From a virus (lineage: Duplodnaviria > Caudoviricetes), in IMG/VR virus record IMGVR_UViG_3300032069_000147, positions 1-55,388 of that record: a stretch of DNA of 55,388 bases. The stretch is one strand, 5' to 3'. The position numbers were made by a program, and so were the translations under genes. The first letter of the stretch is position 1; each line of letters opens with the position of its first letter. This document shows, piece after piece, positions 1 through 55,388 of this stretch. Under the pieces are notes generated by a model. That model was given only the letters and a program-made list of their open reading frames with translations. It did not search any database and was not told the DNA's origin.

Positions 1-127
1 GGTTTTAGCGGGTCAGGGCCTCAAGGGCCATCCCCGCTACGGTAATGAACAGCCAGAAAACAGCGCTCCACTGCAACGCTTCGGCCAGGCGTTTGTTGCG
101 CGTTGCCCAGAGCAGAGCGCTAACGAC
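1..127. repeat. Terminal direct repeat (copy 1); circular contig overlap
   Basis: Identical to 55262-55388; 127 nt is a common assembler k-mer length. Confidence 0.95.
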
Positions 128-190
128 GAACGATAGAAACACGCCGAAGCAGCCTACAGTCCGCGCCACTAGCGAAATTTCATGGACCAT
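5..190 (-). CDS. Small membrane protein
   Basis: 61 aa with two hydrophobic stretches; GGGAGG RBS upstream. Confidence 0.6.
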   Translation of the reverse strand: MVHEISLVARTVGCFGVFLSFVVSALLWATRNKRLAEALQWSAVFWLFITVAGMALEALTR

Positions 191-741
191 GAGCGGCCTC
201 CCTCACGCCTGCAGATGTTATCACACGAGTCTAAGTCCGGAAGCTCGGCAGATGGGATTTGCTTGCGGACCAGGTCAGCTAGATTCTTTCGGGGGACCAG
301 GCCAACCGGCGAGAACGCTGCGTAAGCCACACACGCCGGTTCCCTCACCGCGTAGGCTGCATACGCCGCCGCATAAGCTGCAGAACTCGCCGGATAAGAC
401 AACAAGAACGCCGCGCGCTCCGCTCGGTCGCCCGCAATAGTAACCTCCCGGCGCGTGGCGCGTCCGTCCACCCACGCCCGCGCCGTCGAGATCGCCTTGG
501 CGGCACGGCTTTCGCCGGCGGGAACATGCGTCAGCATATATTCCGCGCACGCACATCCGGCCAGGACAACCTTCTGTCGGGGCGGCCACCCTCGTTTCCC
601 GCACATTGTCCCGACTAACCACATCATCCGGTCGGCGCGATTACATTCCGCCCACGCCTGAGCGAGCGATCTGTCGCCCACCCAGTCGACCGCGCTCTTA
701 CAAGCCCCGAGATTGTTTAGCAAGGTTTTTAATTCCATCAT
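169..741 (-). CDS. Imm5-like (putative immunity protein family) hypothetical protein
   Basis: Motif CACAEYML..VPAGESRAAKAISTARAW plus Ala/Tyr-rich tail; ATGA overlap with upstream gene. Confidence 0.6.
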   Translation of the reverse strand: MMELKTLLNNLGACKSAVDWVGDRSLAQAWAECNRADRMMWLVGTMCGKRGWPPRQKVVLAGCACAEYMLTHVPAGESRAAKAISTARAWVDGRATRREVTIAGDRAERAAFLLSYPASSAAYAAAYAAYAVREPACVAYAAFSPVGLVPRKNLADLVRKQIPSAELPDLDSCDNICRREGGRSWSMKFR

Positions 742-1265
742 TCCTCCATGTTCAGTTGCGGAAGACATGGGATTTCTTTACGTATAAGGCTGGCTAGGTC
801 TTTTTGCGAGACTACCCGAGCCGCCTCGCACATGGCGGCATCGGCGCAATAGACAGCTTCCTCAGGGTAGCGGACGGCGTAGTCGGCGAAGCAGGCGGCG
901 GTATACGCGTCGGCGGCGCCAGTGATTTCGATTGCGGCGTCAAAAGAGCCGTCAACCGCTTTCTTGACTTCCCTAAGCGCGGCCTCGCCTTTCAGACATG
1001 CCCGCGCGGTCCGGATGGCAATGAGCGGGCGATGCTCGTCAGGGAACGTAACCTGCAGTGCAGCTTCAGTGCACGCGTACGCTGCACAAATAAGTTGCTT
1101 GTTGTCCGGCCATCCTTCGCAGCCAACCATCTGCATGCACAGCCAGACCATCCAGTCTCCGCGCTCGCAGATCGCCCAGGCCTCGGCGAGGTCCTTGTGG
1201 CCGACTCACGTCTTAGCTTCTTCGCAAGCATTAAGCTGCGAGAGTAGACGTTGCAATGGCGTCAT
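738..1265 (-). pseudogene. Imm5-like paralog with in-frame TGA at codon 20
   Basis: GGAGG RBS + ATG at 1265; reads MTPLQRLLSQLNACEEAKT*VGHKDLAEAWAICERGDWMVWL and aligns with the 169-741 paralog, which has W at the stop. Confidence 0.7.
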
Positions 1266-1371
1266 GGTTAGTCCTCCTTTCCCGTCCATCAGCACCGCTG
1301 GCCCCGGTGGACAGCACGTGATACCGTGTGCGCGAATGAATTCGAGCTGTTCAGTGAAGCTTTCATGCGCT

Positions 1372-1635
1372 TCATAAGCGGAGCAGCCTGTCGATCTCCG
1401 CTGCGATAAGCGCCCCAGCTTTTTCGAGCATTCGGATGCGCGTCGAAGGTTTCCAAGACCACGCTTTCCACGGCCAATTCTCAGGTGCTTTAATATCGCC
1501 TTCGACCGCTAACGCATAGCAGGCGGCAGCCCTGGCAAGCTCGTTTTCGCTGTGAAGATCATCGTGCTTGCTTGTCCAGCCCTCTTCTGTAATTTGCCGC
1601 TTGCGTTCCGCCGCGATTCTTTCGATTCCGTTCAT
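1372..1635 (-). CDS. Conserved phage hypothetical protein
   Basis: ERIAAERKRQI.EEGW...HDD.H...ELARAAACYA...WPW...AGALIAAEIDR, a widespread phage family. Confidence 0.75.
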   Translation of the reverse strand: MNGIERIAAERKRQITEEGWTSKHDDLHSENELARAAACYALAVEGDIKAPENWPWKAWSWKPSTRIRMLEKAGALIAAEIDRLLRL

Positions 1636-1637
1636 CT

Positions 1638-1847
1638 TTACTCTCCTTCGCTCCGCAATCTTCCGGGCTCGTTCACACACAAGACGCGCAGGCGTTTCAG
1701 TTCGTCGTCAGTCACCGTAGCCACGAAGCGGATCCTACCAGCCTCGCGGCCAGGCTCCCGATGGGCGCGCCCCACCGATACCAGCCGGGACAGAAGCCGG
1801 TCGACGTTGCGGAAGCTTGCATCAGTATCAATCGTGATGATTCTCAT
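1638..1847 (-). CDS. Hypothetical protein
   Basis: GGAGG RBS; 69 aa. Confidence 0.55.
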   Translation of the reverse strand: MRIITIDTDASFRNVDRLLSRLVSVGRAHREPGREAGRIRFVATVTDDELKRLRVLCVNEPGRLRSEGE

Positions 1848-1923
1848 GTGTCCTCCCCCCTTTGCGCTAGATGCGCTCGGAGGCCCTCCGGGGAGGGCTA
1901 CCGGGCGAACCTAGCCGTTCTAT

Positions 1924-2268
1924 TTACGGACAGCCTATCCCGTTGAGGTTGCCGAGCTTCTCGCGGGGAAACCCTGCTTCTTTGGCGGCTTCGATGCCAG
2001 CTTGCACCATGCTCGCCTTAAATGTTATCTCCGCGGCTTGGAGCATATTGGCGTCAAGAGCATCCTTGGCGTCCCGCAGGGCTTCTGCCAGATTACTCTT
2101 GACCCAGGAGCGGAGAGTCGCGGACAACGCCTCCGGCGTGGCCGCGAGGTTGTGCCTATCAAGGTATATCCGCGCGGCCTCGGCAGCAATCGCTACGGCT
2201 GTTTCGCCCAGATTGCTGGGAGGATTCTTACGCTGGTCGGCTTTCGTGTAGTGGTTTTTTGCTAGCAT
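1924..2268 (-). CDS. Hypothetical protein
   Basis: AAGGAGG RBS before MLAKNHY; helical Ala-rich sequence. Confidence 0.65.
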   Translation of the reverse strand: MLAKNHYTKADQRKNPPSNLGETAVAIAAEAARIYLDRHNLAATPEALSATLRSWVKSNLAEALRDAKDALDANMLQAAEITFKASMVQAGIEAAKEAGFPREKLGNLNGIGCP

Positions 2269-2315
2269 TGTGTATGCCTCCTTCTTGCTTAGCCAGCCTT
2301 CTTCTGTGGCGTTGG

Positions 2316-2537
2316 CTATTCTCGTTCTTGATCGCTGTGACGATCGACTGCGAGAAATAGCCGCTCGTTGTCGCCCCACTGGCGATGTAGTGCTACATGG
2401 CGCCCGCCGCGGTAGACGAACCAGCCGCGATATTCCTGTCGCAGCCGCGCTTCGACCTGGTCAAGCGTGAAGCAGCCGCAAAGGTCGGGTCCGAGACAGA
2501 GCTTGTTTTCCGTTACTTCATACTTTGCTTTACTCAT
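2316..2537 (-). CDS. Hypothetical protein
   Basis: GGAGAGG RBS; 73 aa. Confidence 0.5.
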   Translation of the reverse strand: MSKAKYEVTENKLCLGPDLCGCFTLDQVEARLRQEYRGWFVYRGGRHVALHRQWGDNERLFLAVDRHSDQERE

Positions 2538-2599
2538 GTTGCCCTCTCCTTAGGAATGGCCGAATTCCATCACGTCCTCGCAATGATGTCATAGTAGGC

Positions 2600-2950
2600 C
2601 TACCGGGCGAACCCGTCATAGTCGCCCACGACCCAGGTCAGCGAGGGGTCGGGAAGCGACAACTCTGCGGCGAGAAGCTTTTTTAACTTCTCGCGCAATA
2701 GTGATATTCGCTTGTTCCAGTAATTAAATTTTACCTCGAACCGCAGCGGTTCGCCCGCTGCGAATTGCTCGATGGTCTTGTACCGTGCGAGCCAGGCGTA
2801 ACGATACGGGTCGTCTGGCTCAAGCACGACAAGGACTTCGCCCGTGTCCTCGTCAACATAACCATGCCGCTTGGACTCTTTGGTCCAAACAACGAGCCAA
2901 GAAACAACGGAGCTTGATTCTTTGAAAATTTCGTTGGGTTTTAGCTTCAT
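2600..2950 (-). CDS. Hypothetical protein
   Basis: GGAAGGA RBS before MKLKPNE. Confidence 0.55.
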   Translation of the reverse strand: MKLKPNEIFKESSSVVSWLVVWTKESKRHGYVDEDTGEVLVVLEPDDPYRYAWLARYKTIEQFAAGEPLRFEVKFNYWNKRISLLREKLKKLLAAELSLPDPSLTWVVGDYDGFAR

Positions 2951-3070
2951 GCTTCCTTCCTGGCGCATCTTCTCTTTGCGTTGGCGACGCAATCGGCAGC
3001 TTCGCGTCCCGACTCGCCACATCATCCAGTCGGCTTCTGGGTTCATGCTTCCTCCTTCCTGGCTGGCGCA

Positions 3071-3472
3071 TCATCGCTCTAGGATAACTCGCGCCTCAGC
3101 GCCCGCGCGAATAACATACTCATCGAATGAGTTATCGATTGGCGCGGGTTGTAATAGGTGTACGTCATCGCTTACCGCTTCGATGATCAGCGCAACGCGG
3201 CCTAGCCAAATTGACTCAGCGCATGCGCGTATTGATGATGATCGTGTCACGTCATCCAGCTTGTAGACGCATAGACCGCCGAATGCGGTGTCGCGCACTA
3301 CGAATTTGTTCGCGAATGCGTCAGGAGATGACGTGAAGTGCACAACGTAAATCCCCCGCGCTTTTTTAGGTGTTGTATATAGAATCGAGCGTTCGCGTGC
3401 AAACATCGTGTCTTTCATTTCGCCCCTCAGGTCCTGGTCAAACTTTTCATCCTGGTTCGGTTCTGAGTTCAT
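3071..3472 (-). CDS. Hypothetical protein
   Basis: 133 aa with GAGGA RBS. Confidence 0.55.
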   Translation of the reverse strand: MNSEPNQDEKFDQDLRGEMKDTMFARERSILYTTPKKARGIYVVHFTSSPDAFANKFVVRDTAFGGLCVYKLDDVTRSSSIRACAESIWLGRVALIIEAVSDDVHLLQPAPIDNSFDEYVIRAGAEARVILER

Positions 3473-3649
3473 GCTTCCTCATGCGATACATCCTCGCCCG
3501 CCTTGCAGCGATCCCGACACTCGCCGCACTCGATCTGCCCGCAGATCGAGCACCGCGACAGCGCCAGTACAGCCACGTACGGGTTAGTCGCCGCCCTTCA
3601 TCTCCCAGCGTTTCCCGACCTGGCCGAAAAGCGGACAGGGCGGCAAAAG

Positions 3650-3901
3650 CTATCTTTCCGCGGGAGGCGGAATAGCTCTGCGTACGGCGACCGCCATCTG
3701 CCTCAGGACATTCAGCCGGTCGCGCTCGCAGCAGGTTCGACTGTATGCTGCGCGCGCGATCGCGCACCAGGCCAGGCGCGCCTGCGCGGGGAGCAGATAC
3801 GCGCGAGAGATGGAGAGGTCGTCTGTGCGGAAAACGCTCCACATCGCCGCCTCGGCGGCACGGATGATCTGGAGCGGGGTGGGCCACCCCGGAGTTTCCA
3901 T
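3650..3901 (-). CDS. Hypothetical protein, possibly a distant Imm5-like fragment
   Basis: METPGWPTPLQIIRAA resembles MCGKRGWPPRQKVVLAG of 169-741. Confidence 0.35.
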   Translation of the reverse strand: METPGWPTPLQIIRAAEAAMWSVFRTDDLSISRAYLLPAQARLAWCAIARAAYSRTCCERDRLNVLRQMAVAVRRAIPPPAER

Positions 3902-3922
3902 GCGCTGAGCGAGGAACTCGAG

Positions 3923-4114
3923 TTAGACATCCACGCCACGAGCGACGCACGCTGGGCAAAGCGCCCAGTCGTGATCCGCGTCCAACTCGCAGCCGTCGAA
4001 CTGTCCTTCCGCGATTATAGCATCGCAATTCAAACAGCGATGCGCATGACCTTTGGGCTCTGGCGACAAATTAACTTCGCCTCGCACGACTTTGTTTGCA
4101 GGGTTTGTTTTCAT
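3923..4114 (-). CDS. Small Zn-finger protein
   Basis: AAGGAGG RBS; CLNC...CPAC. Confidence 0.6.
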   Translation of the reverse strand: MKTNPANKVVRGEVNLSPEPKGHAHRCLNCDAIIAEGQFDGCELDADHDWALCPACVARGVDV

Positions 4115-4130
4115 TTGTGCACTCCTCCTT

Positions 4131-4200
4131 CGGCGTTGGTCGCCACCCTTGCTAGCCTTTCCCGCCCTGGCCGCTTTGCGGCCAGGGCGAGGAACGCTCA
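4131..4200. repeat. Intergenic ~70 bp repeat with hairpin, copy 1
   Basis: Near-identical to 4398-4470; contains CGCCCTGGCCGC-TTT-GCGGCCAGGGCG inverted repeat. Confidence 0.9.
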
Positions 4201-4383
4201 TCAGTACCGGGCAAATGCTTCGTTGCAGCAGTACTCGCATCTGCCATGAATGTACCCATCGGGGTCGTCATTGCGGTAGACGACCACGCAACCGCAATCG
4301 CCGACCACCGTTGTCATGTTCCCATCCACATATTCAGTGAATGGCGAAGAGCACGAAAATGCAGCTCTTAAATTGTCATCCAT
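4201..4383 (-). CDS. Small Cys-rich hypothetical protein
   Basis: Lies between the two repeats; AGGA RBS. Confidence 0.5.
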   Translation of the reverse strand: MDDNLRAAFSCSSPFTEYVDGNMTTVVGDCGCVVVYRNDDPDGYIHGRCEYCCNEAFARY

Positions 4384-4397
4384 GGTGTCTTCCTTTC

Positions 4398-4470
4398 CGG
4401 CGTTGGCCGCCACCCTTTTATGTAGCCTTTCCCGCCCTGGCCGCTCCGCAGCCAGGGCGAGGAACGCTCA
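4398..4470. repeat. Intergenic ~70 bp repeat with hairpin, copy 2
   Basis: Matches 4131-4200; partial third copy at 4858-4880. Confidence 0.9.
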
Positions 4471-4489
4471 GTCCTTGCGCTTCTAATTT

Positions 4490-4828
4490 TCATTCTTCCT
4501 GGGCGTTGGCTAATCTCGCCCTCAGACTGCTCACAAAATCGAGCAGCTCGTTGTCAGTCGCCTCGGCCAACCTGTCACAGACTGGCCCGTCGGCGCAGAT
4601 CGCGAACTGCTCGCCACGAGCAGTAATGACTAGACATCTATGATTTCCGCGGGAGACATCTCGAACCACGGCCAAGCCATCCGGATCCCACCACGTGATC
4701 TTTTCGATCCAGTGGGTCGGACCCTCCGCCAACTCCGTCTTGCTGGCGGCATATAGCCGGATGGCGGACGTGTACGCACCCGCCACCGTCATGCGCCCAT
4801 TAAGAGTTATCGTACCCTGCATATTCAT
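4490..4828 (-). CDS. Hypothetical protein
   Basis: AAGGAGG RBS; 112 aa. Confidence 0.65.
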   Translation of the reverse strand: MNMQGTITLNGRMTVAGAYTSAIRLYAASKTELAEGPTHWIEKITWWDPDGLAVVRDVSRGNHRCLVITARGEQFAICADGPVCDRLAEATDNELLDFVSSLRARLANAQEE

Positions 4829-4846
4829 AAGTCCTCCTTCATCGCG

Positions 4847-5083
4847 CTAGATGCGCTCGGCGTTGGTCGCCACCCTTGCTTGCTCGGGGGTCTGCTCGGC
4901 CAAGCGGTAGAAGTACACCGTCGATCCCCAGGAGGTGCGACGCTCCGCAAGTCGTAGGTCAACGAGCTCCTCTAGAACGTCGCGACGCTCCCCAATATGC
5001 TTGGGGAGTTGCCATTCGCGGGTCAGCTTGCTAAGCGCACGCGCGAACGCTTTCTTTTGACGTGTGGTTGGGATGTATGTCAT
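4847..5083 (-). CDS. Hypothetical protein, possibly winged-helix-like
   Basis: GAGGAG RBS before MTYIPTT; first gene after the early promoter. Confidence 0.55.
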   Translation of the reverse strand: MTYIPTTRQKKAFARALSKLTREWQLPKHIGERRDVLEELVDLRLAERRTSWGSTVYFYRLAEQTPEQARVATNAERI

Positions 5084-5123
5084 CTGCTCCTCTCTACTTG
5101 TGAATTCAATTTCTCTCTTCATG

Positions 5124-5157
5124 CTTATAATATTGCACACTGCAATGTGGATGTCAA
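5124..5157 (-). promoter_or_regulatory. Putative sigma70 promoter for leftward early genes with internal palindrome
   Basis: TTGACA (5157-5152) followed by AT-rich AATATTATAA; ATTGCA-CAC-TGCAAT palindrome at 5132-5146. Confidence 0.55.
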
Positions 5158-5294
5158 GCAAAATCGTATAACTATATTTGCTTTGTTTTCAACGGTTTAG
5201 CGGGAATGTTGCCGATAAGGAACCCTTTTTCCGGATTCAGATGCGTCCGGCTGGTGAATGCGGTTATAATGGCAGAAGGCAGAGCGGAGGAATT

Positions 5295-5621
5295 ATGGGG
5301 AACGAAACAACCAATTTGTTGGTCCTGAACGCCGTGGCCGTCTGGATCATCCAGGCGCTAAAGGGCTCGAAGTACGTTCCCTGGATCACCGCGGAAACGG
5401 AAGCGGTCAATAAATTCGTCTCAGCGGCGTTCGCGGCTCTAGCATCCGCTGGAGTGGCATTCACGGCCGTCCACACGGGCGGCGTATCCGAGGGCGCGCT
5501 GACCATTTCGTGGGCGGGAATTACAGTTGCGAATGTGGTCAGTTTCTTGTACCATGCGGTCGCCTACTACGCCGCACAAAAGGCGTTCTTCAAGGTCACC
5601 GTGCCGCCGGCCCAGGGGTGA
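5295..5621 (+). CDS. Holin-like membrane protein
   Basis: GGAGG RBS; 108 aa with about 3 hydrophobic segments; near endolysin. Confidence 0.55.
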   Translation: MGNETTNLLVLNAVAVWIIQALKGSKYVPWITAETEAVNKFVSAAFAALASAGVAFTAVHTGGVSEGALTISWAGITVANVVSFLYHAVAYYAAQKAFFKVTVPPAQG

Positions 5622-5624
5622 TCG

Positions 5625-5759
5625 ATGGAATGGGTGCGACGATGCCCGCGCTGCGGCAAGGAACTGAGGAAGAAAGATCCGGAAGAACCCTGGATTTGTA
5701 CTTGCGGATGGAAATCATGCCCGGAGCAAGAAGGAGGAGGAAATGTTCGGAGCGCCTGA
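5625..5759 (+). CDS. Small Zn-ribbon protein
   Basis: MEWVRRCPRCGKEL...WICTCGW. Confidence 0.45.
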   Translation: MEWVRRCPRCGKELRKKDPEEPWICTCGWKSCPEQEGGGNVRSA

Positions 5760-5883
5760 TGCCAAGAAGATTAAAGAGGCTTTCCGGGATTTCGACGCGA
5801 AGGTGGGAACTCAGCAGAGTCCGGACCCGGTTGTGAACCTGATCGTAGAATTCATCCGCGCTTTGTCCGAAGCTTTCAAATAG
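5743..5883 (+). CDS. Small hypothetical protein (46 aa)
   Basis: Strong AGGAGGAGG RBS; MFGAPDAKKIKEAFRDFD... Confidence 0.55.
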   Translation: MFGAPDAKKIKEAFRDFDAKVGTQQSPDPVVNLIVEFIRALSEAFK

Positions 5884-5907
5884 GAGGCAAGGTCAATTAC
5901 CCCACGG

Positions 5908-7020
5908 CTAAAGCCGGGGGCTTGCAGCTAGATCATGCGAACTGATGGCACAAGCCGCCGCGTCCGGCGCATTGACGAGCGCCCGGCTCCGCAACACTCG
6001 AGCCGCGTTGATGTCGGCATTTATCGAGAAACTGCAACGCCGACACTGGAAATTCGATTGGGAAGTTCGGTTGCGTTTCGAGACATAGCCGCATTTCGAG
6101 CACTCGCGGGAACTGTTGCGAGCGTTAACCGCCGCTACCAAAACGCCAGCAAGTCTCGCCTTGTATTCTATAAAGGCCCGCAGTTGACCGAACGACCACG
6201 AACTCAATTCAGCCCGTCGAGATTTCCTGGCCCTAATCCGACAACGGATGCCCTTCAAGTCCTCAAGGGCAATTCCGCAGCCGAGGCGTTTGGCTTTCTC
6301 GACAAGTCGTTTGCTTATACAATGGTTCAAATCGCGCGCAAACCCAGATTCTTTTTCTCTTCGCTTCTTCAAAAGGCGTCGGCTGGATTTGGTCGCCTTG
6401 CGCTGGAGTTTAGCGCGAAGGTGACGGTGGCGCTTTCTGAGATTACGAACTTTCGCACCACTAAAGCTCTCGCCTGTGGAATCGGTGGCGAGGCGGTTAA
6501 TCCCAAAGTCAACTCCCAAATAGCCGTCAGGGTCGGAATCGAGCGGGGCTTCCACGACTTCGCAACCTGCGAACAAAAACCATTTCCCATTTCTCAGCAC
6601 CAAGTCGGATTCCCCAAGTTGGCTCTTCAGCAGCCGGGCCTGGTGCAACCCGGCAATGAAGGGGATTTTCTCTCGTCCCTTCATGGTACAAATCGAAACC
6701 GAGTCGGGGTAGTAGCGCAGGATGCGAAGATCGTAACTGATTGCGCCATGCAGTCGAAAGAGCCGCTTGGATTTCTTGTCAAGCTTATAGGCGTCAGAAA
6801 CTTTGGCGATCACGCGCACGGCCATTTGTGCAGTGAGGCCGAACTCCAAGCGCAGCAATCGGTAGCAAAGCTTGTGGATGGCGTACTGCCCGAACGTCTG
6901 TTGCTCCCATGCGATTTCAGACGCACGATTAGCGGCGCGATTGGCAGTTTCGAGAGTTGTCCGCAGTCTCTCGGCCTGTTCTGCCGTCGGCAAAAGTTTG
7001 ATCGCTGCGATCAATCGCAT
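5908..7020 (-). CDS. tnpB: TnpB RNA-guided endonuclease
   Basis: RuvC motifs LGVDFG, IALEDL, NADINAA; Zn finger CSKC/CRRC. Confidence 0.92.
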   Translation of the reverse strand: MRLIAAIKLLPTAEQAERLRTTLETANRAANRASEIAWEQQTFGQYAIHKLCYRLLRLEFGLTAQMAVRVIAKVSDAYKLDKKSKRLFRLHGAISYDLRILRYYPDSVSICTMKGREKIPFIAGLHQARLLKSQLGESDLVLRNGKWFLFAGCEVVEAPLDSDPDGYLGVDFGINRLATDSTGESFSGAKVRNLRKRHRHLRAKLQRKATKSSRRLLKKRREKESGFARDLNHCISKRLVEKAKRLGCGIALEDLKGIRCRIRARKSRRAELSSWSFGQLRAFIEYKARLAGVLVAAVNARNSSRECSKCGYVSKRNRTSQSNFQCRRCSFSINADINAARVLRSRALVNAPDAAACAISSHDLAASPRL

Positions 7021-7026
7021 GGGAGT

Positions 7027-7056
7027 ATTATAGCACAAGCTGTCAAGAATAGACAA
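7027..7056 (-). promoter_or_regulatory. tnpB promoter, likely leaderless transcript
   Basis: TTGTCT-N18-TATAAT with extended TG; 6 nt before ATG. Confidence 0.6.
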
Positions 7057-7109
7057 GCGGCGCTCCTCGCCACGAATGAATTCGGGGGTGTCCGCGCGGA
7101 GGGAAGTCG

Positions 7110-7613
7110 ATGAGAAGAAAAACGAAAGTCGGAATTGTCTTAGTTATCACGGCGACGCTGATGCTCTCCGCTTGCACGCCGAACCAGATTCAGATGGCGG
7201 AGCAATTGGCGCTCGTGCTTGTCCAGGACATCCCGCAGTTCATCGTATTGTTCGGCAATCCCAGCAAGGGAACCGTCAATATAATGGACACTGCGGTGGC
7301 CGACGCCACTCAGTCGGCCGCGCTCTTGCAGCAAGCCATAGCAGATTTCAAAACGGCGGGGCCGACCACCACCGCCGAGAAAGTTCACTTTTACGTGAAC
7401 GAGATCGACAAAGATCTGAAGCCCATCCTTGCCATGACGGGCGGCAATCAGAAGCTGGCTGCCGCGATTACGCTTGCGATCACCACTGCCGAGCAGATCG
7501 ATGCGGTATTCCCCGTCTCGCCAACGCCTGCGGCGGTGAAGGCCACAAACCGCGTCCGGCTGCCTAACCCGAAGGACGTCGATAAGAAATTCCACGCCCT
7601 GTTTGGATACTAA
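7110..7613 (+). CDS. Lipoprotein
   Basis: Basic N-terminus, hydrophobic core and lipobox LSAC. Confidence 0.8.
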   Translation: MRRKTKVGIVLVITATLMLSACTPNQIQMAEQLALVLVQDIPQFIVLFGNPSKGTVNIMDTAVADATQSAALLQQAIADFKTAGPTTTAEKVHFYVNEIDKDLKPILAMTGGNQKLAAAITLAITTAEQIDAVFPVSPTPAAVKATNRVRLPNPKDVDKKFHALFGY

Positions 7614-8335
7614 TGATTCACGATCCGGCGCTTGTAAAACTTGGCAGAAAACCTCCCCGGCTGGATCGGCGCACGCTCAGGCTCGCCCGATACATGCTGC
7701 CGGGACTGCCCGCCCCCAAGCCTTCCATCGACTGGACGAGCAGCGTCGCTCGGTGGGGGGATTATGGAAACAACGAATACGGAGATTGCACGCTCGCGGC
7801 CGCGGCTCACATGCAAATGGCGTGGAGCGCGAACGCAAGCGCGGAGTCCGCTCCGGATCCTTCATGCATTCTCAGTCTTTATCGGCAACTCAGTCCGCAG
7901 GACCAGGGGCTAGTCGAGCTTGATGTGCTCAACCTTTGGCGGCAGCAAGGCATTTGCGGCGGCAAGATCGCTGCATTTGGGGCGGTCAACTACAGAAGCC
8001 TGGACGAGGTGAAGCTGGGCATTGAATGGTTTGGCGGACTATACGCAGGGGTGATCTTGCCGATGGCCGCGCAGAATCAAGAGGTGTGGGACATTGCGGC
8101 CAACGACGGCGGAGTATGGGGGGCGCACGCCGTTCCCCTGTTGGCGTACGGGCTGAGCGACCTGCTTTCGATCACCTGGGGGGAAGTGAAACGGCTGACG
8201 TGGGCCTGGCTCAGCATGTACACGGAAGAACTTTGGGCGTGCATTTCATCCGACTGGCTGAACTCTCAGGGGAAAACTCCCGAAGGTCTGGATATCGAGA
8301 CTCTGGCGGGCGATCTCGAAAAGGTGACCGCATGA
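7613..8335 (+). CDS. Papain-like cysteine peptidase family protein
   Basis: GNNEYGDCT (Cys), GAHAV (His), SITWG. Confidence 0.65.
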   Translation: MIHDPALVKLGRKPPRLDRRTLRLARYMLPGLPAPKPSIDWTSSVARWGDYGNNEYGDCTLAAAAHMQMAWSANASAESAPDPSCILSLYRQLSPQDQGLVELDVLNLWRQQGICGGKIAAFGAVNYRSLDEVKLGIEWFGGLYAGVILPMAAQNQEVWDIAANDGGVWGAHAVPLLAYGLSDLLSITWGEVKRLTWAWLSMYTEELWACISSDWLNSQGKTPEGLDIETLAGDLEKVTA

Positions 8336-8336
8336 C

Positions 8337-8810
8337 TCAGTATGCCGCGCTCTCCAGGTTCCGCTCGACTCTAGCCTGCCATGCGTCCAGATCCGGACCG
8401 CCGATGGCCTCATATTCGGCTTTGATGGCGTTAGCCAAGGATCGAAGGTCGTAGGCCGAGCGCAATTTATTCGCAGCAGCCGCCGTCAGCGGTCCGACTA
8501 CTCCGTCTTGCTCGACTCCCAACCATTTCTGGAAGAGCTTTACCGCGCTCGTCCGGCCGTGATTGAAGCCGAAATCGAAGACGAGATTCGCCATGATCTG
8601 CGACTTCAGAAGCTCAAGCCCGGGCGGCCAGTAATCGGACTTATACACCTGCATCGCCTGCTCAAAGCTCATTGAAGCCGAGAAAGTGTAATATCTGCCA
8701 TTCAACCCCCATCGGACGTAAAAGCCGTTCGAGTCGCGCGAGATTACGCCTGACAGGTTAGAGTCCTCGTTAAACAGCGTGTTGAGAAAAGAGCGATATT
8801 TATTGGCCAT
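8337..8810 (-). CDS. Endolysin, glycoside hydrolase family 108-like, with peptidoglycan-binding domain
   Basis: NEDS...DSNG....WGLN; YKSDYW; VFDFGFNHG; LFQKWLGVEQDGVVGPLT. Confidence 0.75.
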   Translation of the reverse strand: MANKYRSFLNTLFNEDSNLSGVISRDSNGFYVRWGLNGRYYTFSASMSFEQAMQVYKSDYWPPGLELLKSQIMANLVFDFGFNHGRTSAVKLFQKWLGVEQDGVVGPLTAAAANKLRSAYDLRSLANAIKAEYEAIGGPDLDAWQARVERNLESAAY

Positions 8811-8860
8811 CGAAGAGCCTCCACGCGCGCGGCCCCGCTTATTTCCTGTTGCGCTTCATC

Positions 8861-9550
8861 TCAGAATATCACCGCCCGACCCGTATTCTGAGCTGACGCC
8901 GGCTTAAAAGACGCAATACATGCTGCCGCATACTGCGACGTCGTCCACGACCACTTAGGATTAATTGCGTTCGCGTTAGCGTCGATAAGATAGGCGTCAG
9001 CGCCGTATTCGAGGGCGGCAGTCTGTTGATCCAGAATCGTGAAGCTGCTATCGATCGCGTAACCTGTCGCGTTGGTAGCCGTGCCGAGGACAGTTATAAT
9101 CAACTCGCCCGACATTGCAGGAGTTATAGAGCCTGGCTGTATGGATGTCATAGAGACGTCGAAGGGGGCGTATCCGTTGTGAGCGTCGAGGACAGTGCTT
9201 GCCGTGCTTGTGCCTGACCAGGCGCTCACAAAAATATTCTCGTAACTCCTGGCCACGCTGAAGGTGTGGCTGGCTCCGACAATCGGATTGTAAGCGTAAT
9301 AGATCGTGACGTTTTGGGTGTCACCGGTGTAAGTGTTAATCTTTGCCCATGAATTGCCCTTGCTGTCGGTGGGAGCAGCCATCCCTCCATAAGCGCTCGC
9401 GGCAATCACAAGAAGCGTCGCCCCGGTGGTATTGATTGCCGGAGTCGTCCCATTGTTCACATACGTATGCGCGACAAGCGCGATAGTCGCTCTCGCAGAG
9501 CCAATGCCGAGCGCGAACATTAAAACAAACAGAAGGCTGAATCTCCTCAT
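8861..9550 (-). CDS. Beta-rich tail-module protein with signal peptide
   Basis: MRRFSLLFVLMFALGIGSARA; Thr/Ala/Ser-rich. Confidence 0.7.
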   Translation of the reverse strand: MRRFSLLFVLMFALGIGSARATIALVAHTYVNNGTTPAINTTGATLLVIAASAYGGMAAPTDSKGNSWAKINTYTGDTQNVTIYYAYNPIVGASHTFSVARSYENIFVSAWSGTSTASTVLDAHNGYAPFDVSMTSIQPGSITPAMSGELIITVLGTATNATGYAIDSSFTILDQQTAALEYGADAYLIDANANAINPKWSWTTSQYAAACIASFKPASAQNTGRAVIF

Positions 9551-9563
9551 AAAGCGCGCCTCT

Positions 9564-12500
9564 TCATTGCTGGCATTCCAGCGTCGCGTTTACGAATTTC
9601 GCGGTCGTTACCGCATAAACATTCGCCGCCATAATGTCGTACGCGGCAATCGACGTGGTGGTAAAATCGGTCAGCGTCGTGCTATGGATTGCGGTCCCTG
9701 TGGAAATGGACACTCCGTTCGTGTTGATCGAATTAGCCGACGTAGGGATGGCCGTCCCTGTCGCAACCTTCCAGAACTTGATCGTGATCGTTCCCGCGTC
9801 AATCGCCAGATTCCACGATTGAATGTTGCATGCAAACGGAACGGTAAGATACTGGGTCTCTGAAGTGGTCAACGCCGAGCTGTTGGCGGGGTCGCCCATG
9901 GTGAATGAGATGGCGTGCGTCACGTGGAGCGGCGAAGGCGTCCATGTTCCCGGACTTCCCGCAGCCGTGACCACCCAGCCAAGCGCGCCGCTTGTCTGCG
10001 GCGCACTGCTGAATATGAACGTCCCAGGCTGATAATAGGCCCCAAGACCGCCCGATTGATAACACAGGTTCGAGCTGGTTGGTATAGCGCCCGGCCAAGG
10101 CGCCAGAGCGCCTCCAGCGCCGGCTTCTGAAACGTTATTATTCAGCGAAAGCAGAATGTTGTTGCCCGTTGTGCTCGTGCAACTCACATTATTCGATCCC
10201 CAGTGATTTCCCGACATCTCGACGATTAAGTTCTGACCGCTGGTTATGTTCAAGATCAAGTCGATAGGCATCTTGTTCAGGCCTATGTTCATGTTTCCAG
10301 AAAATCTGTAGCTATCAACGTAAGTCGCATCAGCGTGGTTAGCCTGAATCGCTATTGAACCAGCCGGCTGCGCCACGTCAGAGTCTACGATGTTATTCAC
10401 GAAATCCATCTTGGCGGGTCCAGAGGTCAGACCAACCGCCCCGGAGATGTAAAACGCGCCGAAGGCATAGGGATCTGCGACGGTAAACTTCATGTAGTTA
10501 TTCATCACCTCCGCGTGGTGGAAATAATTTGTATAGAGCGGAGAGGATACGGTAGCGTTTAACATCGTATTATTTTTGATCTGGATGTCATCTACGGGCG
10601 CCTCAACGTATATCCCCCAGCAGACCGATCCTTGAGAATCCATGATGTTATCTTCAATAGAGATGTGCGTATCGGTTCCCCAACCATCCCCGGCCGTAAT
10701 CCAGAACATGCCGTTGGCGGGACACGACGCCGTAGAGCTCTTTATGGCCACATTGCCAGAAAATTTAATATCTTTGCTCGCATGAAAAAGTGAATAATCG
10801 GCGGCGGCGGAATCTTGGACCACATTTCCGACTATAGCCACTCCGCTGCATCCCGACTCGCAATCAATGCCCACATCCTGGGCGCTTATCACAGTATTCC
10901 CGGTAAACGCTCCGCGATTGATATTGGTTCCCCATATACTTCCGCCGCCTGATATTCTGTTTTCGGAAGCTATCACGTCTGTGAAGGTGTTGCCTCCCCA
11001 TAATTCCACTCCGCATCCGCCATTGAAACTATTCTGGCTGACGGTTATCCTCCCGCCGCCATTGGTTATGAAACAATTCACCGGCGTGCCAGCGCCGCTG
11101 ACTGCCGTGTTCCCTCGTACCAGCCAATCGAATGATGTGCTCTCCCAGGCTAGTTGGCCGACGTTTTCGTAATTGTCCAATATCTGAATGTTGGAACTCT
11201 GGCCGCCAATGTAGCCGTCAACCACAGTATAGGACGAGGAAGTCCCGCTCAGAGGGGTAACATAAAGATTCTGGACGGTAATGTTATTTGCACCGCCGCC
11301 AGAGGCAAACCTGATGATGCTTCCGGGAACGGCCTGATTCACGCTTATTGTTGCGGATTTTCCCGCCCCCCAAATCCAGTTGCCGCCGTTAGCGACAATC
11401 GCGGGGCTCGGCGCGGTGATGGTTATGGGAGCGAAGATGAAAAGATCGTGATTCGCTCCGAGCGAGACCTCCGTGCTGATAGTGCCGGGCTGAACGACCC
11501 AGATGTGTCCTGCCGAAGTGGACAGATAAGAATCTGCGGCGTTAATCTGAGCTCCCAGATCAGCGCCCGCAAAATCGTTGGCGTAGACGATGTTCGTGCT
11601 CAGGGGTTCTAAGGCGGACCTCCAGGCGTATGCGTCCGCGGTGTCTTTGGCGCAGACCTGAAAGTTATCCCTGACGCCAGCCGCGCCCTGCACGACCCAA
11701 AAGGTGCCGCGCGTAGTCGCTGAACAGGCAGGCTGCGCTGTAATTGTGTTCAGGGCGACGCCGCCGTTAACTTCCAGCTTTTGGCCAGTCGAGATCGTCG
11801 ACGTGCCGATGCCGACGTTGCCGTTCAAGAGCGTGTAGCCCGTACCGCTCGGCGTGAGCGTGACGTTCTGGTTTGTTCCTCCGGCCGCAAACGTCAGCGC
11901 GCCGCTGCCGGTAATCGAGCCGGTGGTGGTGCCCGTTCCGCCTTGCGTGATTGCAGCCACGCCCGAAAGGTTCGAAAACGCCGGTTGCGTACAAGTCGGC
12001 GCGGCATTGCGCGTGAGCGTTGACGCCCAAGCGTTGGCCGCACACGCGCCTACTCCGGAATAGGCGCTGGCAAGAAAGGCGTCGCCAAAAGTTCCTGTAG
12101 TGATTTTAGAGGCATCAAGCGCAGGAACGTCCGCAGCCGCGATAGTTCCCCAGACAGGAACCGCTGAGACAGCGCCAGTGCCGGTCTGCGTCAGGAAGTT
12201 CTTGGTTGCCGTGACGTTCCCAGGCAACCGCGCCCAAGCAGGCGTGCTATTTCCGTGAATTATATCTCCAAGTACCGGGGAAGCTGGCAGTGTGTCCGGG
12301 TGCGTAGCCGAAAGCAGGTTATGACTGCCAGCGCTAAGAGCTTGATTTATCCAGTTTGTGCCGCTCCAAGCAAGGACGTCGTTCGTAGCCGGAGCCGTAA
12401 TTGTAGCCCGAATAGCCGCCGTGCCTGTGCCGCTGACTGAGGCATAATCGGTCAGGTCTGTGACACTCCAAACCTCTTGGCCCTCCGCCAGGTTTAATTT

Positions 12501-13259
12501 TGTCGCGGCAGTCAGCCCAGCATAGCCCGATGCAGTGTCCTTGTGGCCGGTGACTTCGCAAGTCGGGCAGGAAATCGTATTAACTGAACGCGAGAGCGGT
12601 GAACTAAATGTCAGCGCGCTCTCCTTGGAATTGAATGTGGTCCAATCCGCCGAAGACAGCGCTCCGCGAACCGTGGCAGATGCAGTAGGTAAATTGAAAG
12701 TGTGAGTGGAAGTAACACTCGAAATCCCGAAATCTGTGCCTGCCGTTCCTGTCGCAAACGTTTGGGTTGCCGCAGTTAAAGTATTCAACGTGGTAATGCC
12801 GCCGCCGCCGCCGCCGCCGCCAACAACGAACCAGGTGCGCACGTCAGTCACGGCGGCGATCGCCCCGCCGGCTGTCACCACCAGGGCCACGGGGATCGCG
12901 CCCGCCGTGAATCCTGTGGTGTTCGACGCCGGAACGCAGGCGGCGTTAGTGTCAAGATAAACGTAGTTCGTGGCCGCGTTCGTCATGGTCAGCGTGCCGC
13001 CGGCGTAGAAAACCGGCGCGGGCGGATTGCCGCAGAACGAAGTTCCGGCGCCGACGCTCAAGATCAAGCCTGTCGCGGCGCTGGGCTGATAGTCCGCCCA
13101 GGTTCTGCCTTGGACGTACTTTGAGTTGCCCAGAAATACCGGGGCGGAGGAGGTGGGTTGCTGAGCGCGAAGCGCGCCAGAAAATAGGTAGAGGACCAAG
13201 GCTAAGAGGATTCTAGTTCTCGCTTCCCATTTCCCATTTCCGTTTTTTTGGTTTTTCAT
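9564..13259 (-). CDS. Tail spike/fibre with right-handed beta-helix (possible depolymerase)
   Basis: 1231 aa, G/T/S/N-rich, repeated xxGNxx beta-helix rungs, GNVGIGT motif. Confidence 0.75.
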
Positions 13260-13263
13260 TTGA

Positions 13264-13515
13264 TTAACTTCCCGCCACCTTTCTCATGCAGGCAGGCAGC
13301 GCGTCGTTCGGAATAGTCTTGTTCTTGACCGGCTTCCCGTCTAAGACAGACCATTCCATTGAATTATACACCGCAGGATGGCCGTCTTCTACGGGGATAT
13401 GAGACATCCCCGTGGGCGTGTTGTCGGCGGCTACACGGTCTGCATCCAGATCGGCGCTGAACGTATAGGACATCCTGATTGCCCCGCTTGTGTCGTACAC
13501 GAGAATCGTAGCCAT
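13264..13515 (-). CDS. Small tail-associated protein
   Basis: Position between tail genes; AAGGTG RBS. Confidence 0.55.
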
Positions 13516-13516
13516 G

Positions 13517-15937
13517 TTACACCTTCGCATTCTGTGCAATAAGGATTACTGGAATCAACGAGGCCGTTCCGCCGCTGTTGGTGTTCGCATACGCCGTGTA
13601 TTGCTGGCTGGATGTTCCGGGGCTCGTGTCGATACCTTCCAGCGCGACCGTTAAATATTTGCCATCGCCTGCCGTGATGAATGAGCCATATTCAAAACTC
13701 GCCAGCAGCGTGCCAGCGCTTGTACCCTTGTATAGCCAGATACCATAGCCCAGCGCGGATGTATTCGTCGAAGCAATCTGGCAGTAGAATCTCAGGCTCA
13801 CGTAGCCGCCGTTTGGGGTCAACGTCACCGTGGCAACCTGCGTGCTGCCGTTGCTGCCGCCCCCGGTCCCCGTCACGTTCACATAGCTGTTAGTCTGCTG
13901 CGAGATGGACGAGCTGACTGCGCCGGGCTGAATGGAGGATGTGGTCGCCTGATTGGCGCTGACAGCCTTAACGCGGGCGTAGGTCGTGCCGTCAATAACC
14001 AGATCGAGGGTGTGAGCGGGATCGTCGTACCTGAAAATATGGCGCGGTAATCCCCCGACATCGACCATGCGAACTCCGACCCCAAGGCGCGGATCTGCAG
14101 GATTGAATATGCCGGGGGAGAGATCGTCCGCGGGATGCCCGCTGTACACGGCTGTGGGCGCGCCAAAATTGGCGTAGACGCTCCAATCGCTGTCAACGAA
14201 TTTCGACCGGGCGCGGGCGAACCTGGTCACGAGCGGGAATCGCAGAGTCTTGACCGTAGCAGCGCCCATGCTTACGGTGCGAAGGTCCAGAGTGTAGGCG
14301 GAGTCCGAGGCGAGCTGCACTTCGCTGAAAATCGCCTGTCCCTGTCCGGTTTCCACGGAGATTTCGAAGCTGAATATCCCCTTGTCGCCTGAGAAATCGA
14401 CCCAAGTCGGAGCTGCGGGAGGATTCACCGAGCCCGCGGCTGGAGTGCTGGCTGGGGCGCTGACCGAAGCGGTTTCGAAGTGCGAGCGCCGGGCGATGGT
14501 AATCACATTCAGCGTGCCGCCAAAATTCTGCACCGTGCCGTCGCCATCCACATTCACGTCGGTCTCGACCGAGACCAGTCCAGTCGAGGCGTCGACGCGA
14601 ACGTTTTCAGCGCGGATGGCTCCAGTGCCCGCGCCGGTGTTTTGAATGATCCAGAGGTATGAGAGCTCGGCGCGCGCATAGACGTACCCATCCACGGGGC
14701 TCGTGGGCGGCAGCACGAGCTGGCCGTTCGTATACGTGGCGGCAAACACTTCTGGCCGCAGGATGGCGAATTTAGCGTTCTGATTGAGCTCTTTGACGTA
14801 AGCGTCGGCGAGCTTCGCTCCCGCCAGGAAAAGCGGGTCGTCTAGGTCGATGAAAGTCGCGGCCTGAGCGGCCATGGCCGCATTCGTTCGCTGGGCGAAC
14901 ACGATGACGCCGGCGCGACCGTCTGTCGTCACCGTTTCCGTGTGACCATCCCAGTAGCTGACCGAAGTGGTTACGACTCCCGTCGTTGGATTGACCGAGA
15001 GGCTTTTGACGCGGATGCGTCCTGAGCCGCTCGGCCCGGAGCGGTCCGCCTTGCCTGTGTAAATCCAGAACGGGAAGCAGGTGAGTTCGGAGCGCGCGTA
15101 GGCGTAGCCATCGTCGGGCGAAACGGGCAACGGGACGGTCTGGCCGTTCGAATAGCCCTCCTCGACCTCGACCCAGGCGACCGTGCCATCGAGAGCCTTG
15201 AGCGAGGCGTTGTGCGACCCAGTCCAGTCAGGCTCGACCGCGCCGCTCGTTCCGGAATTCTGCGCTTTGAACCAATGGCCGTTGGCATGGGCGGTGGTGG
15301 GCTTGACCAGCGCGCCGGCGGCGTAGGCCTGGTTGGCCTGCCACACGGCAGCGCTCGAACCATTGTCGATGAAGACTTCATGGCGGACCGCCGCTCGCCG
15401 GGCGTTTTCGCTCAAGTTGCGGAAATTCGATTGCTTCGCCGCGGCATCGAGCGAGAATGCGGCGTCAGCGACGTCGGCGAATGCGGGCTGCGAAGCCATC
15501 GAGATTTCACCGCGTCCGCGCACTGCAATGGTCCACACCGCTAAGGTCCCATCGCGCGTGTCGGTTTGCGCTCCCCCCTGAACGTAATACGAGATCCATG
15601 ACGTAACCTCGCCAGTGGAAGGATCGACCGAGTGATCCTGCATCAGGAGCGCGCCGGAAGCGCTGGGCCGGCCGCTTTGGGGATTGAAGGTTGTTTTGAC
15701 GGTCCAGGCGTAGATGCATTCCGCGCGCGAATAGATGTAACGATCAATAGTAGAGATGGGCAGGGGCACACTTTCGCCATCGCGGAACTCGTCGTAGAAA
15801 ACCTCGACGCGCACTGCTCCAAACTTGGCGTTCGAGTTGATCTTGGCGAGATAGGAATCGAGCAGCGGCTGCCCGGCGGTAAAGGCCGTCGCGGGCAGAT
15901 CGAAGAATCCCGGAGGCTGTCGAAGCGAAATTGCCAT
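13517..15937 (-). CDS. Tail tip/fibre protein with three internal repeats and a carbohydrate-binding-like insert
   Basis: 3x NAKF..R.EVF...G..VPLP.SP.DGY.Y.R.E; WQANQAYAAG...GTSGAVEP.W insert. Confidence 0.7.
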   Translation of the reverse strand: MAISLRQPPGFFDLPATAFTAGQPLLDSYLAKINSNAKFGAVRVEVFYDEFRDGESVPLPISTIDRYIYSRAECIYAWTVKTTFNPQSGRPSASGALLMQDHSVDPSTGEVTSWISYYVQGGAQTDTRDGTLAVWTIAVRGRGEISMASQPAFADVADAAFSLDAAAKQSNFRNLSENARRAAVRHEVFIDNGSSAAVWQANQAYAAGALVKPTTAHANGHWFKAQNSGTSGAVEPDWTGSHNASLKALDGTVAWVEVEEGYSNGQTVPLPVSPDDGYAYARSELTCFPFWIYTGKADRSGPSGSGRIRVKSLSVNPTTGVVTTSVSYWDGHTETVTTDGRAGVIVFAQRTNAAMAAQAATFIDLDDPLFLAGAKLADAYVKELNQNAKFAILRPEVFAATYTNGQLVLPPTSPVDGYVYARAELSYLWIIQNTGAGTGAIRAENVRVDASTGLVSVETDVNVDGDGTVQNFGGTLNVITIARRSHFETASVSAPASTPAAGSVNPPAAPTWVDFSGDKGIFSFEISVETGQGQAIFSEVQLASDSAYTLDLRTVSMGAATVKTLRFPLVTRFARARSKFVDSDWSVYANFGAPTAVYSGHPADDLSPGIFNPADPRLGVGVRMVDVGGLPRHIFRYDDPAHTLDLVIDGTTYARVKAVSANQATTSSIQPGAVSSSISQQTNSYVNVTGTGGGSNGSTQVATVTLTPNGGYVSLRFYCQIASTNTSALGYGIWLYKGTSAGTLLASFEYGSFITAGDGKYLTVALEGIDTSPGTSSQQYTAYANTNSGGTASLIPVILIAQNAKV

Positions 15938-17289
15938 CAGAAAATCTTGTGTCCCGCCTGGCCGTCGGAATAGTTGCCGGTGGCCTGGCTAGAAATGAAC
16001 ATGTACTCGTCCTTCTGCGCCTGCGTGGCAAGCGTCCAATCCGCCTGCGTATCGGGAGCGATCTGATACGCTGGCGTCAAGTCAAGCCAGTTGGCGTCGA
16101 GCAAGTCGAGCGAAACGTTTCCAGTCCCAAAGTCCCAGCCGCGCGCTGTGACGAAAAAAAGCCGGTTGGTCATTCCCATCACGCCCAGATCGCGGTTGGG
16201 AATTTTGGAATGAGTGACGCGGACAAAGTCCCCAGGCTCAACGAGCGCCGCGTCCCACAAAACGCTCACGCTCAAGCTGATGGGCTTGAAAGCGTATTGC
16301 AAAAACAACGCGTTGGCGACCAGCCGTCCGTAGGCCCACGCCCCCAAAGCTCCGCGCTGCCCGCGCGATTCAATGACCTGCATCCCCGAAAGGCCGTATT
16401 TCGCCGCCGAGGCCGCACTCACTGCGGTGAGTTCCGAGCCGAATTTCGAGCCGTCGGAATCGAAGCGGTAGGACAACTCATTGATGAATTTCAATTGCTT
16501 CGGCGCGGGAAGGTCAACCAGGTTCTTGTCAGTCAACGTCAAGGCGGCGACAGGGGCGGCGGAGGGAATGAAGAAGGCGGGTGTGTATTGCCCGAGCGAG
16601 TTGGTGAAGTTGAACCCGCCCAGCGCTTTGAACAATTCGAGGTCGAGGAACTGCTTGGCCTCGGGCGCCTTGTTCACCGTGAATTCCATGCGGTTGCCGG
16701 CGAACAGGTTCGCTTTGTAGGCGGCGATGGCAGCCGAATTTATTTTGCCCGCCGCCAGGCCCACCTGATTTTGCAGGATGTCGGTCAGGATATCCATAGG
16801 GTTGCCGATGACTGTCTTGCGATGCTGGTCGGAAGTCTGCGCGCCATCGTCGGCGGTGCGATAGATGGTCTTCTTGATCAGGCGCTCGTCATCCACCAGG
16901 TGAAAAGTGTAGACGGTGTTTGAGGCGTCGGAGTCGACGCTATCGACGACCATCGTAGCCAGGGTTACGAAGTCCGATAGCGCCATGCCGTCGATGCCCG
17001 TCTTGACCGTCGCCACGCGGCCTTCGAAGGTGGTCGAGGGGAAGTCGGCAGTGATCAGGTTGGCGCGGTCGAGCACGGTCAAGCCTAGGCCGGAGAGCGA
17101 CGATTTCCCTTCCAAAAGGTCCGCGCGCTGCGTCAGCGCGCCGATTTCCTTGATCCACGCGAACTGGCCGACCGCCAGGGGTTGGGAGGTGATAAAGGCG
17201 CGGCTATAGCCCGCAATCTGGACGAGATGGATGAGCTGCTTGGCCTTGCGGCGGTTTTGCGCGTCGAAACTCGCGTTTGAGGCGATCAA
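15937..17289 (-). CDS. Tail tip/hub protein
   Basis: Synteny after tape measure and distal tail genes; VEPGDFVRVTH motif. Confidence 0.6.
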   Translation of the reverse strand: MIASNASFDAQNRRKAKQLIHLVQIAGYSRAFITSQPLAVGQFAWIKEIGALTQRADLLEGKSSLSGLGLTVLDRANLITADFPSTTFEGRVATVKTGIDGMALSDFVTLATMVVDSVDSDASNTVYTFHLVDDERLIKKTIYRTADDGAQTSDQHRKTVIGNPMDILTDILQNQVGLAAGKINSAAIAAYKANLFAGNRMEFTVNKAPEAKQFLDLELFKALGGFNFTNSLGQYTPAFFIPSAAPVAALTLTDKNLVDLPAPKQLKFINELSYRFDSDGSKFGSELTAVSAASAAKYGLSGMQVIESRGQRGALGAWAYGRLVANALFLQYAFKPISLSVSVLWDAALVEPGDFVRVTHSKIPNRDLGVMGMTNRLFFVTARGWDFGTGNVSLDLLDANWLDLTPAYQIAPDTQADWTLATQAQKDEYMFISSQATGNYSDGQAGHKIF

Positions 17290-17993
17290 AGTATGTCCTG
17301 CCGAATAAGGAATTTGAGCTGATAAAACCCCGGCGAGCGGTACTCAAGCCGAGCATCTTTATCCTCCAGCATGTAACTCGAATGCGCTGACAAATCCGCG
17401 TCGGGGTAGTAATCGAATCGCGCGCCATTGATGGCGGAAACTAGGAAAAGCGTCCAGGCATCCGAGTCCGCGCCCTTTTGAATGAACGGCATGTCGATGT
17501 CGATAAAATTATCGGTGCGCAGCCACACCGACTGCCGGACTCCGGCCGTCGAGGTGGAATCCTCGCGCTCCGCCTTCTCATTCAAGGCGGGGATGTTGCG
17601 CTGCGGATAAAGGAAAGTGAATGAGGTTCCCCAAGCCGTAGGCGGCAGAGATCCCGAAACGAGGCCGGTCGCAGGCTCCGTCCAGTCAGTCGCGAGCGCG
17701 ATGGGCGAGACGTTTTGCTTCGTGCCTGAGCCCGGCGTCGTTGCCGCATAAACGTTGTAGCCGGTGGGCGGCGTCGAGCCGTCGATGAAGGCCTGGCCAG
17801 TCACTTTGGCGAGCATATTAGCAGAGATGGCAATCGAAGCTTCCGGGCCGCGCAGGCCTTCCCCCGCCGCCGTCTGAAAGGTCAGGAAAACGTAGTAAGT
17901 GCGCGCCGCGAGCGCCCCCCCGGCGACTTGCGAGAGCGTCGGCGCTTGGGGCGGCGGCGGCGCGGCGGGATAAACGATTTTGGGATTCCCCAT
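17286..17993 (-). CDS. Distal tail protein-like
   Basis: Immediately downstream of tape measure gene. Confidence 0.55.
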   Translation of the reverse strand: MGNPKIVYPAAPPPPQAPTLSQVAGGALAARTYYVFLTFQTAAGEGLRGPEASIAISANMLAKVTGQAFIDGSTPPTGYNVYAATTPGSGTKQNVSPIALATDWTEPATGLVSGSLPPTAWGTSFTFLYPQRNIPALNEKAEREDSTSTAGVRQSVWLRTDNFIDIDMPFIQKGADSDAWTLFLVSAINGARFDYYPDADLSAHSSYMLEDKDARLEYRSPGFYQLKFLIRQDIL

Positions 17994-17999
17994 GTCGGT

Positions 18000-20465
18000 T
18001 CAGCTCCGCGTTACGGGCGGCGCGAGCGTCGTCGTCGAAACCAGGTGGACATAGCCGTCCTGTACCCGGTCATTGATCTGCTGTAGGACTTGGTCGAGAT
18101 TGTCCGGCGAGATCACGCCGTCGACGTAGACGTTGACTGTAGGGCCTGCGGCTTGCGGTTGGGTTACTGCGGCGGCAGGCTGAATTCCACCTGCCTTCAC
18201 CCCGCTAGCGGCGCGGCCGCCTCCGCCGCCACCGATGGCGCCCACCATGGCCGCAACTTGCGCTCCTGCCACAATTGCATAAAGTCCCGCAGCGGCAAAA
18301 TCCAGCGCCGCCGCTCGAAAGTCCATCGATGCGAGCTCGCCAATGGCTTTGGCTGTATGCCAATAGACTTTATAGAACGCCGTCTGCTTCATGGCGGTTA
18401 GCGTAGACCTAGCCATGCTTACTTGGGAGGCCTGATGCTCAATCGCCTGCTCCTGGTCGAGCTCGACTTGACGGACAATCTGGTTCGCCATCTGGTCGAA
18501 GATGCGTGTGGCGACTCCGCCCCAGCCGGCCAGCGCGCCCGTCATCTCCGAGAGGGCGGTGCGCGTGCCCTGGCTAAGCATCTGCCAGTCGAGCCTCTGC
18601 TGTTGGAGCGCCTGATGCACGCCCGTCTTGTCGATGCTATCGGCGATGGCCTTCGAAGCGGCGGCGGTGATCAGTTGGCGATCACGCTCCGCCTGGGCGA
18701 TGATGGCGGTTTTTTGTTTCTCGGTGGTCGCCAGGCGCAGCAGCGATTGCTTGAGGGCCTCCAGGTCGAATAACTCGCGCTGCTCGCGGATCAGGATGCG
18801 CGCGTGCTCATCTTTGGCAAGTTCCAGGGTTTTCGACGCCTCAATCTGTTGGAGCCTGGCAAAGCCCTCCTGCTCTTTCTCCAAACGCTGTTGATGCGCC
18901 TGAATCAGCCGGTCGATTTCGCGCTTGTGGCGCGCGGCATCCTTGGCGTCGAGCTCTTCGAGTTTCCGATCGCGCTGCTCGCCATAAAGGATCACCAGGT
19001 CCTTGTACTCCGCTTGGCGTTTGCCCAACTCCATCAAGGAAATCTTCTTCTGCTCGAAGAGTTCCTGGTCCTTGGCAAACAGGTTTTTGGCCGCCAGGAT
19101 CTCTTTCTGATACTCCGCCTCGATCTGGCGGCGTGCGGGAATCTCCGACCCGAGCATGGCCGCAACCACCGCCTGGGTCTTTTCCAGCTGCGACCCGAGG
19201 GCGTCGGTATATTCTTTGACGGCCTTAGGATCCTGGCCGCCCGCTCCGCCCGCTGCGCCCATGCTTCCGGCGAGACCCTTGGCCGAGGCGGCGGCAGCGC
19301 GCATCGCCGCATCGACTTTCACTAGCCAATTGGTTTGCTCTTGAGTGGCGTCCGCTTCGAGCTTGCTCGCCTTTGCGAGCAGTATGTGAGTAGCAATCAA
19401 GCTCGCCCCGCCCGTCAGGGGAGCGGCCAGCGCCGCGGCTAGCGCTTCGGCGCGCAGCGCATCAACTTCTAAATTGGTTTTCAGCGTATGCAGCCAGGCA
19501 AGAAACTCCTCGGCGTAGGGCATCACTTCCTTGCCCAGGGTTAATGCCATGCCCGAGAGTTCCGCTTTCATCGAATTCAAGGCGAGCGTAAACTGCTTGG
19601 CGTCGCGGGCGGATTTTTCATCGAAAAAGATTCCAAGCTCTTTGGCCTTAGCGATGGCGGGTTCGTAGCCCTGAGTGGCGAGGAGTTTCAGCGTCTCGAC
19701 GTTCTCCATCCAGCCGCGGCCCAGGAGCGCCTGGAGCGCCAGATTTCGCTCGCCGACGTTATTGAGCGCGAAGATGCGCGCGAGAACTTGCTGGAGCGCT
19801 TGATCCATGGGCTCGAGGCCGAGTCTTTTCAGGTTCTCCGCCCCGCCCATAATCCCGGCAAGGACCTTGCCGGTCAACGCCCCGGGCTCGTTGATGGCCA
19901 AGGTCAGATTGCGTCCCGCGCGCCCTAGAGCCATGGTGAGGGAATCGAAATTCTCGCCCGTAACTCTCGAGATGGCGTTCAGCCCGGAAAGCGATGCGGC
20001 GGCGAGCCCGGTCTTCTCGTGCGCATCGTAGATTTTGGCCCCCGCCTCGGCCGCATGCTGCGCCAGCTTGAGCAGTCCCGCGCCCAGCGCAATTACGCCT
20101 CCGCCAATTACGGCCAGGTCTCTGCCGGCGGCCAGCGCCACATCGCCAAATTCCCTTAAGGATTTTTTCAACGCCGTCATCGCGTCAACCGGCTTCGTGC
20201 GGAAGGCGGCGCTGATCTCCTCGGCCGCCTTTTCGCCCGCCTGCCCCAGTTGGGCGTAGACGATGGCGGTTTCCTTGGCCGTCGCGCCCGTCTGCTTGAG
20301 AAACTGGGCGAGGGTCTTGTCCATCTCGGCGGCGGCGGCGTTCGCGCTCTTCGCGGTCCGCTGCATGGTTCCGTCGATGGACGCGCCCATGCTCGCCATC
20401 TGGCTTTCAGCCTTCGCCGTGTCGGCGGTGGCCTCAAACGTTATGGAGATACTATTCTCGGCCAA
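18000..20465 (-). CDS. Tail tape measure protein
   Basis: Long Ala/Leu-rich helical protein; TTG start with GAGGGG RBS; follows chaperone genes. Confidence 0.85.
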   Translation of the reverse strand: MAENSISITFEATADTAKAESQMASMGASIDGTMQRTAKSANAAAAEMDKTLAQFLKQTGATAKETAIVYAQLGQAGEKAAEEISAAFRTKPVDAMTALKKSLREFGDVALAAGRDLAVIGGGVIALGAGLLKLAQHAAEAGAKIYDAHEKTGLAAASLSGLNAISRVTGENFDSLTMALGRAGRNLTLAINEPGALTGKVLAGIMGGAENLKRLGLEPMDQALQQVLARIFALNNVGERNLALQALLGRGWMENVETLKLLATQGYEPAIAKAKELGIFFDEKSARDAKQFTLALNSMKAELSGMALTLGKEVMPYAEEFLAWLHTLKTNLEVDALRAEALAAALAAPLTGGASLIATHILLAKASKLEADATQEQTNWLVKVDAAMRAAAASAKGLAGSMGAAGGAGGQDPKAVKEYTDALGSQLEKTQAVVAAMLGSEIPARRQIEAEYQKEILAAKNLFAKDQELFEQKKISLMELGKRQAEYKDLVILYGEQRDRKLEELDAKDAARHKREIDRLIQAHQQRLEKEQEGFARLQQIEASKTLELAKDEHARILIREQRELFDLEALKQSLLRLATTEKQKTAIIAQAERDRQLITAAASKAIADSIDKTGVHQALQQQRLDWQMLSQGTRTALSEMTGALAGWGGVATRIFDQMANQIVRQVELDQEQAIEHQASQVSMARSTLTAMKQTAFYKVYWHTAKAIGELASMDFRAAALDFAAAGLYAIVAGAQVAAMVGAIGGGGGGRAASGVKAGGIQPAAAVTQPQAAGPTVNVYVDGVISPDNLDQVLQQINDRVQDGYVHLVSTTTLAPPVTRS

Positions 20466-20506
20466 ACAGCACCCCTCTTGACAATGCGTTTGCAAATGTT
20501 AGCGCT

Positions 20507-20705
20507 TCACTCATCCGTTCTTGCCTGCTTTTCAATCTGCTCGTTCTCCCAGCTCCTCAGCCGGATCGCAGCCGCCGCGTCGATCTGCCAAGCCAGCGCG
20601 CCGCGCTCCAGTATCTCGCTCGGCAGTCTGCCGAATATCTGCCCGACTTGCGCCAGCAGGATCAGGTCAGCCGCCGACAGGAACTCCTGCAGTTTCTCGC
20701 CGAAG
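20507..20705 (-). CDS. Tail assembly chaperone frameshift extension (gpT-like)
   Basis: +1 frame reads FGEKLQEFLSAADLILLAQVGQIFGRLPSEIL...; no start of its own. Confidence 0.6.
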
Positions 20706-21125
20706 GGGCCTCCCGTCGCGGTCGATGGCGCCCGCCAGATAGTTGACAATGAACTCCGCGTCGCGCTCGTCAAGGTCCTCCGGGTCAAGCTCGCCCGCCT
20801 GCTTGTCCGCCGGACGGCGGATCTTCGGCTGCAGAACGCAGTCCTCGACCATCTTCCGCCGGTGCGCCTGGAACGCCGCCATTTCTTCCGCCGTGCGCGG
20901 CGCGGCAGGCGCGGATTCCGTGTCGAGCGGATTCCAATTCGCGGCGCGCTCCAGGAATTGCGCCGGCAGCCCGCCGATGTTCTCCGCGTACCAGAACAGG
21001 TTCGGACGGCGGATGAGAAACACCGCGCCCGACGGCAGCTTGACCTCGTACTGGCGCAGGCGCGCGCGCATGTATTCCTCGGCGCTTGCCGCGCCGTCTC
21101 CGTTTTTCGCGATGCTCTCTTCCAT
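20667..21125 (-). CDS. Tail assembly chaperone (gpG-like)
   Basis: GGGAGG RBS; lies between tail tube and tape measure genes. Confidence 0.7.
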   Translation of the reverse strand: MEESIAKNGDGAASAEEYMRARLRQYEVKLPSGAVFLIRRPNLFWYAENIGGLPAQFLERAANWNPLDTESAPAAPRTAEEMAAFQAHRRKMVEDCVLQPKIRRPADKQAGELDPEDLDERDAEFIVNYLAGAIDRDGRPLRRETAGVPVGG

Positions 21126-21139
21126 GGATTTTCCCTCCC

Positions 21140-21173
21140 AAAAAACACGAGGCGGGGATGGTTTCCCCGCCTC
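21140..21173 (-). terminator. Putative intrinsic terminator
   Basis: GAGGCGGGGA-AACCA-TCCCCGCCTC followed by GTGTTTTTT. Confidence 0.55.
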
Positions 21174-21259
21174 TCGTCGAATAGGGCGGCAGGAACGCGA
21201 GGATCGCTCGCTCGCCCTGCCGTGACCGTGCGTGATTTCTTCTTGCTCGTCCCGAAGCG

Positions 21260-21478
21260 CTACTTCGGGCCTTGGTCTCTGGCTTCGTGCCGCGCGAAGC
21301 CCATTTTCAATTCCTCCAATTCGCCGTTCTTGAGCTCATGCGCGCGCGCGTGCGCCGCGATCCAGTCCTTGATCGCCTTGATGTCGGCCCCGATGCGCGT
21401 CCAGCTGACGCCGAAGCCGAAGATCATCACGCAGAGGATAACAACGTTCCCAAAGGTCACTTCGCCAGAGAAATGCAT
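21260..21478 (-). CDS. Small membrane protein (one TM + coiled coil)
   Basis: VTFGNVVILCVMIFGFGVSW followed by amphipathic helix. Confidence 0.6.
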   Translation of the reverse strand: MHFSGEVTFGNVVILCVMIFGFGVSWTRIGADIKAIKDWIAAHARAHELKNGELEELKMGFARHEARDQGPK

Positions 21479-21487
21479 CGCCCCTCG

Positions 21488-22306
21488 CTATCTCTGCCGG
21501 CGCGCGTTGATCGTGCCATAAGCCTTCAAGGTGCTTGCGCTGAAGGTCGCTTTCGCCACCAAGTAGACCGTGGTGGTCGTACTGAGATTTAGCCGCACGA
21601 CCGGGGTAGGCAGCGCCGATTCGGGCGTGGCAGTGGGCACTTGGGCCGCCAGCGTCAGACTGGACCAACTATCCTGCGCCACGAGATTTCCGGAAGTCGT
21701 GCTGATTCCCTGCGTCATGTTTGTGATGCTGGTCGTAGCTGTCGGAGTGTAATCGACCACGCCCGAAACGTCCCAGTCGCCAGGTCCCAAGCTGATGCTG
21801 ACTATGTTCGCATACGTAGCCGTAGTCAATGAGACCGATGAGTCCGTCGGCAGCGTCGCCGTCACGAATTCCGAGTTCCGAGGGATTGCGTTGTGCAGAG
21901 CGAGTGAGGCCGGGAAGATGGCTGTGATCAGACTGTTGGCGTCCGTCGTGACCAAACCCACCACGACGTTCCCTGAAGCCGCAGCCGTGCCGTAGACGTT
22001 GCTCTTCGCAAGCGCCGCGCCTGAGCCCGGCCAATAGATGTACGCGCAGGCGTCCGTCCCGGCGATGATGCTTGCCGTCGAGCAGTCCGTCTTGGACGCG
22101 CCTAGAGTCGTGAGCGTTCCGGCTAGGATGGAATTGGCGTGTCCGGCGTCATAGACGCTGCCCGCCGTGTACGTCAATGTCGCGCTGCCGACGCCCGTCA
22201 TGCGCGGCGCGGCGAGACCTCCCAAATAGGATTTGTAACTTGTCTGCGCGAACAACGAGGCCGCGAACAGCAGCGCCGTCGCCAGAAATCCGAGTTTCTT
22301 CAACAT
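21488..22306 (-). CDS. Signal-peptide-bearing beta-rich protein in tail operon
   Basis: MLKKLGFLATALLFAASLFAQ; C-terminal SISLGPGDWDV...INARR domain. Confidence 0.75.
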   Translation of the reverse strand: MLKKLGFLATALLFAASLFAQTSYKSYLGGLAAPRMTGVGSATLTYTAGSVYDAGHANSILAGTLTTLGASKTDCSTASIIAGTDACAYIYWPGSGAALAKSNVYGTAAASGNVVVGLVTTDANSLITAIFPASLALHNAIPRNSEFVTATLPTDSSVSLTTATYANIVSISLGPGDWDVSGVVDYTPTATTSITNMTQGISTTSGNLVAQDSWSSLTLAAQVPTATPESALPTPVVRLNLSTTTTVYLVAKATFSASTLKAYGTINARRQR

Positions 22307-22367
22307 GTTTTTCCTCCCTCTACGATACCGGAAATCAAGTCAAGCGCTATCTGAATTTGACCGGCAG

Positions 22368-22976
22368 CTATAATTGTCTGTAGATCGAGCCCACCTGATC
22401 ACCGACCGTCCTGGTCGTGTCCGCCAAACCGTCGAACCGACCCTTCACGATCACTTCTTTCGTCCGCGTATACTGCCGCTCCAGGATCGACACGCCTTTG
22501 GTGTTATAGAGCACCGCAACTTCGTATTTTCCTGGATTCGAAAAGCCGCGAATCGGCGAGATGACCGCAACCGAGTGACTCGGATAGGCGATGAGGCCGC
22601 CGAAGGTGAGCTCCTCGTATTGCTGCGCGCCCGGCGGAAGCAGCGCGTCGGTCCCCGTCGAATACGTGGCGTGACCCAGAAACTTTATAAGCTTCGAGAA
22701 CGCCGACGACTTGAGGCTGAATTCGATGAAGGCGGTCTCCGCCGTCATTACCTTGTCGATGGGCGCCGTCACTTGGTCAGCCAGGATGAGCTCTTCCTTG
22801 GCCGAGGCGTGGAACGTTGCGTGACCGTCGCCGGGCCCCATGCCCAAGGGCGACCCGCCCTGGGGGATGCCGTTCGTGTCCACTAAGAGTCGGCTGCCTA
22901 CGGCCGGAACCGAGACATCCACCCACAGGAATCCCGGCCCTACGTGGATTTCACTTGGCGTTATGAGATAAGGCAT
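22368..22976 (-). CDS. Tail tube (major tail) protein
   Basis: IHVGPG N-terminus, size and synteny; no sheath gene seen, so siphovirus-like. Confidence 0.7.
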   Translation of the reverse strand: MPYLITPSEIHVGPGFLWVDVSVPAVGSRLLVDTNGIPQGGSPLGMGPGDGHATFHASAKEELILADQVTAPIDKVMTAETAFIEFSLKSSAFSKLIKFLGHATYSTGTDALLPPGAQQYEELTFGGLIAYPSHSVAVISPIRGFSNPGKYEVAVLYNTKGVSILERQYTRTKEVIVKGRFDGLADTTRTVGDQVGSIYRQL

Positions 22977-22982
22977 AGTTAC

Positions 22983-23204
22983 CTACCCTTCGATGACCGC
23001 GAAGCCGAGCTCGACTAGGCCGCGCAGATTTTCTTCCACGGGTTTCCGTTCCGCGTCGAGTTCTGCTTCGATCAACTCACCGTCCCCATATTCGACCCGC
23101 TCTCCGTCAACGTTCGAGCTGACCCAGCGGCTTCCTGGCAGAAGCTTGAGCCTCACTTTGCCTGCCACGGTTTCGCCCATCGTCGCTTTCCTCCTAACTG
23201 CCAT
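22983..23204 (-). CDS. Small hypothetical protein
   Basis: MAVRRKAT...LVELGFAVIEG. Confidence 0.55.
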   Translation of the reverse strand: MAVRRKATMGETVAGKVRLKLLPGSRWVSSNVDGERVEYGDGELIEAELDAERKPVEENLRGLVELGFAVIEG

Positions 23205-23206
23205 CT

Positions 23207-24049
23207 CTATGCCGCGCTTACAGTATCCGCTGCGATCCGGATGGGCTTCAACAGATAGCATACGGTCGTTTGTGAGGGATCGAACCAATCAAACGCAGCG
23301 CTTAGGCGCTGATGGCCTGCTTGTTCCTTGCGCGTAGCCCATCTGCAATTGCCGGGTTCGTAGTTACCGTCATTGTCGATTCGATCCAGTGTTTTTCCGG
23401 CCGGCCTCAGCCCCATGTCTTGCAGAAAGTTCTCGAAGCTATTGCGCCAGCGCTCGCAAACCGTAATTCCGCGACCCCCGTAGGAAATAAATCGTGTGGT
23501 ATTCGGATTGTAGCAGCGGCCCTTCATCCCAATCCAGATCCGATACTCAGTTGTACGTGACAATCCGTGATTCGTTTGTTTATTTCCTGAGAGTCGGAAT
23601 ATGGCGTTTTTCGCCAAGCAGCCGCAACTCTTTTGTCCTCCTAGACGAGAAAGATTGTTACCACGAATAATGCTTTCGCGTCCGCAATCACAAACACATT
23701 TCCATAGTACAGGACTATGTCCGATTAGCTCAATGGCAACAAGTTTCCCGAATCTCTGCCCAGTTAAATCACGAACTGGCCTTCCAGGTGCTCCGTTGAT
23801 AACCTCATGATGATCAGGATTTACACAATTGCGATTCTTACATGTACACCTAATCGCCGCCCCTTGCGGGATCGGACCTCGGAAAAGCTCCCATGCCAAA
23901 CGATAGGCTTTAGAGATCCATCTCTTTACCGTGAGTCTCGGATAACCCCTGACATCCATACTTCCAGTCCAAAGCCAACAAGACGGAGTTTTTTTGACCC
24001 GCGACCAGAAAAGTCTTTCGAGAGTTTCTGCTTTTACATCGCCAAACAT
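23207..24049 (-). CDS. HNH homing endonuclease with two HNH-type modules
   Basis: CWLWTG...CVNPDH; DLTGQRFGKL..CDCG..KSCGC..YGGRGI.VC..TLDRIDNDGNYEPGNCRWAT; lower GC. Confidence 0.85.
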   Translation of the reverse strand: MFGDVKAETLERLFWSRVKKTPSCWLWTGSMDVRGYPRLTVKRWISKAYRLAWELFRGPIPQGAAIRCTCKNRNCVNPDHHEVINGAPGRPVRDLTGQRFGKLVAIELIGHSPVLWKCVCDCGRESIIRGNNLSRLGGQKSCGCLAKNAIFRLSGNKQTNHGLSRTTEYRIWIGMKGRCYNPNTTRFISYGGRGITVCERWRNSFENFLQDMGLRPAGKTLDRIDNDGNYEPGNCRWATRKEQAGHQRLSAAFDWFDPSQTTVCYLLKPIRIAADTVSAA

Positions 24050-24065
24050 TTCATCTTCCTAGAAA

Positions 24066-24884
24066 CTACGCCGCAGCTACGGCCCTATCGGGCAAGATCA
24101 CGATGCTGAAGGCGTCGCCCAAGACGCCGCCCGAGATGCTGACCAGCGCCGTGCAATCGCTGAAGGTCAAGGTTGTGTCGCCTCCTGCTGTCAGATAATT
24201 ATTGGTCACAACGCCTACCGTGAACGCCACGTTGGTTGCCACGCCGGACTTGGTGCAGGTCATGGTGAGCGTGGTGCTAACGAGTCCTTCGGTTTTCGTG
24301 TTCAAGACCGCAATCTTGCCATTGCCATAGAGGGTTGTATCCAGCGCCGCAACGTGCGTGAACGTCGCGCTGGTCGATCCGGTAACGGCGAGCGTCGCCA
24401 GCGTGAAAGGCGTCGGCACAAAGACGTTTCCCGGCGAGAGGTTCCCGAAATACTGATTGAACAGCCCGTGCGCTCTCACGGTGGGAGCAGAGGCGTTCAG
24501 AACGCGCAGCATTGCGTCCAGGCCCGAAAGGTCGCCCGCCGCCAGTGAGTTGTACCGCAGCGCGTGAATGTCGAGCGCCCTCCTCAGCGCGGCCCAGAAG
24601 TTGTAGCCAAGGCTTCCCAGCGCAGGCTGACCGTCATTCAGAGCCACCACGGGCGGGATGAAATCCTCCTGCTGGTGAACGTCCGTGAATCCGCCGACCA
24701 GAGTTTGAAGCGCCGCGAGCACGTCAGTGTCAGCTACGGCGATGCCGGCATTCGGGCTGGTCGCGGCATACACACCTCCCGTGGCCACCGCCGAAGCCAG
24801 CGGAACGCCCCCCGCCTCGCCGCCCCAGCGCGCCATGCGGTCCAAAATCGTGATGAGGTTCGCATTCGATATTTGCGCCATCAA
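24066..24884 (-). CDS. Putative virion protein
   Basis: 272 aa in neck/tail operon. Confidence 0.65.
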   Translation of the reverse strand: MMAQISNANLITILDRMARWGGEAGGVPLASAVATGGVYAATSPNAGIAVADTDVLAALQTLVGGFTDVHQQEDFIPPVVALNDGQPALGSLGYNFWAALRRALDIHALRYNSLAAGDLSGLDAMLRVLNASAPTVRAHGLFNQYFGNLSPGNVFVPTPFTLATLAVTGSTSATFTHVAALDTTLYGNGKIAVLNTKTEGLVSTTLTMTCTKSGVATNVAFTVGVVTNNYLTAGGDTTLTFSDCTALVSISGGVLGDAFSIVILPDRAVAAA

Positions 24885-24888
24885 AGCC

Positions 24889-25461
24889 TCACTTTGTCGT
24901 CACCAACGGATTCCCCTCTTCCATCTCGACCATTACGGCCAGCGTCACCAACATAGCTAGAAGCGACGAGCGCGCCCGCCGCAGCTCGCCGTAGTCTATC
25001 GAACTGACGAACAGTCTCGTCACATTTGTTATCGATCCGTCCATCTGCACGGTCGGGCCAGGCGACGGGAAGCCGCTTAGCGGCGGCAACTGCAAAGGCG
25101 CATAGAAATCCGCGAGCTCGATGCTGTTCAGAATTCTGTCTAAGGCTAGCGCGTAGTCCTCGGCTAGCTCGGCCAGCAGGTTCGGGTCGGAGTGCGTGAC
25201 GCCCGCCGCGACGAATAGCGCGACCATCTGCTTGCGCGTTAGGTCTGAAGCAGCATCGAAAACGTCCGAGGCCGGAGCTATGAGCACGGACGGCCACTGG
25301 CGAATGGGCGCAAGCGCGATCTGGAATTCCTGGAACTGATGCTGCAATCCCGTAAGCCCGACCGAAGCGAGCGCCGCTCCCTGGTCGCGATAGATTATCG
25401 CCGCGAGCTGGCGTATGAGAGGCTTGACGAGCTGCGCGCTGTAATAAAATGTCCACGCCAT
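24889..25461 (-). CDS. Tail completion/terminator-like protein
   Basis: Synteny; QWPSVLI motif. Confidence 0.55.
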   Translation of the reverse strand: MAWTFYYSAQLVKPLIRQLAAIIYRDQGAALASVGLTGLQHQFQEFQIALAPIRQWPSVLIAPASDVFDAASDLTRKQMVALFVAAGVTHSDPNLLAELAEDYALALDRILNSIELADFYAPLQLPPLSGFPSPGPTVQMDGSITNVTRLFVSSIDYGELRRARSSLLAMLVTLAVMVEMEEGNPLVTTK

Positions 25462-25464
25462 CCA

Positions 25465-26187
25465 CTAAACATTCCCCATCGCGATGTCTCCGATGCGCAG
25501 CGCTTCAGCGCCCGCTCCCGGCGCCTCGCGCTCCTCGGGCCCCATCAAGGCCATCCCCGCACGCCTGGCTGCCTCGCGCAGTTCATGACGAACGATAGCC
25601 ATCATCTTGTCGTTCCACGGGCTGTATTCCTTGCCCAATTTCCTAACTTTGAGCCAGTAGAGGTCCAGGATCGGACGCTGCGGCATCCCCCGGCCCTTCT
25701 CCGTCGGCTCCCAGTGACCGCCAGCATGGGCAGCACCACGACGGATTCGTAGGGACGGCTTAAACTCATAGCCGCGCGGCGTTGGATCGCCAAGCTTGAT
25801 TCCTGTTCCTGTTTGGTGAAACAGCGCGTAGGGAGATTGACTCCCCCACTTCATGCGCCTGGGCTCGACCTCCTCGACGTGGTCGGGGCCTCCGATGAAC
25901 GACAGTTGCAGCATTCCCGTCTGCTGAAGGATGGGCCTGCCGCGATAGAGTCTCCGCGTCGTCGGAGCCAGTTTCGCCCACTGCCTGCGGCCCTCGCCTC
26001 CCTGACTCCTGAACTGCCTAACAACATACGGGATAAGGACTTCGGAAATCAGCCGATGCCAGACCCTCGTCCAGTCAGCCATCTGCAGTCTGAATTTGTC
26101 GTGCCAGATCGTATACGCGCCCCGTTTGGGCTCGACATCATGCTCGCCTTTGTATTCCCACCCGATTTTGAAATTCAGAATCGACAT
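25465..26187 (-). CDS. Virion morphogenesis protein (Mu gpG-like)
   Basis: F.SQGG....WAKLAPTT...ILQQTGML..S...YALFHQTG...MPQRPIL. Confidence 0.8.
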   Translation of the reverse strand: MSILNFKIGWEYKGEHDVEPKRGAYTIWHDKFRLQMADWTRVWHRLISEVLIPYVVRQFRSQGGEGRRQWAKLAPTTRRLYRGRPILQQTGMLQLSFIGGPDHVEEVEPRRMKWGSQSPYALFHQTGTGIKLGDPTPRGYEFKPSLRIRRGAAHAGGHWEPTEKGRGMPQRPILDLYWLKVRKLGKEYSPWNDKMMAIVRHELREAARRAGMALMGPEEREAPGAGAEALRIGDIAMGNV

Positions 26188-26188
26188 C

Positions 26189-26680
26189 TTAGTAGTTATT
26201 CGCCTTCCCGAACGCCACGTTCAAGCCAAGATCCGCAGGCTTCGCTCCGACCACAGTATCGCCGCCCGAGTAGCCCTTCAGGCGCGACGGATTGCCGAAC
26301 AGGGCGTCGTAGAATCCCTTGGCGATCTCGCTGAGGAGCTGCTGATATTCCCTCATGGCCCGCGACGCCTCGCTCACCTCGCCAGCCTGAAGCGTTATGC
26401 TCGATTGCAGGCTATTGAGCACATCGGCCAGCGCGCCCTTGATATTCGCCTCGCGGAGCCAGGCGGTGGACGCCGAAATCTGGTCGCTAGTCAGTCCCAT
26501 GCTGTTCAGCTTCGAGCCGTTCCAGCCAGGATCGATGCCGCGATTGAGCAGCCGGGCGTAGATTTCGCTGGCCCGGTTGTCGATCCACTGCCCGATCTGC
26601 GCCGTGCTTGGGTTGTTCGGCAGGTCCACCGTGAAGCGCGGGACCCTGGCCGTGACATCCGCAAGCGCGCAGAAACCCAT
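26189..26680 (-). CDS. Head-tail adaptor (Mu gp36/gpJ-like)
   Basis: FCALADV N-terminus; IDNRASEIYARL; LSEIAKG. Confidence 0.65.
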   Translation of the reverse strand: MGFCALADVTARVPRFTVDLPNNPSTAQIGQWIDNRASEIYARLLNRGIDPGWNGSKLNSMGLTSDQISASTAWLREANIKGALADVLNSLQSSITLQAGEVSEASRAMREYQQLLSEIAKGFYDALFGNPSRLKGYSGGDTVVGAKPADLGLNVAFGKANNY

Positions 26681-26692
26681 TCTCGCCTCCGC

Positions 26693-27022
26693 CTAGTCGC
26701 CGTAAGTCAGACCGACACGGAACGCCGTCGGACCTCCGGCATCCACGTGGATATTCAGCACGATGTTTCCAGCCGCATCGACGCTCGGCGCGGCACTCTC
26801 GTACCATCCGCCCGTGGCTGCCGCCACGTATTTCGGCACGCCCACGATCTTCGCCGAAGCGCTAAGCAGTCGAGCTCCAGCGCTTGTTCCGTCGCTCGTC
26901 ACGCTGATCGCATTATCAGCGGTCGCGGTCAACCCGGTGATTGTCAGAATCGCCGTCGCCAGAGGCACGCCGTCCTGGCTTCGGCCCAGCTTGTAGTACG
27001 TCGCCGTGATCGCTATCGCCAT
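26693..27022 (-). CDS. Putative virion protein
   Basis: 109 aa beta-rich; GGAGG RBS. Confidence 0.6.
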   Translation of the reverse strand: MAIAITATYYKLGRSQDGVPLATAILTITGLTATADNAISVTSDGTSAGARLLSASAKIVGVPKYVAAATGGWYESAAPSVDAAGNIVLNIHVDAGGPTAFRVGLTYGD

Positions 27023-27047
27023 CGCTCATGCCCTCCTGGGAATCCAA

Positions 27048-27650
27048 CTATCCGACGCGGATATGGCGCTCCATCGCGCGCATCCGCTCTTCTTGCGCGG
27101 CTTGGCGTTCCGCCAATTGCCGTACGGCCTCGTACCGGTCATCCGGGCCTTCCAGATTTCCGCGCGCCATCGCCAATCGCTCCTGGTCGATGATGTCGAT
27201 CAGTCCGCTCGGCACCGGCGGCGCGCCCGGGTCGATGGGCTCAACCTGGCCGTGCCGCAGCCCCATAAGCTCTTTCTCCGTAAGCCAAATCTCGCCGCTG
27301 AGATTCACCGGAATCAGCCCGCCGTGCCCGCCGGATGGAACCATAGCCTCATTTTGATTGATCTTGATGCAGCCGGGAATCATCTCAAATGTGGTCGTAA
27401 ACGCCTTGCCGTCCACAATCGTCTCGCGCGGCCAGTAGCACGTTTCGTCGTCAATCCCGCCAGCCAGCACTTGCCGGTTTCCCGAAACGTCCGTGCCGAG
27501 CTTGCCTGCGACGCCGTGCGCCAGATGGATGGGCTTCAGCACGCGATAACGGAAGCGTGGGGCTTCCGTCACGATTGCCGGGGCTTTGCCGGTTGCAGGC
27601 GAGGAAGCCGCCTGGTCTTCCTCGGCTGAATCCATCGGTTTGCGGGTCAT
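27048..27650 (-). CDS. Hypothetical protein after capsid gene
   Basis: AAGGAG RBS before MTRKPMDS. Confidence 0.6.
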   Translation of the reverse strand: MTRKPMDSAEEDQAASSPATGKAPAIVTEAPRFRYRVLKPIHLAHGVAGKLGTDVSGNRQVLAGGIDDETCYWPRETIVDGKAFTTTFEMIPGCIKINQNEAMVPSGGHGGLIPVNLSGEIWLTEKELMGLRHGQVEPIDPGAPPVPSGLIDIIDQERLAMARGNLEGPDDRYEAVRQLAERQAAQEERMRAMERHIRVG

Positions 27651-27691
27651 CCTTTGCTCCTTTGTAAATCCGGAATTTGCACAGCCAGCGC

Positions 27692-28654
27692 TCACGCTAT
27701 CGCGCTCTGCCACAAAAATCCGGCCTGAGCCCGCACGAGTCGCACGTCCCAGAACGACCGGCACTCGATGAACTCGCCCTCGCGGATCTCCCAGCGATAG
27801 CGGTACACCGCCGGGCCGCCGCCTGGAACCGTGTCCGAGAACCAGTAAGAGTAACCCAGAGCGGGCGTGCGGACTGCCGGGGTGTCCGGCACGAAGGCCA
27901 GCAGAGCGACCTTTGACCAGACGAAGTCGAGCGGGGAGGTGGCCGCGTTCACGCTGCCGAACGCCCCCGAGGCGGAGTTCGCCGAGGCGTCGTACAGAGC
28001 ATTCAGTATCACGACCTCGCCCACGTCGAATAGTCCGGCGAGGATGTCCGGGGTGATGACGCCGCGCTGCGTGTACTTGATGCGGTCGAGGATTTTCGGA
28101 TGGCTCTTGAGCGTGATGAAGGTATTGTAGCCAAGACCAAGCTTGCTGGCCTCGCGCGTCGCGCCCTTCAAGATCGTCGGCTTCTGGGCCTCGATGGCCG
28201 CTATGGGGTCCGAGTTCACGTAATCGGACCACTGGTTGGGCCCCGCCAGCGTCGCGCCTGACACCCCGCCAGTGATCAAGTTGAACGCGGCGAATTCCAG
28301 GTCGAGCCAGATGATCTCAGTCACCTCGTTCGTGGTCGTGACGTCAACCTCGAAGCCCGGCAGGTTCGACGCCTTGCGCTCCGTATCCGACACCAGCTTC
28401 TTGATGTAGTGCGGCGCGCACAGGTAGGCGTCCAGGATAATGTTCGAGCGAATCATCTCGCGCGCCTCGCCGCCAGGGAAGTACGCCGTGTTGTAGCGGT
28501 GAAAGCGCTCGAAGCCCGCCTTCGGGATTCGCCCGCTGATCGTCGGCACGGGCACGCGCGGCAGGAACTTCTGCGCCGCCAGGCCCGGCTGCGTGAATTC
28601 CACGGATACGTTAGAAAGAATCTGATCGGGGTAGATCGAAGGAGTGGCGCCCAC
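27692..28654 (-). CDS. Major capsid protein
   Basis: ILSNVSV...FLPRVPV; QWSDYVNSDPI; LKSHPKILDRIKYT (major capsid E-like pattern). Confidence 0.85.
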   Translation of the reverse strand: MGATPSIYPDQILSNVSVEFTQPGLAAQKFLPRVPVPTISGRIPKAGFERFHRYNTAYFPGGEAREMIRSNIILDAYLCAPHYIKKLVSDTERKASNLPGFEVDVTTTNEVTEIIWLDLEFAAFNLITGGVSGATLAGPNQWSDYVNSDPIAAIEAQKPTILKGATREASKLGLGYNTFITLKSHPKILDRIKYTQRGVITPDILAGLFDVGEVVILNALYDASANSASGAFGSVNAATSPLDFVWSKVALLAFVPDTPAVRTPALGYSYWFSDTVPGGGPAVYRYRWEIREGEFIECRSFWDVRLVRAQAGFLWQSAIA

Positions 28655-28748
28655 AATACACCTCCACTAACTGGATAAGTTCCGTTCCCTGCTCGGGATA
28701 TTGCTTCTTGTCGATCTTCATTTCGTTCTTCACTCACTCAGCCGCCGT

Positions 28749-29267
28749 CTAGTAGTGCGACGGCGCGAAGTCAAGCAGCGCTTCCGTGAAGCCGTTCGCG
28801 ACGCCCGGCGTCTGCGCGACGCCCACGGGATAGATCAGGTCGCCTGGAGCGAGCGGAATCGACGCCGCCAGGTTGGCCAGACTGTCCACTCGTCCGTAGA
28901 TGTCGGCGATAAGCAGCACAACGCCCGCCGGGAACGTTCCCGCCGCAATGCACAAGGCCACGTCGCCCGTCACGGCGCCGAGTATCGGCTTGCCGACGCC
29001 CATGCCCGCGTAGCTCCCGCTCCAGGCTTGGCCGTTCACCGCCGTCGGGTCGTCGCCCGTGGCATAGCCCGCATACACGATGGGCGGCTCGAAGAAGTTC
29101 AGCAGCGTGACGCACTTCACCGGCCCGGTATTTGCCCCCGTCGGCAGCTTCACGTATTGCGCGCTGAACGTCGATGCGTTAGCGGTTCCGAGCACCAGCG
29201 CCGTGTGCGCGACGATGCGTACGCTCGCGTCGCTCAGAAACGGAACACCAGAAGGTGATGTGGCCAT
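28749..29267 (-). CDS. Capsid decoration/cement protein
   Basis: Between protease and capsid genes; G/A/V-rich. Confidence 0.6.
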   Translation of the reverse strand: MATSPSGVPFLSDASVRIVAHTALVLGTANASTFSAQYVKLPTGANTGPVKCVTLLNFFEPPIVYAGYATGDDPTAVNGQAWSGSYAGMGVGKPILGAVTGDVALCIAAGTFPAGVVLLIADIYGRVDSLANLAASIPLAPGDLIYPVGVAQTPGVANGFTEALLDFAPSHY

Positions 29268-29323
29268 TGCTTTTTCTCCTCTTCGTCATTTCGCCGATTT
29301 CACTCTGACGAAACCGGCGGTCG

Positions 29324-31552
29324 TCACTGCACGAACGTCACTGGCCGCTTCGCAACGCCGGCGGCTGCGGCTTTCTGCTCGACGTCGACCCGCTTCGCCA
29401 GTTCTGGCTCCGCCGCGCGCACACTGATCATCGCTTCGCCCAGATTCATCATCTTGCCGTTTTTCCTGCCGTCCTCGACGAGCTTGTGCGCCTTGGATTT
29501 CAGCTCCTCCGTCGCGGTTAGAATCGAGCCGTCCGCTCCGGGAACGACGCCGACCGATTCCAGGTCGATGCGCGGCAACGTCGTCGAGAGCCAAGCCGCG
29601 AACTCCTGCGGCCGCTCCAGAGCTTCGCGCAGATAGAACGCGGCCTCGCGCGGTAGAATCTTGCCTTCCCTGATTCCGCCCTCGATGCGGCGGCGCGCCT
29701 GCGTAATGCGCATGTAGTCGGCCATCGCCAGCTTGTTCTGCCCGGCGAGTTCCGTCATGCGCGCCTCGAACGCATCGGCGCCGAGGAGCGTGCCCTTCTC
29801 CCTGCTCACGCTCTCCTTGAGCAACATCGCGTTCGTTGCGGCGATTCGCGACGCGTCGCCCGCCTTGCGCCCCGCGTCGATATATCGCCGCACGTCAACC
29901 AGCTTCACGCCCCGCGCGCCGAGCTTAGCCGAGAGTTTCGCTGGCAGTTCATCATCATCATCCGGCTCCGCATCGCCATCATCCGACTCCGCATCGCCGT
30001 CTGCAGCTTTCGGCAGGGGGAATTTCCCCGCCATCTCGCCGAGCTTCTTGGCGAACACTCCGTCGCCAGCATCGCCCTCGGCCTCCAGCCGCCGCATCAC
30101 CTCGGCCAGCACATCGTCGGCATCGAGCCGCTTGAGCGCGTCAGCGTCCAGGCCGGCGTCTTCCAGCGCATCCAGCACAGCGTCCGCCTCCAGCTCGCCC
30201 AGCGCCTCGCCGTCCTCGCCATGGACGCGGAACTTCTTCAGCGCCTCGCCATCCTCGCCCTCCATCCGCCGGAGTTCGAGTTTCTTCATCACGTCTGCGG
30301 CGTCGCCGCCGGCTTTGACTATTTTGGTCTTCGGCATGTCTTCCTCCAAGTCAATGAGCGAATCGCGGCTTTCGGTGAGCCGCAGCGATACCAATGCCCC
30401 CGCCGGCTGCGGGGGAAATCCCAGGCTTGTGTTGTAGTCGGTGTCGGACACTTCGATTTCCGGCAGCTCCTTGAGGAATGGGCGGTTCGTCAGCGCGCCA
30501 GCCTTCAACCGTGTGCCGCGCTTGTCACCAGTTTCGTCCGTACTATCCCACTCGAGCTCAGGCGAGAAATGCGTGTACTCCTTCGCCTTGACGAAGGCCA
30601 GCGCGCGCGGCGTCGGCTCCCAGAAGGCCCACAGCGCCTGGCGGCCGTCCTTGAACGGCTTGATCTCGGCCCCTTCCGCCAGAATCTTCCCGCTCTTGAT
30701 GTCGTTCCCAGGCGGCGCATCTTCCTTCGCCGACCAGTGGCCGTAATCCGTCGGGACTTGGCCGTCCTTTTTCAGATTTTCCAACGTCTGCGCCAAGTCG
30801 GCCGCGCTAATCGTAAATTCATGGCCGTCCTTCGAGAACGTCTTCCCGGTCGGCGTGGTGTAGGCGACCATGATCTTGATCTTGCCGTCTCGGACTTCGG
30901 AGAATTCTAGCGGCTCCCGCATGTACTTTTTCTCGAACCCGCTCGTGTCGATCTTGTACCGCTTGGCCTTCCGCAAAATCTTGCGCTTCACCGCCTCCTT
31001 CACGCCCGACGGCAGATCGGCCTGGTTGTAGCGCGCCAGAGCATTTCGGGTGCGGGCCTCCGTGTCTATGGGCAGCTTCCATTCGCTCGGCCCGCTGCCC
31101 GGCGGCGCGTAGGCGAAATCCGAGCGGTGCACGCGCTTTCCGCCGACCGTGGCGTAGTTCTTGTCGTCGCTAGCCTCGATCAGATCTTCGTCATAGCCCT
31201 CGTCCGCCAGCCGCGCAACGAGCGTGTCCAGCGTGGCTGTGTCGTCCAGCTCCATCGACTCGTCGGCGTCGAATCGCTGGTCCTCGCGGCCCTTGATCGT
31301 GATCGTGCGGAAGCTGTTCTTTTGGAATTCGCCGGGCTCGGACTGACGCGCGCGGTAGCTGTCCCCCGTGGCGTCAAGCGCTGAAGCCTTCTTGTGCTTC
31401 TTCAGCCAAGCCTTGACTTCCTCGGGAGTCCATGCAGATTTGGGGGAAAACACGAAGCTCTGAACTTCGGTGGCGTCTCGATTTGGCCGCTTCCCGATGA
31501 CAGCGGAAATCTTCTTCTGCCCGTCCGCAGCTTCAAGTACGTTCGTCGCCAT
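29324..31552 (-). CDS. Multi-domain Mu-like prohead protease/scaffold
   Basis: PTDYGH...WTP-like WEPTPRA...KEYTHFSPE...AGALTNRPFL; acidic C-terminal scaffold; extra N-terminal domains. Confidence 0.85.
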   Translation of the reverse strand: MATNVLEAADGQKKISAVIGKRPNRDATEVQSFVFSPKSAWTPEEVKAWLKKHKKASALDATGDSYRARQSEPGEFQKNSFRTITIKGREDQRFDADESMELDDTATLDTLVARLADEGYDEDLIEASDDKNYATVGGKRVHRSDFAYAPPGSGPSEWKLPIDTEARTRNALARYNQADLPSGVKEAVKRKILRKAKRYKIDTSGFEKKYMREPLEFSEVRDGKIKIMVAYTTPTGKTFSKDGHEFTISAADLAQTLENLKKDGQVPTDYGHWSAKEDAPPGNDIKSGKILAEGAEIKPFKDGRQALWAFWEPTPRALAFVKAKEYTHFSPELEWDSTDETGDKRGTRLKAGALTNRPFLKELPEIEVSDTDYNTSLGFPPQPAGALVSLRLTESRDSLIDLEEDMPKTKIVKAGGDAADVMKKLELRRMEGEDGEALKKFRVHGEDGEALGELEADAVLDALEDAGLDADALKRLDADDVLAEVMRRLEAEGDAGDGVFAKKLGEMAGKFPLPKAADGDAESDDGDAEPDDDDELPAKLSAKLGARGVKLVDVRRYIDAGRKAGDASRIAATNAMLLKESVSREKGTLLGADAFEARMTELAGQNKLAMADYMRITQARRRIEGGIREGKILPREAAFYLREALERPQEFAAWLSTTLPRIDLESVGVVPGADGSILTATEELKSKAHKLVEDGRKNGKMMNLGEAMISVRAAEPELAKRVDVEQKAAAAGVAKRPVTFVQ

Positions 31553-31600
31553 GCTAACTGCAAGGATTATTCAATCTCGTGGTGGATGTCAAAAACTAAA

Positions 31601-31807
31601 TCACCTAATTTCGGATGAATAGAGAGAGCCAGAGTGGCGGTCGAGCTTGGCGAGGCGTTGCCAGTTGGAAGGAACGTCCGAGTCGACGACTTCTTTCGTC
31701 ACAAACTGCCCGCACTTCGGGCATTCGCGCAGACGCGCTTGCATCGTGCGGTCGTTGCGCGAATCAAGAACGCGCGCCTTGCGAAGATGGCAGTACGGGC
31801 AAAGCAT
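31601..31807 (-). CDS. NrdR-type Zn-ribbon protein, possible late regulator
   Basis: MLCPYC....VLDSR......RLRECPKCG.FVTKE. Confidence 0.7.
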   Translation of the reverse strand: MLCPYCHLRKARVLDSRNDRTMQARLRECPKCGQFVTKEVVDSDVPSNWQRLAKLDRHSGSLYSSEIR

Positions 31808-31812
31808 TTTAT

Positions 31813-32130
31813 TTAGGTGATCCCCTGAATCTGCGCCACGGTCAGCGCCGGACTCGCATCCGCCGCCGACTTGCGCACCCGAAGCCAGCGAAAGGGGGTC
31901 GTGATCGACACGTATCCGTCCGCCGAGATGTCCGCGCCGACCTTCAACGTCCCGTCACCGGCTGCTGGCGCGACCGCCGCAGGTTGCGCATAGGCGTTTG
32001 AGACGTAAATCTGCGCCCTGTCGGCCGTCGCAAAACCAAAGAGTGCGATGGTGTAGGGCGGAAGCAGACCGTCCACCTGAATCCACGTCCCCTCGCTCAC
32101 CGCGCTGCTCGACAGAATCTGTTGGTTCAT
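31813..32130 (-). CDS. Putative virion protein
   Basis: GGAGG RBS; PFRWLRVRK motif. Confidence 0.6.
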   Translation of the reverse strand: MNQQILSSSAVSEGTWIQVDGLLPPYTIALFGFATADRAQIYVSNAYAQPAAVAPAAGDGTLKVGADISADGYVSITTPFRWLRVRKSAADASPALTVAQIQGIT

Positions 32131-32355
32131 CCTGCACCTCCGCTATTTGCCGGGAAAATACTTCAAGCGATCAACGATGTTTCGATGATTACGCAGCATC
32201 CAAAAAGGCTTGCGCCAGAAGAGAGGACCCCAATCCCTTGTAAACTTTTTCACGGCGACGCGCTTCCCTTCATTCATGCTTCACCCCACTCATACTTGCC
32301 CTCGTCAGGGAACTTGATCCCCATCTGGGCTAGCAGTTCTGAGTCCGAAACGCTT

Positions 32356-34905
32356 CTATTTCTCCCATGCGAAAGTCCCCTCGTCCTGAAAAGACTCCAC
32401 GAGCTCGCCTCTGCACATCTGCCCCCCTTCGCAGTCTTTTCCCGGCCACCAGTCGATCTCGTCCGGGCTGTAGTAGGCGTCGCCATGGCCTTCGAGGCAC
32501 GGGTCGCAGGTGTGCTTGTCTTCAAATTCGTGTCGATACCACATGCGGATCTCCGGCGCGAGCGTCGCGTAGGCGTCGAAGCGACCCGCCTGAATGGCGT
32601 TCCGCGAGGCGCGCAGCGCCGCGTTGTCCAAAGCGCCATCCGAGGCTCCGGCGACGTTCTCCACGACGAAGTCGGCGAGCGGCTCTCCCGCGAGTCCGCG
32701 CTCCAGGCCCGTCACGGTGAAGCTGTTGGCTAGGCCGATCATCCATCCCTGAGCCTGAGCCACGGCGATGCGCGCAATCTCTTCGGGCGTACGAGTCGCG
32801 AGTTTCGCCGCTTCCTTCGTGTTTTCTTGCAGCTTTATGCCGCGAAGATTCAGCACTTCCGCGTTCCGCCGCCGGCCCGTGGCGCGCCAGCGCTCGCTGA
32901 AGACCCGATCTCGACCATAGTCGGCGTTCCGTTTGAGCAGCGCCGCGATCTTCCCGGCGGCCTCCCTGTCGTGTTCCAGCGCCAGGCCGTGCCGACGGTC
33001 GGAGCGGTCTATCTGCAGAAGCATCCGGCGCAGCTCGTCAAGCCACGCGGATTTCCTCGACCGTAGAGTCTCGGCCACGCGCCGCGCCGCGCTCTCGGCC
33101 TTCTTGGACTGCGCGCGGCGATTGATCTTGTTCTTGCCCGTGCGGGAATAAGGCGGGAACTTCGCCGGTTCCTCGAGGCGCATCGTCAGTCCCGGCTCTT
33201 GCTTCGGTACTCCCACGTTCTCCTGCTTTGGCATCTCTCCGCCGGCAGGCTCATCCGGTATCGTATCTCCCGCAGGCTTTTCCTCCTCTCGCACCGTCTG
33301 CGCGATGGCGCGGAAGCGCGGACGCGCCTTCTCCTTCGCCGGCAGCCCGGCCAACTCAAGCAGCTTGTTCTCCAGCGCGTCGCTGGGCTGGATGGCGTCC
33401 GTGTTGTCCTGCATCAGGTAGCGCAGCGACTCGAAGAGCTTGATGGGATTCAGCACGGCGATCTTCGCGGGCTTAAGTTGCGGATACGGCATGCGGTCGA
33501 TCCGCAGCGCGTGCGGCAGATCGTAGTTGTAGTCAACCAGACGACGCACGACAGAGAGGTTTATCTCCTCGGCAATCATCTCGGCTATAGAGTTCTCCGC
33601 CAAATTGAAGAAGTCGGAAAGGGTCTCGCCCGTCGCGTAACTGCCCGTGGCTTTCTCGGCCAAATGGAGGAAGCCAGCCAGAACGTTCATGTAGATTTGC
33701 GCCGCGTGATAGCGCATCGAGTCAACAACGTTGTGCGTCTGGCCGGTCACGCCTTTCATTTCGAATTTGAATCCCGGCGGGGAGGCCACGCCCATAGCCT
33801 CGTGCGCTGCTAGTTCCGTGACGTACTTCCGCGCCGTCTCGACATCCGAGGGACTCGCCCCTTCCGGGATCTCGAAGTTCGGCACGCCGACGGCGTTGTG
33901 CTCCGCCGCGATGCCGTTGATGCGCGTCAGGTTGTCGAGGAAATACCAGTCGATGTAGGCCGAGCGAAGCGCGGAAATGCCATAAAATCCCGCGCCCAGT
34001 TTGCCGAACGAAAAGACCGTAAGCTTCTGCGCCGGGACGATGACGTTGACGTACTCGTTTCGGCGGTAGCCGAGCTGCTCCAGGGCGAGCAGAGTCATGC
34101 CGTCATAGTCCACCCACCAGCGGTAGAAGGTTATCGGCAGCCGAGGAGCCAGCGCGCGAATCCTCACGCGGCCGCCGTCCACTGCCCAGAGGATCTCGTG
34201 CGCCGCGCAGCCGTAGAGCACGCAGAGCAGCGCGTTCGAGATCACCGACTTGAACGTCTGCGAGGCGTAGCCCCCGGTGCGCATCGGCGTCTCCAGGCCT
34301 CCGAAGAGATTCTCTCGCGCCATGTCGGCGAGCTCGACGGCGAATTCGTAGCCCGGCTCGTTCGGATTCAGCGCCGGCCTCACCTCCCACTCCGCCGTCT
34401 CGATGGGCAGCCAGCAAGCGCGCAGCGAAGCGCGCACGGGAACCGAGGTGCGAAACATCTTGTCGTAGTACGGCAGAGCGTTTCGCCCGATGAACTGCGC
34501 GTTGTACTCCTCGAGGTCGGTCAGGAACCCCGCCGTGAAGAGCGTGCCCACCGCGCCCAGCGTCATCGGCGTAGCCGGGCGTTCAGGCCGCTCGCTCGGG
34601 GGAGCCATCGGGCGCGAAGCCGTGGGCGTAAGGACGGGCCGGGCCGCGTCGGGAATGCCCATCTCGCCGCGTGTCGGACCGCCAGGATAAAGCGGGGTCT
34701 CTTGCGTTGGGGGAACCGTGGAGATGGAAGGCAGCGACTGATCGGGGGTCAGCCGCGCATAGACGCCATCGGCAAGAACCGCATAGCGGCTGGCTTTACC
34801 TGTCAATTTCCCTTGATCATTTCGTAGAGGGATGTCGATGAATCTGGCAGGCTGGCGCGGCATGGCTCCAGCAGCACGACGCGGGACGGATGAGCGCTTC
34901 GCCAT
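32356..34905 (-). CDS. Portal protein (DUF935/Mu gp29-like) fused to gpF-like head morphogenesis domain
   Basis: LYGCAAHEILW; GISALRSAY; C-terminal HTCDPC...CEGGQMCRG. Confidence 0.8.
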   Translation of the reverse strand: MAKRSSVPRRAAGAMPRQPARFIDIPLRNDQGKLTGKASRYAVLADGVYARLTPDQSLPSISTVPPTQETPLYPGGPTRGEMGIPDAARPVLTPTASRPMAPPSERPERPATPMTLGAVGTLFTAGFLTDLEEYNAQFIGRNALPYYDKMFRTSVPVRASLRACWLPIETAEWEVRPALNPNEPGYEFAVELADMARENLFGGLETPMRTGGYASQTFKSVISNALLCVLYGCAAHEILWAVDGGRVRIRALAPRLPITFYRWWVDYDGMTLLALEQLGYRRNEYVNVIVPAQKLTVFSFGKLGAGFYGISALRSAYIDWYFLDNLTRINGIAAEHNAVGVPNFEIPEGASPSDVETARKYVTELAAHEAMGVASPPGFKFEMKGVTGQTHNVVDSMRYHAAQIYMNVLAGFLHLAEKATGSYATGETLSDFFNLAENSIAEMIAEEINLSVVRRLVDYNYDLPHALRIDRMPYPQLKPAKIAVLNPIKLFESLRYLMQDNTDAIQPSDALENKLLELAGLPAKEKARPRFRAIAQTVREEEKPAGDTIPDEPAGGEMPKQENVGVPKQEPGLTMRLEEPAKFPPYSRTGKNKINRRAQSKKAESAARRVAETLRSRKSAWLDELRRMLLQIDRSDRRHGLALEHDREAAGKIAALLKRNADYGRDRVFSERWRATGRRRNAEVLNLRGIKLQENTKEAAKLATRTPEEIARIAVAQAQGWMIGLANSFTVTGLERGLAGEPLADFVVENVAGASDGALDNAALRASRNAIQAGRFDAYATLAPEIRMWYRHEFEDKHTCDPCLEGHGDAYYSPDEIDWWPGKDCEGGQMCRGELVESFQDEGTFAWEK

Positions 34906-34914
34906 CTTGGCTGA

Positions 34915-34944
34915 ATGGTAGGACCAGGCGATTCGCGCTGTCAA
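34915..34944 (-). promoter_or_regulatory. Putative promoter upstream of portal gene
   Basis: TTGACA-N18-TACCAT; 9 nt before ATG. Confidence 0.5.
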
Positions 34945-35480
34945 GCAATCTTTTTCTTGCGTAGCCGGCGAATCACGCTGCGCACGCACGCCACGGGATG
35001 CGTCAACGCCGCAGCGAACAGCGCGAGGCCCAGGAACACCAAGCACATGAGCTTGCCATACCAGGGCAAATCCGCGAACGATCCGGCGGCTTGCGACTCT
35101 TCTTTTCTCGGTGGAACCGCCTGCCTCTCCGTCCAGAACGGGCAGAGCTGGCAGAACTCGGCGCGCGGCAGCAGCTCTCGCACCTGCTCGCGCACCGCCG
35201 CGCTCTGCTCCGCCTTCACATAATCCAGCAACTCCGGGCAGCGGCAGACGAGCACCATCATGGGCGGGCCTTGGAGAAGCTCCACCTGCGCCATCAACTG
35301 CTTCTTCGGCGCACCGACAGGCAGCGGGTCCTGAGGAACCTCAAATGATTGCAGGCCCAGCGTCACGTTAACCAGCGCCCTCGGAAAGAGCCATTCGCAG
35401 CGCGTCGCTTCCTGAGCGTCTCGCGGCCTGCCCCAGAGCCGGAACAGATTTGTAAAGCCGATCTTCTCTTCCGCCATCAT
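34941..35480 (-). CDS. Hypothetical protein with C-terminal TM segment
   Basis: GAGGAGG RBS; hydrophobic C-terminus. Confidence 0.55.
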   Translation of the reverse strand: MMAEEKIGFTNLFRLWGRPRDAQEATRCEWLFPRALVNVTLGLQSFEVPQDPLPVGAPKKQLMAQVELLQGPPMMVLVCRCPELLDYVKAEQSAAVREQVRELLPRAEFCQLCPFWTERQAVPPRKEESQAAGSFADLPWYGKLMCLVFLGLALFAAALTHPVACVRSVIRRLRKKKIA

Positions 35481-35486
35481 GCCTCC

Positions 35487-37106
35487 TCAGAAATTCATCT
35501 TGCGGAAACTCCCGTGCTCGATCCTGCGCTCCTCCGGTCTCGCCTGGCCGACGACCACCTCGGACGCCGGCATGGTTGCGGTCATCCGCCCGAGTTTGTT
35601 CAGCGCCTGGCTCATGGCGTCGGCGCGGTCCCAGAGCCCCGACTTCTCGCTGTAGCACTTCGAGACCTCATCGACGAAGTCATTGACCCAGCCATAGCCC
35701 GGCATCTCCGGATCGGGCAGATAGACGTTTCCCGCCTCGATGTCCCGGCTCGCCGCGCTCAGTCGGGCGGGCTTGCTGCCCTCAGCACGCACGGCGATCA
35801 GTCGCGGAACGACGTCGTGAAGCTGCGCGATCACAGCCGGCCCGTTCGCGGCATCCTCCACCCAGCGCGCCCCGTCCCGCGGGTACTGTTTATCCCACTG
35901 CTGGAGCTTGCGGCACGTACTCGGGAAATCAAGATGCTCGTGAATCTCTTCGAGCAGATACTTGTTGGCTCCCTTCTTGCGCCAGCGCTGCCCGGCCACG
36001 TAGCTGCTGTCCGTGTGAGCCTTGAATGCCATGTCGAAGGACTGCACATCCTCATCCGCTTCCCATTCCTTCGGCAACGTCGGCATGATGCCTTTCGGGT
36101 CCGGGCACCAGTCGAGCCGGTAGAATCGGAACCAGGCGCGCTTGACGATGCCGCCGCCAACGGGCGACGGCGACTGCTGCACCTGCGCATCGTAGCCGCG
36201 CCGACCGAGGGACGGAATCATGCCGTGGAGCTTCTCCAAGGACCAGTATGCGGCGTGCAAAGGTTCACCCATTTCCCGCGTCACGGTCCGCTTCGAGCGC
36301 GGGAAAATATAAGTGCGGCGGGCGGTAGCCTCGCCTTCCAACAGCACGTGCGTCCAGCGGCCCGGCTCGGTCTTCAGCAGCCAGTTGCTCAGATCCTTCT
36401 CGTTCAATTGCTGGCAGATTACCACGATGCTCGCCGTCTCGGGGTCGTTCACACACTGCGGCACGTTCGTCCGATAGGCCCGGACTCCGCTCTCTATGGC
36501 CGCGTCGTTGTCCATATCGTCTCGGGAATGCGGGTCATCGACCACTAGAAATTGAGCGCCATGTCCGGTGATGGAACCGGTCAGCGACGCCGAGTACATC
36601 ACGCCGGTGCGGTCGTTCTCAAACTGCGTCTTCAGGTTTGCGTCTGCGCGCAGCCGAAACTTGAGCCCCCAGCGCTCTTGAAACCATCGACTCTGAATCA
36701 GGTCGCGCCGCTTGAGCGAGTGCTCCGTGGCGAGCATGGCGTCGTAGCTCAGATACATGTAGCGCAGCGCCGGCTGCCGTATCCAGCTCCAGACAGGCCA
36801 GTGGATCGCCGCGCAATGGCTCTTGCTATGTCGCGGCGGCTCGTTGATCAGCAGGCGCTTGATTTCGCCCGCCGTCACCGCCTCCAAATACTCGCAGATG
36901 TAGCCGATGTGCCAATTGTCCTTGAACGGCGTCTCGGGCTCCAGGACCGGCCAGGCGTGAATTAGGAATTGATGCAGACTTTTCTCGCACGCCTCGGCGT
37001 CTTCCAGTCTACGCTGCTCTTCCTCGTCCGGGCTGAGCACGCTGACAACGTTTCGCCCTATCTCGGCGACGGCCCCGCCTGGCGTGTGATGGTTGGGTCG
37101 CTTCAT
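35487..37106 (-). CDS. terL: Terminase large subunit
   Basis: Walker A PPRHSKS, Walker B LVVDDPH, nuclease SFDMAFK...DAMSQA. Confidence 0.93.
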   Translation of the reverse strand: MKRPNHHTPGGAVAEIGRNVVSVLSPDEEEQRRLEDAEACEKSLHQFLIHAWPVLEPETPFKDNWHIGYICEYLEAVTAGEIKRLLINEPPRHSKSHCAAIHWPVWSWIRQPALRYMYLSYDAMLATEHSLKRRDLIQSRWFQERWGLKFRLRADANLKTQFENDRTGVMYSASLTGSITGHGAQFLVVDDPHSRDDMDNDAAIESGVRAYRTNVPQCVNDPETASIVVICQQLNEKDLSNWLLKTEPGRWTHVLLEGEATARRTYIFPRSKRTVTREMGEPLHAAYWSLEKLHGMIPSLGRRGYDAQVQQSPSPVGGGIVKRAWFRFYRLDWCPDPKGIMPTLPKEWEADEDVQSFDMAFKAHTDSSYVAGQRWRKKGANKYLLEEIHEHLDFPSTCRKLQQWDKQYPRDGARWVEDAANGPAVIAQLHDVVPRLIAVRAEGSKPARLSAASRDIEAGNVYLPDPEMPGYGWVNDFVDEVSKCYSEKSGLWDRADAMSQALNKLGRMTATMPASEVVVGQARPEERRIEHGSFRKMNF

Positions 37107-37828
37107 TTCAAATCCAACTGCTCAACCGTCGGTTCAAACAAAGATGGTTGCGCTTCAACGCGGGCCAACCTCTCTCTAGCAATTTGGCAATAAGCTTCAG
37201 AAATTTCCAGCCCTAGAAAATGCCGCCCTAGCTTCTTCGCGGCCACCGCCATTGTGCCAGAGCCGAGGAATGGATCGAGAATGGTTTCGGCGACGAGCTT
37301 TCCAATCAAATATTGAATCAGAGAAACGGGCTTCTGGTGGGGATGAAAACGCCTCTCATTGCCACAAATGCCAGGGGTCTCCCATGTCGGTATCGTGTGG
37401 CCTCTAATGATGCCGTTATCTCTCGGCCCTATGAATTGGCCGTCCCCAACGATAAAGATCATTTCCCATGACGGCTTCCATGGGAATCTCAAATCCCCTG
37501 AGCCCACTGTCCCCTTATCCCAAATCACGCAGTGTCTGGAGCCTTGCGGCATGGGTTTCTGCCAGAGGCCGAACATGAGGATAGGACCGGAACAAACTCT
37601 CACGCATTCCGCAAGAGCAAGATCGCGCGCGGTAGTATCCGAATCCCCAGCAATTTCCTGTCCCTCCCATGAAGCGCCATGGCTCGAAGTGTGATGTATT
37701 CCGTACGGCGCGTCGGTAATCACGGCATCCACGCAGCCGTCGGGCAACGCCTTCATCGCCTCCAAACAATCCGTACAGAGGACGGTACAGCAATCATACG
37801 GCCCGATCTTTCGCCCGCATCCGGTCAT
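37103..37828 (-). CDS. DNA N4/N6 methyltransferase (beta class)
   Basis: ITDAPY, HPHQKP, ILDPFLGSG. Confidence 0.9.
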   Translation of the reverse strand: MTGCGRKIGPYDCCTVLCTDCLEAMKALPDGCVDAVITDAPYGIHHTSSHGASWEGQEIAGDSDTTARDLALAECVRVCSGPILMFGLWQKPMPQGSRHCVIWDKGTVGSGDLRFPWKPSWEMIFIVGDGQFIGPRDNGIIRGHTIPTWETPGICGNERRFHPHQKPVSLIQYLIGKLVAETILDPFLGSGTMAVAAKKLGRHFLGLEISEAYCQIARERLARVEAQPSLFEPTVEQLDLK

Positions 37829-38497
37829 CTATTCTTCACCTTTCTGCGGTAGCAGCGCCACCGGCCCCTGCGTCAGCTTGGCGAAGCCCTCGGCAATCGC
37901 CCGCAAAGCCGCCTTGTCCTTTACGTGCTCTCGAACTAGATGCGCCATGCCGGAGAAGAGCACCTGCGCTTCGGTCAAGGTAACAATTTCTGCCGACTGT
38001 ACCTCATGTTTCCTGATCGAGTCTATAAGCTTCCGCCGCTGCTCGATGACCCGCATGATCTCGCCCCACGTCTGCCAGTCCGCCGCCCCGCGATTGATCT
38101 TGTCGCCCAATTCGTTCAGCGTCACCGAGACCGTGGCCTTATCGCCGCCATGAAGCGCCTCCTGGAATTCCGCGAACGCCACCTGGACATTCGCCCACAA
38201 CTGCGCCGCCCCGGACTTGTCCACGCGCTCGATCAGTTCCAGAAGCCTGGCCTCCACCAAGCCGACGTCCTTCTCCAGCCTCAGCAGCTCGGGGTCCGAC
38301 ATCGCTGCGCTGAATCTCTTGCCCAAGCCTTTGGGCATGTACTTTGAGCGGAGACCATGTTTCCAAGAGTGCGAGGCTATGCCTTTCGGGTTCAAGCCGC
38401 CATGCCACTTGCAGCGCCCATTTTCTAGCGCCCAGGCTCGGCAGGGTCTTCCCTGGCGACCTTTCGCCCCGCACCTTTTTGCGACGCCGTTGGTCAT
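37829..38497 (-). CDS. Terminase small subunit-like (HGGxSTG-type N-terminus)
   Basis: CGAKGRQGRPC...NGRCKWHGG...KHGLRSKY; upstream of terL. Confidence 0.7.
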   Translation of the reverse strand: MTNGVAKRCGAKGRQGRPCRAWALENGRCKWHGGLNPKGIASHSWKHGLRSKYMPKGLGKRFSAAMSDPELLRLEKDVGLVEARLLELIERVDKSGAAQLWANVQVAFAEFQEALHGGDKATVSVTLNELGDKINRGAADWQTWGEIMRVIEQRRKLIDSIRKHEVQSAEIVTLTEAQVLFSGMAHLVREHVKDKAALRAIAEGFAKLTQGPVALLPQKGEE

Positions 38498-38594
38498 CTA
38501 TTCATGCCCATCTCACGGGCTCGTGAGCTTCGGCTCAAGGCCCATGTCCGCCATCTATTTGGCTAAGTTACTAGCATCATTAACGATAAAACCC

Positions 38595-38623
38595 TTGACT
38601 TCAACAACTTGCAGATATAGATT
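38595..38623 (+). promoter_or_regulatory. Promoter for ASCH gene, likely leaderless
   Basis: TTGACT-N17-TAGATT; 6 nt before ATG; no SD. Confidence 0.65.
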
Positions 38624-38629
38624 GAGATC

Positions 38630-38995
38630 ATGAAAACGCTCTCTATTCGGCAACCTTGGGCGACTACAATTCTGAGACTCGGCAAGGACGTCGAGAATAG
38701 ACGCTGGTCAACTCCCTTTCGCGGTCGAATTCTCATCCACGCCTCAAAACAGATTGATCTCGATGCCTGCCGACAACTCAATATTGATCCAAGTACGCTT
38801 TCGGTCAGCGCCATTCTTGGCTCCGTAGAAATCATCGACTGCATCCGTAATTCCAGCTCCTCATGGGCCGACCCAAATTCTTGGCATTGGATTCTAGCAC
38901 GCCCCGAAGAGTTCAAGAATCCAATTGCTTGCCGAGGCCGCCTGAGTCTGTGGGAATTTCCAATAGCATTGCCTCTGCAAACGGAAAGTCTCTGA
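38630..38995 (+). CDS. ASCH domain protein
   Basis: LSIRQPWA..I..GKDVENR.W....RGRILIHA...GRLSLW. Confidence 0.92.
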   Translation: MKTLSIRQPWATTILRLGKDVENRRWSTPFRGRILIHASKQIDLDACRQLNIDPSTLSVSAILGSVEIIDCIRNSSSSWADPNSWHWILARPEEFKNPIACRGRLSLWEFPIALPLQTESL

Positions 38996-39614
38996 GCCAA
39001 CGCTGCCAATCTGCCGGATGTTTATCCCTCAATTCCTGCAACGCTCCAGGATGAAAATCCAACCCTCCCTGATCTTTACGGCCCAATCCTGGCGGAATCT
39101 CAATGTCCCGTTGCCTCAGATAGTCATAGACTTGGCTCCGCCTCCAACCTCGCAACGGAAAGATGCGCTTCGTTTTGGGATCGTAACCCCGGCACGTTTT
39201 AAGGATTAAAGCCCGCGAGCAGCTGTCATTGCGGCGCCATCCATAAGCAATCCACTCAACTTTGGCATCCCGTCTGAAAATTCTCTCGATGTCTTTCATC
39301 CCAATCTTGGGCACACGAAGATTTTTGAAATGTGGCTGAAGCACATTATTGTTATAGCATCGGCAAAGATCAAAGTGAGGATACATCCGAACCTTAACGC
39401 CGGTCCTCTTCTTAACCGCTTCGGCCCAGTCTTTGACTATCTCAAGCCCTCGGACTCGAAATAAATAATATGCCTCGACTCTGCGAAATAGACGCCAGCA
39501 AAGGTCTAACGTTGCCAAGGAATCCTTTCCGAAGCTGACAGCACAGCCAATCACCTCCGTTTCTTGCCGAACAAGATTCAGTAAATTGACAGCAGAACGA
39601 AGGTGCTCATTCAT
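38913..39614 (-). CDS. PAPS-reductase-like PP-loop protein
   Basis: AVSFGKDS; YGWRRNDS..R; FPLRGW....VYDYL. Confidence 0.8.
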   Translation of the reverse strand: MNEHLRSAVNLLNLVRQETEVIGCAVSFGKDSLATLDLCWRLFRRVEAYYLFRVRGLEIVKDWAEAVKKRTGVKVRMYPHFDLCRCYNNNVLQPHFKNLRVPKIGMKDIERIFRRDAKVEWIAYGWRRNDSCSRALILKTCRGYDPKTKRIFPLRGWRRSQVYDYLRQRDIEIPPGLGRKDQGGLDFHPGALQELRDKHPADWQRWLRDFPFAEAMLLEIPTDSGGLGKQLDS

Positions 39615-40318
39615 CCGGTCATTCCGCCTTTTCCACGTTTCGCAGACTTGGCGTGAATCGGATTTCTCGCCACGAGCTCGAGTTTAATCGCCGTTGCCGC
39701 TATGTAACGCTCGTCTATTGGTAACTTTAGCTCCCGAAGCAGTTTCTCTTTTGCAAGCCGATTTGCAAATACAATTACCAGGTACTTCTCGCTGTCCATC
39801 TTTTCACTTAGCGCCCGATTTTGCTCTCGACGTCCGGCTTTCATCTCGGCTAGTTGGTTCGCATTGCGCTGGACCGATTCTGGAATCTGATTCAAACTCA
39901 GACTGTCAGCTTCCGCCAAGAGCGTTAGTTCTGCCTTCTGGAACCACGGCGCCGTTTTCTTTGCTGGAATTGCCATCAAGGCTTCTACCGCCCATTCGGA
40001 AAGTTCCCCGGTACGATTATCAGCAATGGCCAGCGCCAGCTTTTGCTCCTCGGTAAGACCGCGGCGGCGCACGGCTATCAATTCCTTCCCATCCGCCTCA
40101 ATCACGCGCACGCCTTTCATGCCGATGTTGCCGGCGCCTTCGACCACCCCGTGGCCGGCCAAAATCTTGTTGTTCTCATCGATTACAATCGACCGTGCCG
40201 CGCCGACCGTCTTAAGTGACTTTTCAATCAGTGCAATGCTGCGCTCCCCGTGCCTCCGGAGGTTCGCCGGATCGGGTGTCAAATCCTTGATGTAGATCGG
40301 GTCTTTATTGGGTTTCAT
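39611..40318 (-). CDS. ParB/Srx-like N-terminal domain protein
   Basis: DLTPDPANLRRH...SIVIDENNKILAGHG...IADNRTGELSEW. Confidence 0.8.
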   Translation of the reverse strand: MKPNKDPIYIKDLTPDPANLRRHGERSIALIEKSLKTVGAARSIVIDENNKILAGHGVVEGAGNIGMKGVRVIEADGKELIAVRRRGLTEEQKLALAIADNRTGELSEWAVEALMAIPAKKTAPWFQKAELTLLAEADSLSLNQIPESVQRNANQLAEMKAGRREQNRALSEKMDSEKYLVIVFANRLAKEKLLRELKLPIDERYIAATAIKLELVARNPIHAKSAKRGKGGMTG

Positions 40319-40505
40319 GGTTGGCTCCCTATCATCTCGGCGTGGGGATGGATTCAAAGCCCGGTAGCTCCTGACCGCCCGCCGAGTCTGACATTCCGCT
40401 TTGTCGGGAGTCAAATCCGCCAGAGTGTGAATCTCGCGCGCTTTCGGCTTAGCTGGTTGTTTGCTCATCCTCTGCCGCCTAGTCGATCAAAATCGGAAAG
40501 CCATC

Positions 40506-40739
40506 TTACGCGCGCCCGCCCGTCCTGCTGCGGTCATTTTCGTCAACCTCCGTCACCTTCATCCGTTCTCGATACTTCTCGAACGCCGCCTCGGCCTCAG
40601 CCCAGTCTAGGGTAAGGGTGCGGTGAACGTAGCCGGCGGCATCCTTGTAGCGTACCAGTTGCTTGCCGCGATATGTCGTCCACTCAAGCGTCAGCTTCTT
40701 GATTGCGTCCGTATGCGGCAACAAACTTTCCTGCCTCAT
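40506..40739 (-). CDS. Hypothetical protein
   Basis: GGAGG RBS. Confidence 0.5.
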   Translation of the reverse strand: MRQESLLPHTDAIKKLTLEWTTYRGKQLVRYKDAAGYVHRTLTLDWAEAEAAFEKYRERMKVTEVDENDRSRTGGRA

Positions 40740-40776
40740 CGCGCCTCCTGCCGTGCCTCACACTCATCTCGTTTGC

Positions 40777-41247
40777 TCATATCTGCTTTCCGCCCCTTTC
40801 CTTCCCTTCGCCGCGCTTCCCAAAGCCGAAGGCCCGCAGCGCCTTTCCGCCGGCCCGCAGCCTCCGCAGCACATCCTGCTTCGCCGCCGGGTCCATCACG
40901 GCTAGCGTCTCCAAGAGGCGCATGCATTCGTCGTGCGTGAGCTTCCCCTTGACTTCGTTTCCTCGCTCGGACACGATGCGCAGATTCTCAAACCAGAAAC
41001 TTCCGCCGCGCGAGACCGGCACATCATGGTCCGCCGAGAAATTTCGCACGGTAATCAGTTCGCCCGCGTAGGGACAGCGCTCGCCCAGTTTGAGCATTAT
41101 GCCGTCGCGCAGTCCTTGCAAACTATAATCCAGCTCGCAGCCAGACCGCGCCGCCAATTCCCGCTGGTGACGATAGATGTTCGCGCTGCGGCTCATCAGT
41201 ATCCGCTGCCGGCAATGCTCAAGCGTCTCTCCGGGCTTCCGTTTCAT
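40777..41247 (-). CDS. HNH endonuclease
   Basis: CPYAG...SADHDVPVSRGG....NLRIV...GNEVKG. Confidence 0.8.
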   Translation of the reverse strand: MKRKPGETLEHCRQRILMSRSANIYRHQRELAARSGCELDYSLQGLRDGIMLKLGERCPYAGELITVRNFSADHDVPVSRGGSFWFENLRIVSERGNEVKGKLTHDECMRLLETLAVMDPAAKQDVLRRLRAGGKALRAFGFGKRGEGKERGGKQI

Positions 41248-41275
41248 GCTTTAACCTCCGCAGCACTACGCGAAC

Positions 41276-41457
41276 AATCGGGAGCGGCACGCTTGCAATG
41301 GTTTTCAGTTCGCGGGTGGCCGCTCCCGATTTCTACAAGAGCGCAGGCGGCATCCTTGTAGTGGTGTTCAAATGGGAAGTGGCCGCCTGCGCCCCCTCCT
41401 TGAATGAGATGGTCGGCGCACAGGTTTTGGTTTTCAGTACGTAAATGGCCGACCATC
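41276..41457 (-). ncRNA. TIGR-like stem-loop guide array, distal block (3 units)
   Basis: Units 41408-41457, 41341-41392, 41276-41331; each stem-CCA-N9-TGAA(A/C)ACCA-N9-(T/C)G-stem. Confidence 0.88.
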
Positions 41458-41465
41458 CCCCTGCT

Positions 41466-41948
41466 TCAGGCCGCCGCTTTCCTGGCTTCCTGATAGGCGG
41501 CCAGAATCTCGCGCCGAAGTTCCCGCCATTCCATCCCCAACAGATTCAGCCGCCGCGAATCCGCCGTGACCCGCGCCTTCAGCCGCGCCAAGACGAACTC
41601 CTTCGCCTCGGCGTCGCAGGAATCGACGAATCCGAACGTCCCGTACTCATCGATTACCCGGATAGTAGCCAGTCTGATCGGCTTGCCATCCTTGCCCCGA
41701 TGCATGTGTATACAGTAGCTGTAAAGGAAGCGGCGATAGACCTCATAGACTCCCGCATCCCAAACCTGCTCGTCCGTGTAGAGCGCGCGGATGCGCCCTC
41801 CGTTCTGCCCCTCATCCCAGTCCCGGAGCGACGCGACGCTGGGCTCGACTTCGTTCTTCTTGCACCATTCGCACCAAGCCAGATAATACACCTCGCCTTC
41901 TGAGATTTTCTTCTGCTTCTTTTTCTCGACCGTTGCCGTGGTATCCAT
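41466..41948 (-). CDS. Unknown 160-aa protein embedded in the guide array
   Basis: GAGGAGG RBS; MDTTATVEK...; bracketed by array units. Confidence 0.75.
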   Translation of the reverse strand: MDTTATVEKKKQKKISEGEVYYLAWCEWCKKNEVEPSVASLRDWDEGQNGGRIRALYTDEQVWDAGVYEVYRRFLYSYCIHMHRGKDGKPIRLATIRVIDEYGTFGFVDSCDAEAKEFVLARLKARVTADSRRLNLLGMEWRELRREILAAYQEARKAAA

Positions 41949-41975
41949 CTTCTTCTCCTCCTCGATTTGGAATTT

Positions 41976-42478
41976 GCAGGCGGCTCGCAGTTCCACGCTG
42001 GATTTCACTGCTACCTTGGCAAGCCGCCTGCGCTTGCGAAGACGCCAGCCAGCCTTTGGATTTCACAAAATAGCTGGGCGTCTTCGCGTTCGATCTTCGG
42101 GCTGGCCCACACAAAAGTAGTGGATTCCAGCCTTACATTGGTAAGCCAGCCCATGGGCGCTGGCTTCAGCAAGTCGGTCAATGGTTTTCACCGCGACAAT
42201 GCCTGAAGCCTCGCATCTTTCTTTCACGGCGCGACGCGGCAACGGTATCCTGGTTTTCACACTTCGTTTGGCCGCAATCGCGCCCCCGAAACTATGCATC
42301 GGCACTGACCTGCTGGTTTTCAGCCGACTTACGGCCGCATGCATAGCTTGCTCTTGCCTGCGAGGGAGCCGGCACGACGTCCGTGGATTACAGCGCCGTG
42401 GTGGCCGCCTCCCCCGCAGGCGCCGTTCCGAGGTCGGCAGCTTCGAAGTGGTTTTCAAGTTTCCCTTGGCCGACCTCG
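41976..42478 (-). ncRNA. TIGR-like stem-loop guide array, proximal block (8 units)
   Basis: Loop repeats (+ strand TGG(T/A)TT(T/C/A)CA) at 41999, 42057, 42121, 42182, 42251, 42314, 42384, 42449; each flanked by 9-nt spacers and unique complementary stems. Confidence 0.9.
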
Positions 42479-43482
42479 AATTTCTTCCCATTACCTGACA
42501 CCCAGATTCTTTTCAGGATTTCCTTCATCATCTTCCGCCGCGCCCGCGCCCCGCAGTGCCCCTGCTTTGTCTTGCAGTTGGGGCATTTCGCGTCGTGCGC
42601 CGCGAATTCCTTGGCGTATTCCACCTCATAAAACTGCCGCCACGGATTCGCCCGATTCCTGATAATGGCCGTTCCGGCCAGATAAACCGCCGTGCGCATG
42701 GCCGGCGACCAATGCGACGCCACGCCCCGCGTCCGCTTCGGCGCTTTGCCATTCTCCACCGACTGGCCGCAGAATCGCCAGAATGCCGCCACGCTCGGGA
42801 ACCTCTCGAAGCCCCCGGAGAAGGCCACGAACGTCGCCGCAGAAATCCACTCCTGGACGTGCAGAATCCTCCGCGCCATTTCGCATTCGGGAATCTTCGC
42901 CGCCAACTTCGCGATGTAGGTGTCAAGCTGCGTGCCCTCTTCTGAGACCACTGACGTGCGAATCTCCCCCAGTTTTTCTAGCGCCTGCTTGAACATCGGC
43001 TCAGCCTTCATTGAATCCTCATCGGCCAAACCCATGTTCCGAGCTTCCTGCTTCACCGCCCGCAGCGCATCTCCGTAGAAATGAACGACGGCGCCGCGAA
43101 GCGAGAGAGCGTGCCGCAACTGAGCGATGTCCGGCCGGGGCTGAAACTCACGGAAAATTCCATCCGGCAATTTCGCCCACGCCGCAACGATCTCTTGCGG
43201 CGGAAGATTCTTCTCGATTCCCGTCTGGTGCCAATGCGTATAAAGCAGCTTCACGCCTCGCTCCGCCAATGCGAACAAGAGACTGTCCGTGGCGCGCACC
43301 GCCGTTAGACGCACAATGTCTCCCGTCTTCAGTGATCTAACGAAGTCGTTCAGCTTTGCCCCGGTTAGGCGCTCAACGCCCTCGCCGTGCGAGACATAAG
43401 CCGTAGGTGTTCGTCTGCCATCGGTCTTCTCGTAGCAGACATGTAGAGCAATGATTTTTTCTCGGTTGAATTTTACTGACAT
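42388..43482 (-). CDS. Tas-like (IS110/Nop-domain) RNA-guided protein with degenerate RuvC-like N-terminus
   Basis: ERFPSVAAFWRFCG...GKAPKRTRG...WSPAMRT...NPWRQFY...ARARRKMMKEILKRIW; adjacent to dual-spacer array. Confidence 0.82.
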   Translation of the reverse strand: MSVKFNREKIIALHVCYEKTDGRRTPTAYVSHGEGVERLTGAKLNDFVRSLKTGDIVRLTAVRATDSLLFALAERGVKLLYTHWHQTGIEKNLPPQEIVAAWAKLPDGIFREFQPRPDIAQLRHALSLRGAVVHFYGDALRAVKQEARNMGLADEDSMKAEPMFKQALEKLGEIRTSVVSEEGTQLDTYIAKLAAKIPECEMARRILHVQEWISAATFVAFSGGFERFPSVAAFWRFCGQSVENGKAPKRTRGVASHWSPAMRTAVYLAGTAIIRNRANPWRQFYEVEYAKEFAAHDAKCPNCKTKQGHCGARARRKMMKEILKRIWVSGNGKKFEVGQGKLENHFEAADLGTAPAGEAATTAL

Positions 43483-43500
43483 CTCCTCTCCTTTTTCGGA

Positions 43501-43953
43501 TTATCGCTTCTCCTTCACACTCCATTTGGGCTCAGGCCCAGCTTTTCGGTGGCACTCGGCGCACAGAGTCGCCAGATTCCGGACTTTCTTGCCGTCTATC
43601 ATAATCCAGATGCGGTCATCTCTCCGTCCCCCGCTCATGCCTCTCCCACGCACGTGGTGAATCTCGGCCTCGTTCGCCAGGCCTTTTCCTGGCGGGCTCA
43701 GGAATTTTCCGCAACTATCGCAGCATCCGCCGTCAAGCAGAAAGACATCCATCTTCCGTTCCCGCCATGCCGCGCCGCTGAGCGCTTCCCGGCCGTCACG
43801 ATAGACGACCCGCAGGCGCTTCTTAGCTCGTTTAAGCTTTGGCGGCTGGGAATCGCGGTCAATCGTCTCGCAGGCGCGAAGGCGACAAACCCAAGCGCGC
43901 TTTGACGGCAGCCAGCGGAGCGTGCGGTTGTGACTCGGACATCGAGGTTTCAT
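43501..43953 (-). CDS. HNH endonuclease
   Basis: CDSCG...EIHHVRGRGMSGG...NLATLCAECH. Confidence 0.8.
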   Translation of the reverse strand: MKPRCPSHNRTLRWLPSKRAWVCRLRACETIDRDSQPPKLKRAKKRLRVVYRDGREALSGAAWRERKMDVFLLDGGCCDSCGKFLSPPGKGLANEAEIHHVRGRGMSGGRRDDRIWIMIDGKKVRNLATLCAECHRKAGPEPKWSVKEKR

Positions 43954-44531
43954 CGTTGCACCTCGCACGCCGACTCTAACGCCGTCAGCGCACTATCATC
44001 GTATCGCAGATCAAAATCAGCGAAGATGGCCTCCAGTGCAACCGTCTTGCTATCCGTCTGATTCAGCCGCTTCGCCTTCTCGATGCACCGCTCGATGACC
44101 GGGACGAACGAACGCGGCACAGTGAAGAACACCTGGACATTGCCTTCCAATAGCAGGCCGGGAACGCGCTCTGATACCGTGTGCTCGAACGTGCGCTCCG
44201 TCTGCGAATTCGCCGCATGAAGCAGTTCCTTCCGCCTCGATGTCGGAACCTTGCTAAGCACAATCGCGTTCGCCAGCGTCAGGGATTCAATCTCCGTCTC
44301 GTCCATCCCGCCGGCGCATAACTCCTCAATCGCGTGCATCCCGGCATAGGCCGTAGACCGGCTGCGCCCGAATTTTGCCTCCACCCAGTCGCCGAAGCGC
44401 TCGTAGCCGAGTTCCTTATAAAATCGTTGCTGCCGGCATTCCTGGCAGAGCTTCGCCACGCGAATCCAGGCCCGCCCAATTATCCGAGCAAGTTCGTCCG
44501 CTTCCTTGTCAAGCTGCTGTGCTCGGGTCAT
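43950..44531 (-). CDS. Putative DNA-binding protein
   Basis: FYKELGYERFGDWVEAKFGRSRSTAY, a common phage motif. Confidence 0.6.
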   Translation of the reverse strand: MTRAQQLDKEADELARIIGRAWIRVAKLCQECRQQRFYKELGYERFGDWVEAKFGRSRSTAYAGMHAIEELCAGGMDETEIESLTLANAIVLSKVPTSRRKELLHAANSQTERTFEHTVSERVPGLLLEGNVQVFFTVPRSFVPVIERCIEKAKRLNQTDSKTVALEAIFADFDLRYDDSALTALESACEVQR

Positions 44532-44837
44532 TTATTCCTCCTTCGCCTGCGTTTGGCTTAATTGGCGCCGACACTCGGCAAGGCAGTTCACGGCGTCGGC
44601 TAACTCCGAGCGGAGAGCATTGACGTCCAGTTCAAAGCTTTCCGCTCGCGCCTTCTCTCCATCCGCCAGCGCCTTGAAATGGTCGCGCTCGGCCTTGAGA
44701 GAGGCGATTTCCTTGTCCATCGCCTCATGACGGATGCGCTCAATCTCGCAGATGAGACAACCATGCACCTCATCTTCCTTGATCGCGCCTGCGAGGGGAA
44801 TGTCGCGCAGACATGCTCGCGGATGTCCACACGCCAT
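44532..44837 (-). CDS. Coiled-coil hypothetical protein
   Basis: MACGHPRAC...CLIC followed by heptads. Confidence 0.55.
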   Translation of the reverse strand: MACGHPRACLRDIPLAGAIKEDEVHGCLICEIERIRHEAMDKEIASLKAERDHFKALADGEKARAESFELDVNALRSELADAVNCLAECRRQLSQTQAKEE

Positions 44838-45052
44838 CGGCTCGCGCAGGCGGGCTAATGTCTCATCACTTCATTTTAACTTATCCCTCCGTAGCCTGCA
44901 TCCCTCTAAACCCAGAGGAAGGCGTTTGCCGCACGCGCGGCAGAACCAACCGATGCGAGGCCAATCGAATCTGGCCTTGTGGCCGAATAGCCAGCAGAAC
45001 AATCGCAGCATCGCATTCCTCCTCGGCGGCGCATTCTGTTGTTCATCGCGCC

Positions 45053-45250
45053 TTATCCGTCGTCCTCGGAAACGTAGAAATCAAGACTTCGATCCACTTT
45101 CTCCAGCGCATCCGCAATCGCGTTCTCGATGGTCCCACGAACGCCGTCCGTGGCTGGCAGCAGATCGTTAACGATGGATTCGTCCATGTCTGCGGGCCGG
45201 AAAATCTCGACCCTGAACGTTCTCAGAAGCGCTTGTTTCCTACGGCTCAT
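45053..45250 (-). CDS. Hypothetical protein
   Basis: GGGAGG RBS before MSRRKQ. Confidence 0.5.
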   Translation of the reverse strand: MSRRKQALLRTFRVEIFRPADMDESIVNDLLPATDGVRGTIENAIADALEKVDRSLDFYVSEDDG

Positions 45251-45462
45251 CGCGCCTCCCTTTGTCGGGACTCGGAACTCGCGGCTCGGCATTCGAGAAA
45301 ACTCGAGAGCCGCACAATCGCCGTCGATCCGCACGCCGGACATTCACCGTTTTTCGCACGCGTGATGTTGTCGCAGTCTCCGCAGTAAATCGCCGCCGCC
45401 AGAGGAATAATCTCCACAGGCTGCCAGGGGCGTTGCGGTAACGAGTTGTAGGGTTCAGCCAT
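45247..45462 (-). CDS. Small Zn-ribbon protein
   Basis: CGDCD...CPACGS. Confidence 0.6.
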   Translation of the reverse strand: MAEPYNSLPQRPWQPVEIIPLAAAIYCGDCDNITRAKNGECPACGSTAIVRLSSFLECRAASSESRQREAR

Positions 45463-45477
45463 TTCGATCCCCCCGCT

Positions 45478-46002
45478 TTAGCCAGGGGTTATTGACCGCG
45501 TCATGCGCTCCGGATGACTTGATGCTATAACCAGATTCCCGCGAAAGCTCCTAGCTTTATAGCTTCTAAAATGCGTGCCGTCTCGGTTGTTTCTGTCATT
45601 GTAGACGATCCAACTTGAGGAATACTCCAGGCGGAAAACTTCCAGATCAAGCAGCGACCATTGTAAAAGTACAGGTGGCTGCTGGCCTCCAAAACCATAG
45701 AAAAACCAATCGCCAAATCCCTGAATGATTTTCGCCAATTCAGTAGGCGAACCCGACTCACGCTCGCTGCGAATGGTAAATTCATACCGATAGGGATAGT
45801 CAGGAGGGTGCGCCACATAGTACTCTGGGCGACGAATCCGCACCGCTATTTTCATGTCTCGGGCTATAAGTATCAGCAGATCCGTGTTCTCCAAAACATC
45901 CATTTCAAAAGGCGCCGGCTCTAGCAGGCGCGGGCCGACAATCCGCTTGACCTCTGGAATGTAAAGATCAGACCACCGCTTGTCGTCTTGCCAAGTAATC
46001 AT
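45478..46002 (-). CDS. Hypothetical protein coupled to MT-A70, possible nuclease fold
   Basis: ATGA overlap with MTase; D....TDL....IAVRIRR; lower GC. Confidence 0.6.
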   Translation of the reverse strand: MITWQDDKRWSDLYIPEVKRIVGPRLLEPAPFEMDVLENTDLLILIARDMKIAVRIRRPEYYVAHPPDYPYRYEFTIRSERESGSPTELAKIIQGFGDWFFYGFGGQQPPVLLQWSLLDLEVFRLEYSSSWIVYNDRNNRDGTHFRSYKARSFRGNLVIASSHPERMTRSITPG

Positions 46003-46991
46003 GAGCTTTCCTTGCCCCAACCCTCGAATCCCGGAATCGCTCGCCGATTAAACATGTCCAGCCGACGGCCCGCCGTCACGCGCGTTAGGGTCTCATAAAA
46101 CTCGGCTGGCTTGACGCTGTGTCCGGTGCGCTCAGCTTCGAATCCGATGAGAAAATTCTTGGTAGTCGTGAAGCTCGGCGATCCCCGGCGCGCATATAGG
46201 CAAAGTTCCAAATTGTACTGCGGCAATCCCACCGGCTGAAATCCCCCCGGCTTCAGCCAGCCGAAGCAGCAAACATACTTGAGTCCCCATGCCTCTAGCA
46301 GTCTGATCGCCGTCGGCAGATAGCGCTGGACGACCCACAGGAACACGTGACAATTCTCAGCCGCGTGCCCGGCGAACCTTTCACCGATTTCGAATCGGAT
46401 CTCATCAAGCGTCATCGTCGGATAGTCAAACGCCACCTGGTTGGGACGCAAATCTCGCTCGATCTTTTCCAGCGGCCATGGAGGGTCGATCACCATCACA
46501 TCGAATTTCCCAGCTAGTTCCTTCGCCTGCAGAGTCTCGATACTGTTAAGTTTCTCCTTAACTTCGACGCGCTTCAGTTCGCGTCGAGCGGCGCCCAGCG
46601 TCAATTCGCCGGAGACGTAGGCCTTCCGCAAGTCTCCAGGCAGGCGAGCTACCGCCTGCGCTTCCATGCTCTCTTTCCGTGTCACGCCGAGTTCGGAGAG
46701 AGTCGGCGCATCCCCGCTGTTCCCAACAGGAACAGCGGGACCCCGCTTTAGACGTCCCTTTGCCCGCTCAGTGGCTTGCAGCAGTTCGCCCATCCGCTCC
46801 TGCGCCAGCCGGGCATACTTCTGCGAATTGGCAACGACCTCGTCACCCAATTTCTTCCGCCGCGCCCAATCGGCTGCTGTCAGAGCGAGATCCTTGAGCT
46901 CCTTTGCTTTCTGCAGGGTCGTCGCCTCGGCTAGCATCTGCGAAGCGCGGCCCATAAGGACCAAGGAATTGCTTGATTTAGATGGGTTCAT
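45999..46991 (-). CDS. MT-A70 family adenine methyltransferase with N-terminal helical domain
   Basis: VIDPPW, YPTMTLDEI, HSVKP, RRLDMFNRR...WGKE. Confidence 0.9.
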   Translation of the reverse strand: MNPSKSSNSLVLMGRASQMLAEATTLQKAKELKDLALTAADWARRKKLGDEVVANSQKYARLAQERMGELLQATERAKGRLKRGPAVPVGNSGDAPTLSELGVTRKESMEAQAVARLPGDLRKAYVSGELTLGAARRELKRVEVKEKLNSIETLQAKELAGKFDVMVIDPPWPLEKIERDLRPNQVAFDYPTMTLDEIRFEIGERFAGHAAENCHVFLWVVQRYLPTAIRLLEAWGLKYVCCFGWLKPGGFQPVGLPQYNLELCLYARRGSPSFTTTKNFLIGFEAERTGHSVKPAEFYETLTRVTAGRRLDMFNRRAIPGFEGWGKESS

Positions 46992-47727
46992 GGTTCCCCG
47001 CCGCCTCCGCCTTGTAGTCTTGCGCCTGCGTCTGAGCGTGTCCGACAATCGGACGCGGCTTGACCGGCCCGTCCGGCTTGCTTTCAATCGCGATCCGCGC
47101 GCCGTTCTTGAGCGCCGCGTCGCAACTGTCGCACACGAGCAAGCCTTTGAAGTACGGGATCCAGTTCTGCGTCTGTATGGGATATTTCTTCGCCAGCCAG
47201 ACGATCATCGGATTAATCATCTTCGTGAATTCGTGACCACAGAAGGGGCAGCGGCATTTGTCCGCCGAGCATTCCACGTGAATCGCTTCGTAGGCGTCCG
47301 GCCCGACGAAGGCCAGCAAGGCTCGGGCTTCGGATACTTTTGGCAGCGTGGAGGCCCTCCGCCTCGCTTCACCGACGGCCGACTGGGCCTTCTTGTACTC
47401 CACGATTGCCTTGCGCGCCCGCTCGAGTTTCGCGCAGCACTGGTGTTCGGGCGGCCCGAACTTCACCGTCATCACCGGGCGCTCCTCGATCATCCGGTTA
47501 CGCCTCGCCTCTTTCGCCAGCCAATAGATCGCCGCCGGCCGGGGTTCCCTCTGCCCCTCCTGACTGCTCTTATATTGCTCGATCGCTGTGGCAAAGTCCC
47601 GCACATCCACATCAGCGAACGTGCGGTACCAGGCTTCACGTAGTTTTTTCAACTGCCCTTCGGAACGGTTCGAGAAATATATGCTCTCAAGCTGGAGCAT
47701 TTCTGCGTCGAAGTCGCTCTGCTGCAC
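46978..47727 (-). CDS. Replication-associated protein (helicase loader-like N-terminus)
   Basis: Follows initiator; AWY..FADV...F..AI......PRPAAI. Confidence 0.5.
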   Translation of the reverse strand: MQQSDFDAEMLQLESIYFSNRSEGQLKKLREAWYRTFADVDVRDFATAIEQYKSSQEGQREPRPAAIYWLAKEARRNRMIEERPVMTVKFGPPEHQCCAKLERARKAIVEYKKAQSAVGEARRRASTLPKVSEARALLAFVGPDAYEAIHVECSADKCRCPFCGHEFTKMINPMIVWLAKKYPIQTQNWIPYFKGLLVCDSCDAALKNGARIAIESKPDGPVKPRPIVGHAQTQAQDYKAEAAGNHEPI

Positions 47728-48631
47728 GTTGTTGCGCCTCCTGTTCGATGCGTTGCATTATTGCCTCGTGCTCGCGGTCTTCTTCCGCCGTGGATTGTCT
47801 CTTGCCGATTCGCGGCGTGATCTCCCATTGGTGGCGCTCCAGGAATCTATCGGCCCGCTCGATACGATCATTCTCCCACTGTTCGCACTTCTTCCACAGC
47901 TCCAATCCCTGCACGAGCTGTGTCCGACAATCGGACGTTTTGATTTCCGTCAGGAATATCTTGGCCGTCTTTTTCTTGTCCCCCCGCCGATGGGCAGGAT
48001 AGCTAAACCAGAAATCTTCGAAGCCTTCGGGCCAGAGAGGTTTTGGGGGAAGCTTTATTTGGTTGCTTTCCAAACCAAATAAAGCAGAGGGTTCCTCTGT
48101 AGTAATCTCTGTAGTAATCTCTGGTATTGCTCGTCCCTTTTCGCCCGACCGTGGTCCCTTTTCGCCCGACGATAGTCCCTTTTGGCCACTCGATAATCCC
48201 TTTTGGGACAATCGGCCGGTTGCTCTTAGCCATTCCATTATGACTTCTGGCTTAAACAGAAAATGCCTGGTCCGGTCGAATTTATATCGGGGATTTGGAT
48301 TCTGCATCACAAGGATCACGCCCTTTTTTTCGAGTCGATTGATCGCGTCGGCAATCGCTTTGCGTTTGAAAATCAAAACGCCAGCCTCTAGGTCTTCGGC
48401 GGTATGAAATTGGATCAGGGATTCATTCTGTGTGGCTGGATCGCCGTGTAACTTCTGAATCGTATTTTCCTGCTCGGCTTTGTGTGACTGCTCTAGCTTG
48501 ATGTTGTGCCAGTATTCGAAGAACGATAATAGGGCGGCGGCGCACTGGTTGCCTTCGCAAAATTCAATCTGCCATTTGCGAATAATGATTAGCGGCTCGC
48601 TGTTTGGATGTGAAATACAAGACGATTTCAT
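47687..48631 (-). CDS. Replication initiator (lambda O-like)
   Basis: AAALLSFFEYW N-terminal domain; internal iterons; EITTEITTE; FEDFWFSYP. Confidence 0.8.
   Translation of the reverse strand: MKSSCISHPNSEPLIIIRKWQIEFCEGNQCAAALLSFFEYWHNIKLEQSHKAEQENTIQKLHGDPATQNESLIQFHTAEDLEAGVLIFKRKAIADAINRLEKKGVILVMQNPNPRYKFDRTRHFLFKPEVIMEWLRATGRLSQKGLSSGQKGLSSGEKGPRSGEKGRAIPEITTEITTEEPSALFGLESNQIKLPPKPLWPEGFEDFWFSYPAHRRGDKKKTAKIFLTEIKTSDCRTQLVQGLELWKKCEQWENDRIERADRFLERHQWEITPRIGKRQSTAEEDREHEAIMQRIEQEAQQRAAERLRRRNAPA
48097..48212. repeat. Putative origin: four 21-bp-period iterons plus 12-bp tandem repeat
   Basis: (G/A)TCCCTTTT(C/G)G at 48133, 48154, 48175, 48196; TCTGTAGTAATC x2. Confidence 0.75.
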
Positions 48632-48774
48632 ATTCCCTCCTCGATAGGGAAGTGGGCCAGATGATCGAGGCATCCGGCCCCCTGAAGGTGCTTCCATACG
48701 GCCCCGGCCAAGGGCCCGCATCCCTAAGATATAGAACTAGCGGCATCATGTCAAGGCCAAAGTAAGTTCCCGAT

Positions 48775-48975
48775 TCAGTCTGGACTTTCGGCTAACACCT
48801 TTTTGAGTTTTTTCCACTCCTGCCAGGTTAGTTGAAAGTCGGGATGTCTATTTCTCCAGTGCAACCACCGGCACCTCGGGCAGCAGAACTTCTGATGTGA
48901 GCGAATCTTCGTGAATTCCTGGCCGCAATTCAGGCAGTTTCCTCTCTCTGCTTTGAATAAACGCTTATTTGACAT
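48775..48975 (-). CDS. Small Zn-finger protein
   Basis: CLNCGQEF......QKFCCPRCR. Confidence 0.7.
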   Translation of the reverse strand: MSNKRLFKAERGNCLNCGQEFTKIRSHQKFCCPRCRWLHWRNRHPDFQLTWQEWKKLKKVLAESPD

Positions 48976-49100
48976 GCTTCGTTCCAGCCTGTGCTATCTA
49001 ATCGCCTCGCTAAAGCGTTTGCAATGCGTTTACAACGCTTGTCAATGACCTTCAAGGGCCCGGGGGCCTTTTCTGAGCCACAGGCCGCTGGATTCGCCTC

Positions 49101-50078
49101 CTAGCGGGTCCGCTGGATCAGCGATGCCTCGGCGTAGACCTCGATCCCCGGAATATTCGCAGCCGACTTCATGGCGCGAACGACGCGGGCGATCTTCGGG
49201 TATAGCTTCGCGTCAAACGGGTCGTCCGGCATCAGATACTCGCGGGGGATCAGCTCGGGATTCGTCACGCGGAAGAGCCAGTTCTCCCGCTTCCCGGTCC
49301 CAGCCACCTTCGGCACCGTAGATTCTACGACAACGGGAGCCATGGAAGGCATAGGGGGAGGCGGCGGAGGCTCTACGGCCACGCTGGGACCATTCGTGGC
49401 GCCCTCCAGGATGTCCTCGGCCACGTCGGGGTGTCCCAAAGCCCTGGCCTGTTCCGCGGCGGCCTCGGCTTCTTTCCTGGCCTTGGCTTCCTCGGCCTTC
49501 GATGCGGCCTGCCGCACCAGATTTTCCAGATCGGAAACGTCGGCGTCGGTGAGCTGGTCGAGGGGCTTTCCAGCCAGCGCCTCCAGGGATTCGACCCGCT
49601 CGCCGTAGGAGAGCAGCTGGTCGAACCAGTGACGCGCCGTGTAGATTCGCGCCTCCCGCTCGCGTTCCCGGCGGGCCTCTTCCTCTTTCTGCCTTCGCGC
49701 TGCCTCCTGCTCCTCCTCGTACCGCAGGATGGCAGAGCCGAGGATGCTGATCGCCATCTGTATCGGCGCTGCGTGCTTCTTTTCCTGGGCGCAGATTTCG
49801 GAATGCAGCTTGTCGGCCATGCGCTTCAGAGGTCCGAAGGTTTCCGTGACCGACGTCTTATCTTCCGTCGGGCCTTTGAGCAGCGTGAGTAAGCCTTTGC
49901 GCTTCTCCGCCGCCTTGATGTATTCACGATTGTTCTGGAGCACAAGCGCCGCCGTGATCCCTCGGACAGCTTCCTTGATTCTTTGCTCCAGGGGCTTCGT
50001 GGCCTCAGCCGTCACGGACTGCGAAAGCGTAACGATCTGGGCAAATTCAGGACTTGCGCTTTCAGGTAAGGTTCCCAT
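49101..50078 (-). CDS. Coiled-coil phage protein of recombination module
   Basis: AAGGAGG RBS; C-terminal W.FRVTNPELIPREYLMPD...IPGIEVY. Confidence 0.7.
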   Translation of the reverse strand: MGTLPESASPEFAQIVTLSQSVTAEATKPLEQRIKEAVRGITAALVLQNNREYIKAAEKRKGLLTLLKGPTEDKTSVTETFGPLKRMADKLHSEICAQEKKHAAPIQMAISILGSAILRYEEEQEAARRQKEEEARREREREARIYTARHWFDQLLSYGERVESLEALAGKPLDQLTDADVSDLENLVRQAASKAEEAKARKEAEAAAEQARALGHPDVAEDILEGATNGPSVAVEPPPPPPMPSMAPVVVESTVPKVAGTGKRENWLFRVTNPELIPREYLMPDDPFDAKLYPKIARVVRAMKSAANIPGIEVYAEASLIQRTR

Positions 50079-50132
50079 GTCTCCCTCCTTAGTTTGATTC
50101 TTGAACACAGACGATCTGGTCGAACTCGGGGT

Positions 50133-50351
50133 TTATGCCTTCGGTGCCTTTGGCAGCGGCATCCAATGGGTTATACTCACATCAATCGGATGGCAGCCAT
50201 CCTCTCTCCAATAATCAAACCAGTCGCCTTCGGGTTCTCCCTCGAACTGCGCATACATACCGACAAACACACTAGGTTCAAGTGCGTCGGGAGAGTAAAG
50301 CAGGATCGGCGTGCCATCCTTGGGTGCTGTTTCAATCGGTTGCCAGTTCAT
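50133..50351 (-). CDS. DUF551-like protein
   Basis: MNWQPIETAPKDGT...THWMPLP. Confidence 0.85.
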   Translation of the reverse strand: MNWQPIETAPKDGTPILLYSPDALEPSVFVGMYAQFEGEPEGDWFDYWREDGCHPIDVSITHWMPLPKAPKA

Positions 50352-51100
50352 TTTCCCTCCATGCGATAGTGATTCCCCCGCCAAATCGCGACGACTAGCG
50401 CAGCTTTGAAAACCTCGTAATCGCTTGCGTCGTCGAACAGTTCGACCCTGTATGGTTCCCCCGCAGCGTCCGGCATGAGGCGGACGGCGTAGCGCGCCCA
50501 CTTGTAGGGCCTCGCCTTCGGCGGGCCGTATTCCGCCAGCAACCCCAATTCATAGCCCGCAAGCTGGACGCCCCACCACGGCTCATCCTGCCGAGAGCAC
50601 TTGAGGTCGAGGATGGCGGGCTTTCCGTCAAGCAGCCCCGCCCGGTCGAGCGTCATCCCGTACTGCATTTGTCTGATCGTCGGACGCAGCCGCAGTTCGA
50701 TGGCTTCATAATTGCGAACGTCCACAACGCGCCCGTCTTCAGCCTTGATCAGTTTGTGGAACATACACGCGCGGAAATTACTCTGCTTCTTGAACGCTTC
50801 CCAGGCATGGACATAATCCCGGATCACGGGATCAATTGAATCCCACGGTTCGCGCGCCTGCTGAGAGAGGGCGTCCCAACGACAATTGTGCGCGTCCAGG
50901 AACGCCGTCGCCTCATGCACCGCGCTGCCGATGATCCGCGCCCTCGGGTCGTCGGGATAATGGCTCGTGTCCACGACGTGCGCGAGCGCGAGCGCCTGGG
51001 TTACGGAAACCAACGGCCTGCCGTCATCCGCGAAGTACCGATGCGCTTTTTCAGAATTCCTCATGCCGATCGCGATCCTCGAAATCCCTTCGTTGATCAT
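50348..51100 (-). CDS. PD-(D/E)xK (Cas4/RecB-like) exonuclease
   Basis: SVTQAL; GSAVHEA; YGMTLDR...ILDLKC...QLAGY. Confidence 0.8.
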   Translation of the reverse strand: MINEGISRIAIGMRNSEKAHRYFADDGRPLVSVTQALALAHVVDTSHYPDDPRARIIGSAVHEATAFLDAHNCRWDALSQQAREPWDSIDPVIRDYVHAWEAFKKQSNFRACMFHKLIKAEDGRVVDVRNYEAIELRLRPTIRQMQYGMTLDRAGLLDGKPAILDLKCSRQDEPWWGVQLAGYELGLLAEYGPPKARPYKWARYAVRLMPDAAGEPYRVELFDDASDYEVFKAALVVAIWRGNHYRMEGK

Positions 51101-53219
51101 CTTCAGGCTCCCGTTCCTGCTCCGACTTCGGCTTGGCAAAGCGCTTGAGCGCTTCGTCAAGCTGCGCCTTTGACATCAGATGGACATGCTCGACGCCAAG
51201 CGTTTTCAGCACGGTGTGCGCTTGCTCTTCAGTCCACCCCTGCTTTTTCACGACCGCCCAGAAGAGCTTGATCTGATCTTTCGTGACCAGATCCGCCGGG
51301 CCTTCCGCTTGGCCTTTATCGGATTTGGGGCCTTGGTCTGCCAATCGAGTCATGATCTCATCGAACTTCGACGCTGGGATTTCCGCCGTGCTCTTGAACC
51401 CGTACTGCCTGAGGAGCCATGCTGCCAGGATAGGGCTCCTCCACCCATGTGCGTTGGCTGCCTTGAACAGCTCCTTCCGCTGAGCGTCTGTGACAAGAGC
51501 CTGAGCCTGCTCATTCCCGCTGGCCGCCTTCTTCTCATGCGTTTCTATAGCCGGCTGGATGTCCTCCATGTCCTGCGTGAAGATCCCTGAGCTTCGCGTC
51601 GCCGAAAGCGTCGCGTCAATCTTGGAGTTGTGGGAAACGATGCCGTTAGGAAGGATGAAGAGATGCGGATCTTCAACCTCAATATCATACAGAACTGATT
51701 TTTGATTGACGATCTGAATGTCCGTAACTTCTTCCAGGTTCTTTCCGTTATAACGGGGCAGGTCAAAACTGATCCATCCCTCATAGGTGGGGAATTCTTT
51801 TCCGCCACAAGTACTTATCCCACGCTTGAGCCTATGCCTATATCCAAGAATTGCACAGATGCACCGGAGGTCATCTGCCAACGCAAAGTTTTCTCCGGTG
51901 AAACCGACGATCCACTTATCTTGCAGGCCACGGTAATCTTCAGAATGTCCGTCACCATCCAAGTATCCCTTCAGGAGTAGTCGAATGAATTCTTTGCCCT
52001 GTCTCCATGAGTACTTGGAAAGGTGTTTTCCGTAGCAGTCGGTTCCTAACACAAATTGCTGCATCAGACCTGTAAAGGCTGGCCCAGTCACAAAAATGTC
52101 GCCTATGTTTCCCTTTGGCCGTCGAGATGCCAAAATGCTTCCTCCAACGATAGAAGCCGCCTTTTCGATCATGGGAATGAATGATTCAATCTCGTCTGCC
52201 GCCATCGTAAATTTTACGTGTCCGCGGTCGCAGTGACCTTCAGCCAGATAGAATCCAACCGTCCACGCGATGGATTCGTCAACGGTCATCTGCCCGGATA
52301 ATTCCGGTCGATTTCGAATCATCACGTCTCCCACCTGGATGTCTGCCGTTAGCTGTTCTCCGCGAGTCGTGGGCCAGATGTGTTCTCCCGAACAAAATAT
52401 TGCAGAGCCATCCGCGAGCCGGATTCGGATTGCCTGGGGTCTTTCTTCCCGGCTCATTCCGATAATCCTTCCCCATCCGCCTTCCATCGGAAGCATTAGG
52501 GGTTCGCGGTTCTTCATGCCCCACATCTGAAACACGGTATCGACCCTACAGCGGCTAACCCCGCTTGACGAAGAGACCAGAATGGGAGTGTTGGAACCAA
52601 GACACCTTTTCTTCCCGAGTTTCAAGATCGTGTTCTTTAGCGTAGCAATGTCGTCGTTATCGACGCGGCCGACTGTCTGGTTGGCGATGCGCTCATCACC
52701 GATGTCGAATTTCGCGCCGCAGCCGTTCGACCGCCCTTCCTTCTTCCAGCAGATCCAGCCGCCCCCGTACTCCTCTTTGCCCTTGATGATCGTCTCCTGG
52801 CCGCAGTTGGGGCACCGGCGCTTCAAGTCGCGCCAGCGGTACTTCCCCTCGTAGCTGTTGCAGGAGCCCAAGCCGCTGGCCACGGCGACGCCGCTGCGCT
52901 TTGAGCGGAGCACGCACCGAATCGTGTAGTCGAATAGGGGCGGGACAGCCGACCAGTCCTCCCGCGAATAGTCCGTCAGGATCTCATACTCGTCCGCAAG
53001 CCCGTAGAGTTCGCAGAGTTTGTCGGCGCCCGGTTTGTAGAGCGTGGGTTTCGTCGTTCCGGGGATGATCCCGTAGTCCTCTTCCTCGACTAGATATTGT
53101 TTGACGAATTCCTGGAATTCGGCCAAGCGCGCCTTGGCCGTCTTGAGGTCCATCACCGGCGCAAGCATCAGCTCGCGCTCGGCGCTTTGTACAACGATTT
53201 CTTTCGTTTCTTCGGACAT
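51051..53219 (-). CDS. Putative single-strand annealing/recombination protein containing an intein
   Basis: DYGIIPG..KPTLYKPGADKL; GLGSCNSYE; NTILKLGKKR|SKIDATL...IFTQDMED; next to exonuclease. Confidence 0.75.
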   Translation of the reverse strand: MSEETKEIVVQSAERELMLAPVMDLKTAKARLAEFQEFVKQYLVEEEDYGIIPGTTKPTLYKPGADKLCELYGLADEYEILTDYSREDWSAVPPLFDYTIRCVLRSKRSGVAVASGLGSCNSYEGKYRWRDLKRRCPNCGQETIIKGKEEYGGGWICWKKEGRSNGCGAKFDIGDERIANQTVGRVDNDDIATLKNTILKLGKKRCLGSNTPILVSSSSGVSRCRVDTVFQMWGMKNREPLMLPMEGGWGRIIGMSREERPQAIRIRLADGSAIFCSGEHIWPTTRGEQLTADIQVGDVMIRNRPELSGQMTVDESIAWTVGFYLAEGHCDRGHVKFTMAADEIESFIPMIEKAASIVGGSILASRRPKGNIGDIFVTGPAFTGLMQQFVLGTDCYGKHLSKYSWRQGKEFIRLLLKGYLDGDGHSEDYRGLQDKWIVGFTGENFALADDLRCICAILGYRHRLKRGISTCGGKEFPTYEGWISFDLPRYNGKNLEEVTDIQIVNQKSVLYDIEVEDPHLFILPNGIVSHNSKIDATLSATRSSGIFTQDMEDIQPAIETHEKKAASGNEQAQALVTDAQRKELFKAANAHGWRSPILAAWLLRQYGFKSTAEIPASKFDEIMTRLADQGPKSDKGQAEGPADLVTKDQIKLFWAVVKKQGWTEEQAHTVLKTLGVEHVHLMSKAQLDEALKRFAKPKSEQEREPEDDQRRDFEDRDRHEEF
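51627..52604 (-). mobile_element. Intein with LAGLIDADG homing endonuclease (326 aa)
   Basis: Starts CLGSNTPI; block B SGEH; GFYLAEG and GYLDGDG; ends YDIEV...GIVSHN/S. Confidence 0.93.
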
Positions 53220-53244
53220 GTCTGTTTCTCCTTTTTTGTTAGCT

Positions 53245-53502
53245 TTAAGTTTTCGATACTCTTCGAGCGTCGGCGGCCACCGCTTTAGCGGCCTCCGTCA
53301 ACCCGGCCTCTTCCGTCCGACGTTGCACGCGGGCGAGCAGCGTCCCGGCCTTCACGAAGAACGCCGACGCCGACAAGCCAGAGCGCTTGATCGCCGCGTC
53401 CAGCAACGCCGCGTGCTGGCCTCGCGTGTAGACGAAGAAAACCCGGTAGCCGCCCTTGAATACCTGCCGTGTCGCCTGTCCGTTCGTTTCCATGTTCATC
53501 AC
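53245..53502 (-). CDS. Ribbon-helix-helix-like regulator
   Basis: RVFFVYT..QHAALLDAAIKRSGLSASAFFVKAG. Confidence 0.5.
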   Translation of the reverse strand: MMNMETNGQATRQVFKGGYRVFFVYTRGQHAALLDAAIKRSGLSASAFFVKAGTLLARVQRRTEEAGLTEAAKAVAADARRVSKT

Positions 53503-53725
53503 CCCGCGCTGATTATTGCATGCTGCAACTGAAAATGCAACATAATTTTTTTGTTGCTTCGGCGATGCGTCGATGCTAACATTATCTCAGTCTGCTTCTC
53601 CTTTCCGGGGCGGCGTCTGGTCTCCGGTCCAGCGTCGCCCTGGTTTTCTCGCGTCCGATTATCGGACATCACTGCAACACCCCAGGACACTGCTTGATTC
53701 TCTCTCCTGGACGGCAGGAGCAAGC

Positions 53726-54343
53726 TCAATGCCCGCGCTCGTGCTTTCCACACCCGCACGCCTCCTTGAGTTTTTTCGACCAGAGAATAGCATGGGTGGA
53801 CTCATCATAATCCCAAAGTAATTTGCCGCCCTGCTTGGAAAGTACATAGGCGTGCGTGTCGGCTTTGGCGGCGGTCCAGTCGGCGAGGGCTCCCAGTGCA
53901 TTTTCGAACGCCACGGTGTCGAGATAATAAGCAGTGCACGTCGTGTCGCCGTTCGCCCCGGTCCGGCAGTGGACCCTCGTTCCGGAACCAGTGAAGTCCG
54001 AGCAGGTGAGCTTGGAGTCCGAGGCGGTCGTCTTATCCCTGCACACGACCGCGCCGCTCGGGTCCCTTTCCATCTCGGTCGGGGGGCGATAATCAATGGG
54101 CTCAAGGTCAAGAATGGCGTCGGCCTGCTCGACCGAGTCTACCGGCGTAAGGCAGGTGAATCGGCTGAGGCGCTTCTTGGCCCAACGAACCTCGTGCTTT
54201 TTAGAGCCGCTAATATAGACCTTGCGGATCGCAATCATGGTGGGATTTGCTCCCTTAGGAGGAGGCTCAGGTATGACAGGCGCCTCCTGCGCACAAGCTG
54301 CTGACGCCGTCAAAATCAAAATTGACAAGAGAATTGATTTCAT
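53726..54343 (-). CDS. Exported protein
   Basis: Signal peptide MKSILLSILILTASAACA; paired Cys; AAGGAG RBS. Confidence 0.75.
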   Translation of the reverse strand: MKSILLSILILTASAACAQEAPVIPEPPPKGANPTMIAIRKVYISGSKKHEVRWAKKRLSRFTCLTPVDSVEQADAILDLEPIDYRPPTEMERDPSGAVVCRDKTTASDSKLTCSDFTGSGTRVHCRTGANGDTTCTAYYLDTVAFENALGALADWTAAKADTHAYVLSKQGGKLLWDYDESTHAILWSKKLKEACGCGKHERGH

Positions 54344-54359
54344 GTTTTCCTCCTTCGGA

Positions 54360-54745
54360 ACATGGAGCGCCCATTCAGGCCCTCTTTCATGCCTGCGCTC
54401 CGCTTATGTTTCCTTGCTGGCCTTATCGCTTTAGCAGGTTGCTCCTGGGCCTGCCAGTCCCTCGCGCGTATCTCCACACAAGGATTGTCAGGGAAAGACG
54501 CATCACCCAAGCGAGAGGGCCACTCGGTCGCAGGGTTGGCGTTGCCGAGATTTGAGGATTCTTTATCGCCTGTTCCATTCAGTCCCCGGCTGCGGAGACA
54601 CGAAGGCCAGCGATTCTCAGATTTGATTTTCGGGATTTTTCTTGAAAGGTCATTTCCCACTTCGTCTGGGAATAAGAGCGGGTGGACGAAGCACCCGCTC
54701 TCAGAGCTTTTCGCTCTCGCTGAAGGTCGCGTTGCCGTCAGCGTT
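54360..54745 (-). ncRNA. Candidate structured non-coding RNA or long 5' leader
   Basis: No convincing ORF; many hairpins; directly downstream of a consensus promoter. Confidence 0.5.
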
Positions 54746-54748
54746 CCC

Positions 54749-54777
54749 AGCTTAGACAAGACAAAGCGCATTGTCAA
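54749..54777 (-). promoter_or_regulatory. Sigma70 promoter
   Basis: TTGACA-N17-TAAGCT. Confidence 0.7.
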
Positions 54778-54870
54778 GAGAAATTTTCGCGTCCGATTTT
54801 CCGACATCTAGTTCTCCTAAGCATCTATTGCCGACCGCAGCAACCTCGGCGAACCCTTGTCAAGCGCTGT

Positions 54871-55248
54871 CTATTTCACCCCGAACAGCGGCTCTCCGCA
54901 GTTCCATTCGACGACCTCCTCATCGTGCGCAGCGATGGTCAGGGCGGGAAGCGTTTTCTCGGGGACGTGGCGCGTGCCTTTCACCTGACGCGTGCAGATT
55001 GCGTCCAGCGTCGACACAAACGCCACGCGCACTCCCCCGCCGAAGTCGTGTATGAGCTTAAACAGACTGTAGTCCGGAAGAACTTGCTTCTGGCAAGTCG
55101 CCAGCATCTCGGCGGCGCGCTTCATCTGCTCCCTGCCGTTCCATCCGAACACAGACATGACGAACGGCTCGGGAGCCGGCAATTCAGGATGCGCCTCCCA
55201 CATGTCGGCGACAGCTCTCAGCGCTCGGATGAATTGTTTAGTTTCCAT
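54871..55248 (-). CDS. Hypothetical protein
   Basis: GAGGAGG RBS; 125 aa. Confidence 0.7.
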   Translation of the reverse strand: METKQFIRALRAVADMWEAHPELPAPEPFVMSVFGWNGREQMKRAAEMLATCQKQVLPDYSLFKLIHDFGGGVRVAFVSTLDAICTRQVKGTRHVPEKTLPALTIAAHDEEVVEWNCGEPLFGVK

Positions 55249-55261
55249 TGCTCCTCCTCGT

Positions 55262-55388
55262 GGTTTTAGCGGGTCAGGGCCTCAAGGGCCATCCCCGCTA
55301 CGGTAATGAACAGCCAGAAAACAGCGCTCCACTGCAACGCTTCGGCCAGGCGTTTGTTGCGCGTTGCCCAGAGCAGAGCGCTAACGAC
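55262..55388. repeat. Terminal direct repeat (copy 2)
   Basis: Identical to 1-127. Confidence 0.95.

What the first reader, a model, noticed from the sequence alone, without database searches (positions are those of the whole stretch)
41276..43482. Phage-encoded TIGR-Tas-like RNA-guided system with an 11-unit stem-loop dual-spacer array
Seen (- strand): each unit is stem-CCA-spacerA(9)-loop repeat(9)-spacerB(9)-TG-complementary stem, e.g. CGAGGTCGG CCA AGGGAAACT TGAAAACCA CTTCGAAGC TG CCGACCTCG. Spacer A/B pairs in order: AGGGAAACT/CTTCGAAGC, CCACGGCGC/CGGACGTCG, TAAGTCGGC/GCAGGTCAG, AACGAAGTG/GGATACCGT, TTGTCGCGG/TTGACCGAC, ATGTAAGGC/CTACTTTTG, GCTATTTTG/AAGGCTGGC, AGGTAGCAG/GCGTGGAAC, TTTACGTAC/AAACCTGTG, CTTCCCATT/CTACAAGGA, CCCGCGAAC/TTGCAAGCG. 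Every stem has a different sequence yet still pairs, some by G-U, so structure is conserved at the RNA level and repeat finders would miss it. The upstream gene has an IS110/Nop-like domain. Known: this matches TIGR-Tas (CCA/UG boxes, two 9-nt spacers targeting opposite DNA strands). Inference: 11 programmable guides against host or competing elements.
Basis: partly seen in the sequence, partly recalled or inferred. Interest (0 to 1): 0.95.

Follow-up and report, generated by a model that had tools for sequence, protein, structure and literature searches.

The report
Phage stem-loop TIGR array with TasR
A complete 55-kb phage genome carries a known type of RNA-guided DNA-binding system (TIGR-Tas): eleven hairpin guide RNAs and a Tas protein that probably cannot cut DNA. 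Near-identical relatives keep the hairpins but carry different 9-base guide segments.

Summary

The upstream 364-aa protein is a Tas protein of TasR architecture: an RNase H/RuvC-like domain, a coiled coil and a Nop domain. Its best structural match is TaTasR (PDB 9MTY, Z 20.2). The position of the catalytic Asp holds an invariant His, and no acidic residue is conserved in the N-terminal domain.

This kind of system is already published. Faure 2025 describes stem-loop TIGR arrays. Xu 2026 describes inactive TasR repressors, guide units inside the tas gene, and 2,559 catalogued stem-loop arrays. This scan has also noted such arrays on other DNA.

Two results go beyond the texts I read:
- **Spacer replacement in place.** Two relatives are 99.4% identical outside the units but only 41 of 144 spacer positions agree. 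Spacers A and B change independently.
- **A conserved partner gene.** The 160-aa ORF inside the array is a probable remote member (hhalign 88%) of an unannotated family found beside tas in five other lineages.

No natural target, host or expression data were found.

The parts
42388..43482 (-). tasR-like gene, 364 aa (P0001). Residues about 9-110 form an RNase H/RuvC-like domain with H14 at the Asp position. A coiled coil covers about 117-177 and a Nop-type C-terminal domain runs to about 330. The tail 331-364 is disordered and is encoded by array units 1-2.
   Evidence: ORF and RBS. PDB sequence matches. AF2 model pLDDT 92. Foldseek and VIA hits to 9MTY. Conservation.
42426..42481 (-). tigRNA unit 1 (spacers AGGGAAACT / CTTCGAAGC), inside the 3' end of the tas frame
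42361..42416 (-). tigRNA unit 2 (CCACGGCGC / CGGACGTCG). Its loop TGTAATCCA supplies the tas stop codon.
42291..42346 (-). tigRNA unit 3 (TAAGTCGGC / GCAGGTCAG). Box C reads CCG and the stem has one bulge.
42228..42283 (-). tigRNA unit 4 (AACGAAGTG / GGATACCGT)
42159..42214 (-). tigRNA unit 5 (TTGTCGCGG / TTGACCGAC). The outer boxes are degenerate (GCA, TT).
42098..42153 (-). tigRNA unit 6 (ATGTAAGGC / CTACTTTTG)
42034..42089 (-). tigRNA unit 7 (GCTATTTTG / AAGGCTGGC). It is the only unit whose spacers are kept in relative L001 (8 of 9 and 8 of 9).
41976..42031 (-). tigRNA unit 8 (AGGTAGCAG / GCGTGGAAC)
41466..41948 (-). orfX, 160 aa (P0169), embedded between units 8 and 9 with its own RBS. 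It is a probable remote member of a family encoded next to tas in other lineages. Its function is unknown.
   Evidence: No Pfam, PHROG or Atlas match.
41405..41460 (-). tigRNA unit 9 (TTTACGTAC / AAACCTGTG). Box D reads CG.
41339..41394 (-). tigRNA unit 10 (CTTCCCATT / CTACAAGGA)
41276..41331 (-). tigRNA unit 11 (CCCGCGAAC / TTGCAAGCG)
43501..43968 (-). Stand-alone HNH endonuclease gene directly upstream of tas. It is syntenic in the close clade only, and membership of the system is not shown.
   Evidence: Pfam HNH 3.6e-05. PHROG HNH families. L001 86% identity. None of 10 flanking ORFs tested in five distant loci has an HNH domain.
40777..41247 (-). Stand-alone HNH / endonuclease VII-like gene directly downstream of unit 11. 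It is syntenic in the close clade only, and membership of the system is not shown.
   Evidence: PHROG 1035 and 5718. L001 and L003 85-86% identity.

Best explanation
This is a stem-loop TIGR-Tas system on a complete tailed-phage genome. The minus strand most likely gives one transcript that carries tas, eight guide units, orfX and three more units. Each unit would be released as a hairpin tigRNA. Its variable stem closes a loop of box C (CCA), spacer A (9 nt), a UG-AAAA-CCA loop, spacer B (9 nt) and box D (UG).

A dimer of the 364-aa Tas protein would bind one tigRNA through its Nop domains. It would then read an 18-bp DNA site with spacer A on one strand and spacer B on the other. On one strand the site reads spacer A followed by the reverse complement of spacer B.

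The RuvC-like domain has His in place of the catalytic Asp and no conserved acidic residues. The complex therefore most likely binds and blocks DNA, repressing transcription or replication, rather than cutting it. Xu et al. showed this for inactive TasR and for TasA.

**Shown here:** the array anatomy, RNA-level stem conservation, Tas membership by sequence and fold, the phage context, in-place replacement of spacers among relatives, and the conserved partner gene.

**Inferred:** transcription and processing, dimer formation, DNA binding without cleavage, and the target geometry.
For: **Array.** There are 11 units and 8 exact motif matches against 0.09 expected. All 11 units fold. Stem covariation is 84.5% paired against 53.4% in shuffles. 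The boxes are those defined in PMC12045711 section 8.

**Protein.**
- phmmer against the PDB gives 9MTY TasR E 1.9e-15 and TasH E 0.0025.
- A profile of 65 relatives gives 1.1e-36 and 3.2e-16.
- The AF2 model has pLDDT 92.0 and pTM 0.85.
- Foldseek puts 9MTY first at E 2.7e-12.
- VIA gives Z 20.2 with 281 of 294 residues aligned, model 9..339 against chain 6..317. TasH scores 17.7, IS621 16.4 and Nop56/58 7.5.

**Inactive RuvC.** H14 is invariant and H85 is at least 90% conserved. No acidic residue reaches 90% in residues 1-110 of 65 sequences. By the alignment offset, H14 falls on TaTasR D11 (D11A is the published dead mutant).

**Disordered tail.** The tail encoded by units 1-2 has pLDDT 70 to 44. 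This fits the published rule for intragenic guides.

**Relatives.** My motif script finds two or more units of the same design in 13 of 16 related loci. By eye, deviant units are also present in L009.

**Function of relatives.** Inactive TasR and TasA repress transcription in a guide-dependent way (10.64898/2026.09.09.750476 section 12).

**Phage context.** TerL 5.4e-75, portal 8e-41, protease 3.2e-13. The record has direct terminal repeats and is rated 100% complete.
Against: - There are no expression or processing data.
- No target was found for any guide. None of the 22 18-mers (both orders) matches the phage's own genome at 2 mismatches or fewer. No guide from any held locus matches the window or any other held locus.
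- 'Inactive' rests on conservation and an alignment offset, not on a residue-level structural superposition or an assay. An invariant His at the Asp position, together with the conserved H85, could form a different active site.
- Two HNH genes flank the locus in the close clade and could in principle supply cleavage.
- No sigma-70-like promoter or terminator that would define the transcript was found, and the host is unknown.
Confidence: 0.8

Rival explanations
1. The system is a working nuclease. Either the invariant H14/H85 pocket of the RuvC-like domain is a non-canonical active site for DNA or for pre-tigRNA, or one of the two flanking stand-alone HNH endonucleases is recruited to sites marked by the Tas-tigRNA complex. 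The second option would be a split form of TasH.
For: H14 is invariant in 65 sequences and H85 is at least 90% conserved, which is more than a decaying site would keep. HNH genes sit on both sides of the locus and are syntenic in L001 and L003 at 85-86% identity, and weakly in L004. [quoted passage not shown]
Against: None of 10 flanking ORFs tested in five distant loci of the same Tas family has an HNH Pfam match at E 0.01 or better. HNH linkage is therefore local to this clade. Neither HNH protein matches TasH in the PDB by sequence. Stand-alone HNH genes are common in phage genomes (general knowledge). The two published inactive TasR proteins did not cut DNA.
Confidence: 0.12
2. The guides regulate the phage's own genes or genome, for example by timing transcription or marking an origin or packaging site, rather than acting on foreign DNA.
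For: Xu et al. list regulation of the viral life cycle as one possible role. The locus sits among DNA-metabolism genes, including ParB-like and methyltransferase genes.
Against: None of the 22 candidate 18-mers (11 guides, both orders) matches the complete 55,388-bp genome at 2 mismatches or fewer. The best matches have 3-4 mismatches. Guides from four close relatives also have no site in this genome. Rapid spacer replacement among near-identical relatives fits poorly with fixed self-targets.
Confidence: 0.05
3. The gene is an IS110-family transposase and the hairpins are bridge-RNA-like or terminal structures of a mobile element.
For: Pfam Transposase_20 is the only Pfam hit (E 0.00097). PHROG 4285 is labelled 'transposase' (2.1e-18). 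IS621 and ISCro4 are strong structural matches (Z 16.4-16.5).
Against: The Pfam hit scores 19.9 bits, below the family cut-off of 21.3. The profile E-values against IS621 and ISCro4 are only 0.081 and 0.03, against 1.1e-36 for TasR. No DEDD acidic residues are conserved. There are eleven tandem two-spacer units rather than one two-loop bridge RNA. The locus is syntenic in relatives rather than mobile.
Confidence: 0.02

Closest known systems
Stem-loop TIGR systems with catalytically inactive TasR (PateTasR, CsTasR; Xu et al. 2026, bioRxiv 10.64898/2026.09.09.750476; I read its Results sections 5-8, 11 and 12 and its Discussion, section 13)
   Same: [quoted passage not shown]
- A Tas protein with an N-terminal RuvC-like domain that lacks the canonical catalytic residues.
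- Guide units that may lie inside the 3' end of tas, coding for a disordered stretch.
- No long C-terminal Y/H processing loop: the fold ends near residue 330.
   Different: - Box C here is CCA, as in TaTasR, not the CUU described for PateTasR.
- The host is a tailed phage, not a CPR bacterium.
- An invariant His occupies the Asp position, whereas PateTasR has an Arg filling the pocket.
- A conserved partner ORF lies in or beside the array.
- No sequence or structure of PateTasR or CsTasR was available for direct comparison.
TaTasR, the dual-repeat TIGR nuclease (PDB 9MTY; Faure et al. 2025, PMC12045711)
   Same: It is the best sequence and fold match. It shares the three-domain order, the same UG/CCA boxes, an A-rich loop and 9-nt spacers.
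   Different: TaTasR has an active RuvC (D11) and cuts DNA. Its guides are 36-nt units from an array with a conserved edge repeat, not hairpins with unit-specific stems.
PlTasA stem-loop array (Peromyscus leucopus gut contig; PMC12045711 section 9; 10.64898/2026.08.11.744272 section 5)
   Same: Thirteen stem-loop units in subarrays separated by roughly 450 nt. The units are expressed and processed singly. Heteroduplexes are 9 bp on opposite strands.
   Different: PlTasA has no RuvC-like domain. Its separators are described as intergenic, whereas here the 483-nt separator is a conserved ORF.
IS110-family bridge-RNA recombinases (IS621, ISCro4)
   Same: A RuvC-like domain plus a Nop-like RNA-binding fold (Z 16.4-16.5), and a guide RNA with paired loops.
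   Different: Here there is no conserved DEDD set, only marginal profile E-values (0.03-0.08), an array of simple two-spacer units, and no sign of mobility.
Box C/D snoRNP core protein Nop5/Nop56/58
   Same: The coiled coil plus Nop domain (Z 7.5, 148 residues aligned), and two guide segments next to C and D boxes.
   Different: The similarity is weak. I saw no fibrillarin or L7Ae partner among the annotated neighbours. The boxes are reduced to 2-3 nt, and the family's targets are DNA rather than RNA.

Membership tests
TIGR-Tas | A protein with a Tas-type Nop (RNA-binding C-terminal) domain homologous to characterised Tas proteins | tested here: met
   9MTY E 1.9e-15 for the single sequence and 1.1e-36 for the profile. 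TasH E 0.0025 and 3.2e-16. Z 20.2 and 17.7.
TIGR-Tas | A coiled-coil domain that makes the Tas dimer | tested here: inconclusive
   Long helices 117-149 and 162-177 are modelled with high confidence and lie within the 281 residues aligned to TasR. Dimer formation itself was not tested.
TIGR-Tas | An array of units, each with two spacers of about 9 nt, each spacer preceded by box C (CCA) and followed by box D (UG) | tested here: met
   There are 11 units. Eight match exactly against 0.09 expected, and three have one or two box changes. The box definition is from PMC12045711 section 8.
TIGR-Tas, stem-loop type | Variable but consistently palindromic flanks in place of a conserved edge repeat | tested here: met
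   All 11 units fold. In 47 units, 84.5% of stem cells pair against 53.4% in shuffles, and all 13 stem pairs show changes on both sides.
TIGR-Tas | The array is transcribed and processed into single tigRNAs bound by Tas | not testable with these tools
   This needs small-RNA sequencing or an RNP pull-down.
TIGR-Tas | Guide-dependent binding of DNA, with spacers A and B pairing to opposite strands | not testable with these tools
   This needs EMSA or reporter assays. No natural target was found.
TasR subclass | An N-terminal RuvC / RNase H-like domain | tested here: met
   The model has a strand-strand-strand-helix-strand-helix-strand order in residues 10-81. The alignment to TasR starts at residue 9. 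Residues 6-109 also match RNase H-like domains of MutS, MOC1 and RNase D at Z 5.4-7.0.
Nuclease-active TasR | Conserved acidic catalytic residues (D11 and partners in TaTasR) | tested here: not met
   H14 is invariant at the position that the alignment offset places on D11. No acidic residue reaches 90% conservation in residues 1-110 of 65 sequences. The residue match is by offset, not by superposed coordinates.
IS110 transposase | Pfam IS110 domains above threshold and a DEDD catalytic set | tested here: not met
   Transposase_20 scores 19.9 bits against a cut-off of 21.3, and no other Pfam family was listed at E up to 0.1. No acidic residues are conserved.
CRISPR-Cas | An array of one conserved repeat of 25-36 nt with spacers of about 30 nt, plus cas genes | tested here: not met
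   The only conserved elements are the 9-nt loop and the 2-3-nt boxes. The neighbours are HNH, ParB-like and methyltransferase genes, not cas genes.

The most novel reading that the evidence does not exclude
In this Tas clade the guide array is rewritten in place. Each 9-nt spacer behaves as an independently replaceable or hypermutable cassette bounded by CCA and TG, while the unit-specific stems, loops and neighbouring genes stay fixed. The conserved unknown partner protein encoded inside or beside the array (orfX here) would be part of the machinery that renews or matures the guides. If so, this would be the first handle on how TIGR arrays obtain new spacers, which both source papers call unknown.
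Probability: 0.25. Interest if true: 0.85.

Novelty: new member of a known kind. Interest (0 to 1): 0.45.

Why it matters
The system itself adds one more phage example to a family with thousands of catalogued arrays. The useful part is comparative.

Both source papers state that it is unknown how TIGR arrays gain spacers and what the spacers target. Here two contigs agree at 1230 of 1237 positions outside the units and have no difference at all across the 480-nt embedded gene. Yet their spacers differ at about 70% of positions, with the change confined to the 9-nt windows between CCA and TG.

Ordinary mutation cannot produce this pattern, so there must be local replacement or local hypermutation. 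Spacers A and B change independently, and there is no reverse transcriptase in the complete genome.

The clade also carries a conserved gene of unknown function in or next to the array. That gene is an obvious candidate to test for guide renewal, guide processing or effector function. This phage clade is therefore a tractable model for the spacer-renewal question.

Tried and rejected
**Self-targets.** I searched the window for all 22 18-mers (11 guides, both orders). None matched at 2 mismatches or fewer.

**Targets among relatives.** I searched the window and 15 loci with all guides the script found in the window and in 12 loci (10 of the window's 11 units passed its filter; L007 was dropped as a duplicate of L002). 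There were no matches at 2 mismatches or fewer. Shuffled A/B pairings gave 8 two-mismatch matches in 5 replicates.

**Public viral contigs.** One scan with the unit-7 site, degenerate at two positions, gave a single hit. It lies in a 48% GC contig inside a long tail-type gene, and no other guide matches that contig. I judged it chance. I did not scan the other guides. An 18-mer is expected to hit collections of this size by chance, and the caps do not allow 11 scans.

**Host.**
- There are no tRNA genes.
- There is no Tas relative in 185,579 species genomes.
- TerL has a 76% identical match on a 23-kb contig binned into a Methylococcaceae MAG. This is weak evidence for the host, and that MAG has no Tas.
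- I searched guides 1-4 of 11 in the 64 genomes of that family at 1 mismatch or fewer. Matches were 0, 5, 0 and 0. The corresponding counts for the reversed control pattern were 0, 3, 1 and 0. No match was exact. Guides 5-11 were not searched.

Fourteen of 22 spacers are absent elsewhere in the genome, against 14.6 +/- 2.3 for shuffled spacers. There is no signal.

**Other negative checks.**
- Spacer GC is 0.55 against 0.586 for the genome, and there is no positional base bias.
- There is no Rfam match at E up to 1.
- The sigma-70 promoter and terminator scan gave nothing usable.
- No reverse transcriptase (PF00078) is present in the complete genome, so a DGR is rejected.

**orfX and its relatives.** There are no Pfam, PHROG or Atlas leads.

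**Structure and complex prediction.** The single-sequence AF2 model was poor (pLDDT 39.7) and was replaced by the alignment-based model. The complex-prediction job for Tas(1-335) with orfX returned no answer (score 0.00, controls not run). It counts neither for nor against binding.

**Sequencing runs.** No RNA holder was listed. Laying contigs of four DNA runs showed relatives whose contigs break off or diverge at the spacers. These are contigs, so no expression or within-strain claim is made.

**Residue-level superposition.** A superposition on TaTasR was not possible, because the tools return ranges only.

**Supplements.** Supplements of the papers were not seen. Table S1 of Faure et al. and the TIGRSafari catalogue may already list this contig or its relatives.

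**Searches behind 'not in print'.**
- Term searches for turnover, hypervariab, closely related, spacer content, same spacers and different spacers in PMC12045711; and for turnover, hypervariab, closely related, spacer diversity, identical stem and orthologous in the Xu preprint.
- Term searches for accessory, auxiliary, neighbor, operon and co-occur in the Xu preprint.
- One library search for 'tigRNA' with 'spacer acquisition'.

These searches are narrow, and subscription papers are not covered.
Full report
**What is there**

On the minus strand between 42481 and 41276 lie eleven units of one design. Each has a 10-14 bp stem whose sequence differs from unit to unit, then CCA, nine variable bases, a nine-base loop (TGAAAACCA or a one- or two-base variant), nine more variable bases, TG, and the complementary stem arm.

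Eight units match CCA-N9-TG-N4-CCA-N9-TG exactly, where 0.09 are expected and none of 100 shuffles gives 8. Units 3, 5 and 9 have one or two box changes.

Each unit folds with its outer stem in the minimum-energy structure, with z from -2.8 to -6.3. I aligned 47 units: 11 from the window and 36 from five related loci.
- 84.5% of stem cells pair, against 53.4% when partners are shuffled and 34-47% when partners are slid.
- All 13 stem pairs show changes on both sides.

The relatives' units were picked partly by stem score, so that figure leans high. The window's own 11 units were picked by the loop motif alone.

**The protein**

The ORF at 42388-43482 (364 aa) starts behind a GGAGAGGAG ribosome-binding site.

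Sequence evidence:
- Pfam gives only a sub-threshold IS110 C-terminal hit (19.9 bits against a cut-off of 21.3).
- Against the PDB, the protein alone matches TaTasR (9MTY) at E 1.9e-15 and TasH at 0.0025.
- A profile of 65 relatives matches them at 1.1e-36 and 3.2e-16. IS621 and ISCro4 reach only 0.081 and 0.03.

Structural evidence:
- The alignment-based AlphaFold model is confident (pLDDT 92.0, pTM 0.85) up to about residue 330.
- Foldseek ranks 9MTY first at E 2.7e-12.
- VIA-align gives Z 20.2 with 281 of 294 residues aligned, from model residue 9 to 339. TasH scores 17.7, IS621 16.4 and Nop56/58 7.5.

The first 110 residues form an RNase H-like sheet, so the architecture is TasR, not TasA. 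In 65 family members H14 is invariant and H85 nearly so, and no acidic residue in this domain is conserved. By the offset of the structural alignment, H14 sits where TaTasR has D11, the residue whose mutation kills cleavage.

I read the domain as non-catalytic for DNA in the canonical sense. An invariant His is more than simple decay would leave, and that point stays open.

Residues 331-364 are encoded by unit 1 and half of unit 2, and the stop codon is in the loop of unit 2. This tail is modelled as disordered. In relatives it keeps only the residues encoded by stems and loops, for example the E-N-H/Q from the loop.

**Context**

The window is the whole record: a 55,388-bp virus genome with direct terminal repeats, rated complete. 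It encodes a large terminase, portal and head protease. Next to the locus lie a ParB-like protein, methyltransferases and two small HNH endonucleases.

**Comparison with print**

Faure et al. 2025 (PMC12045711; I read sections 4, 6, 8, 9, 10, 24, 44 and the legends) define TIGR arrays, the UG and CCA boxes, and the two-strand reading of an 18-bp site. They also describe stem-loop arrays, including one split into three subarrays.

Xu et al. 2026 (bioRxiv 10.64898/2026.09.09.750476; I read Results sections 5-8, 11 and 12 and the Discussion) report:
- 2,559 catalogued stem-loop arrays;
- guide units inside the tas reading frame that fall in disordered regions;
- solved structures of two stem-loop TasR proteins with inactive RuvC domains;
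- guide-dependent transcriptional repression by such proteins.

The finding is therefore a correct identification of a published kind of system. Notes of this scan hold the same words for 386 findings in at least 225 genomes.

**Target geometry**

Faure et al. report breaks with 8-nt 3' overhangs (section 7). I worked through both possible orders of the two half-sites. Only the order 'spacer A followed by the reverse complement of spacer B' on one strand gives 3' overhangs. This is my derivation, not a statement of the paper.

**Targets**

None was found.
- No candidate site exists in the phage's own genome at 2 mismatches or fewer, in either order.
- No guide from any held locus matches the window or any other held locus.
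- One scan of public viral contigs gave a single hit that looks like chance.
- The only host lead is a 76% identical terminase on a contig binned with a Methylococcaceae MAG.
- Guides 1-4 of 11, searched in the 64 genomes of that family, gave no exact match. One-mismatch matches were at control level.

**Spacer renewal**

Four close relatives (Tas 77-87% identical) have the same units in the same order, with the same stems.

Identity between the window and L001:

| Element | Identical positions |
|---|---|
| Stems | 242 of 264 |
| Loops | 97 of 99 |
| Box C | 30 of 33 |
| Box D | 20 of 22 |
| Embedded ORF | 425 of 482 |
| Spacer A | 35 of 99 |
| Spacer B | 24 of 98 |

The sharpest case is L004 against L005:

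| Element | Identical positions |
|---|---|
| Outside the units | 1230 of 1237 |
| Embedded ORF | no difference at all |
| Stems | 209 of 216 |
| Loops | 80 of 81 |
| Boxes | 45 of 45 |
| Spacers, all units | 59 of 162 |
| Spacers, without the one unit identical in both | 41 of 144 |

The Fisher test gives p = 6e-106. L005 also has two extra units.

In 84 orthologous spacer comparisons, 76 have 0-5 matches, as random 9-mers would. Eight have 6-9 matches, where about 1.3 are expected.

One spacer of a unit can be kept while the other is replaced. In L004/L005, unit 1 has A at 6 of 9 and B at 0 of 9, and unit 5 has A at 2 of 9 and B at 7 of 9. The few stem differences next to replaced spacers stay compatible with pairing through G-U.

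Neutral drift cannot give this pattern, because the flanks are essentially unchanged. The change must be local. The data do not separate cassette replacement from local hypermutation run to saturation. The four cases at 6-7 of 9 lean slightly towards gradual change, but the numbers are small.

The complete genome has no reverse transcriptase, so a diversity-generating retroelement is out. Contigs from four public DNA runs hold relatives. Their contigs break or diverge at the spacers and carry further spacer sets. Because these are contigs, I draw no within-strain conclusion.

I found no description of such in-place replacement in the two source papers or by one library search. Earlier notes of this scan report it on other DNA.

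**The partner gene**

The 160-aa ORF between units 8 and 9 has its own ribosome-binding site. It is conserved at 65-88% amino-acid identity in the four close relatives, at the same place. Only three further clusters exist in the large protein collection, all at 65% identity or more. It has no Pfam, PHROG or Atlas match.

In more distant Tas loci an ORF of 182-229 aa lies in or beside the array. It is found in L002 (between units upstream of tas), L009, L010 and L013 (downstream). These four are homologous to one another, with BLASTP E from 1e-14 to 4e-34.

A search that started from this family found one new viral locus, L027, and that locus again has a tas gene directly upstream. The other locus it returned is the contig of L002.

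The family has 13 clusters, all unnamed and without Pfam domains. A profile of orfX aligns to a profile of 14 family members over 113 columns with probability 88% and E 3e-06. With only four members the probability was 32%.

orfX is therefore probably a shortened member of a partner family linked to this Tas clade in six lineages. Loci without it are too short to judge. Its role is unknown.

HNH genes are not part of the conserved set. None of 10 flanking ORFs tested in five distant loci has an HNH domain.

**Verdict**

This is a genuine, well-supported stem-loop TIGR system with a TasR-type protein that is probably nuclease-inactive, on a complete phage genome. It is a new member of a known kind. 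The comparative observations on spacer renewal and on the partner gene are what is worth following up.

Noticed in passing
L015:270-1010: A metagenome fragment whose Tas C-terminus is 55% identical to this one (residues 260-337). It carries units at a fixed 45-nt period with a conserved edge repeat and only 3 bp of stem. This is a dual-repeat-type array beside a fragment of a related Tas, so this Tas family may span both array types.
   Followed up: no
window 42520-42600 (Tas residues about 296-310): A conserved H...C-x2-C...H-C cluster (HDAKCPNCKTKQGHCG) lies in an insertion of the Nop domain. H296 and H309 are at least 90% conserved in 65 sequences, and TaTasR lacks the cysteines. It may be a metal-binding site.
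   Followed up: no
L009:5930-6350: A roughly 220-nt module of two guide units is duplicated in tandem behind tas. The two copies differ almost only in the spacer windows. The loops deviate from TG....CCA, so my motif script missed them.
   Followed up: partly
L027:3020-3260: Hairpin units with deviant outer boxes (for example CTG ... CG) lie between tas and the partner gene. The array design drifts within the family.
   Followed up: partly
window 41200-43500, run X1: The run that holds 94% of the sampled words of the window's stretch also holds contigs of a second relative, with 40-64 changed letters per 350-400 bases laid. At unit 1 a contig of this run carries other spacers; its spacer A is 8 of 9 identical to that of L001. 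Related phages with different guide sets therefore co-occur in one run.
   Followed up: partly
window 37103-40468 and 45999-47087: The locus is surrounded by DNA-modification and DNA-binding genes: a DNA methyltransferase (PHROG 67, 6.8e-46), a PAPS-reductase-like protein, a ParB-like protein (2.6e-23) and an MT-A70 methyltransferase (2.5e-14). Faure et al. noted a ParB-like partner for some TasA systems with dual-repeat arrays. Here the ParB-like gene is separated from the array by an HNH gene, and its link to the system is not shown.
   Followed up: no
L005:664-870: Compared with its near-identical relative L004, L005 has two extra units whose stems copy those of units 1 and 2 but whose spacers are new. 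Arrays therefore also grow by local duplication followed by spacer change.
   Followed up: partly

Follow-up and report, generated by a model that had tools for sequence, protein, structure and literature searches.

Phage-borne TasR-type protein with a RuvC-like domain lacking the catalytic carboxylates, encoded next to a stem-loop tigRNA array

Inactive Tas proteins and related RNA-guided systems

Tas proteins with a predicted inactive RuvC domain have already been noted (Faure et al. 2025, PMC12045711), and two stem-loop TasR proteins with a dead RuvC domain, PateTasR and CsTasR, have been solved; dead TasRs of this sort bind DNA and repress transcription, and neither of the two cleaves (Xu et al., bioRxiv 10.64898/2026.09.09.750476, Sept 2026). 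Guide-dependent and reversible repression is reported for CsTasR and for a TasA, and tigRNA units have been described inside the 3' end of tas (both in Xu et al., 10.64898/2026.09.09.750476); the same logic is shown for TasA and a dead TasH by Guan et al. (10.64898/2026.08.11.744272). A full-text search of the literature on inactive-RuvC stem-loop TasR returned only the papers of Faure, Xu and Guan et al. The phage protein that we describe is an additional, phage-borne member of a kind published in 2025-2026, and because the kind is already in print the gain is incremental, with novelty that is low at the level of kind and moderate in the details. Its contig or clade may already figure in the locus lists of Faure et al. 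or Xu et al.

The phage protein resembles PateTasR and CsTasR in having a RuvC fold without catalytic residues, in its stem-loop tigRNAs with two spacers of ~9 nt, and in that the units may enter the 3' end of tas. A C-terminal Y/H tigRNA-processing loop, absent from the inactive stem-loop TasRs, may be missing from the phage protein too, its disordered tail showing none that is evident. There are also clear differences. PateTasR and CsTasR come from CPR bacteria, whereas the gene described here belongs to a phage contig of 55 kb that also encodes terminase, portal and protease. The PateTasR boxes are reported as CUU/UG, whereas the phage units resemble those of the dual-repeat TaTasR in combining CCA with a conserved loop of 9 nt, UGAAAACCA. 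The substitutions at the catalytic positions differ too when set apart by the published descriptions, with His/Thr/Leu/Gln in the phage protein, R8 and V126 in CsTasR, and an R91 that fills the pocket in PateTasR. TaTasR itself carries D11, of which the D11A change yields a catalytically dead mutant, one change being enough to inactivate the protein (Faure et al. 2025, PMC12045711), and E43, D87 and D90 as the other members of its D / xEN / DxxD motifs, these four acidic residues lying at its Mg2+ site. TaTasR (9MTY) is the best match to the phage protein by both sequence and fold, and the two share a G-[IL]-E-K segment ahead of the third catalytic position, a CCA box C, a UG box D and an A-rich 9-nt loop. 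However, TaTasR retains all four carboxylates, cuts both strands and uses 36-nt dual-repeat tigRNAs, and it has neither the helix that separates b3 from b4 in the phage protein nor a counterpart of its Cys/His cluster.

The IS110 recombinases (IS621, 8WT6/8WT9; ISCro4, 9T56) are similar in their combination of a RuvC-like N-domain with a Nop-related C-domain (E 1.4e-8; N-domain Z 7.8), but they use a bridge RNA rather than a tigRNA array. They need a DEDD set of residues and a catalytic serine in the C-terminal domain, and the phage protein has neither. Nop5 and Nop56-58 of the box C/D snoRNPs likewise combine a Nop domain and a coiled coil with an inactive RuvC-like N-terminal scaffold (Faure et al., PMC12045711). 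Nop5 guides RNA methylation via fibrillarin, whereas no such partner is evident for the phage protein, and Nop5 is absent among the best 50 VIA-align matches listed. RNA-guided occupancy of DNA without cleavage, often on mobile elements, is also seen with the naturally nuclease-deficient CRISPR effectors Cas12k, Cas12m/type V-M and type IV, although these are unrelated proteins that use single-spacer crRNAs, and several of them retain the RuvC carboxylates.

The tas gene, its product and its tigRNA array

The window, by which we mean the whole stretch of DNA analysed, is a single contig of 55,388 bases. The contig is that of a phage and encodes a large terminase (PHROG 38, E 5e-75), a portal and a head protease, besides HNH endonucleases and an MT-A70 methyltransferase. 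The tas gene (42388..43482, minus strand) encodes a 364-residue protein of TasR type, with a RuvC-like domain, a coiled coil and a Nop domain; its ATG at 43482 is preceded by AGGAGAGGAG, and the stop codon of a co-oriented HNH gene lies 18 nt upstream of it. Positions 43150-43482 encode residues 1-111, and the RuvC/RNase H-like domain without canonical carboxylates spans residues 9-112 (43147..43458, minus strand). It is followed in the predicted model by two long helices (residues 117-149 and 155-177; 42952..43134, minus strand), which would form a coiled-coil arm and fall in stretches aligned with TasR and TasH, and then by the Nop-type C-terminal domain (residues 186-332; 42487..42927, minus strand). 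The full-length AlphaFold2 model has a pLDDT of 83.9, with values below 50 only at residues 1-5 and in the C-terminal tail of residues 334-364 (42391..42483, minus strand), which is disordered and whose codons are those of tigRNA units 1 and 2. These 31 residues after the last helix include no Tyr, and the one motif conserved in them, E-N-H, is encoded by the loop repeat GAAAACCA. Prediction of a homodimer with two copies of residues 1-335 gave a score of 0.28 (mark 0.42), which speaks neither for nor against a dimer.

The C-terminal half and the protein as a whole establish its identity. In PDB searches with a single sequence, the Nop half (residues 215-330) matches TaTasR (9mty_A) at E 1.9e-15 and the tas product matches TasH at E 2.5e-3, and a 22-sequence profile finds the same two at E 7.8e-32 and E 7.4e-14 respectively. 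NCBIfam TIGR_Tas_endo is matched at E 8.1e-25 with 88.1 bits, under its cut-off of 100; there are also matches to Pfam Transposase_20 (E 9.7e-4, 19.9 bits, under the 21.3 gathering cut-off) and to PHROG 4285, labelled 'transposase' (E 2.1e-18). With the full-length model, Foldseek places TaTasR (9mty_A) first in an end-to-end alignment (E 3e-12, 333 columns), the IS621 and ISCro4 recombinases next (E 1.4e-8 to 3.9e-7, ~346 columns), and aligns TasH over 231-262 columns only. By sequence the matches are confined to the C-terminal half, the N-domain having none in Pfam (E <= 1), PHROGs, NCBIfam or PDB (as a single sequence and as a profile). We conclude that the phage tas gene encodes a TIGR-associated protein of TasR type.

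The Nop domain includes a candidate zinc knuckle, H296-x3-C300-x2-C303-x5-H309-C310 (42553..42597, minus strand), and the CPNC...HC cluster to which the initial annotation drew attention near the C-terminus is real, and it is conserved. Among 66 relatives (65 proteins of at least 300 aa, from 76 that match the N-domain at E <= 1e-6, together with the query), H296 is present in 61, C303 in 56 and H309 in 61, while position 300 is Cys in 34 and His in 19, and position 310 is Cys in 30 and Ser in 21. No serine is invariant or at least 90% conserved in a 22-row alignment, in keeping with the earlier remark that the SG motif of IS110 is not evident, and the site opposite 'DNGK' of TaTasR is N244-G245, with position 244 reading Asp in 37, Asn in 14, Glu in nine and Ser in two of the 66.

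The non-coding DNA flanking tas is occupied by tigRNA units. Downstream of the gene, and on the minus strand as tas is, there are 11 stem-loop units with the layout stem / CCA / 9 nt / UG-NNNN-CCA / 9 nt / UG / stem'. Eight of these form sub-array 1 (41976..42480, minus strand), in which each unit reads stem / CCA / 9-nt spacer A / UGNNNNCCA / 9-nt spacer B / UG / stem' and the first two units overlap the last tas codons, and the other three form sub-array 2 (41276..41459, minus strand). Between the two sub-arrays lies an ORF of 160 aa (41466..41948, minus strand) that matches nothing in Pfam, PHROGs, NCBIfam or the ESM Atlas and is retained in four related loci (L001, L003, L004 and L005) at 65-88% identity. 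The strict boxes, CCA-N9-UGNNNNCCA-N9-UG, are present in eight of the 11 units and the loop is UGAAAACCA in six, while a closing stem is found in every one of the 11 folded units, with z values of -2.3 to -6.0 relative to shuffles. The loop regular expression has 13 sites in 41200-42560, from which two without a flanking stem were dropped, one at 42111 inside unit 6 and one at 41947 at the ORF start.

Variable palindromic stems of ~8-17 bp stand in place of edge repeats, and the loop repeat is conserved. The array matches the stem-loop TIGR architecture, in the sub-type with conserved loop length and sequence, and TaTasR likewise has CCA for box C and UG for box D (Faure et al. 2025, PMC12045711). 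Units of this type are carried on the tas strand by 13 of 16 related loci (77 same-strand and seven opposite-strand units with the same filter), and with that filter none were found in L008, L009 and L011; in close relatives the stems are retained and the spacers are different. We found no self-targets, in that no 18-nt composite (rc(A)+B or B+rc(A)) of the 11 units occurs on either strand of the 55-kb contig with two or fewer mismatches, and the best contig matches, three with three mismatches (units 2, 2 and 10), are at about the level of chance by our own estimate. Since this Tas protein is accompanied by a tigRNA array of its own, the part of the initial annotation that called it RNA-guided is well founded.

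Within the collections searched, only metagenomes contain the N-domain family, which some 50 representatives out of 1.84 billion match at E <= 1e-30. By tblastn the N-domain has no match in the 50,697 isolated-phage records, and five of those records match the protein within residues 225-345 only.

Fold and catalytic positions of the N-terminal domain

When residues 1-115 are folded alone (AlphaFold2, 51-row alignment) the model has a mean pLDDT of 92.3, with strands at residues 10-20, 23-31, 36-40, 56-59 and 78-81 and helices at 41-50, 67-74, 84-87 and 95-103. The resulting order, b1-b2-b3-a1-b4-a2-b5-a, is that of RNase H and RuvC. VIA-align, run against 48,161 PDB representatives, ranks the RuvC domain of TaTasR highest (9mty_B; model 9-115 with chain 6-110, Z 9.6, rmsd 2.9 A over 90 residues), as the only chain with Z >= 8, and the IS110 recombinase ISCro4 second (9t56_A, Z 7.8). 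RuvC of T. thermophilus (Z 6.4) and MOC1, phage RuvC, RuvX/YqgF and TnpB (Z ~6) follow. A best Z of 7-8 is frequent for unmatched models, but the two top matches here are precisely the RuvC domains of the two families whose C-terminal halves match too. Foldseek with the N-domain alone gives no match at E <= 0.001 (best E 2.6e-3), and 9mty_B, which has the highest TMq (0.51), comes at rank 47. Those rows that we recognised are RNase H-like, including integrase cores, Argonaute PIWI, UvrC, EndoV and RNase H1 as well as 9mty_B. The same Foldseek listing also includes other rows, such as MutSbeta.

The assignment of residues to catalytic positions rests on profile alignment with hhalign and on the secondary-structure register, with TaTasR residues numbered as in the P0097-9mty_A alignment. 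The four carboxylates D11, E43, D87 and D90 are all present in 20 of 25 TaTasR-like sequences, and in the phage protein their places are taken by H14, T60 (or V62), L93 and Q96. Aligning two N-domain profiles, one of 64 of the 66 family rows and one of active TasR, hhalign pairs H14 with D11, L93 with D87 and Q96 with D90, and sets E43 opposite V62 across a two-residue gap, at E 5.6e-5 (global) or 1.2e-3 (local) and with a modest score (probability 38% global, 19% local). The secondary-structure register places T60, the first residue after b4, opposite Glu43. The G88-I-E-K91 segment aligns with the 'IEK' ahead of the third Asp in active TasR, and this shared segment supports common descent of the two domains.

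His14 (codon 43441..43443, minus strand), opposite the catalytic Asp11 of TaTasR, is His in 65 of the 66 relatives and Asn in the remaining one, and Thr60 (43303..43305, minus strand), opposite Glu43, is Thr in 57 and Ser in four. Residues 83-96 (43195..43236, minus strand) hold H83-W84-H85 just past b5, then G88 and K91, and L93 and Q96 opposite Asp87 and Asp90. Neither Asp nor Glu occurs at positions 14, 57-62 or 93 in any of the 66, and position 96, which is Gln in the phage protein, is acidic in 50. With the carboxylates missing a two-metal RuvC site cannot form, and the phage Tas protein, to judge from its sequence, is therefore most likely an RNA-guided DNA binder that does not cut its target.

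These results bear out what the initial annotation had read from the sequence by eye. It had described about 110 residues with an RNase H-like pattern, and the peptides that it quoted all lie in the ORF at 42388..43482 (minus strand), whose model has the RuvC order; it had also proposed superposition on TasR and IS110, and the VIA-align comparison returns a RuvC-like fold with the TaTasR domain first and ISCro4 second. Its 'H, T and non-acidic residues' at the catalytic positions correspond to H14, T60, L93 and Q96, and none of the four canonical positions is acidic.

Probable RNA-guided DNA binding and its alternatives

We consider it probable that the phage protein is a TasR with a dead RuvC domain that acts as a tigRNA-guided DNA binder, by occupancy and without cleavage. 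The Nop domain and the coiled coil would bind stem-loop tigRNAs transcribed from the 11 downstream units, and the protein would act as a dimer, as suggested by homology with solved Tas complexes. Each of the two 9-nt tigRNA spacers would pair with a different strand of an 18-bp DNA target, and the complex would block transcription (or replication) of a target belonging to the host or to a rival element by occupying it. The RuvC fold, with His, Thr, Leu and Gln for Asp, Glu, Asp and Asp, would form no two-metal site and would serve as a scaffold contacting DNA or RNA. That the protein is a binder or repressor rather than a nuclease or recombinase was also the suggestion of the initial annotation, and it is supported by homology and by published precedent, since we infer the binding behavior of the phage protein from the experiments with PateTasR and CsTasR, two other stem-loop TasRs with a dead RuvC domain.

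The former active site is far from degenerate. Several pocket positions are near-invariant among the 66 relatives, including H14 (65), R58 (59), T60, W84 (62), H85 (65), G88 and K91 (59), position 83 is His in 45, Asn in 11 and Tyr in seven, and acidic residues are found nearby in most relatives (D66 in 52, position 96 in 50 and E97 in 48). Pairwise identity averages 33% for the N-domain, compared with 29% for the coiled coil and 43% for the Nop domain, and the N-domain is under purifying selection, with a dN/dS of 0.19 relative to L001 and 0.28 relative to L003 (dS relative to L004 is saturated), the values for the rest of the protein being 0.05-0.10. The near-invariant pocket and the purifying selection together argue that the N-domain is retained by selection for something, and the pattern of conservation suggests that the former active site has been repurposed rather than decayed. 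In PateTasR the coiled coil anchors the dead RuvC domain, which touches box D and takes part in holding the DNA (Xu et al., 10.64898/2026.09.09.750476), and by analogy a scaffold role of this sort would suffice to explain why the domain is kept.

The strength of the pocket conservation also makes it possible that other chemistry takes place at the former site. The pocket, with His14, His83, His85 and Trp84 and with Asp66 and Glu96/97 nearby, might have been rebuilt as a new His-based site that performs or licenses tigRNA maturation, or that grips and reads box D or the stem, with the DNA left uncut. [quoted passage not shown] However, Xu et al. prefer a host RNase for the maturation of stem-loop tigRNAs because maturation takes place in E. 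coli, and the conserved residues may merely pack on the coiled coil, in the way that R58 of PateTasR does, and we regard a rebuilt site as unlikely. If it were present, a nuclease active site would have been turned into an RNA-handling site within an RNA-guided effector, and it would be a candidate for the maturation activity left unassigned in the preprint of Xu et al.

The genes near tas bear on a different proposal, in which a separate enzyme would be brought to the site specified by the RNA by docking on the dead RuvC domain. One candidate is the HNH gene upstream of tas (43501-43968, minus strand; Pfam HNH, E 3.6e-5), which is co-oriented with tas and nearly abuts it, with 18 nt between them both in the phage contig and in its closest relative, and a precedent is provided by Nop5, whose dead RuvC-like N-terminal domain recruits fibrillarin (Faure et al., PMC12045711). 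By tblastn against 16 related loci the HNH protein is held at 86% identity in L001 and found weakly, at 26%, in L004, but the search did not detect it in the 14 remaining loci, of which many are short. None of the 10 neighbour ORFs in L002, L009 and L013, which are divergent loci, matches a nuclease family, HNH included, and a second, free-standing HNH gene lies at 40777-41247 in the phage contig itself. Free-standing HNH genes are common in phages. Since HNH was undetected in most of the loci and no nuclease was recognised among those 10 neighbours, a conserved nuclease partner acting in trans is unlikely, and we consider recruitment of this kind very improbable.

It is also highly doubtful that the protein is still a DNA nuclease, cutting by way of a non-canonical metal site made up of His and the remaining Asp and Glu residues. 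Conserved His, Asp and Glu do lie near the pocket, and position 96 is acidic in most of the relatives, but three of the four carboxylates are missing in all 66 of them and all four in the phage protein, the single D11A change is enough to kill TaTasR (PMC12045711), and neither of the dead TasRs tested by Xu et al. cleaves (10.64898/2026.09.09.750476).

That the protein belongs to the IS110 family of RNA-guided recombinases (transposases), as database labels would have it from the weak Transposase_20 match and PHROG 4285 and as its IS621 and ISCro4 structural neighbours might suggest, has a negligible probability and is contradicted by the missing DEDD residues, by the lack of a conserved Ser anywhere (in the 22-row alignment no serine is invariant or nearly so, and the 'DNGK' site reads N244-G245, which closes this route), by the closer match to TasR in sequence and fold, by flanking RNA that is a tandem dual-spacer box C/D array and not a bridge RNA, and by the lack of any match of the tas product to Pfam DEDD_Tnp_IS110 at E <= 1.

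As a probable RNA-guided DNA binder that leaves its target uncut, the phage protein adds several details to what has been described. It is phage-borne, it is associated with units that have stem-loop edges together with a TaTasR-like conserved loop and CCA/UG boxes, and it has the His/Thr/Leu/Gln pattern, the conserved His-rich pocket and, in the Nop domain, the H-x3-[C/H]-x2-C-x5-H cluster. These features of the clade could help to explain how stem-loop tigRNAs mature and what role the dead domain plays. The phage would join the carriers of naturally nuclease-dead RNA-guided DNA binders, and such binders, being compact (~330 structured residues) and PAM-free, are of interest as programmable repressors.

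Overlap of tas with the array and turnover of spacers

The final 31 codons of tas (42391-42483, minus strand) are also tigRNA units 1 and 2, and the coding sequence of the protein runs into the array. The only motif that is conserved in the disordered Tas tail among the relatives, variously E-N-H, E-N-Q or E-T-H, is the loop repeat GAAAACCA in translation; it is therefore a constraint on the RNA, not on the protein, that keeps this motif conserved. Comparison of the array with the corresponding units of two related loci whose Tas proteins are 87% identical to that described here (L001, 4014-5140, and L003, 1089-2220) shows stems that are near-identical but spacers that are mostly unrelated, a pattern which points to turnover of the spacers within stems that stay fixed. 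In the unit with its loop at 42065, each of the spacers differs from its L001 counterpart by single bases.

Genes within and around the locus

Units 8 and 9 are separated by an open reading frame of 160 aa (41466-41948, minus strand) preceded by the ribosome binding site GGAGG. It occupies the same position in four related loci (L001, L003, L004 and L005) at 65-88% identity, has no match in Pfam, PHROGs, NCBIfam or the ESM Atlas, and possibly serves this TIGR clade as an accessory gene. The TIGR-Tas locus as a whole is bracketed by two free-standing HNH endonuclease genes, both on the minus strand, at 43501-43968 and, downstream, at 40777-41247; the downstream product faintly resembles IscB and Cas9d in their HNH region, in matches (E 4e-4 to 6e-4) that score far below the cut-offs.

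An MT-A70 DNA methyltransferase gene (45999-47087, minus strand) lies 2.5 kb upstream of tas, and its product has an N-terminal extension of about 190 residues that has no assigned family; no association of this gene with tas was seen in the 3-kb flanks of the related loci. Further away, at 48095-48206, 2.4 copies of a 12-nt repeat (CTCTGTAGTAAT) are followed by 3.5 copies of a 21-nt repeat (GTCCCTTTTCGCCCGACC...), adjoined by a perfect 13-nt hairpin at 48052-48085. This arrangement is iteron-like, and an origin or a regulatory region may lie here.

Departures from TaTasR and apparent loss of the RuvC site

Tas residues 296-310 (42553-42597, minus strand) form a cluster of the pattern H-x3-[C/H]-x2-C-x5-H-[C/S], which is kept in 53-61 of the 66 relatives, with Cys and His exchanging at position 300. 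It has the look of a small zinc site, a candidate insertion within the Nop domain; the active nuclease TaTasR has no Cys in the matching region. Two proteins of the otherwise active TaTasR-like clade depart from the nuclease at the RuvC site itself, P0117 being without all four carboxylates and P0141 having its first Asp replaced by Asn. Because these substitutions arise inside an otherwise active group, the RuvC site has apparently been lost more than once among the Tas proteins.
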